This document shows, one piece after another, positions 1 through 26,336 of a stretch of 26,336 bases of DNA. This stretch comes from a virus, in the UHGV virus genome UHGV-0273073; one strand, written 5' to 3'. Both the position numbers and the translations under genes were made by a program. How positions within the stretch are numbered: the stretch's first letter is position 1; every line of letters begins with the position of its first letter. The notes under the pieces are model-generated. The model was given only the letters and a program-made list of their open reading frames with translations, did not search any database and was not told the origin of the DNA.

Positions 1-231
1 TTCCAGAACCATACGGACTGCCCGTTGACGGACTTCGGGGGAAAAACGAGTATTTTTAGTCATCCTGTTTACCTCTTTCTCAGGAAGTTTAGTCTCCAGG
101 ATTCCCGGGGCGGTTCACAGTGGGCTGCAATCGGTGTGCTGGGTAGCCTGGTTTTTGGCCTGCTGACGTATCTGACAAATCTTTATTTCAAGATTAAAGA
201 AGACAGGCGTAAGGCTGCGAGAGGAGAGTAA
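1..231 (+). CDS. Holin-like protein, 5'-partial at window edge; only the C-terminal TMD plus basic tail looks holin-like
   Basis: ORF track 25..231, frame open to base 1. C-terminal ~40 aa [38 protein letters not shown] is one hydrophobic helix plus Lys/Arg-rich tail, as in S21/pinholin-type holins. Sits directly upstream of the endolysin-spanin cassette. The in-window N-terminal part (…[24 protein letters not shown]) has no TMD. Confidence 0.5.
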
Positions 232-235
232 TCCA

Positions 236-543
236 ATGACTCAAGACTATGAACTGGTTGTGAAAGGAGTCCGTAATTTTGAGAATAAAGTTACGGTAAC
301 TGTAGCCTTACAGGACAAAGAACGCTTTGACGGTGAAATTTTTGACCTGGATGTCGCCATGGACCGTGTTGAAGGAGCTGCGCTGGAGTTTTATGAGGCA
401 GCAGCCAGAAGGAGCGTCCGGCAAGTCTTCCTGGAAGTAGCAGAAAAATTGTCAGAAAAAGTTGAGTCTTATCTGCAGCATCAGTACTCCTTTAAGATTG
501 AAAATCCTGCCAATAAGCACGAGCGTCCTCATCATAAATATCT

Positions 544-547
<4 letters not shown>
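236..547 (+). CDS. Hypothetical 103-aa protein between holin and endolysin (position and size match YdfR/DUF1327-like proteins of Qin-type prophages)
   Basis: ORF track 236..547; its stop overlaps the endolysin ATG (544); assignment by synteny and recollection only. Confidence 0.55.
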
Positions 548-1571
<1,024 letters not shown>

Positions 1572-1933
1572 GGTAATATTAAATCGGAACATTTACATCG
1601 CGGAATGTAAAATTTAAATAAAAAGGACTCTTCCATGAGCCAAAATTCCTGAAATCTTAAGGGTAAGATAAAAGGTCTTAATCAGAATGACACGTTTTAT
1701 TAATAAATAAAGCTATTCTTTCATTGCTGTGTTTTTCTTTACAAAAGTAATCCTTGCTATGGGTGGTTAATCATGCGTTAATGGTGTTCTGGTTTGTTAC
1801 AAATTTATCTGAAGCAGTCATTGTTATAATTTTATTATTTGTACCTCTTGAGATTTCCTTGTTGGTTTTTCTCTCTGATATTTTTTTTCGGACCATTCTG
1901 CCCAAGGGCTAATTTCTTCAAAAGGTAATAATT

Positions 1934-2146
1934 ATGTCTAACAAAATGACTGGTTTAGTGAAATGGTTTAACCCTGAAAAAGGTTTTGGTTTCATCACGC
2001 CGAAAGATGGCAGCAAAGATGTGTTTGTCCATTTCTCAGCAATTCAGAGCAACGATTTCAAAACATTAACTGAGAATCAGGAAGTTGAATTTGGTATTGA
2101 GAACGGACCTAAAGGTCCTGCCGCTGTTCATGTTGTGGCGCTTTGA
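1934..2146 (+). CDS. CspA-family cold-shock protein (CspI/CspB-like prophage paralog)
   Basis: 70 aa, [14 protein letters not shown] and [11 protein letters not shown] motifs; preceded by a long AT-rich leader (1572..1933). Confidence 0.95.
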
Positions 2147-2345
2147 GGTAGACAATATTACAAACCATATTCACTTTAGATGCCCGTGTTGTCATGGTTC
2201 CCAGTATAGAACATCATCTTTTGATGTTTCTGACATGAATCCTTTCGGGGCAAAATGTATCTTTTGTAAATCAATGATGATTACATTTGATAATATTTCA
2301 CAATACTTAAATGCCAGCCGTCTGTCGTTGGATTTAAAAAAGTGA
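2130..2345 (+). CDS. Possible small zinc-ribbon protein (CPCC…C..C), start uncertain
   Basis: ORF track 2085..2345; internal Met at 2130; Cys pattern FRCPCCHG…AKCIFCK; immediately followed by an intrinsic terminator. Confidence 0.3.
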
Positions 2346-2351
2346 AAATGA

Positions 2352-2373
2352 AGGCTCCTTCGGGAGCTTTTTT
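2352..2373 (+). terminator. Rho-independent terminator after the csp/zinc-ribbon unit
   Basis: GCTCC-TTCG-GGAGC hairpin (2354..2367) followed by a T-run (2368..2373). Confidence 0.65.
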
Positions 2374-2417
2374 GCTTGGTGTCTATTCGATGGATACTCA
2401 CATACTACGGTAACATC

Positions 2418-2648
2418 ATGAAAAAAATCATAGTTTTTTTTAACTCTGAACCAGCAGTGGTAGTGCCAGCGATGACTGGAGTTAACACCATCATGCGTGA
2501 ATATCCAAATGGCGAAAAAACACACCTTACTGTAATGGCCGCAGGGTTTCCATCTCTGACCGGAGATCATAAAGTCATTTATGTAGCCGCGGATCGACAT
2601 GTTACTTCAGAAGAAATTCTGGAAGCAGCAATAAGGCTCTTGAGTTGA
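2418..2648 (+). CDS. Hypothetical 76-aa protein
   Basis: ORF track 2376..2648; ATG at 2418 (MKKIIVFF…) is the first ATG after the terminator. Confidence 0.5.
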   Translation: MKKIIVFFNSEPAVVVPAMTGVNTIMREYPNGEKTHLTVMAAGFPSLTGDHKVIYVAADRHVTSEEILEAAIRLLS

Positions 2649-2816
2649 TTTGATGCTATTGCATTGATAATTCAGGAAAATTCTCTTTGTCTGTTTGTGT
2701 AAAATTTAGACTATCGTATGTTGATTATTGCGATGTTTCATCTTATCTTTTACACGTTTGCACCATATAATCGACTTACTGTGTAACTGGAAAGTCATAA
2801 CAGACTAAAAGAGGAA

Positions 2817-2993
2817 ATGATGAATATTGAAAACTTAAAAACAAAAGCAGAAGCAGATATTTCTGAATATATAACAAAAAAAATTATTGAACTTAAGAAA
2901 AAGACCGGGAAAGAAGTTACCAGTATTCAGTTTACCGCACGGGAAAAAATGACGGGTCTTGAAAGCTATGATGTCAAGATTAATTTAATCTGA
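2817..2993 (+). CDS. GnsA/GnsB-family small protein
   Basis: 58-aa ORF absent from the supplied track (below size cut-off). MMNIENLKTKAEADISEYITKKIIELKKKTGKEVTSIQFTAREKMTGLESYDVKINLI matches the Gns family. GAGG Shine-Dalgarno at 2811..2814; the second ATG (2820) is the more likely start. Confidence 0.8.
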   Translation: MMNIENLKTKAEADISEYITKKIIELKKKTGKEVTSIQFTAREKMTGLESYDVKINLI

Positions 2994-3144
2994 TGTATTC
3001 AATAATAAAATTTATCCATAAACCTCGTTTTTACGGGGTTTTGTTATATTTGAATGGTTCCGAATATCTAAATCACAATTGTTGATGGTTTTTATTAAAC
3101 CAATGCAGTCCGGCTCAGGAGTGAGAGAAGCCGGACGTTATGGT

Positions 3145-3570
3145 TTAGCGTGGTAAGATCTGTGTAGTTTTCTGGATGCTTTCAGTAAATAGTAATGAAT
3201 TATCAAAGGTATAGTAATATCTTTTTTGTTCGTGGATATTTGTAACCCACCGAAAAACTCCTGCTTTAGCAAGGTTTCTTCTGTATTCCTGAAATGTGAT
3301 CTCTCTGGATTTCAGCTTATTAGAGGTCGTTTCTATAAGATGCCTATCCTTTGAAAATTTGACAGACACAATGTTTTTTAGGCCCTTTAATAACACTGTA
3401 TTATCATTTTTTAATACAATATGAACATTCTCTGTGGCTAAATAGTAAATGTAATGTGAGACATTGTGACGTTTTAGCTCAGAATAAAACCATTGATAGT
3501 TTAAATCGTTTCGAACTTTATCAAATATTTGTTTAAAAATGACTACCTGATCCATAGATAAACCTTCCAT
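3145..3570 (-). CDS. DUF1398-like (YdfO/YbcV-like) prophage protein; likely start at second Met (3555)
   Basis: ORF track 3145..3570 (141 aa); family assignment from recollection and synteny with Qin-type prophages. Confidence 0.6.
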
Positions 3571-3612
3571 GTGATATGAGGGGGCGTAGTCTGCACGATT
3601 ATCTAAATTGCT

Positions 3613-3846
3613 TCAATCTGGTCTGACCTGTTTTCTGAGCAATTCAGTAATGTCACTCTTTTCTTTGTTTGCTTCAGAAGAAACTCTTTTTTCTGAGCAC
3701 AGTCTCCGGCGGCAGGCTTCAATGACCCAGGCTGAGAAATTCCCGGACCCTTTTTGCTCAAGAGCGATGTTAATTTGTTCAATCATTTGGTTAGGAAAGC
3801 GGATGTTGCGGGTTGTTGTTCTGCGGGTTCTGTTCTTCGTTGACAT
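3613..3846 (-). CDS. Small ribbon-helix-helix-like DNA-binding protein
   Basis: 77 aa; NIRFPNQMIEQINIALEQKGSGNFSAWVIEACRRRL has a beta-strand/helix/helix layout typical of CopG/Arc-type RHH; basic N-terminus. Confidence 0.5.
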   Translation of the reverse strand: MSTKNRTRRTTTRNIRFPNQMIEQINIALEQKGSGNFSAWVIEACRRRLCSEKRVSSEANKEKSDITELLRKQVRPD

Positions 3847-4015
3847 GAGGTTGCCCCGTATTCAGTGTCGCTGATTTGTATTGTCTGAAGTTGTTTTTAC
3901 GTTAAGTTGATGCAGATCAATTAATACGATACCTGCGTCATAATTGATTATTTGACGTGGTTTGATGGCCTCCACGCACGTTGTGATATGTAGATGATAA
4001 TCATTATCACTTTAC

Positions 4016-4223
4016 GGGTCCTTTCCGGTGATCCGACAGGTTACGGGGCGGCGACCTCGCGGGTTTTCGCTATTTATGAAAATTTTCCGGTTTAAGGCGT
4101 TTCCGTTCTTCTTCGTCATAACTTAATGTTTTTATTTAAAATACCCTCTGAAAAGAAAGGAAACGACAGGTGCTGAAAGCGAGCTTTTTGGCCTCTGTCG
4201 TTTCCTTTCTCTGTTTTTGTCCG
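4016..4223 (+). promoter_or_regulatory. cos: Prophage cos site (cosQ-cosN-cosB); cosN 12-nt cohesive-end sequence GGGCGGCGACCT at 4046..4057
   Basis: Sequence matches the lambda genome termini as I recall them (…GGTGATCCGACAGGTTACG | GGGCGGCGACCTCGCGGGTTTTCGCTATTTATGAAAATTTTCCGG…); lies immediately upstream of Nu1. Confidence 0.9.
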
Positions 4224-4234
4224 TGGAATGAGCA

Positions 4235-4754
4235 ATGGAAGTCAACAAAAAGCAGCTGGCTGACATTTTCGGTGCGAGTATCCGTACCATTCAGAACTGG
4301 CAGGAACAGGGAATGCCCGTTCTGCGAGGCGGTGGCAAGGGTAATGAGGTGCTTTATGACTCTGCCGCCGTCATAAAATGGTATGCCGAAAGGGATGCTG
4401 AAATTGAGAACGAAAAGCTGCGCCGGGAGGTTGAAGAACTGCGGCTGGCCAGCGAGACAGATCTCCAGCCAGGGACTATTGAGTATGAACGCCATCGACT
4501 TACGCGTGCGCAGGCCGACGCACAGGAGCTGAAAAATGCCAGAGACTCCGCTGAAGTGGTGGAAACCGCATTCTGTACTTTCGTGCTGTCGCGGATCGCA
4601 GGTGAAATTGCCAGTATTCTCGACGGGATCCCCCTGTCGGTGCAGCGGCGTTTTCCGGAACTGGAAAACCGACATGTTGATTTCCTGAAACGGGATATCA
4701 TCAAAGCCATGAACAAAGCAGCCGCGCTGGATGAACTGATACCGGGGTTGCTGA

Positions 4755-4780
<26 letters not shown>
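4235..4780 (+). CDS. Nu1: Terminase small subunit
   Basis: 181 aa; MEVNKKQLADIFGASIRTIQNWQEQGMPVLRGGGKGNEVLYDSAAVIKWY… essentially as lambda Nu1; winged-HTH N-terminus. Confidence 0.97.
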
Positions 4781-8461
<3,681 letters not shown>

Positions 8462-8481
<20 letters not shown>

Positions 8482-9793
8482 TCTCCCGCATATTGCCAGC
8501 ATGGCCTTTAATGAGCCGCTGATGCTTGAACCCGCCTATGCGCGGGTTTTCTTTTGTGCGCTTGCAGGCCAGCTTGGGATCAGCCGCCTGACGGATGCGG
8601 TGTCCGGCGACAGCCTGACTGCCCAGGAGGCACTCGCGACGCTGGCATTATCCGGTGATGATGACGGACCACGACAGGCCCGCAGTTATCAGGTCATGAA
8701 CGGCATCGCCGTGCTGCCGGTGTCCGGCACGCTGGTCAGCCGGACGCGGGCGCTGCAGCCGTACTCGGGGATGACCGGTTACAACGGCATTATCGCCCGT
8801 CTGCAACAGGCTGCCAGCGACCCGATGGTGGACGGCATTCTGCTCGATATGGACACGCCAGGCGGAATGGTGGCGGGGGCATTTGACTGCGCTGACATCA
8901 TCGCCCGTGTGCGTGACATAAAACCGGTATGGGCGCTGGCCAACGACATGAACTGCAGTGCAGGTCAGCTGCTTGCCAGTGCCGCCTCCCGGCGTCTGGT
9001 CACGCAGACCGCCCGGACAGGCTCCATCGGCGTCATGATGGCTCACAGTAATTACGGTGCTGCCCTGGAGAAACAGGGTGTGGAAATCACGCTGATTTAC
9101 AGCGGCAGCCATAAGGTGGATGGCAATCCCTACAGCCATCTTCCGGATGACGTCCGGGAGACACTGCAGTCCCGGATGGACGCAACCCGCCAGATGTTTG
9201 CGCAGAAGGTGTCGGCATATACCGGCCTGTCTGTGCAGGCTGTGCTGGATACCGAGGCTGCAGTGTACAGCGGTCAGGAGGCCATTGATGCCGGACTGGC
9301 TGATGAACTTGTTAACAGCACCGATGCGATCACCGTCATGCGTGATGCACTGGATGCGCGTAAATCCCGTCTCTCAGGAGGGCGAATGACCAAAGAGACT
9401 CAATCAACAACTGTTTCAGCCACTGCTTCGCAGGCTGACGTTACTGACGTGGTGCCAGCGACGGAGGGCGAAAACGCCAGCGCGGCGCAGCCGGACGTGA
9501 ACGCGCAGATCACCGCAGCGGTTGCGGCAGAAAACAGCCGCATTATGGGGATCCTCAACTGTGAGGAGGCTCACGGACGCGAAGAACAGGCGCGCGTTCT
9601 GGCAGAAACCCCCGGAATGACCGTGGAAACGGCCCGCCGCATTCTGGCTGCAGCACCACAGAGTGCACAGGCGCGCAGTGACACTGCGCTGGATCGTCTG
9701 ATGCAGGGTACACCGGCACCGCTGGCTGCAGGTAACCTGGCATCTGATACCAATAAAGAATTACTTAATACACCTGAAGCTTTACCGGTATAA
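8462..9793 (+). CDS. C: Prohead protease / scaffold fusion (ClpP/SppA-like protease domain)
   Basis: Starts VTAELRNLPHIASMAFNEPLMLEPAYARVFF (GTG 8462) inside the longer track ORF 8315..9793; overlaps the B 3' end; lambda gpC-like. Confidence 0.95.
9386..9793 (+). CDS. Nu3: Scaffolding protein Nu3, in-frame internal start within C
   Basis: ATG at 9386 in the C frame, preceded by CAGGAGGG; MTKETQSTTVSATASQ… as lambda Nu3. Confidence 0.85.
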   Translation: MTKETQSTTVSATASQADVTDVVPATEGENASAAQPDVNAQITAAVAAENSRIMGILNCEEAHGREEQARVLAETPGMTVETARRILAAAPQSAQARSDTALDRLMQGTPAPLAAGNLASDTNKELLNTPEALPV

Positions 9794-9802
9794 GAGGCAG
9801 TT

Positions 9803-10135
9803 ATGGCGACAAAAGAAGAGTTTAACCATTACCAGCCGCTGGGTAACAGTGATCCGGCTCATACAGCAATTGCGCCTGGCGGATTGAGTGCGAAAACGCC
9901 TGCAATGACCCCGCTGATGCTGGATGGCACTACCCGTAAGCTGGTTGTGTGGGATGGCACCACCGACGGTGCAGCCGTTGGCATTCTGGCGGTTGCTGCT
10001 GACCAGACCAGCACCACACTGACGTTCTACAAGTCCGGCTCGTTTCGTTATGAGGATGTGCTCTGGCCGGAGGCTGCCAGCGACGAGACTAAAAAACGGA
10101 CCGCGTTTGCCGGAACGGCAATCAGCATCGTTTAA
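9803..10135 (+). CDS. D: Head decoration protein
   Basis: 110 aa; …[75 protein letters not shown], lambda gpD-like. Confidence 0.97.
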
Positions 10136-10155
10136 TCTTCCCCTTCATCAACAAA

Positions 10156-10177
10156 GGCCGCCTGTGCGGCTTTTTTT
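10156..10177 (+). terminator. Stem-loop plus T-run in the D-E intergenic region (partial terminator/attenuator)
   Basis: GCCGC (10157..10161) - CTGT - GCGGC (10166..10170) followed by seven T (10171..10177). Confidence 0.5.
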
Positions 10178-10190
10178 ATGGAAATAATTT

Positions 10191-10466
10191 ATGTCTGTAT
10201 ATACAACTGCAGAATTACTGGCATCGACCCAGCATCACTTTAAGTTCGATCCGCTGTTTCTGCGCCTGTTTTTCCGTGAAACCTATCCTTTCACCACGGA
10301 AAAAGTCTATCTCTCACAAATTCCGGGACTGGTAAACATGGCGCTGTACGTTTCGCCGATTGTTTCCGGTGAGGTTATCCGATCCCGTGGCGGCTCCACC
10401 TCTGAATTTACGCCGGGTTATGTCAAACCCAAGCACTTAGCATGGCTTTCTGAGGCTTTCGTGTAG
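10191..10466 (+). pseudogene. E: Major capsid protein E, 5' fragment: codons 1-82 (10191..10436) fused to 9 island-encoded codons then stop
   Basis: MSVYTTAELLASTQHHFKFDPLFLRLFFRETYPFTTEKVYLSQIPGLVNMALYVSPIVSGEVIRSRGGSTSEFTPGYVKPKH is lambda gpE N-terminus; homology ends exactly after His82, followed by LAWLSEAFV*. Confidence 0.92.
10426..10435. repeat. Left copy of 10-bp direct repeat AACCCAAGCA (putative attL core)
   Basis: Identical 10-mer at 20558..20567; both copies sit at the breakpoints of E homology. Confidence 0.8.
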
Positions 10467-10563
10467 TTGCTGGTTTTTACACTTAATCTTTTGATAATAA
10501 AGAATAAGTTTATCTGGCGCTTTCACTGGATTTTCCTCGTTATCTGTGTGTTGCAATCATCTC

Positions 10564-10583
10564 TGTATTGCAGCTTGTATTGC
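10564..10583. repeat. Arm-type direct repeats TGTATTGCA / TGTATTGC at 12-bp phasing (left arm, between attL core and int)
   Basis: The same 9-mer occurs three times at 12-bp phasing on the right arm (20449..20481). Confidence 0.65.
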
Positions 10584-10598
10584 TTTTTGGGGCTAAAA

Positions 10599-11834
10599 AT
10601 GGCTGGCGAGAACAAACTGAGCGACAAAGCACTTAAAGGATATCTGGGGAAACCCAGAGAAAAGCAGATCACCATTGCTGATGGAAAGGGGCTTTCTATT
10701 CGTGTGAGTACCAAGGGGGCTGTGAGCTTTGTTTTCTTCTACAGGTTAGCAGGTGGCCGGGCTGCTCCGGTCTGGCTAACGTTGGGTAAATATCCTGATA
10801 TGTCACTCAAACAGGCAAGAGAAAAGCGCGACGAGTGCCGTGGTTGGTTGGCTGACAAACGTGATCCGCGTATCCAGATTAAGATTCAGGCTGAAGAACG
10901 CTTAAAGCCGGTCACAGTGGAGGATGCACTAAATTACTGGTATGAAAATTACTGTAAGGTGCGTCGTAAAACTCATGCTGTAACGCTTGGCAGATTTCGA
11001 AAGCATATCTTTCCCTATATCGGTCATTTGCCCGTAAATGACACTCACCTATATGAATGGCTGGACTGTTTTGACCGAATTAAACGTAATGCACCAGTTA
11101 TGGCGGCGTATGTTTTTTCTGACACTAAATTAGCTCTTCGTTTTTGTCGGGTACGCCAGTACGCGACGTGTGATGCTTTAAAGGATTTGCGCATGAGTGA
11201 TGTGGGGCAGATTGCAGGTAAGCGGGATCGGGTTCTGGATGAAGCCGAACTGGGCCAGCTCTGGAAGGCAATTTTTGTCGAGCCTGATTTAAAACTAATG
11301 TCTGAATACACGCGAAAAATGTTTGTGCTTTGTACAGTATTTGGATGTCGAATGAGTGAAGCCCGATTATCAGAATGGAGCGAATGGGATCTAGAAAGTT
11401 GGGTTTGGACTGTACCAAAAGAACACTCAAAAACCGGTGTTGAAATCGTCAGACCAGTACCTGAAATTCTACGACAGTGGGTAACGGATGTTCACGAAGA
11501 GACAAAACATACTGGTTATGTGCTGGGAAGTCTGCGAATTAGAGAAAGCGTAAGCAAGATTGGGGGGAAAATCGGTAAACGTTTGGGCCATGAAAAACAA
11601 TGGTCACTACACGACCTTAGAAGAACGCTATCTACTCATCTAAGTGATCTCGGTGTTGAATTTTATGTAGTAGAACAACTGTTAGGCCATGCGCTACCTG
11701 GCGTGGCAGGTGTTTACAACCGGAGTAAGTTTATGGCTAAAAAACTGGATGCTCTGGAACTCTGGACTACATATCTCAATAGCATCGCAGGTGCTGATTC
11801 AAAAGTGACAATCCTCAAACAAAAGGCTGGTTAA
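10599..11834 (+). CDS. int: Tyrosine site-specific integrase, P4 family (N-terminal arm-binding DUF4102-like domain)
   Basis: ATG at 10599 (MAGENKLSDKALKGYLGKP…); catalytic-region motifs HDLRRT and GVYNRSK (Tyr); the track's TTG-initiated extension 10467..10598 covers the arm repeats and is unlikely to be coding. Confidence 0.92.
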   Translation: MAGENKLSDKALKGYLGKPREKQITIADGKGLSIRVSTKGAVSFVFFYRLAGGRAAPVWLTLGKYPDMSLKQAREKRDECRGWLADKRDPRIQIKIQAEERLKPVTVEDALNYWYENYCKVRRKTHAVTLGRFRKHIFPYIGHLPVNDTHLYEWLDCFDRIKRNAPVMAAYVFSDTKLALRFCRVRQYATCDALKDLRMSDVGQIAGKRDRVLDEAELGQLWKAIFVEPDLKLMSEYTRKMFVLCTVFGCRMSEARLSEWSEWDLESWVWTVPKEHSKTGVEIVRPVPEILRQWVTDVHEETKHTGYVLGSLRIRESVSKIGGKIGKRLGHEKQWSLHDLRRTLSTHLSDLGVEFYVVEQLLGHALPGVAGVYNRSKFMAKKLDALELWTTYLNSIAGADSKVTILKQKAG

Positions 11835-11835
11835 C

Positions 11836-12066
11836 ATGAAAAAAATGGCAATTGTTGATAAAAAGGGTCTGGAGTACATTCCTAACATTGACCGAATGAT
11901 CCGTGAGAAAGAATGTCGGGAGCTAACCACTCTTGCGAACAGCACACGCTGGAAGCTGGAGAAGGAAGGAAAATTTCCTAAGCGGATCAAGATTGGTTCC
12001 ACTGCTGTTGCATATCGTCTTTCAGAAGTGCAGGCATGGATTCGAGGTGAGTGGGAAACAACTTAA
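11836..12066 (+). CDS. AlpA-family HTH regulator / excisionase-like protein
   Basis: 76 aa; core RELTTLANSTRWKLEKEGKFPKRIKIGSTAVAYRLSEVQAWI fits the AlpA/Xis pattern; directly downstream of int as in P4-like elements and PICIs. Confidence 0.75.
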   Translation: MKKMAIVDKKGLEYIPNIDRMIREKECRELTTLANSTRWKLEKEGKFPKRIKIGSTAVAYRLSEVQAWIRGEWETT

Positions 12067-12082
12067 CTATTAGGTGGGCATT

Positions 12083-12904
12083 GTGGCTATATTTCATTAT
12101 ACAGATCTTTTTGGTTTGAAAGGTATATTAGACTCTAATTCTTTATGGGCTACAAACATATATTTCTTAAATGATAAAGAGGAGTCTAACCATGGATGTG
12201 AATGCTTTCGAAATACAATTAAAATAGTTGATGACAATATCATTCCAAAAGATAAGAAAACTATTTTGCTCAAGTCTCTTGACATGTATGAGAAAGGGAG
12301 GTTACAAAAAGAAAAAGGGATTGATAAACATGTTTATAGCATCTCTTTTTGTAAGGAAAACGATAAGTTAAGTCAGTGGAGAGGTTACGGAAATAAACAG
12401 GGTGTTTGCATTGAGTTTGATGCGGATGAACTTGTGAGCTTTTCTCAAAATATTTATTTAAATTGTGTTGCACATGATGTTATATATTCAAATAATAACG
12501 ATGTTACTAAGATGAGTAAGGAGTTGGGGGCGTTTTTTTCTTGTAATGGTATTAATATTAAAGAAAAGAATGATCATTTTGTAACAATGGCCTCTACGTA
12601 TCAATTTATATCTAAATACATCCCATTTTTTAAACATCCTAGTTTTATCGAAGAAAATGAATTTAGATTGGTATTTACTCCGCGCATACTAATACCAGAT
12701 GTGCAATTCAGAATAAATAATAATGGTGTCATCCCTTATATCATCATTGGTAATAAAGATCATAGGAAGTTACCAATTAAAAGTATTACTATTGGCCCGA
12801 CAAACGATTATGATTTCATTGAGGCTGGTATAAAAATGTTCTTGGATTCAAAAGGATTTAGTTCAGTGGAAATTAAATCCTCATCAATTCCATTCAGGGG
12901 GTAA
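12083..12904 (+). CDS. Cargo protein of unknown function, AT-rich (possibly DUF2971-like)
   Basis: ORF track 12074..12904; GTG at 12083 preceded by AGGTGG; codon usage and AT content clearly differ from flanking genes; motifs IYFLNDKEE and YSISFCKENDKLSQWRGYGNKQGVCIEF. Confidence 0.7.
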   Translation: MAIFHYTDLFGLKGILDSNSLWATNIYFLNDKEESNHGCECFRNTIKIVDDNIIPKDKKTILLKSLDMYEKGRLQKEKGIDKHVYSISFCKENDKLSQWRGYGNKQGVCIEFDADELVSFSQNIYLNCVAHDVIYSNNNDVTKMSKELGAFFSCNGINIKEKNDHFVTMASTYQFISKYIPFFKHPSFIEENEFRLVFTPRILIPDVQFRINNNGVIPYIIIGNKDHRKLPIKSITIGPTNDYDFIEAGIKMFLDSKGFSSVEIKSSSIPFRG

Positions 12905-12949
12905 GGATTAACACTTTTAATCTATGATGTTATAAAAATGGTGGATAAA

Positions 12950-12969
12950 GGCGACCAGAATTGGTCGCC
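12950..12969. terminator. Hairpin between convergent cargo genes (possible bidirectional terminator)
   Basis: GGCGACCA-GAAT-TGGTCGCC, 8-bp perfect stem. Confidence 0.45.
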
Positions 12970-13035
12970 AATGTGAGTATATAGTTAGCCTTAATCAGAA
13001 TACGAGGTTGTCGACTGATAGGCAATGTGAACAGT

Positions 13036-13392
13036 TCAATATTTAGGTGGTTCAACAAGAGCGTTTATCATTGCTCTCAAATTATCGCGAACACTTATCC
13101 AAGTCTGTTCTGCTCGTTCTAACTCATCAGTGTACAACTTTAATGTTTTATCTATGCCATATGTGGCTATTAAATTTATAGCTTCTTGTAACTTTTCGGG
13201 ATTATTCCTTCTTGGGGGAGTGAATATACCACGGATTTTTCCGGTAATTAAAGCTTTACGGTGTCTACATAGAATACCTTTACTTCCTGCTGGACAATTG
13301 CAAGTCATGATTAGCGAGCCAGAATCGTTTGATACAGTGACTATGTATACATCCAAACTACTGCTACTTGTTGCGAAGAATTCGTATTTCAT
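13036..13392 (-). CDS. Small SWIM-type zinc-finger protein (CxC-x8-CxH)
   Basis: 118 aa; TCNCPAGSKGILCRHRKAL; strong AAGGAG Shine-Dalgarno 7 nt upstream of the ATG on the minus strand. Confidence 0.7.
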   Translation of the reverse strand: MKYEFFATSSSSLDVYIVTVSNDSGSLIMTCNCPAGSKGILCRHRKALITGKIRGIFTPPRRNNPEKLQEAINLIATYGIDKTLKLYTDELERAEQTWISVRDNLRAMINALVEPPKY

Positions 13393-13419
13393 GTGTTAGC
13401 TCCTTGACTTCAATTACTC

Positions 13420-13551
13420 TTATCCTTTTGGTTCAATACCGCGCCGTAGCAGCTCTTTGCGCCCTAATTCTTTAAGCCAGTTGGCTAGGCTTATGCCGTC
13501 GCTCTGCGCTTCTTTGTCGAATTGCTCTTTTAGCTCTGGAGAAATTCGCAT
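13420..13551 (-). CDS. Ribbon-helix-helix (CopG/Arc-like) protein, start uncertain
   Basis: MRISPELKEQFDKEAQSDGISLANWLKELGRKELLRRGIEPKG, C-terminal part of track ORF 13420..13734; 27 nt upstream of the SWIM gene on the same strand. Confidence 0.55.
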   Translation of the reverse strand: MRISPELKEQFDKEAQSDGISLANWLKELGRKELLRRGIEPKG

Positions 13552-13946
13552 TCTGAATTGTGGAGATTGCCCATCACCCTTAGGACTTTTATCGCGTTTG
13601 ATTGTTGACAAGTGACCACCTATTGAATTAGCCTTTTTACTGTTAGGTGACCACCTTAACACGGAGGCACTTAAAAAAGCAAAGCCCGAAGGCGCTAGGA
13701 ACACCAACGGGCTTCTAACCACCAACGATAGCAACAGTATCGAGATAGCTATGAGAAATCATACCACACACCCGCAAGGGCGGGACCCGCACAACCTGAA
13801 TAAATACATCTGGCGTTTTATCGCCCTGAGCACCGCACAACCACGCGTAATACACATCGAGGCCGCCAGCGGACAGGAAGCCCGCCAACAATCCCCAACT
13901 GGCTGCGTGATGATATTCGCCGCCCGTATTCGTCAGGAGGTATGCC

Positions 13947-14132
13947 GTGCTTAAAACCTTCCGTGTATTTGCTCGTGCTGTTAACCCACGAGGCCACACA
14001 ATTGGTATCGCTCAGAACGTGAAGGCTGTTAATGTTCAGACGGCTATTGCTGCGGTGAGAAGCGAATCATCAGAATATGGCTTATCACAAGTCATTATTT
14101 CAGCAGTGTATGAATTAAAAGAGGTGCATTAA
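13947..14132 (+). CDS. Hypothetical small protein, first gene of the replication operon
   Basis: GTG start with perfect AGGAGG 6 nt upstream; stop overlaps the next start. Confidence 0.6.
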   Translation: MLKTFRVFARAVNPRGHTIGIAQNVKAVNVQTAIAAVRSESSEYGLSQVIISAVYELKEVH

Positions 14133-14323
14133 TGCAGGAAATCACATTACACGAAGCCGCTGAACGTGCGCACCAGACAGAGATTATTTGCCGCCTTCTT
14201 GAGGTATACCCTGATAAATTAAATGATGCTGATATATCCGCATTAGCTAGTCTTCTGGCAAGACTGTCAGGAAGTGTTGCACTGTGGTTAATTGATCAGA
14301 GGGTAGAACGTTATGGAGAATAA
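14132..14323 (+). CDS. Hypothetical small protein (operon member)
   Basis: Translationally coupled to flanking ORFs. Confidence 0.55.
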   Translation: MQEITLHEAAERAHQTEIICRLLEVYPDKLNDADISALASLLARLSGSVALWLIDQRVERYGE

Positions 14324-14555
14324 TAAACTTTCGCTTGCAGAGGTGTCGGAATCCATGAACAGTGCAATAAGCTATAATAATTCGGCAATTGAAATTGCAA
14401 ACTTGTGGTTTCAATTGCTGTCAAACAACGAAAGAGATGAATCAACGGCAAGACTTATATTTGCTATTTCTGAATTGCTGGATATTTCCACCAGCAAGAT
14501 AAACAAAGCATTAGAAAAAATTCACGAATTAAAACACCACACAAACGGAATTTAA
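14313..14555 (+). CDS. Hypothetical small protein (operon member)
   Basis: Overlaps the previous ORF; AT-rich. Confidence 0.5.
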   Translation: MENNKLSLAEVSESMNSAISYNNSAIEIANLWFQLLSNNERDESTARLIFAISELLDISTSKINKALEKIHELKHHTNGI

Positions 14556-14559
14556 TTAT

Positions 14560-14859
14560 ATGGGAATGAAAAATACTGGTGTTAATGCCAGCGGCCCCGC
14601 TCGACCTGAATTTATGAACGGCGATATTTACCGCGATAAATACGGCGGCACGGTAACGATTAAAGGCGTGGCAGAACGGCGCATCACTTACCGCCGTGAG
14701 GGGTATAGCTATGACTGCGTGATGCCTGTTTATCAGTTCCGGCGTGATTTTTCCCTGGTATATGCCGCACCCCGCAGTAAGCCCACCAGCAGGGAAAAAG
14801 CGCGGGGAAACATCCAGAAAATGAAAAGCATGATTAACGCATTCAGGGGCAAAAAATGA
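14560..14859 (+). CDS. Hypothetical protein upstream of primase (operon member)
   Basis: 99 aa; stop overlaps the primase ATG (ATGA at 14856). Confidence 0.6.
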   Translation: MGMKNTGVNASGPARPEFMNGDIYRDKYGGTVTIKGVAERRITYRREGYSYDCVMPVYQFRRDFSLVYAAPRSKPTSREKARGNIQKMKSMINAFRGKK

Positions 14860-16607
14860 AACTGGCACCGAACTTAAAAAAACAGCCACGCGACAGACTG
14901 ACAGAGGTAATCATCTTTGCAGGTAGTGATGCGTGGAGCCATGCGAAAGAGTGGCAGGAATGGGCGGGTAAACATATTGCCGCCGACGATGTGCCGCCTG
15001 TCGTGCTGGCTGATGAGCAACTGAAAAACATCACCGATTACCGGATCATTGATGAAGATCGTCAGTGTGTGCGTGTTTACCGCGCAGGACATATCACAGA
15101 GCACAGCATGACGCAGATTGTTACGTTACTGGCTGTGGCTGGAGTGAAGACCGTACACGAATACGCGGGGATTACTGACACCAGCCCCGTGGATTTATCC
15201 GACCAGTTGCCGCGACTCAAAGAGGAATGCGAGCGTGGGGAAAGCCTGGTGCTTAATCTTCCGACGAAGCAAAAGGAGCAACTTTCACAGATGGCAGACA
15301 GTGAGCGGGCACAACTACTTGCCGATCGCTTTGATGGTGTTTGTGTTCATGCAGAAAGTGAAATCGTCCACGTATGGCGCGGCGGGGTATGGTGTCCGGT
15401 CAGCACAATGGAGCTGAGCCGCGAAATGGTGGCGATCTATTCAGAGCACAGGGCCACGTTCAGCAAACGCGTAATCAATAACGCCGTGGAAGCGTTAAAA
15501 GTTATTGCCGCCCCCATGGGGGAGCCGTCCGGTGATTTGCTACCGTTCACTAATGGTGTGCTTAATCTGAAAACGGGGGAATTTTCTCCGCACTCGCCGG
15601 AGCACTGGAGCACCACGCACAATGGTATTGAGTACACGCCACCAGTAGCAGGGGAAAACATCCGCGATAATGCGCCAAATTTCCATAAATGGCTTGAACA
15701 TGCTGCAGGAAAAGACCCGCGCAAGATGATGCGTATATGTGCCGCGTTATACATGATTATGGCGAACCGCTACGACTGGCAGATGTTCATTGAGGCCACC
15801 GGAGACGGGGGAAGCGGTAAGAGTACATTTACCCATATTGCCACCCTGCTTGCAGGCAAACAGAACACCGTAAGCGCAGAGATGACATCACTCGATGATG
15901 CAGGAGGGCGCGCGCAGGTTGTCGTGAGTCGTCTTATCGTCCTTGCCGATCAGCCGAAATATACGGGGGAAGGCACGGGCATCAAGAAAATCACGGGAGG
16001 CGATCCCGTTGAAATCAATCCGAAATATGAGAAGCGATTCACGACGATAATAAGGGCGGTGGTACTGGCAACCAATAACGACCCGATGATCTTTACCGAA
16101 CGGGCCGGAGGTGTGTCACGCCGTCGGGTGATTTTCCGGTTCGACAACATTGTAAGGGAGGACGAAAAAGACAAGGAATTACCGGAAAAGATAGCGGCAG
16201 AAATCCCCGTAATTATCCGCCGCTTGCTGGCTAACTTTGCTGACCCTGAAAAGGCAAGGGCTTTACTACTGGAACAGCGTGACGGTGATGAAGCTCTGGC
16301 AATAAAGCAGCAAACGGATCCAGTTGTTGAGCTTTGCGCGGCGCTTGAGTTTCTGGATGAAGCTCGTGGGCTAATGATGGGCGGTGGTGGTGACTCCGTG
16401 AAGTACACGACCAGAAACAGCCTTTACCGTGTCTATATGGCCTTCATGGCATACACAGGAAAGGGGAAATGTTTGAGCGTGAATGAGTTCGGAAAGGCTA
16501 TGAGGTCAGCGGCGAAAGTTTACGGATATGAATATATTACGCGAAAAGTTAAGGGAGTCACGCAGACCAACGCAACGACTACTGATGATTGCGATGCGTT
16601 TTTATAA
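14856..16607 (+). CDS. Replication primase/helicase (P4-alpha/PICI pri-rep-like, P-loop NTPase)
   Basis: 583 aa; Walker A GDGGSGKST; Walker B-like VLADQ; immediately followed by the iteron array. Confidence 0.85.
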   Translation: MKLAPNLKKQPRDRLTEVIIFAGSDAWSHAKEWQEWAGKHIAADDVPPVVLADEQLKNITDYRIIDEDRQCVRVYRAGHITEHSMTQIVTLLAVAGVKTVHEYAGITDTSPVDLSDQLPRLKEECERGESLVLNLPTKQKEQLSQMADSERAQLLADRFDGVCVHAESEIVHVWRGGVWCPVSTMELSREMVAIYSEHRATFSKRVINNAVEALKVIAAPMGEPSGDLLPFTNGVLNLKTGEFSPHSPEHWSTTHNGIEYTPPVAGENIRDNAPNFHKWLEHAAGKDPRKMMRICAALYMIMANRYDWQMFIEATGDGGSGKSTFTHIATLLAGKQNTVSAEMTSLDDAGGRAQVVVSRLIVLADQPKYTGEGTGIKKITGGDPVEINPKYEKRFTTIIRAVVLATNNDPMIFTERAGGVSRRRVIFRFDNIVREDEKDKELPEKIAAEIPVIIRRLLANFADPEKARALLLEQRDGDEALAIKQQTDPVVELCAALEFLDEARGLMMGGGGDSVKYTTRNSLYRVYMAFMAYTGKGKCLSVNEFGKAMRSAAKVYGYEYITRKVKGVTQTNATTTDDCDAFL

Positions 16608-16620
16608 AAAATGGCAATGG

Positions 16621-16850
16621 TTATCTACCTTGTCTACCTGACTGAAAGAAAATACTTTTATTTCAATGTATTAATGCAGGTAGATAACTATTTTTCACTG
16701 TCTACCTGTTATCTACCTTATCTACCCATTTTTGTAGACAGGTAAGGAGACGGGTAGAGATGAGGTAGACAGCTATTTGGGGCTGTCTACCTCCCTGAAA
16801 CCCGCGCCATTACTGGCCTGATAACTAATCAGGTAGACAAGGTAGACAAG
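16621..16850. repeat. Iteron-type replication origin: at least 12 copies of GTCTACC / GGTAGAC in both orientations plus an AT-rich spacer
   Basis: Copies at about 16623, 16632, 16678, 16701, 16711, 16720, 16734, 16753, 16764, 16785, 16831, 16841; AT-rich 16641..16676. Confidence 0.8.
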
Positions 16851-16896
16851 GTGGTGGTGCACAAAAAACTTTTTAAACGAGGGGGTAAAAATAAAA

Positions 16897-17154
16897 ATGC
16901 ACACATCAGGAAAACTGAACAAACATATAAAGCCACATTACCGCGCCCTTGATATGGCTGAACACTGGCTAAGGGTGGCGATTAAGGCAATAGACCGCAA
17001 CGCCGGGGAAGGATACGCGAAAGCACATCCCGAACTGATAAGCGCATTCATGACAACGGCGGCTGCAAACTTTGCCACGCTGACCGAACGGGAGATTGCC
17101 GAAGCGGAGGAAGTGACAACCATCAATATTAAGTCCGGAGAGCAGGCAGCATGA
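16897..17154 (+). CDS. Hypothetical 85-aa protein
   Basis: Stop overlaps the ssb start. Confidence 0.5.
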   Translation: MHTSGKLNKHIKPHYRALDMAEHWLRVAIKAIDRNAGEGYAKAHPELISAFMTTAAANFATLTEREIAEAEEVTTINIKSGEQAA

Positions 17155-17600
17155 CGGCGCAAATAGCAGCTTACGGGCGGCTGGTGGACGCCCCGCAGAC
17201 AAAACAGACCAGCAAGGGCACCCCCATGACGCTGGCGCGTATGGCGGTATCACTGCCCTGCAGCCAGTCGGATGACGGTCAGGCGACGATGTGGTTATCT
17301 GTTCTGGCGTTTGGCAGACAAGCCGACGCGCTGGCAAAGCATCACAAAGGCGAACTCCTGAGCGTGGCGGGTAACATGCAGGTGAGTCAGTGGACTGGAC
17401 AGAACGGTGAAACGCGGCAGGGCTGGCAGGTTATCGCAGACAGCGTAATCAGTGCGCGAACGGTGCGACCGGGCGGCAAAAAAGGCCAACAGGGGCAGGC
17501 TACTGACGCACTGAACAGAGCAAAACAACAGGCAGATCAGCAAGGAAGCCATCCACCAGTGGGAGATAATGAGCAATGGGGAGATGATATTCCGTTTTAA
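17151..17600 (+). CDS. ssb: Single-stranded DNA-binding protein
   Basis: 149 aa; OB-fold core and acidic C-terminal tail ending DDIPF, as in E. coli SSB. Confidence 0.9.
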   Translation: MTAQIAAYGRLVDAPQTKQTSKGTPMTLARMAVSLPCSQSDDGQATMWLSVLAFGRQADALAKHHKGELLSVAGNMQVSQWTGQNGETRQGWQVIADSVISARTVRPGGKKGQQGQATDALNRAKQQADQQGSHPPVGDNEQWGDDIPF

Positions 17601-17618
17601 ATATTGCCAATAAAAAAG

Positions 17619-17643
17619 GCCGGAAAAAAATAAATTTTCCGGC
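17619..17643 (+). other. Hairpin (9-bp stem GCCGGAAAA / TTTTCCGGC) between ssb and the capsid-homolog gene
   Basis: Perfect inverted repeat with 7-nt loop AAATAAA; no downstream T-run. Confidence 0.4.
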
Positions 17644-17817
17644 ATGCTACATAAATCCAGACCAAAGGGAGTGAAGATATTAACACTAATTATCCGCGCT
17701 GAAGTTGTCATCCCAAAACTTTATACAACATTGCACTCGGTTGCATGTATTCGCATGACAAATATCGGTGATAGCATATATCCACAATTATTTTTAATGA
17801 ATGCAAAGAGGATGCGT

Positions 17818-18858
17818 ATGGTTGATTTATATTCGCCTACCCAGCTTGTACAGGTGGTTAATGCTGTAGATGTACAAAAACAACTAAATGCGTTGTTTAC
17901 CAGTTTGTTTTTTACTCGCTCGGTAATGTTTGAATCGCGCGATATTATTCTTGATACAATCGACGATCCAAATATCCCAATTGCAGCGTTTTGTTCTCCT
18001 ATGGTGGGTAGTAAAGTTTCACGTGACGAAGGGTACGAATCAAAAACAATTCGTCCAGGCTATATGAAGCCGAAAAGCAGCATTGATCCAAATAAGTTAG
18101 CTGTGCGCCCTGCTGGTGTATCACCTGAGCAATACAATGCTTTTGGAGCGCGTAATATTAAAGTTAAACAGGCGATTGTAAATCAGGCTAAAGCTATTCG
18201 TGCACGTATTGAATGGCTTGCCGTTCAGGCAATCACAACGGGGAAAAATATCATTGAGGGCGATGGTATTGAACGTTATGAGCTGGACTGGAATATTAAA
18301 CCACAAAATATCATCACTCAGTCTGGCGGTGCTGAGTGGTCAGGTAAGGATAAAGAAACTTTTGATCCAAATGATGATATTGAGAGCTACGCAGAATTTA
18401 GTGAGGGCGTCACTAATATCATCATTATGGGCGGTAATGTATGGAAGAAATACCGTTCATTCAGAGCGATAAAAGAGGCTCTGGATACCCGTCGTGGTTC
18501 TAATTCCGAACTGGAAACGGCCCTTAAAGACCTTGGTGATTCGGTGAGTTTTAAAGGGTATATGGGCGATGTTGCGATTGTTGTATACAGCGGGCGTTAT
18601 ACCGACGAGGACGGAACTGAAAAACATTTCCTTGATCCTGATTTGATGGTGCTTGGCAATACGGCTCTTCAGGGGATTGTCGCCTATGGCGGTATTCAGG
18701 ATCCGGAGCTAATCCGAATGGGGCTGACTAAAGCCGAACTTGCACCGAAAAACTATATTGTGCCTGGTGATCCGGCTATTGAATATGTGCAGACACATTC
18801 AGCACCACAGCCAATACCGGCCCGCATCAATCGTTTTGTTACCGTTCGCATTGGCTAA
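17818..18858 (+). CDS. Island-encoded major capsid protein homolog (divergent gpE-like)
   Basis: 346 aa from ATG 17818 (AGAGG 6 nt upstream), inside track ORF 17644..18858. Blocks ITQSGGAEWSGKDKETFDPNDDIESYA and DTRRGSNSELETALKDLGDSVSFKGYMGDVAIVVYSG align with ITQSGGTEWSKRDKSTYDPTDDIEAYA and DTRRGSHSELETAVKDLGKAVSYKGMYGDVAIVVYSG of the resident E (20569..21348). Confidence 0.9.
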   Translation: MVDLYSPTQLVQVVNAVDVQKQLNALFTSLFFTRSVMFESRDIILDTIDDPNIPIAAFCSPMVGSKVSRDEGYESKTIRPGYMKPKSSIDPNKLAVRPAGVSPEQYNAFGARNIKVKQAIVNQAKAIRARIEWLAVQAITTGKNIIEGDGIERYELDWNIKPQNIITQSGGAEWSGKDKETFDPNDDIESYAEFSEGVTNIIIMGGNVWKKYRSFRAIKEALDTRRGSNSELETALKDLGDSVSFKGYMGDVAIVVYSGRYTDEDGTEKHFLDPDLMVLGNTALQGIVAYGGIQDPELIRMGLTKAELAPKNYIVPGDPAIEYVQTHSAPQPIPARINRFVTVRIG

Positions 18859-18867
18859 GGGGGAGCA

Positions 18868-19209
18868 ATGGCTACTCATTACACTGAACTCATGGCTGGC
18901 ACTGAAGCACTGGTGACTACGCTGGGGATATTTTCAGCTAATAAAGGGGTAATTCCTGCATTTACGCCACTGATGCAGGAAGATGCAACAGGTGCACTGG
19001 TGGTATGGGATGGTTCGAGCGTAGGTAAAGCGGTTTATGTTTCCGCTGTACAAATCGACACCGCGAAAAAAACACAGGCTCAGGTCTATAAGACAGGTGT
19101 CTTAAATGTTGATGCTCTGAACTGGCCTGAGTCTGTAAAAGAACTGTCAGTAAAGATTGCAGCGTTTGTTGGCTCAGGTATTTCTGTTCAGCCGCTGGCT
19201 CGTGTGTAA
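18868..19209 (+). CDS. Island-encoded head decoration protein homolog (divergent gpD-like)
   Basis: 113 aa; TPLMQEDATGALVVWDGSS…YKTGVLNVDALNWPES…AAFVGSGISV aligns with resident [20 protein letters not shown]…[16 protein letters not shown]…[11 protein letters not shown]. Confidence 0.8.
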   Translation: MATHYTELMAGTEALVTTLGIFSANKGVIPAFTPLMQEDATGALVVWDGSSVGKAVYVSAVQIDTAKKTQAQVYKTGVLNVDALNWPESVKELSVKIAAFVGSGISVQPLARV

Positions 19210-19220
19210 AGGGGGATACA

Positions 19221-19604
19221 ATGCAAAATGATTACAATGACCTTAAGCCAATTGCCGAAATGATGTACCCGAATCCAGCTGTAGAGGAATTAAAAGCTAT
19301 CGCTGACAAAATGTGTTTAAGCGAGCGCCTTGTTGATATGAATCAGGTGATGGAAATTACAACCCTGAGTCGGCGTACACTGCTAAACCTTGAGGCTAGT
19401 GGAGAGTTCCCGGAGCGTGTGCAGGTTACGGAAGGGCGTAAGGCCTGGTATTTAAGTGAAGTGATCGACTGGATAAATAATATTCCTCGCGCTTCTGAAT
19501 ATTGCCGCGTACCTGTCCCAAAAAAGCCAGATGCGGCGCTATGCCTCAAGATTGAGCGTGTACGCCGCAATGCACGGGATGGTCGCTATAAGCTGATTGG
19601 TTGA
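19221..19604 (+). CDS. HTH protein (AlpA/excisionase-like fold with N-terminal extension) adjacent to the cos-like site
   Basis: 127 aa; MNQVMEITTLSRRTLLNLEASGEFPERVQVTEGRKAWYLSEVIDWI. Confidence 0.6.
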   Translation: MQNDYNDLKPIAEMMYPNPAVEELKAIADKMCLSERLVDMNQVMEITTLSRRTLLNLEASGEFPERVQVTEGRKAWYLSEVIDWINNIPRASEYCRVPVPKKPDAALCLKIERVRRNARDGRYKLIG

Positions 19605-19629
19605 TGAAATTAGGGCCCGCTCTGGCTGG

Positions 19630-19838
19630 CGGGTCCTTTCCGGCGATCTGACAGGCTACGGGGCGTCAGGCGCGCGGATTTTCGCTATTTATGAAAATTT
19701 TCCGGTTTAAGGCGTTTCCGTTCTTCTTCGTCGTAACTTAATGTTTTTATTTAAAATACCCCCTGAAAAGAAAGGAAACGACAGGTGCTGAAAGCGAGCT
19801 TTTTGGCCTCTGTCGTTTCCTTTCTCGTTTTTTGTTCA
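19630..19838 (+). promoter_or_regulatory. Island cos-like packaging site: cosQ/cosB nearly identical to the prophage cos (4016..4223), divergent cosN-equivalent 12-mer GGGCGTCAGGCG at 19661..19672
   Basis: By-eye alignment: about 150 bp of the cosB arm differ by only a few substitutions; the cosN 12-mer differs at 5 of 12 positions; no terminase genes in the island. Confidence 0.85.
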
Positions 19839-20185
19839 ACAATTGCGCGGTAGCAACTCGCCTTTCTGCTGCTGGAACTTATCCGGCACGTTTCCAGTGA
19901 TATCTGTCAGACAGCAGGCAAACAGGAGACAACGCAGTCGGACAGCACGACCGCTGAAAATTACGCGCGTGTGGTGCTTGAGGTTATGCGCCGTGACGGT
20001 ATCGAGCTTAACGGCGTGGATATGTGCAACATACGCACCAGAGTTCTGGAGTTGTTGCCATATCGTCGCCGTTCCATGTAGCGAAGGGAGAGCGCGAAAA
20101 ACACTTACCAGTGGAAGAAGCAGGAGCGGTTACGGCGGTAACTTGCTGATATTCCCGATAACGCAAAATTGCGTTGGCTGGCAGA

Positions 20186-20404
20186 GTGCAAATTTGCACG
20201 ATGGTCTAACCCATTGATTCTTTCGAAAATCACCATTGGGGGATAACGGGGGAATAAGCCTAACCCATTGATTCTTCCACAATCCTCAATTTGAGGAGAG
20301 CGGAATTATTACATGGCTGGATCAGGACTCCTTGAATTCAAGGAGTTCTCCTGTGTGAAAATGAAATTACCCAAGTTGGTGGGTGAGTTGCAGATCTGCA
20401 ACTC
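20186..20404. promoter_or_regulatory. Cluster of four palindromes in the island right arm: 20186..20199, 20284..20296, 20328..20345, 20385..20404
   Basis: GTGCAAATTTGCAC (14 bp, perfect), CCTCAATTTGAGG (imperfect), CTCCTTGAATTCAAGGAG (18 bp, perfect), GAGTTGCAGATCTGCAACTC (20 bp, perfect). Confidence 0.6.
20206..20276. repeat. Two copies of the 17-mer CTAACCCATTGATTCTT (20206..20222, 20260..20276), resembling the att core (AACCCA…)
   Basis: Exact direct repeat; shares AACCCA with the core AACCCAAGCA. Confidence 0.6.
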
Positions 20405-20448
20405 GGCTATGAAACTTAATAATCGAACAGCATGTAAATTCATTTCTG

Positions 20449-20481
20449 TGTATTGCAGCATGTATTGCAGCATGTATTGCA
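20449..20481. repeat. Three phased copies of TGTATTGCA (12-bp period), right-arm arm-type sites
   Basis: 20449, 20461, 20473; the same motif occurs twice on the left arm (10564..10583). Confidence 0.65.
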
Positions 20482-20557
20482 ACATAGTCATTCTGGTAGA
20501 GATTATGCTCTATTTTTCCTCTTATATCATTCACATACTTACGTCATTGACTCATGT

Positions 20558-20567
20558 AACCCAAGCA
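20558..20567. repeat. Right copy of 10-bp direct repeat AACCCAAGCA (putative attR core)
   Basis: Identical to 10426..10435; E homology resumes 1 nt after it. Confidence 0.8.
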
Positions 20568-20568
20568 T

Positions 20569-21348
20569 GAGGTGAATCCGCAGATGACCCTGCGTCGCCT
20601 GCCGGATGAAGATCCGCAGAACCTGGCTGACCCGGCTTACCGTCGTCGCCGTATTATTCGGCAGAATATGCTGGATGAAAATCTGGCGATTGCCCAGGTC
20701 GAAGAGATGCAGGCAGTTTCTGCCGTGCTTAAGGGCAAATACACCATGACCGGTGAAGCCTTCGATCCGGTTGAGGTGGATATGGGCCGCAGTGCGGCGA
20801 ATAACATCACGCAGTCCGGCGGCACAGAGTGGAGCAAGCGTGACAAGTCCACGTATGACCCGACCGACGATATCGAAGCCTACGCGCTGAACGCCAGCGG
20901 TGTGGTGAATATCATCGTGTTTGATCCGAAAGGCTGGGCGCTGTTCCGTTCCTTCAAGGCCGTCAAGGAGAAGCTGGATACCCGTCGCGGCTCTCATTCC
21001 GAGCTGGAGACAGCGGTAAAAGACCTGGGCAAAGCGGTGTCTTATAAGGGAATGTATGGCGATGTGGCCATCGTCGTGTATTCCGGACAGTACGTGGAAA
21101 ACGGCGTCAAAAAGAACTTCCTGCCGGACAACACGATGGTGCTGGGGAACACTCAGGCACGCGGTCTGCGCACCTATGGTTGCATTCAGGATGCGGACGC
21201 ACAGCGCGAAGGCATTAACGCCTCTGCCCGTTACCCGAAAAACTGGGTGACCACCGGCGACCCGGCGCGTGAGTTCACCATGATTCAGTCAGCACCGCTG
21301 ATGCTGCTGGCTGACCCTGATGAGTTCGTGTCCGTTCAACTGGCGTAA
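20569..21348 (+). pseudogene. E: Major capsid protein E, 3' portion (codons 83-341), separated from its 5' part by the island
   Basis: Frame reads TAA-P-K-H-EVNPQMTLRRLPDEDPQNL… through the normal C-terminus …DPDEFVSVQLA; 82 + 259 residues = 341 as in lambda gpE; an in-frame TAA (20557..20559) lies just upstream. Confidence 0.92.
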
Positions 21349-21389
21349 TCATGGCCCTTCGGGGCCATTTTCTCTCTGTGGAGGAGTCC

Positions 21390-21785
21390 ATGACGAAAGA
21401 TGAACTGATTGCCCGTCTCCGGTCGCTGGGTGAGCAACTGAACCGTGATGTCAGCCTGACGGGGACGAAAGAAGAACTGGCGCTCCGTGTGGCAGAGCTG
21501 GAAGAGGAGCTTGATGACACGGATGACGCAGCCGGTCAGGACACGTCTGTCAGCCCGGAAAATGCGCTGACCGGACATGAAAATGAGGTGGTATCAGCAC
21601 AGCCGGATTCCGTGACTGATACGGCTGCTCTGGTCACGGTTGTGGCACTGGTGACGCTGCATACCGATGCACTTCACGTCACGCGGGATGAGGCTGTGGC
21701 ATTTGTGCTGCCGGGAACGGCGTTTCGTGTCTCTGCCGGTGTGGCAGCCGAAATGACAGAACGTGGCCTGGCCAGAATGCAATAA
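21390..21785 (+). CDS. FI: DNA packaging / head completion protein FI
   Basis: MTKDELIARLRSLGEQLNRDVSLTGTKEELALRVAELEEELDD…, lambda gpFI-like; ATG 21390 with GGAGG upstream. Confidence 0.93.
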   Translation: MTKDELIARLRSLGEQLNRDVSLTGTKEELALRVAELEEELDDTDDAAGQDTSVSPENALTGHENEVVSAQPDSVTDTAALVTVVALVTLHTDALHVTRDEAVAFVLPGTAFRVSAGVAAEMTERGLARMQ

Positions 21786-21796
21786 CGGGAGGCGCT

Positions 21797-22150
21797 GTGG
21801 CTGATTTCGATAACCTGTTCGATGCTGCCATTGCCCGCGCCGATGAAACGATACGCGGGTACATGGGAACGTCAGCCACCATGACATCCGGTGAGCAGTC
21901 CGGCGCAGTAATACGTGGTGTTTTTGATGACCCTGAAAATATCAGCTATGCCGGACAGGGCGTACGCGTTGAAGGCTCCAGCCCGTCCCTGTTTGTCCGG
22001 ACTGATGATGTGCGGCAGCTGCGGCGCGGCGACACGCTAACCATCGGTGAGGAAAACTTCTGGATAGACCGGATTTCGCCGGATGATGGCGGAAGCTGTC
22101 ATCTCTGGCTTGGGCGGGGCGTACCGCCTGCCGTTAACCGTCGCCGCTGA
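21797..22150 (+). CDS. FII: Head-tail connector protein FII
   Basis: 117 aa, lambda gpFII-like. Confidence 0.95.
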   Translation: MADFDNLFDAAIARADETIRGYMGTSATMTSGEQSGAVIRGVFDDPENISYAGQGVRVEGSSPSLFVRTDDVRQLRRGDTLTIGEENFWIDRISPDDGGSCHLWLGRGVPPAVNRRR

Positions 22151-22161
22151 AAGGGGGATGT

Positions 22162-22740
22162 ATGGCCATAAAAGGTCTTGAGCAGGCCGTTGAAAACCTC
22201 AGCCGTATCAGCAAAACGGCGGTGCCCGGTGCCGCCGCAATGGCCATTAACCGCGTTGCTTCATCCGCGATATCGCAGTCGGCGTCACAGGTTGCCCGTG
22301 AGACAAAGGTACGCCGGAAACTGGTAAAGGAAAGGGCCAGGCTGAAAAGGGCCACGGTCAAAAATCCGCAGGCCAGAATCAGGGTTAACCGGGGGGATTT
22401 GCCCGTAATCAAGCTGGGTAATGCGCGGGTTGTCCTGTCCCGCCGCAGGCGTCGTAAAAAGGGGCAGCGTTCATCCCTGAAAGGTGGCGGCAGCGTGCTT
22501 GTGGTGGGAAACCGTCGTATTCCCGGCGCGTTTATTCAGCAACTGAAAAATGGCCGGTGGCATGTCATGCAGCGTGTGGCCGGGAAAAACCGTTACCCCA
22601 TTGATGTGGTGAAAATTCCGATGGCGGTGCCGCTGACCACGGCGTTTAAACAGAATATTGAGCGGATACGGCGTGAGCGTCTTCCGAAAGAGCTGGGCTA
22701 TGCGCTGCAGCATCAACTGAGAATGGTAATAAAGCGATGA
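22162..22740 (+). CDS. Z: Tail completion protein Z
   Basis: 192 aa, lambda gpZ-like. Confidence 0.95.
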   Translation: MAIKGLEQAVENLSRISKTAVPGAAAMAINRVASSAISQSASQVARETKVRRKLVKERARLKRATVKNPQARIRVNRGDLPVIKLGNARVVLSRRRRRKKGQRSSLKGGGSVLVVGNRRIPGAFIQQLKNGRWHVMQRVAGKNRYPIDVVKIPMAVPLTTAFKQNIERIRRERLPKELGYALQHQLRMVIKR

Positions 22741-23132
22741 AACATACTGAACTCCGTGCAGCCGTACTGGATGCACTGGAGAAGCATGACACCGGGGCGA
22801 CGCTTTTTGATGGTCGCCCCGCTGTTTTTGATGAGGAAGATTTTCCGGCAATTGCCGTTTATCTCACCGGCGCTGAATACACGGGCGAAGAGCTGGACAG
22901 CGATACCTGGCAGGCGGAGCTGCATATTGAAGTTTTCCTGCCTGCTCAGGTGCCGGATTCAGAGCTGGATTCGTGGATGGAGTCCCGGATTTATCCGGTG
23001 ATGAGCGATATCCCGGCACTGTCAGATTTGATCACCAGTATGGTGGCCAGTGGCTATGACTACCGGCGCGACGATGATGCGGGCCTGTGGAGTTCAGCCG
23101 ATCTGACTTATGTCATTACCTATGAAATGTGA
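22737..23132 (+). CDS. U: Tail terminator protein U
   Basis: 131 aa, lambda gpU-like; start overlaps the Z stop. Confidence 0.95.
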
Positions 23133-23139
23133 GGACGAT

Positions 23140-23880
23140 ATGCCAACACCAAATCCTCTGGCACCGGTGAAAGGGGCCGGGACCACACTGTGGGTTTATA
23201 ACGGGAGCGGCGACCCTTATGCAAACCCGCTTTCAGACAATGACTGGTCGCGTCTGGCAAAGGTTAAAGACCTGACGCCCGGCGAACTGACCGCTGAGTC
23301 CTATGACGACAGTTATCTCGATGATGAAGATGCGGACTGGACCGCGACCGGACAGGGGCAGAAATCTGCCGGAGATACCAGCTTCACGCTGGCGTGGATG
23401 CCCGGAGAGCAGGGGCAGCAGGCGCTGCTGGCGTGGTTTAATGAAGGTGATACCCGTGCCTATAAAATCCGCTTCCCGAACGGCACGGTCGATGTGTTCC
23501 GCGGCTGGGTCAGCAGTATCGGTAAGGCGGTGACGGCGAAGGACGTGATCACCCGCACGGTGAAAGTCACCAACGTAGGACGTCCGTCGATGGCAGAAGA
23601 TCGCAGCACGGTAACAGCGGCAACCGGTATGACCGTGACGCCAGCCAGCGCTTCCGTAGTGAAAGGGAAGAGCACCACGCTGACCGTGGCATTCCAGCCG
23701 GAAGGCGCAACCGACAAGAGCTTCCGTGCGGTGTCAGCGGATAAAACAAAAGCCACCGTGTCGGTCAGTGGTATGACCATCACCGTGAATGGCGTTGCTG
23801 CAGGTAAGGTCAACATTCCGGTCGTATCCGGTAATGGTGAGTTTGCTGCGGTTGCAGAAATCACCGTCACCGCCAGTTAA
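23140..23880 (+). CDS. V: Major tail tube protein V (with C-terminal Ig-like domain)
   Basis: ATG 23140 ([20 protein letters not shown]…), 246 aa; lambda gpV-like. Confidence 0.95.
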
Positions 23881-23895
23881 TCCGGAGAGTCAGAG

Positions 23896-24318
23896 ATGTT
23901 CCTGAAAACCGAATCATTTGAACATAACGGTGTGACCGTCACGCTTTCTGAACTGTCAGCCCTGCAGCGTATTGAGCATCTCGCCCTGATGAAACGGCAG
24001 GCAGAACAGGCGGAGTCAGACAGCAACCGGAAGTTTACTGTGGAAGACGCCATCAGAACCGGCGCGTTTCTGGTGGCGATGTCCCTGTGGCATAACCATC
24101 CGCAGAAGACGCAGATGCCGTCCATGAATGAAGCCGTTAAACAGATTGAGCAGGAAGTGCTTACCACCTGGCCCACGGAGGCAATTTCTCATGCTGAAAA
24201 CGTGGTGTACCGGCTGTCTGGTATGTATGAGTTTGTTGTGAATAATACCCCTGAACAGACAGAGGACGCCGGGCCTGCAGAGCCTGTTTCTGCGGGAAAG
24301 TGTTCGACGGTGAGCTGA
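23896..24318 (+). CDS. G: Tail assembly chaperone G
   Basis: 140 aa, lambda gpG-like; contains the slippery heptamer near its 3' end. Confidence 0.95.
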   Translation: MFLKTESFEHNGVTVTLSELSALQRIEHLALMKRQAEQAESDSNRKFTVEDAIRTGAFLVAMSLWHNHPQKTQMPSMNEAVKQIEQEVLTTWPTEAISHAENVVYRLSGMYEFVVNNTPEQTEDAGPAEPVSAGKCSTVS

Positions 24319-24734
24319 GTTTTGCCCTGAAACTGGCGCGTGAGATGGGGCGACCCGACTGGCGTGCCATGCTTGCCGGGATGTCATCCACGGAGTATGC
24401 CGACTGGCACCGCTTTTACAGTACCCATTATTTTCATGATGTTCTGCTGGATATGCACTTTTCCGGGCTGACGTACACCGTGCTCAGCCTGTTTTTCAGC
24501 GATCCGGATATGCATCCGCTGGATTTCAGTTTGCTGAACCGGCGCGAGGCTGACGAGGAGCCTGAAGATGATGTGCTGATGCAGAAAGCGGCAGGGCTTG
24601 CCGGAGGTGTCCGCTTTGGCCCGGACGGGAATGAAGTTATCCCTACTTCCCCGGATGTGGCGGACATGACGGAGGATGACGTAATGCTGATGACAGTATC
24701 AGAAGGGATCGCAGGAGGAGTCCGGTATGGCTGA
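23896..24734 (+). CDS. GT: Tail assembly chaperone G-T fusion produced by programmed -1 frameshift (T-frame part 24300..24734)
   Basis: Slippery site G GGA AAG at 24294..24300 in the G zero frame; the T-frame ORF (track 24300..24734) has no independent start context. Confidence 0.85.
24294..24300 (+). promoter_or_regulatory. Programmed -1 ribosomal frameshift slippery heptamer GGGAAAG
   Basis: Canonical lambda G/GT slip site, in the correct frame relative to G. Confidence 0.85.
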
Positions 24735-26336
24735 ACCGGTAGGCGATCTGGTCGTTGATTTGAGTCTGGATGCGGCCAGATTTGACGAGCAGATGGCCAG
24801 AGTCAGGCGTCATTTTTCCGGTACGGAAAGTGATGCGAAAAAAACAGCGGCAGTCGTTGAACAGTCGCTGAGCCGACAGGCGCTGGCTGCACAGAAAGCG
24901 GGGATTTCCGTCGGGCAGTATAAAGCCGCCATGCGTATGCTGCCTGCACAGTTCACCGACGTGGCCACGCAGCTTGCAGGCGGGCAAAGTCCGTGGCTGA
25001 TCCTGCTGCAACAGGGTGGTCAGGTTAAGGACTCCTTCGGCGGGATGATCCCCATGTTCAGGGGGCTTGCCGGTGCGATCACCCTGCCGATGGTGGGGGC
25101 CACCTCGCTGGCGGTGGCGACCGGTGCGCTGGCGTATGCCTGGTATCAGGGCAACTCAACCCTGTCCGATTTCAACAAAACGCTGGTCCTTTCCGGCAAT
25201 CAGGCGGGACTGACGGCAGATCGTATTCTGGCCCTGTCCAGAGCCGGGCAGGCGGCAGGGCTGACGTTTAACCAGACCAGCGAGTCACTGACGGCGCTGG
25301 TGAATGCCGGTGTGCGTGGTGGTGAGCAGTTTGAGGCGATCAGCCAGAGTGTGGCGCGTTTCTCCTCTGCATCCGGCGTGGAGGTGGACAAGGTCGCTGA
25401 AGCCTTCGGGAAGCTGACCACAGACCCGACGTCGGGACTGACAGCGATGGCACGTCAGTTCCATAACGTGACGGCGGAGCAGATTGCGTATGTTGCTCAG
25501 TTGCAGCGTTCCGGAGATGAAGCCGGGGCATTGCAGGCGGCGAACGAGGCCGCAACGAAAGGGTTTGATGACCAGACCCGCCGCCTGAAAGAGAACATGG
25601 GCACGCTGGAGACCTGGGCAGACAGGACAGCACGGGCATTCAAATCCATGTGGGATTCGGTGCTGGATATTGGTCGCCCGGACACTGCCCGGGAAATGCT
25701 GGAGAAAGCAGAAAAGGCTTTTGATGAGGCGGACAAAAAATGGCAGTGGTATCAGAGCCGGAGCCACCGGCGCGGTAAAACATCCGCATTTCTTGCCAAT
25801 CTCCGGGGAGCATGGGAGGACAGAGCGAATGCGCAACTTGGGCTTTCAGCCGCCACGTTGCAGGCCGATCTTGAAAAGGCCAGAGAGATGGCAGCAAAGG
25901 ACTGGGCCGAGTCTGAGGCATCACGGCTGAAATATACCGAAGAGGCGCAGAAGGCTTATGAACGCCTGCAGACGCCGCTGGAGAAATATACCGCCCGTCA
26001 GGAAGAACTGAACAAGGCACTGAAGGACGGGAAAATTCTGCAGGCAGATTACAACACGCTGATGGCGGCGGCGAAAAAGGACTATGAAGCGACGCTGAAA
26101 AAGGCGAAACAGTCCGGCGTGAAGGTGTCTGCGGGCGATCGTCAGGAAGACAGTGCTCATGCTGCCCTGCTGACGCTTCAGGCTGAACTCTGGACGCTGG
26201 AGAGGCATGCCGGAGCAAATGAGAAAATCAGCCAGCAGCGCCGGGATTTGTGGAAGGCGGAGAGTCAGTTCGCGGTACTGGAGGAGGCGGCGCAACGTCG
26301 CCAGCTGTCTGCACAGGAGAAATCCCTGCTGGCGCA
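24727..26336 (+). CDS. H: Tail tape-measure protein H, 3'-partial (runs off the window)
   Basis: ATG 24727 overlapping the T stop; MAEPVGDLVVDLSLDAARFDEQMARVRRHFSGTESDAKKTAAVVEQ… is lambda gpH-like; open to the end of the window; not in the ORF track because no stop is reached. Confidence 0.93.
   Translation, partial: MAEPVGDLVVDLSLDAARFDEQMARVRRHFSGTESDAKKTAAVVEQSLSRQALAAQKAGISVGQYKAAMRMLPAQFTDVATQLAGGQSPWLILLQQGGQVKDSFGGMIPMFRGLAGAITLPMVGATSLAVATGALAYAWYQGNSTLSDFNKTLVLSGNQAGLTADRILALSRAGQAAGLTFNQTSESLTALVNAGVRGGEQFEAISQSVARFSSASGVEVDKVAEAFGKLTTDPTSGLTAMARQFHNVTAEQIAYVAQLQRSGDEAGALQAANEAATKGFDDQTRRLKENMGTLETWADRTARAFKSMWDSVLDIGRPDTAREMLEKAEKAFDEADKKWQWYQSRSHRRGKTSAFLANLRGAWEDRANAQLGLSAATLQADLEKAREMAAKDWAESEASRLKYTEEAQKAYERLQTPLEKYTARQEELNKALKDGKILQADYNTLMAAAKKDYEATLKKAKQSGVKVSAGDRQEDSAHAALLTLQAELWTLERHAGANEKISQQRRDLWKAESQFAVLEEAAQRRQLSAQEKSLLA

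Follow-up and report, generated by a model that had tools for sequence, protein, structure and literature searches.

The repeated boxes with the 8-mer TGTATTGC on the two arms of a satellite island are probably arm-type sites bound by the satellite's own integrase (Int), a member of the P4 family, as judged from their layout, their conservation and their covariation with the N-terminal domain of that enzyme. The island lies in a stretch of 26,336 nucleotides of viral DNA from the genome UHGV-0273073, which was analysed as a whole and is referred to here as the window. The motif, its layout and the arm-site hypothesis have been known since 2023, and their finding in the window adds little by itself. 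In that study, an '11capE' helper-embedded PICI (HE-PICI) was found to excise precisely after induction, 201 islands were mapped at E:Phage_cap_E:80 and another 290 at 13 other late-gene sites, and a doubled motif, tgTGTATTGCantgTGTATTGCa, was described 81 ± 2 bp upstream of the attP centre together with a second copy in the same orientation 132 ± 2 bp downstream of it (Tommasini, Mageeney & Williams, 2023, NAR Genom Bioinform, PMC10111431). The integrase arm domain, AlpA or an unknown protein were listed as candidate binders and the choice was left open there; in the later literature that was searched, no paper settling the binder of the motif was found. What is added here is a computational answer to this question, which points to the Int arm domain and not to AlpA.

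The island and its repeat boxes

The window contains an island of about 10.1 kb that precisely splits a lambda-like major capsid gene E, with a 10-bp identity block at both junctions (Table 1). The matches to the two parts of the Phage_cap_E profile are carried by the open reading frames at 10191-10466 and 20572-21348. The identity between attL and attR amounts to 10 bp in the window and to 7 bp (AGCCAAA / AACCAAA) in relatives from Kosakonia and Cedecea (L003, L004), so the overlap is probably 7 bp. The identity block tracks the synonymous allele of the helper's E gene, being AACCCAAGCA in the window and AGCCGAAGCA in other E. coli. In its insertion site, gene order and att motif, the island is an '11capE'-type HE-PICI of the group E:Phage_cap_E:80. 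It is inserted in a late gene of the helper prophage, with int, alpA and the primase gene on the same strand as E; its genes follow the order int, alpA, variable zone, primase/ori and late genes (capsid), and the doubled TGTATTGC motif stands about -81 and +132 bp from the attP centre. In its relatives, the island is bordered by lambda-like head and tail genes. Islands with an int of at least 95% DNA identity to that of the window occur in about 177 of 5,426 complete E. coli genomes, while 26 E. coli genomes have at least 80% of the island, and those examined have a split capsid gene E. The preliminary description had proposed a functional site-specific recombination module rather than an arbitrary insertion. 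This is borne out by the P4-type integrase with an arm domain that adjoins the left repeats, by the precise split of E and by the precise excision of a like '11capE' element, matched by insertion site, gene order and motif (PMC10111431). The boxes mark the integration/excision module of a satellite that exerts control over its helper by interrupting the latter's capsid gene.

The rest of the island holds several features of its own. Its further genes encode an SSB, homologues of capsid E and decoration protein D, and a second AlpA-like protein. A cargo zone of low GC content (0.32-0.40) at 12074-13734 encodes DUF2971, SWIM and HicB-like proteins; related islands have Abi, TIR or DUF262 genes in its place, and the zone looks like a variable defence hotspot. 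An iteron cluster at 16616-16852 (TTATCTACC / AGGTAGACA, direct and inverted) lies directly downstream of the primase gene and is likely the replication origin of the satellite. The possibility that the arm boxes are replication-origin iterons was rejected, as the iterons of this cluster (GGTAGACA/TTATCTACC) differ from them in sequence and adjoin the primase gene. The stretch at 19737-19825, which we take to be lambda cos-like, contains a 25-nt inverted repeat at 19769-19825, and a third piece of the island query finds its match in the nu1/cos region of lambda-type phages. A 124-aa open reading frame at 19843-20217 has no Pfam match, and relatives have a 180-aa 'terminase small subunit' at this place. 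The following 54-bp direct repeat (20206-20303, 75% identity) has an IHF consensus, AATCAATGGGTTA, in each unit, and a 43-bp stretch that overlaps it is 100% identical to part of the KilAC antirepressor genes of other E. coli. The island's homologue of capsid E (Phage_cap_E, 2.4e-41) and its head-decoration D homologue lie at 17644-19209; such satellite homologues were noted, with no function given, in PMC10111431.

A pattern scan of the window places the exact 9-mer TGTATTGCA three times on the right arm, at 20449, 20461 and 20473, as the preliminary description had it, and Tandem Repeats Finder calls the same array at 20449-20485 (period 12, 3.1 copies, 96% matches). On the left arm, both reported copies are present at the 12-bp period. 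The one at 10564 is exact, and the one at 10576 reads TGTATTGCT, which differs in the ninth base (8/9 to TGTATTGCA) and is exact for the 8-mer TGTATTGC. All five arm copies have the same orientation, and the distances of roughly 80-140 bp inside the 10-bp core that had been given for them were measured as 77 bp on the right and 129-141 bp on the left. The left pair begins at 10562 if its 2-nt prefix is included and ends 14 nt 5' of the int ATG; the core centres lie at about 10429-10430 and 20561-20562. For the 8-mer, six occurrences were counted in the window (1.21 expected), and no shuffle out of 100 has as many; five of the six are the co-oriented arm copies. When up to one mismatch is allowed, the window contains 9 matches to the 9-mer where 7.7 are expected, which is no enrichment, and thus only the exact 8-mer and its clustering are informative. 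The count against shuffles, the co-orientation and a match of 22/24 between the two arms (10560-10583 and 20445-20468) together indicate that the repeats are real and not a product of chance.

Other signals on the left arm are weaker. The degenerate box TGTGTTGCA, which was not among the copies of the preliminary description, may be a weak third P' arm site. The IHF-consensus match between core and left pair is the sole one in this arm; it is conserved only partly among relatives and is for that reason treated as a candidate. A promoter scan of the left arm returned one weak sigma-70-like site at 10476-10505, and a specific regulatory model built on it was rejected because the site is too weak.

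Table 1. Positions of the features discussed (window coordinates).
Feature	Position	Strand	Remark
Helper prophage major capsid gene E, 5' part	10191..10435	+	Pfam Phage_cap_E profile positions 1-78
attL copy of identity block AACCCAAGCA	10426..10435	+	Probable 7-bp overlap 10426-10432
IHF-consensus match TATCAAAAGATTA between core and left pair	10484..10496	-	Candidate bending site
Degenerate left-arm box TGTGTTGCA	10547..10555	+	17 bp upstream of left pair
Left-arm pair (P' arm, attL), TGTATTGCA-GCT-TGTATTGCT	10564..10584	+	Start ~132 bp from crossover centre
int, P4-type heterobivalent tyrosine integrase, 411 aa	10599..11834	+	Pfam Arm-DNA-bind_3 3.7e-19, Phage_integrase 4.2e-17
alpA, 76-aa AlpA-family regulator, candidate excisionase	11836..12066	+	Pfam Phage_AlpA 3e-15
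D5-type primase gene	14856-16607	+	Followed by iterons
Extra distal 12-bp unit TGTATTGCAGCA on right arm	20449..20460	+	Tandem duplication giving three copies
Canonical right-arm pair (P arm, attR), TGTATTGCA-GCA-TGTATTGCA	20461..20481	+	3' end ~81 bp from crossover centre
attR copy of identity block AACCCAAGCA	20558..20567	+	Probable 7-bp overlap 20558-20564
Helper capsid gene E, 3' part	20558..21348	+	Pfam Phage_cap_E profile positions 94-328

Conservation and copy number among helper-embedded islands

The doubled motif published for HE-PICIs (PMC10111431) and that of the window agree in sequence, orientation, the -81/+132 distances, island type and lambda-like capsid site, and differ in that the published right arm has two copies and the window's has three. 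Since the right pair ends about 81 bp and the left pair starts about 132 bp from the centre, the register of the window is canonical. An int search of genome contigs gave three loci only, and the diversity was accordingly taken from IMG/VR and E. coli genomes. The other HE-PICI loci come from E. coli, Kosakonia, Cedecea and IMG/VR contigs; each arm visible in them has exactly two co-oriented copies 12 bp apart, and no opposite-strand copies were found in the arms of the loci collected. Two copies per arm are hence the family norm, and the three copies that had been taken as typical are not. A three-copy right arm was found neither elsewhere among the HE-PICI loci examined nor in the 5,426 complete E. 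coli genomes, where the best full-length match to the 171-bp three-copy query spans 159 bp at 91.8% and is thus 12 bp shorter. From this it follows that the unit at 20449-20460 is a rare 12-bp duplication. Single extra copies, both exact, were seen in two further islands: one 30 bp int-proximal of the left pair in a portal-site island (L008 12973), and one abutting the core on the right arm of a ClpP/capsid-site island (L007 22970).

The boxes are conserved beyond what surrounds them. In a comparison of 44 distinct right arms, conservation of 95% or more is confined to the columns of the two boxes. The left pair does not differ among relatives with an Int of 83-100% identity, and in those with an Int of 83-89% identity the arm flanks have strongly diverged, with the pairs exact and their spacing unchanged. 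In HE-PICIs at terminase, ClpP/capsid fusion and portal genes, where Int is about 50% identical overall, the pair is kept upstream of int, and the right-arm pair is kept too wherever the right end falls within the fetched stretch. The GTTGC part of the degenerate box TGTGTTGCA is at least 95% conserved in 37 distinct HE-PICI left arms; this half-site is absent in L006 and L008, from the terminase-site and portal-site groups. The repeats are found on both attP arms at fixed distances from the core and are distinct in sequence from the core-type sites, as is expected of arm-type sites.

These observations bear on a further reading, in which the repeats are non-functional slippage products or a chance likeness of the island ends. 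The third copy in the window shows that slippage does occur here. Against this stand the shuffles, none of which reaches the observed count, the exact motif at a fixed distance despite diverged flanks and an Int only about 50% identical, and the occurrence of the same architecture in P4, and we regard this explanation as hardly credible.

Covariation of the motif with the integrase N-terminus

The integrase of the window has a separate N-terminal arm-DNA-binding domain of about residues 1-98 (10599-10892), which is recognized by the Pfam family PF13356 (3.7e-19), by structural homologues and by an AlphaFold2 model. Residues 17-98 align with the solved integrase N-terminal domains 3JTZ and 3JU0 (E 2e-5 and 1.6e-4), presumably the domains by which the HPI and HAI7 integrases bind arm-type sites; identity to these is low, although the predicted strand-strand-strand-strand-helix order fits. 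To our knowledge, the DNA sites of these integrases are not related to TGTATTGC. In the AlphaFold2 model of Int (mean pLDDT 85.6), four strands (24-29, 32-36, 42-48 and 58-65) are followed by a helix (70-85). The candidate catalytic residues R251, K278, H338, R341, H364 and Y373 are invariant. Q23, F44 and W59, located within predicted strands or beside them, do not vary among HE-PICIs and are found in none of the other motif classes. One Int homologue on record (P0004, 81% identity over 77% of the query) combines the Pfam families Phage_Nu1 and Phage_integrase, probably because an HE-PICI has inserted in nu1 and the gene was called across the junction as one fusion.

The comparison that separates the candidate binders comes from PICIs at the fis site, which have an Int of about 50% identity. 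They have been stated to lack the motif (PMC10111431), which, as far as the sequences indicate, is true of the exact motif and not of the architecture. In the fis islands, a tandem pair with a period of exactly 12 bp stands upstream of int, in most at a distance of 30-60 bp and in a few loci with extra sequence before int at about 130-230 bp, and a second, co-oriented pair lies about 80 bp beyond the core on the other side. Their motifs are six others than TGTATTGC, namely TGTATCAC, TGTAGTCA, TGCAGTCA, TGTATAAA, TGGGGTAC and TGGGGCAC. Wherever both arms are visible (classes A, B, D, E and F), they share one motif; in classes C and G, one arm only is visible. An exact-pattern scan confirmed both arms of class F pairs in two contigs and gave one arm per contig for class G pairs, most other matches to the latter being unrelated G-rich DNA.

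Covariation was assessed on 82 distinct sets of an Int N-terminus, an AlpA and a motif class, spanning seven motif classes, by comparing single-linkage clusters at 70% identity with motif class (adjusted Rand index, ARI) and by the homogeneity of clusters at 90% identity. Residues 1-62 of Int gave an ARI of 0.91 for all elements and 0.87 for fis elements only, with a homogeneity of 1.00 in both. For Int from residue 101 to the end, the ARI fell to 0.29 and 0.00 (homogeneity 0.97 and 0.95), and between-class identity reached 94%. AlpA was intermediate, with an ARI of 0.76 and 0.45 and a homogeneity of 0.84 and 0.70. Over Int residues 1-100, the top between-class identity is 56-72%, except for the classes TGTAGTCA and TGCAGTCA, one base apart, with 89%. 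The separation is imperfect for class A, where the minimum identity among N-domains within the class is 59% and the maximum to other classes 61%. At the level of sequence, then, motif class follows the first ~60 residues of Int, which correspond to the beta-sheet of the arm domain, and follows neither AlpA nor the rest of Int. This can be seen in a single pair of islands, L154 and L157. From about residue 62 to at least residue 130 the two Int proteins do not differ (94% identity over 101-end), and the AlpA domains are identical. Residues 1-60 of Int, by contrast, share only about 50% identity, and L154 has the motif TGGGGTAC where L157 has TGTATAAA. The site sequence accordingly co-varies with the Int arm-binding domain, as arm sites should.

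The same data weigh on the alternative that the boxes are AlpA sites, with AlpA, as excisionase and transcription activator of the satellite, oligomerising on the phased repeats, bending the arms and controlling the int-alpA promoter. The left pair does lie immediately upstream of int-alpA, and the Vis boxes of P4 lie between int and the core. AlpA is moreover among the candidate binders listed in PMC10111431, and direct repeats about one helical turn apart, which the 12-bp phased boxes resemble, are also typical of the sites of excisionases and other recombination directionality factors (PMC7498355). The exact 12-bp period does not discriminate between the two, however, because tandem arm-type sites share it. 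What does discriminate is that the motif fails to co-vary with AlpA. AlpA domains that are 100% identical occur with TGTATAAA, TGGGGTAC and TGGGGCAC, and those with TGTATCAC, TGTAGTCA and TGCAGTCA are 91-94% identical. Conversely, AlpA identity drops to 41% within the HE-PICIs with the motif unchanged, even though the segment that we take, from other members of the family, to be the recognition helix goes from ANSTRWKLE to GRRHRSLLE. The sole HE-specific invariant residues of AlpA, G71 and W73, sit in its C-terminal tail, and symmetric pairs on both arms are unusual for excisionase-type factors. The arm-site reading is thus favoured over that of a recombination directionality factor because the motif tracks the Int N-domain and not AlpA, and a role of the boxes as AlpA sites appears improbable.

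A third protein could also be considered, in that the pairs might act independently of Int, as operators or docking sites of some other DNA binder, either a nucleoid protein of the host or a further product of the island. The islands are mosaics, several small function-unassigned open reading frames vary between classes, and an unknown protein was mentioned in PMC10111431. A host protein, though, cannot account for seven motif classes where the host families and the fis target are shared; of the three sequences compared (the N-terminal region of Int, the remainder of Int, AlpA), the first alone partitions with motif class; and the right-arm pair has no downstream island gene that an operator could regulate. 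Such a binder is quite improbable. Whole-island DNA comparison of class-discordant pairs, in which the mosaicism was seen, can for this very reason exclude only AlpA and the C-terminal part of Int.

Part of the covariation could reflect linkage within one recombination patch instead of recognition, since the int-proximal pair lies less than 60 bp from the 5' end of int and both pairs fall within about 300 bp when the element is circular. Two observations run counter to linkage: classes E, F and G have the backbone immediately 5' of the pair in common but differ in the boxes, and the distal pair changes in concert with the proximal one.

The DNA around the boxes shows patterns of its own. The backbone of the P' arm tracks AlpA type, with classes E, F and G sharing an AlpA and the block CTGTATATTGTTCCAGTG..TTGTTTATGC (L113, L150, L109), and classes B, C and D another common AlpA type and TGTTC(A/G)T repeats (L167, L100, L092). 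These backbone blocks between core and pair are candidate AlpA boxes, at the place where the Vis boxes lie in P4. In fis islands of the TGGGGCAC class (L104, L109, L161), an insertion of about 180 bp separates the arm pair from int; it carries three copies of GTTGTTCCA and three inverted copies of TGGAACAA around an AT-rich stretch, an iteron-like arrangement about 60-180 bp upstream of int.

Proposed arm-site model and comparison with known systems

An attP with integrase arm sites, split by integration, was the layout originally suggested for these repeats, and it is supported by the arrangement of the boxes, their conservation, the likeness to P4 and the N-domain covariation, all of them comparative lines of evidence. 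In the proposed mechanism, the crossover region of the excised circle would have the right-arm pair at about -81 bp and the left-arm pair at about +132 bp. Each Int protomer would dock on one box with its N-terminal beta-sheet domain (residues ~1-65), while the core-binding and catalytic domains of the same protomers would hold the core half-sites of attP and of the helper's E target, such that four boxes may serve the four protomers of the recombining tetramer. Host bending proteins, possibly at the candidate IHF site, would fold the arms back. Integration would then leave one pair in attR and the other in attL. The third right-arm box is taken as a 12-bp slippage duplication added distally, which leaves the canonical pair in register. 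Int bound to the left pair would probably damp its own expression, given that this pair ends so close to the int start codon, and autoregulation is a reasonable expectation in view of P4, where Int reportedly represses its own promoter (PMC7286903).

The two-plus-two architecture at 12 bp, with varied motifs, is general in this clade of P4-related integrases, and at least seven distinct pairings of motif and N-domain occur among satellites that share the core target, the core-binding and catalytic domains and even AlpA. It is about an even chance that the tandem pairs of the two arms, together with about the first 60 Int residues, constitute an exchangeable specificity cassette, swapped by recombination at about codon 62. 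If so, orthogonal arm codes could stop cross-reaction between co-resident or tandem satellites, and between a satellite and the helper in which it is nested. There would then be a natural set of programmable pairs of arm site and arm domain, in which the three-box arm of the window would be a natural variant relevant to site stoichiometry. Should the Int arm domain indeed read the motif, a simple recognition code for this domain of P4-type integrases would result, as would an explanation of how many related satellites share hosts and targets without interference.

Phage lambda provides the classical case of a heterobivalent Int, whose N-domain binds repeats on both attP arms away from the core, with bending of the IHF type. 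Its arm sites P1, P2 and P'1-P'3 are conceptually alike to those of the window but differ in number (2+3), orientation and consensus. The N-domain of lambda Int belongs to a different Pfam family, and no sequence relationship was found between window Int and lambda Int. The sites of excisionases (Xis/Apl/Vis/TorI/AlpA) are direct repeats about one helical turn apart in the att arms, as here; the motif of the window is unlike them in being symmetric on both arms and in not tracking AlpA.

The closest parallel is P4. In its GenBank record (NC_001609), 12-bp units of an 'attP arm sequence repeat' are annotated as tandem pairs on both sides of the core, the distal pair being GTGGGGGCACAA/AAGGGGGCATAT and the proximal pair, which ends 15 nt before the int ATG, TTGGGGGCATAA/TTGGGGGCATCT. 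The P4 Int N-domain is about 35% identical to that of the window. A closest relationship of P4 Int to the G-rich motif classes was considered and rejected, as identity is 39% and 32% to the two class F sequences and 26-35% to the rest; the P4 N-domain is not clearly closest to these classes, and no recognition code can therefore be claimed from it. P4 also differs from the window in its GGGGGCA-type motif, in the distances of its pairs from the core centre (about 64 bp for the distal and 122 bp for the proximal pair), in an additional inverted copy over the int start and in integration into a tRNA-Leu gene and not a phage gene. Both systems nonetheless have co-oriented tandem 12-bp pairs, an int-proximal pair near the int ATG and an integrase of the same family with an Arm-DNA-bind_3-type N-domain. 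Since these pairs are annotated as arm repeats in P4, the layout of the HE-PICIs is that of a P4-type attP with another motif.
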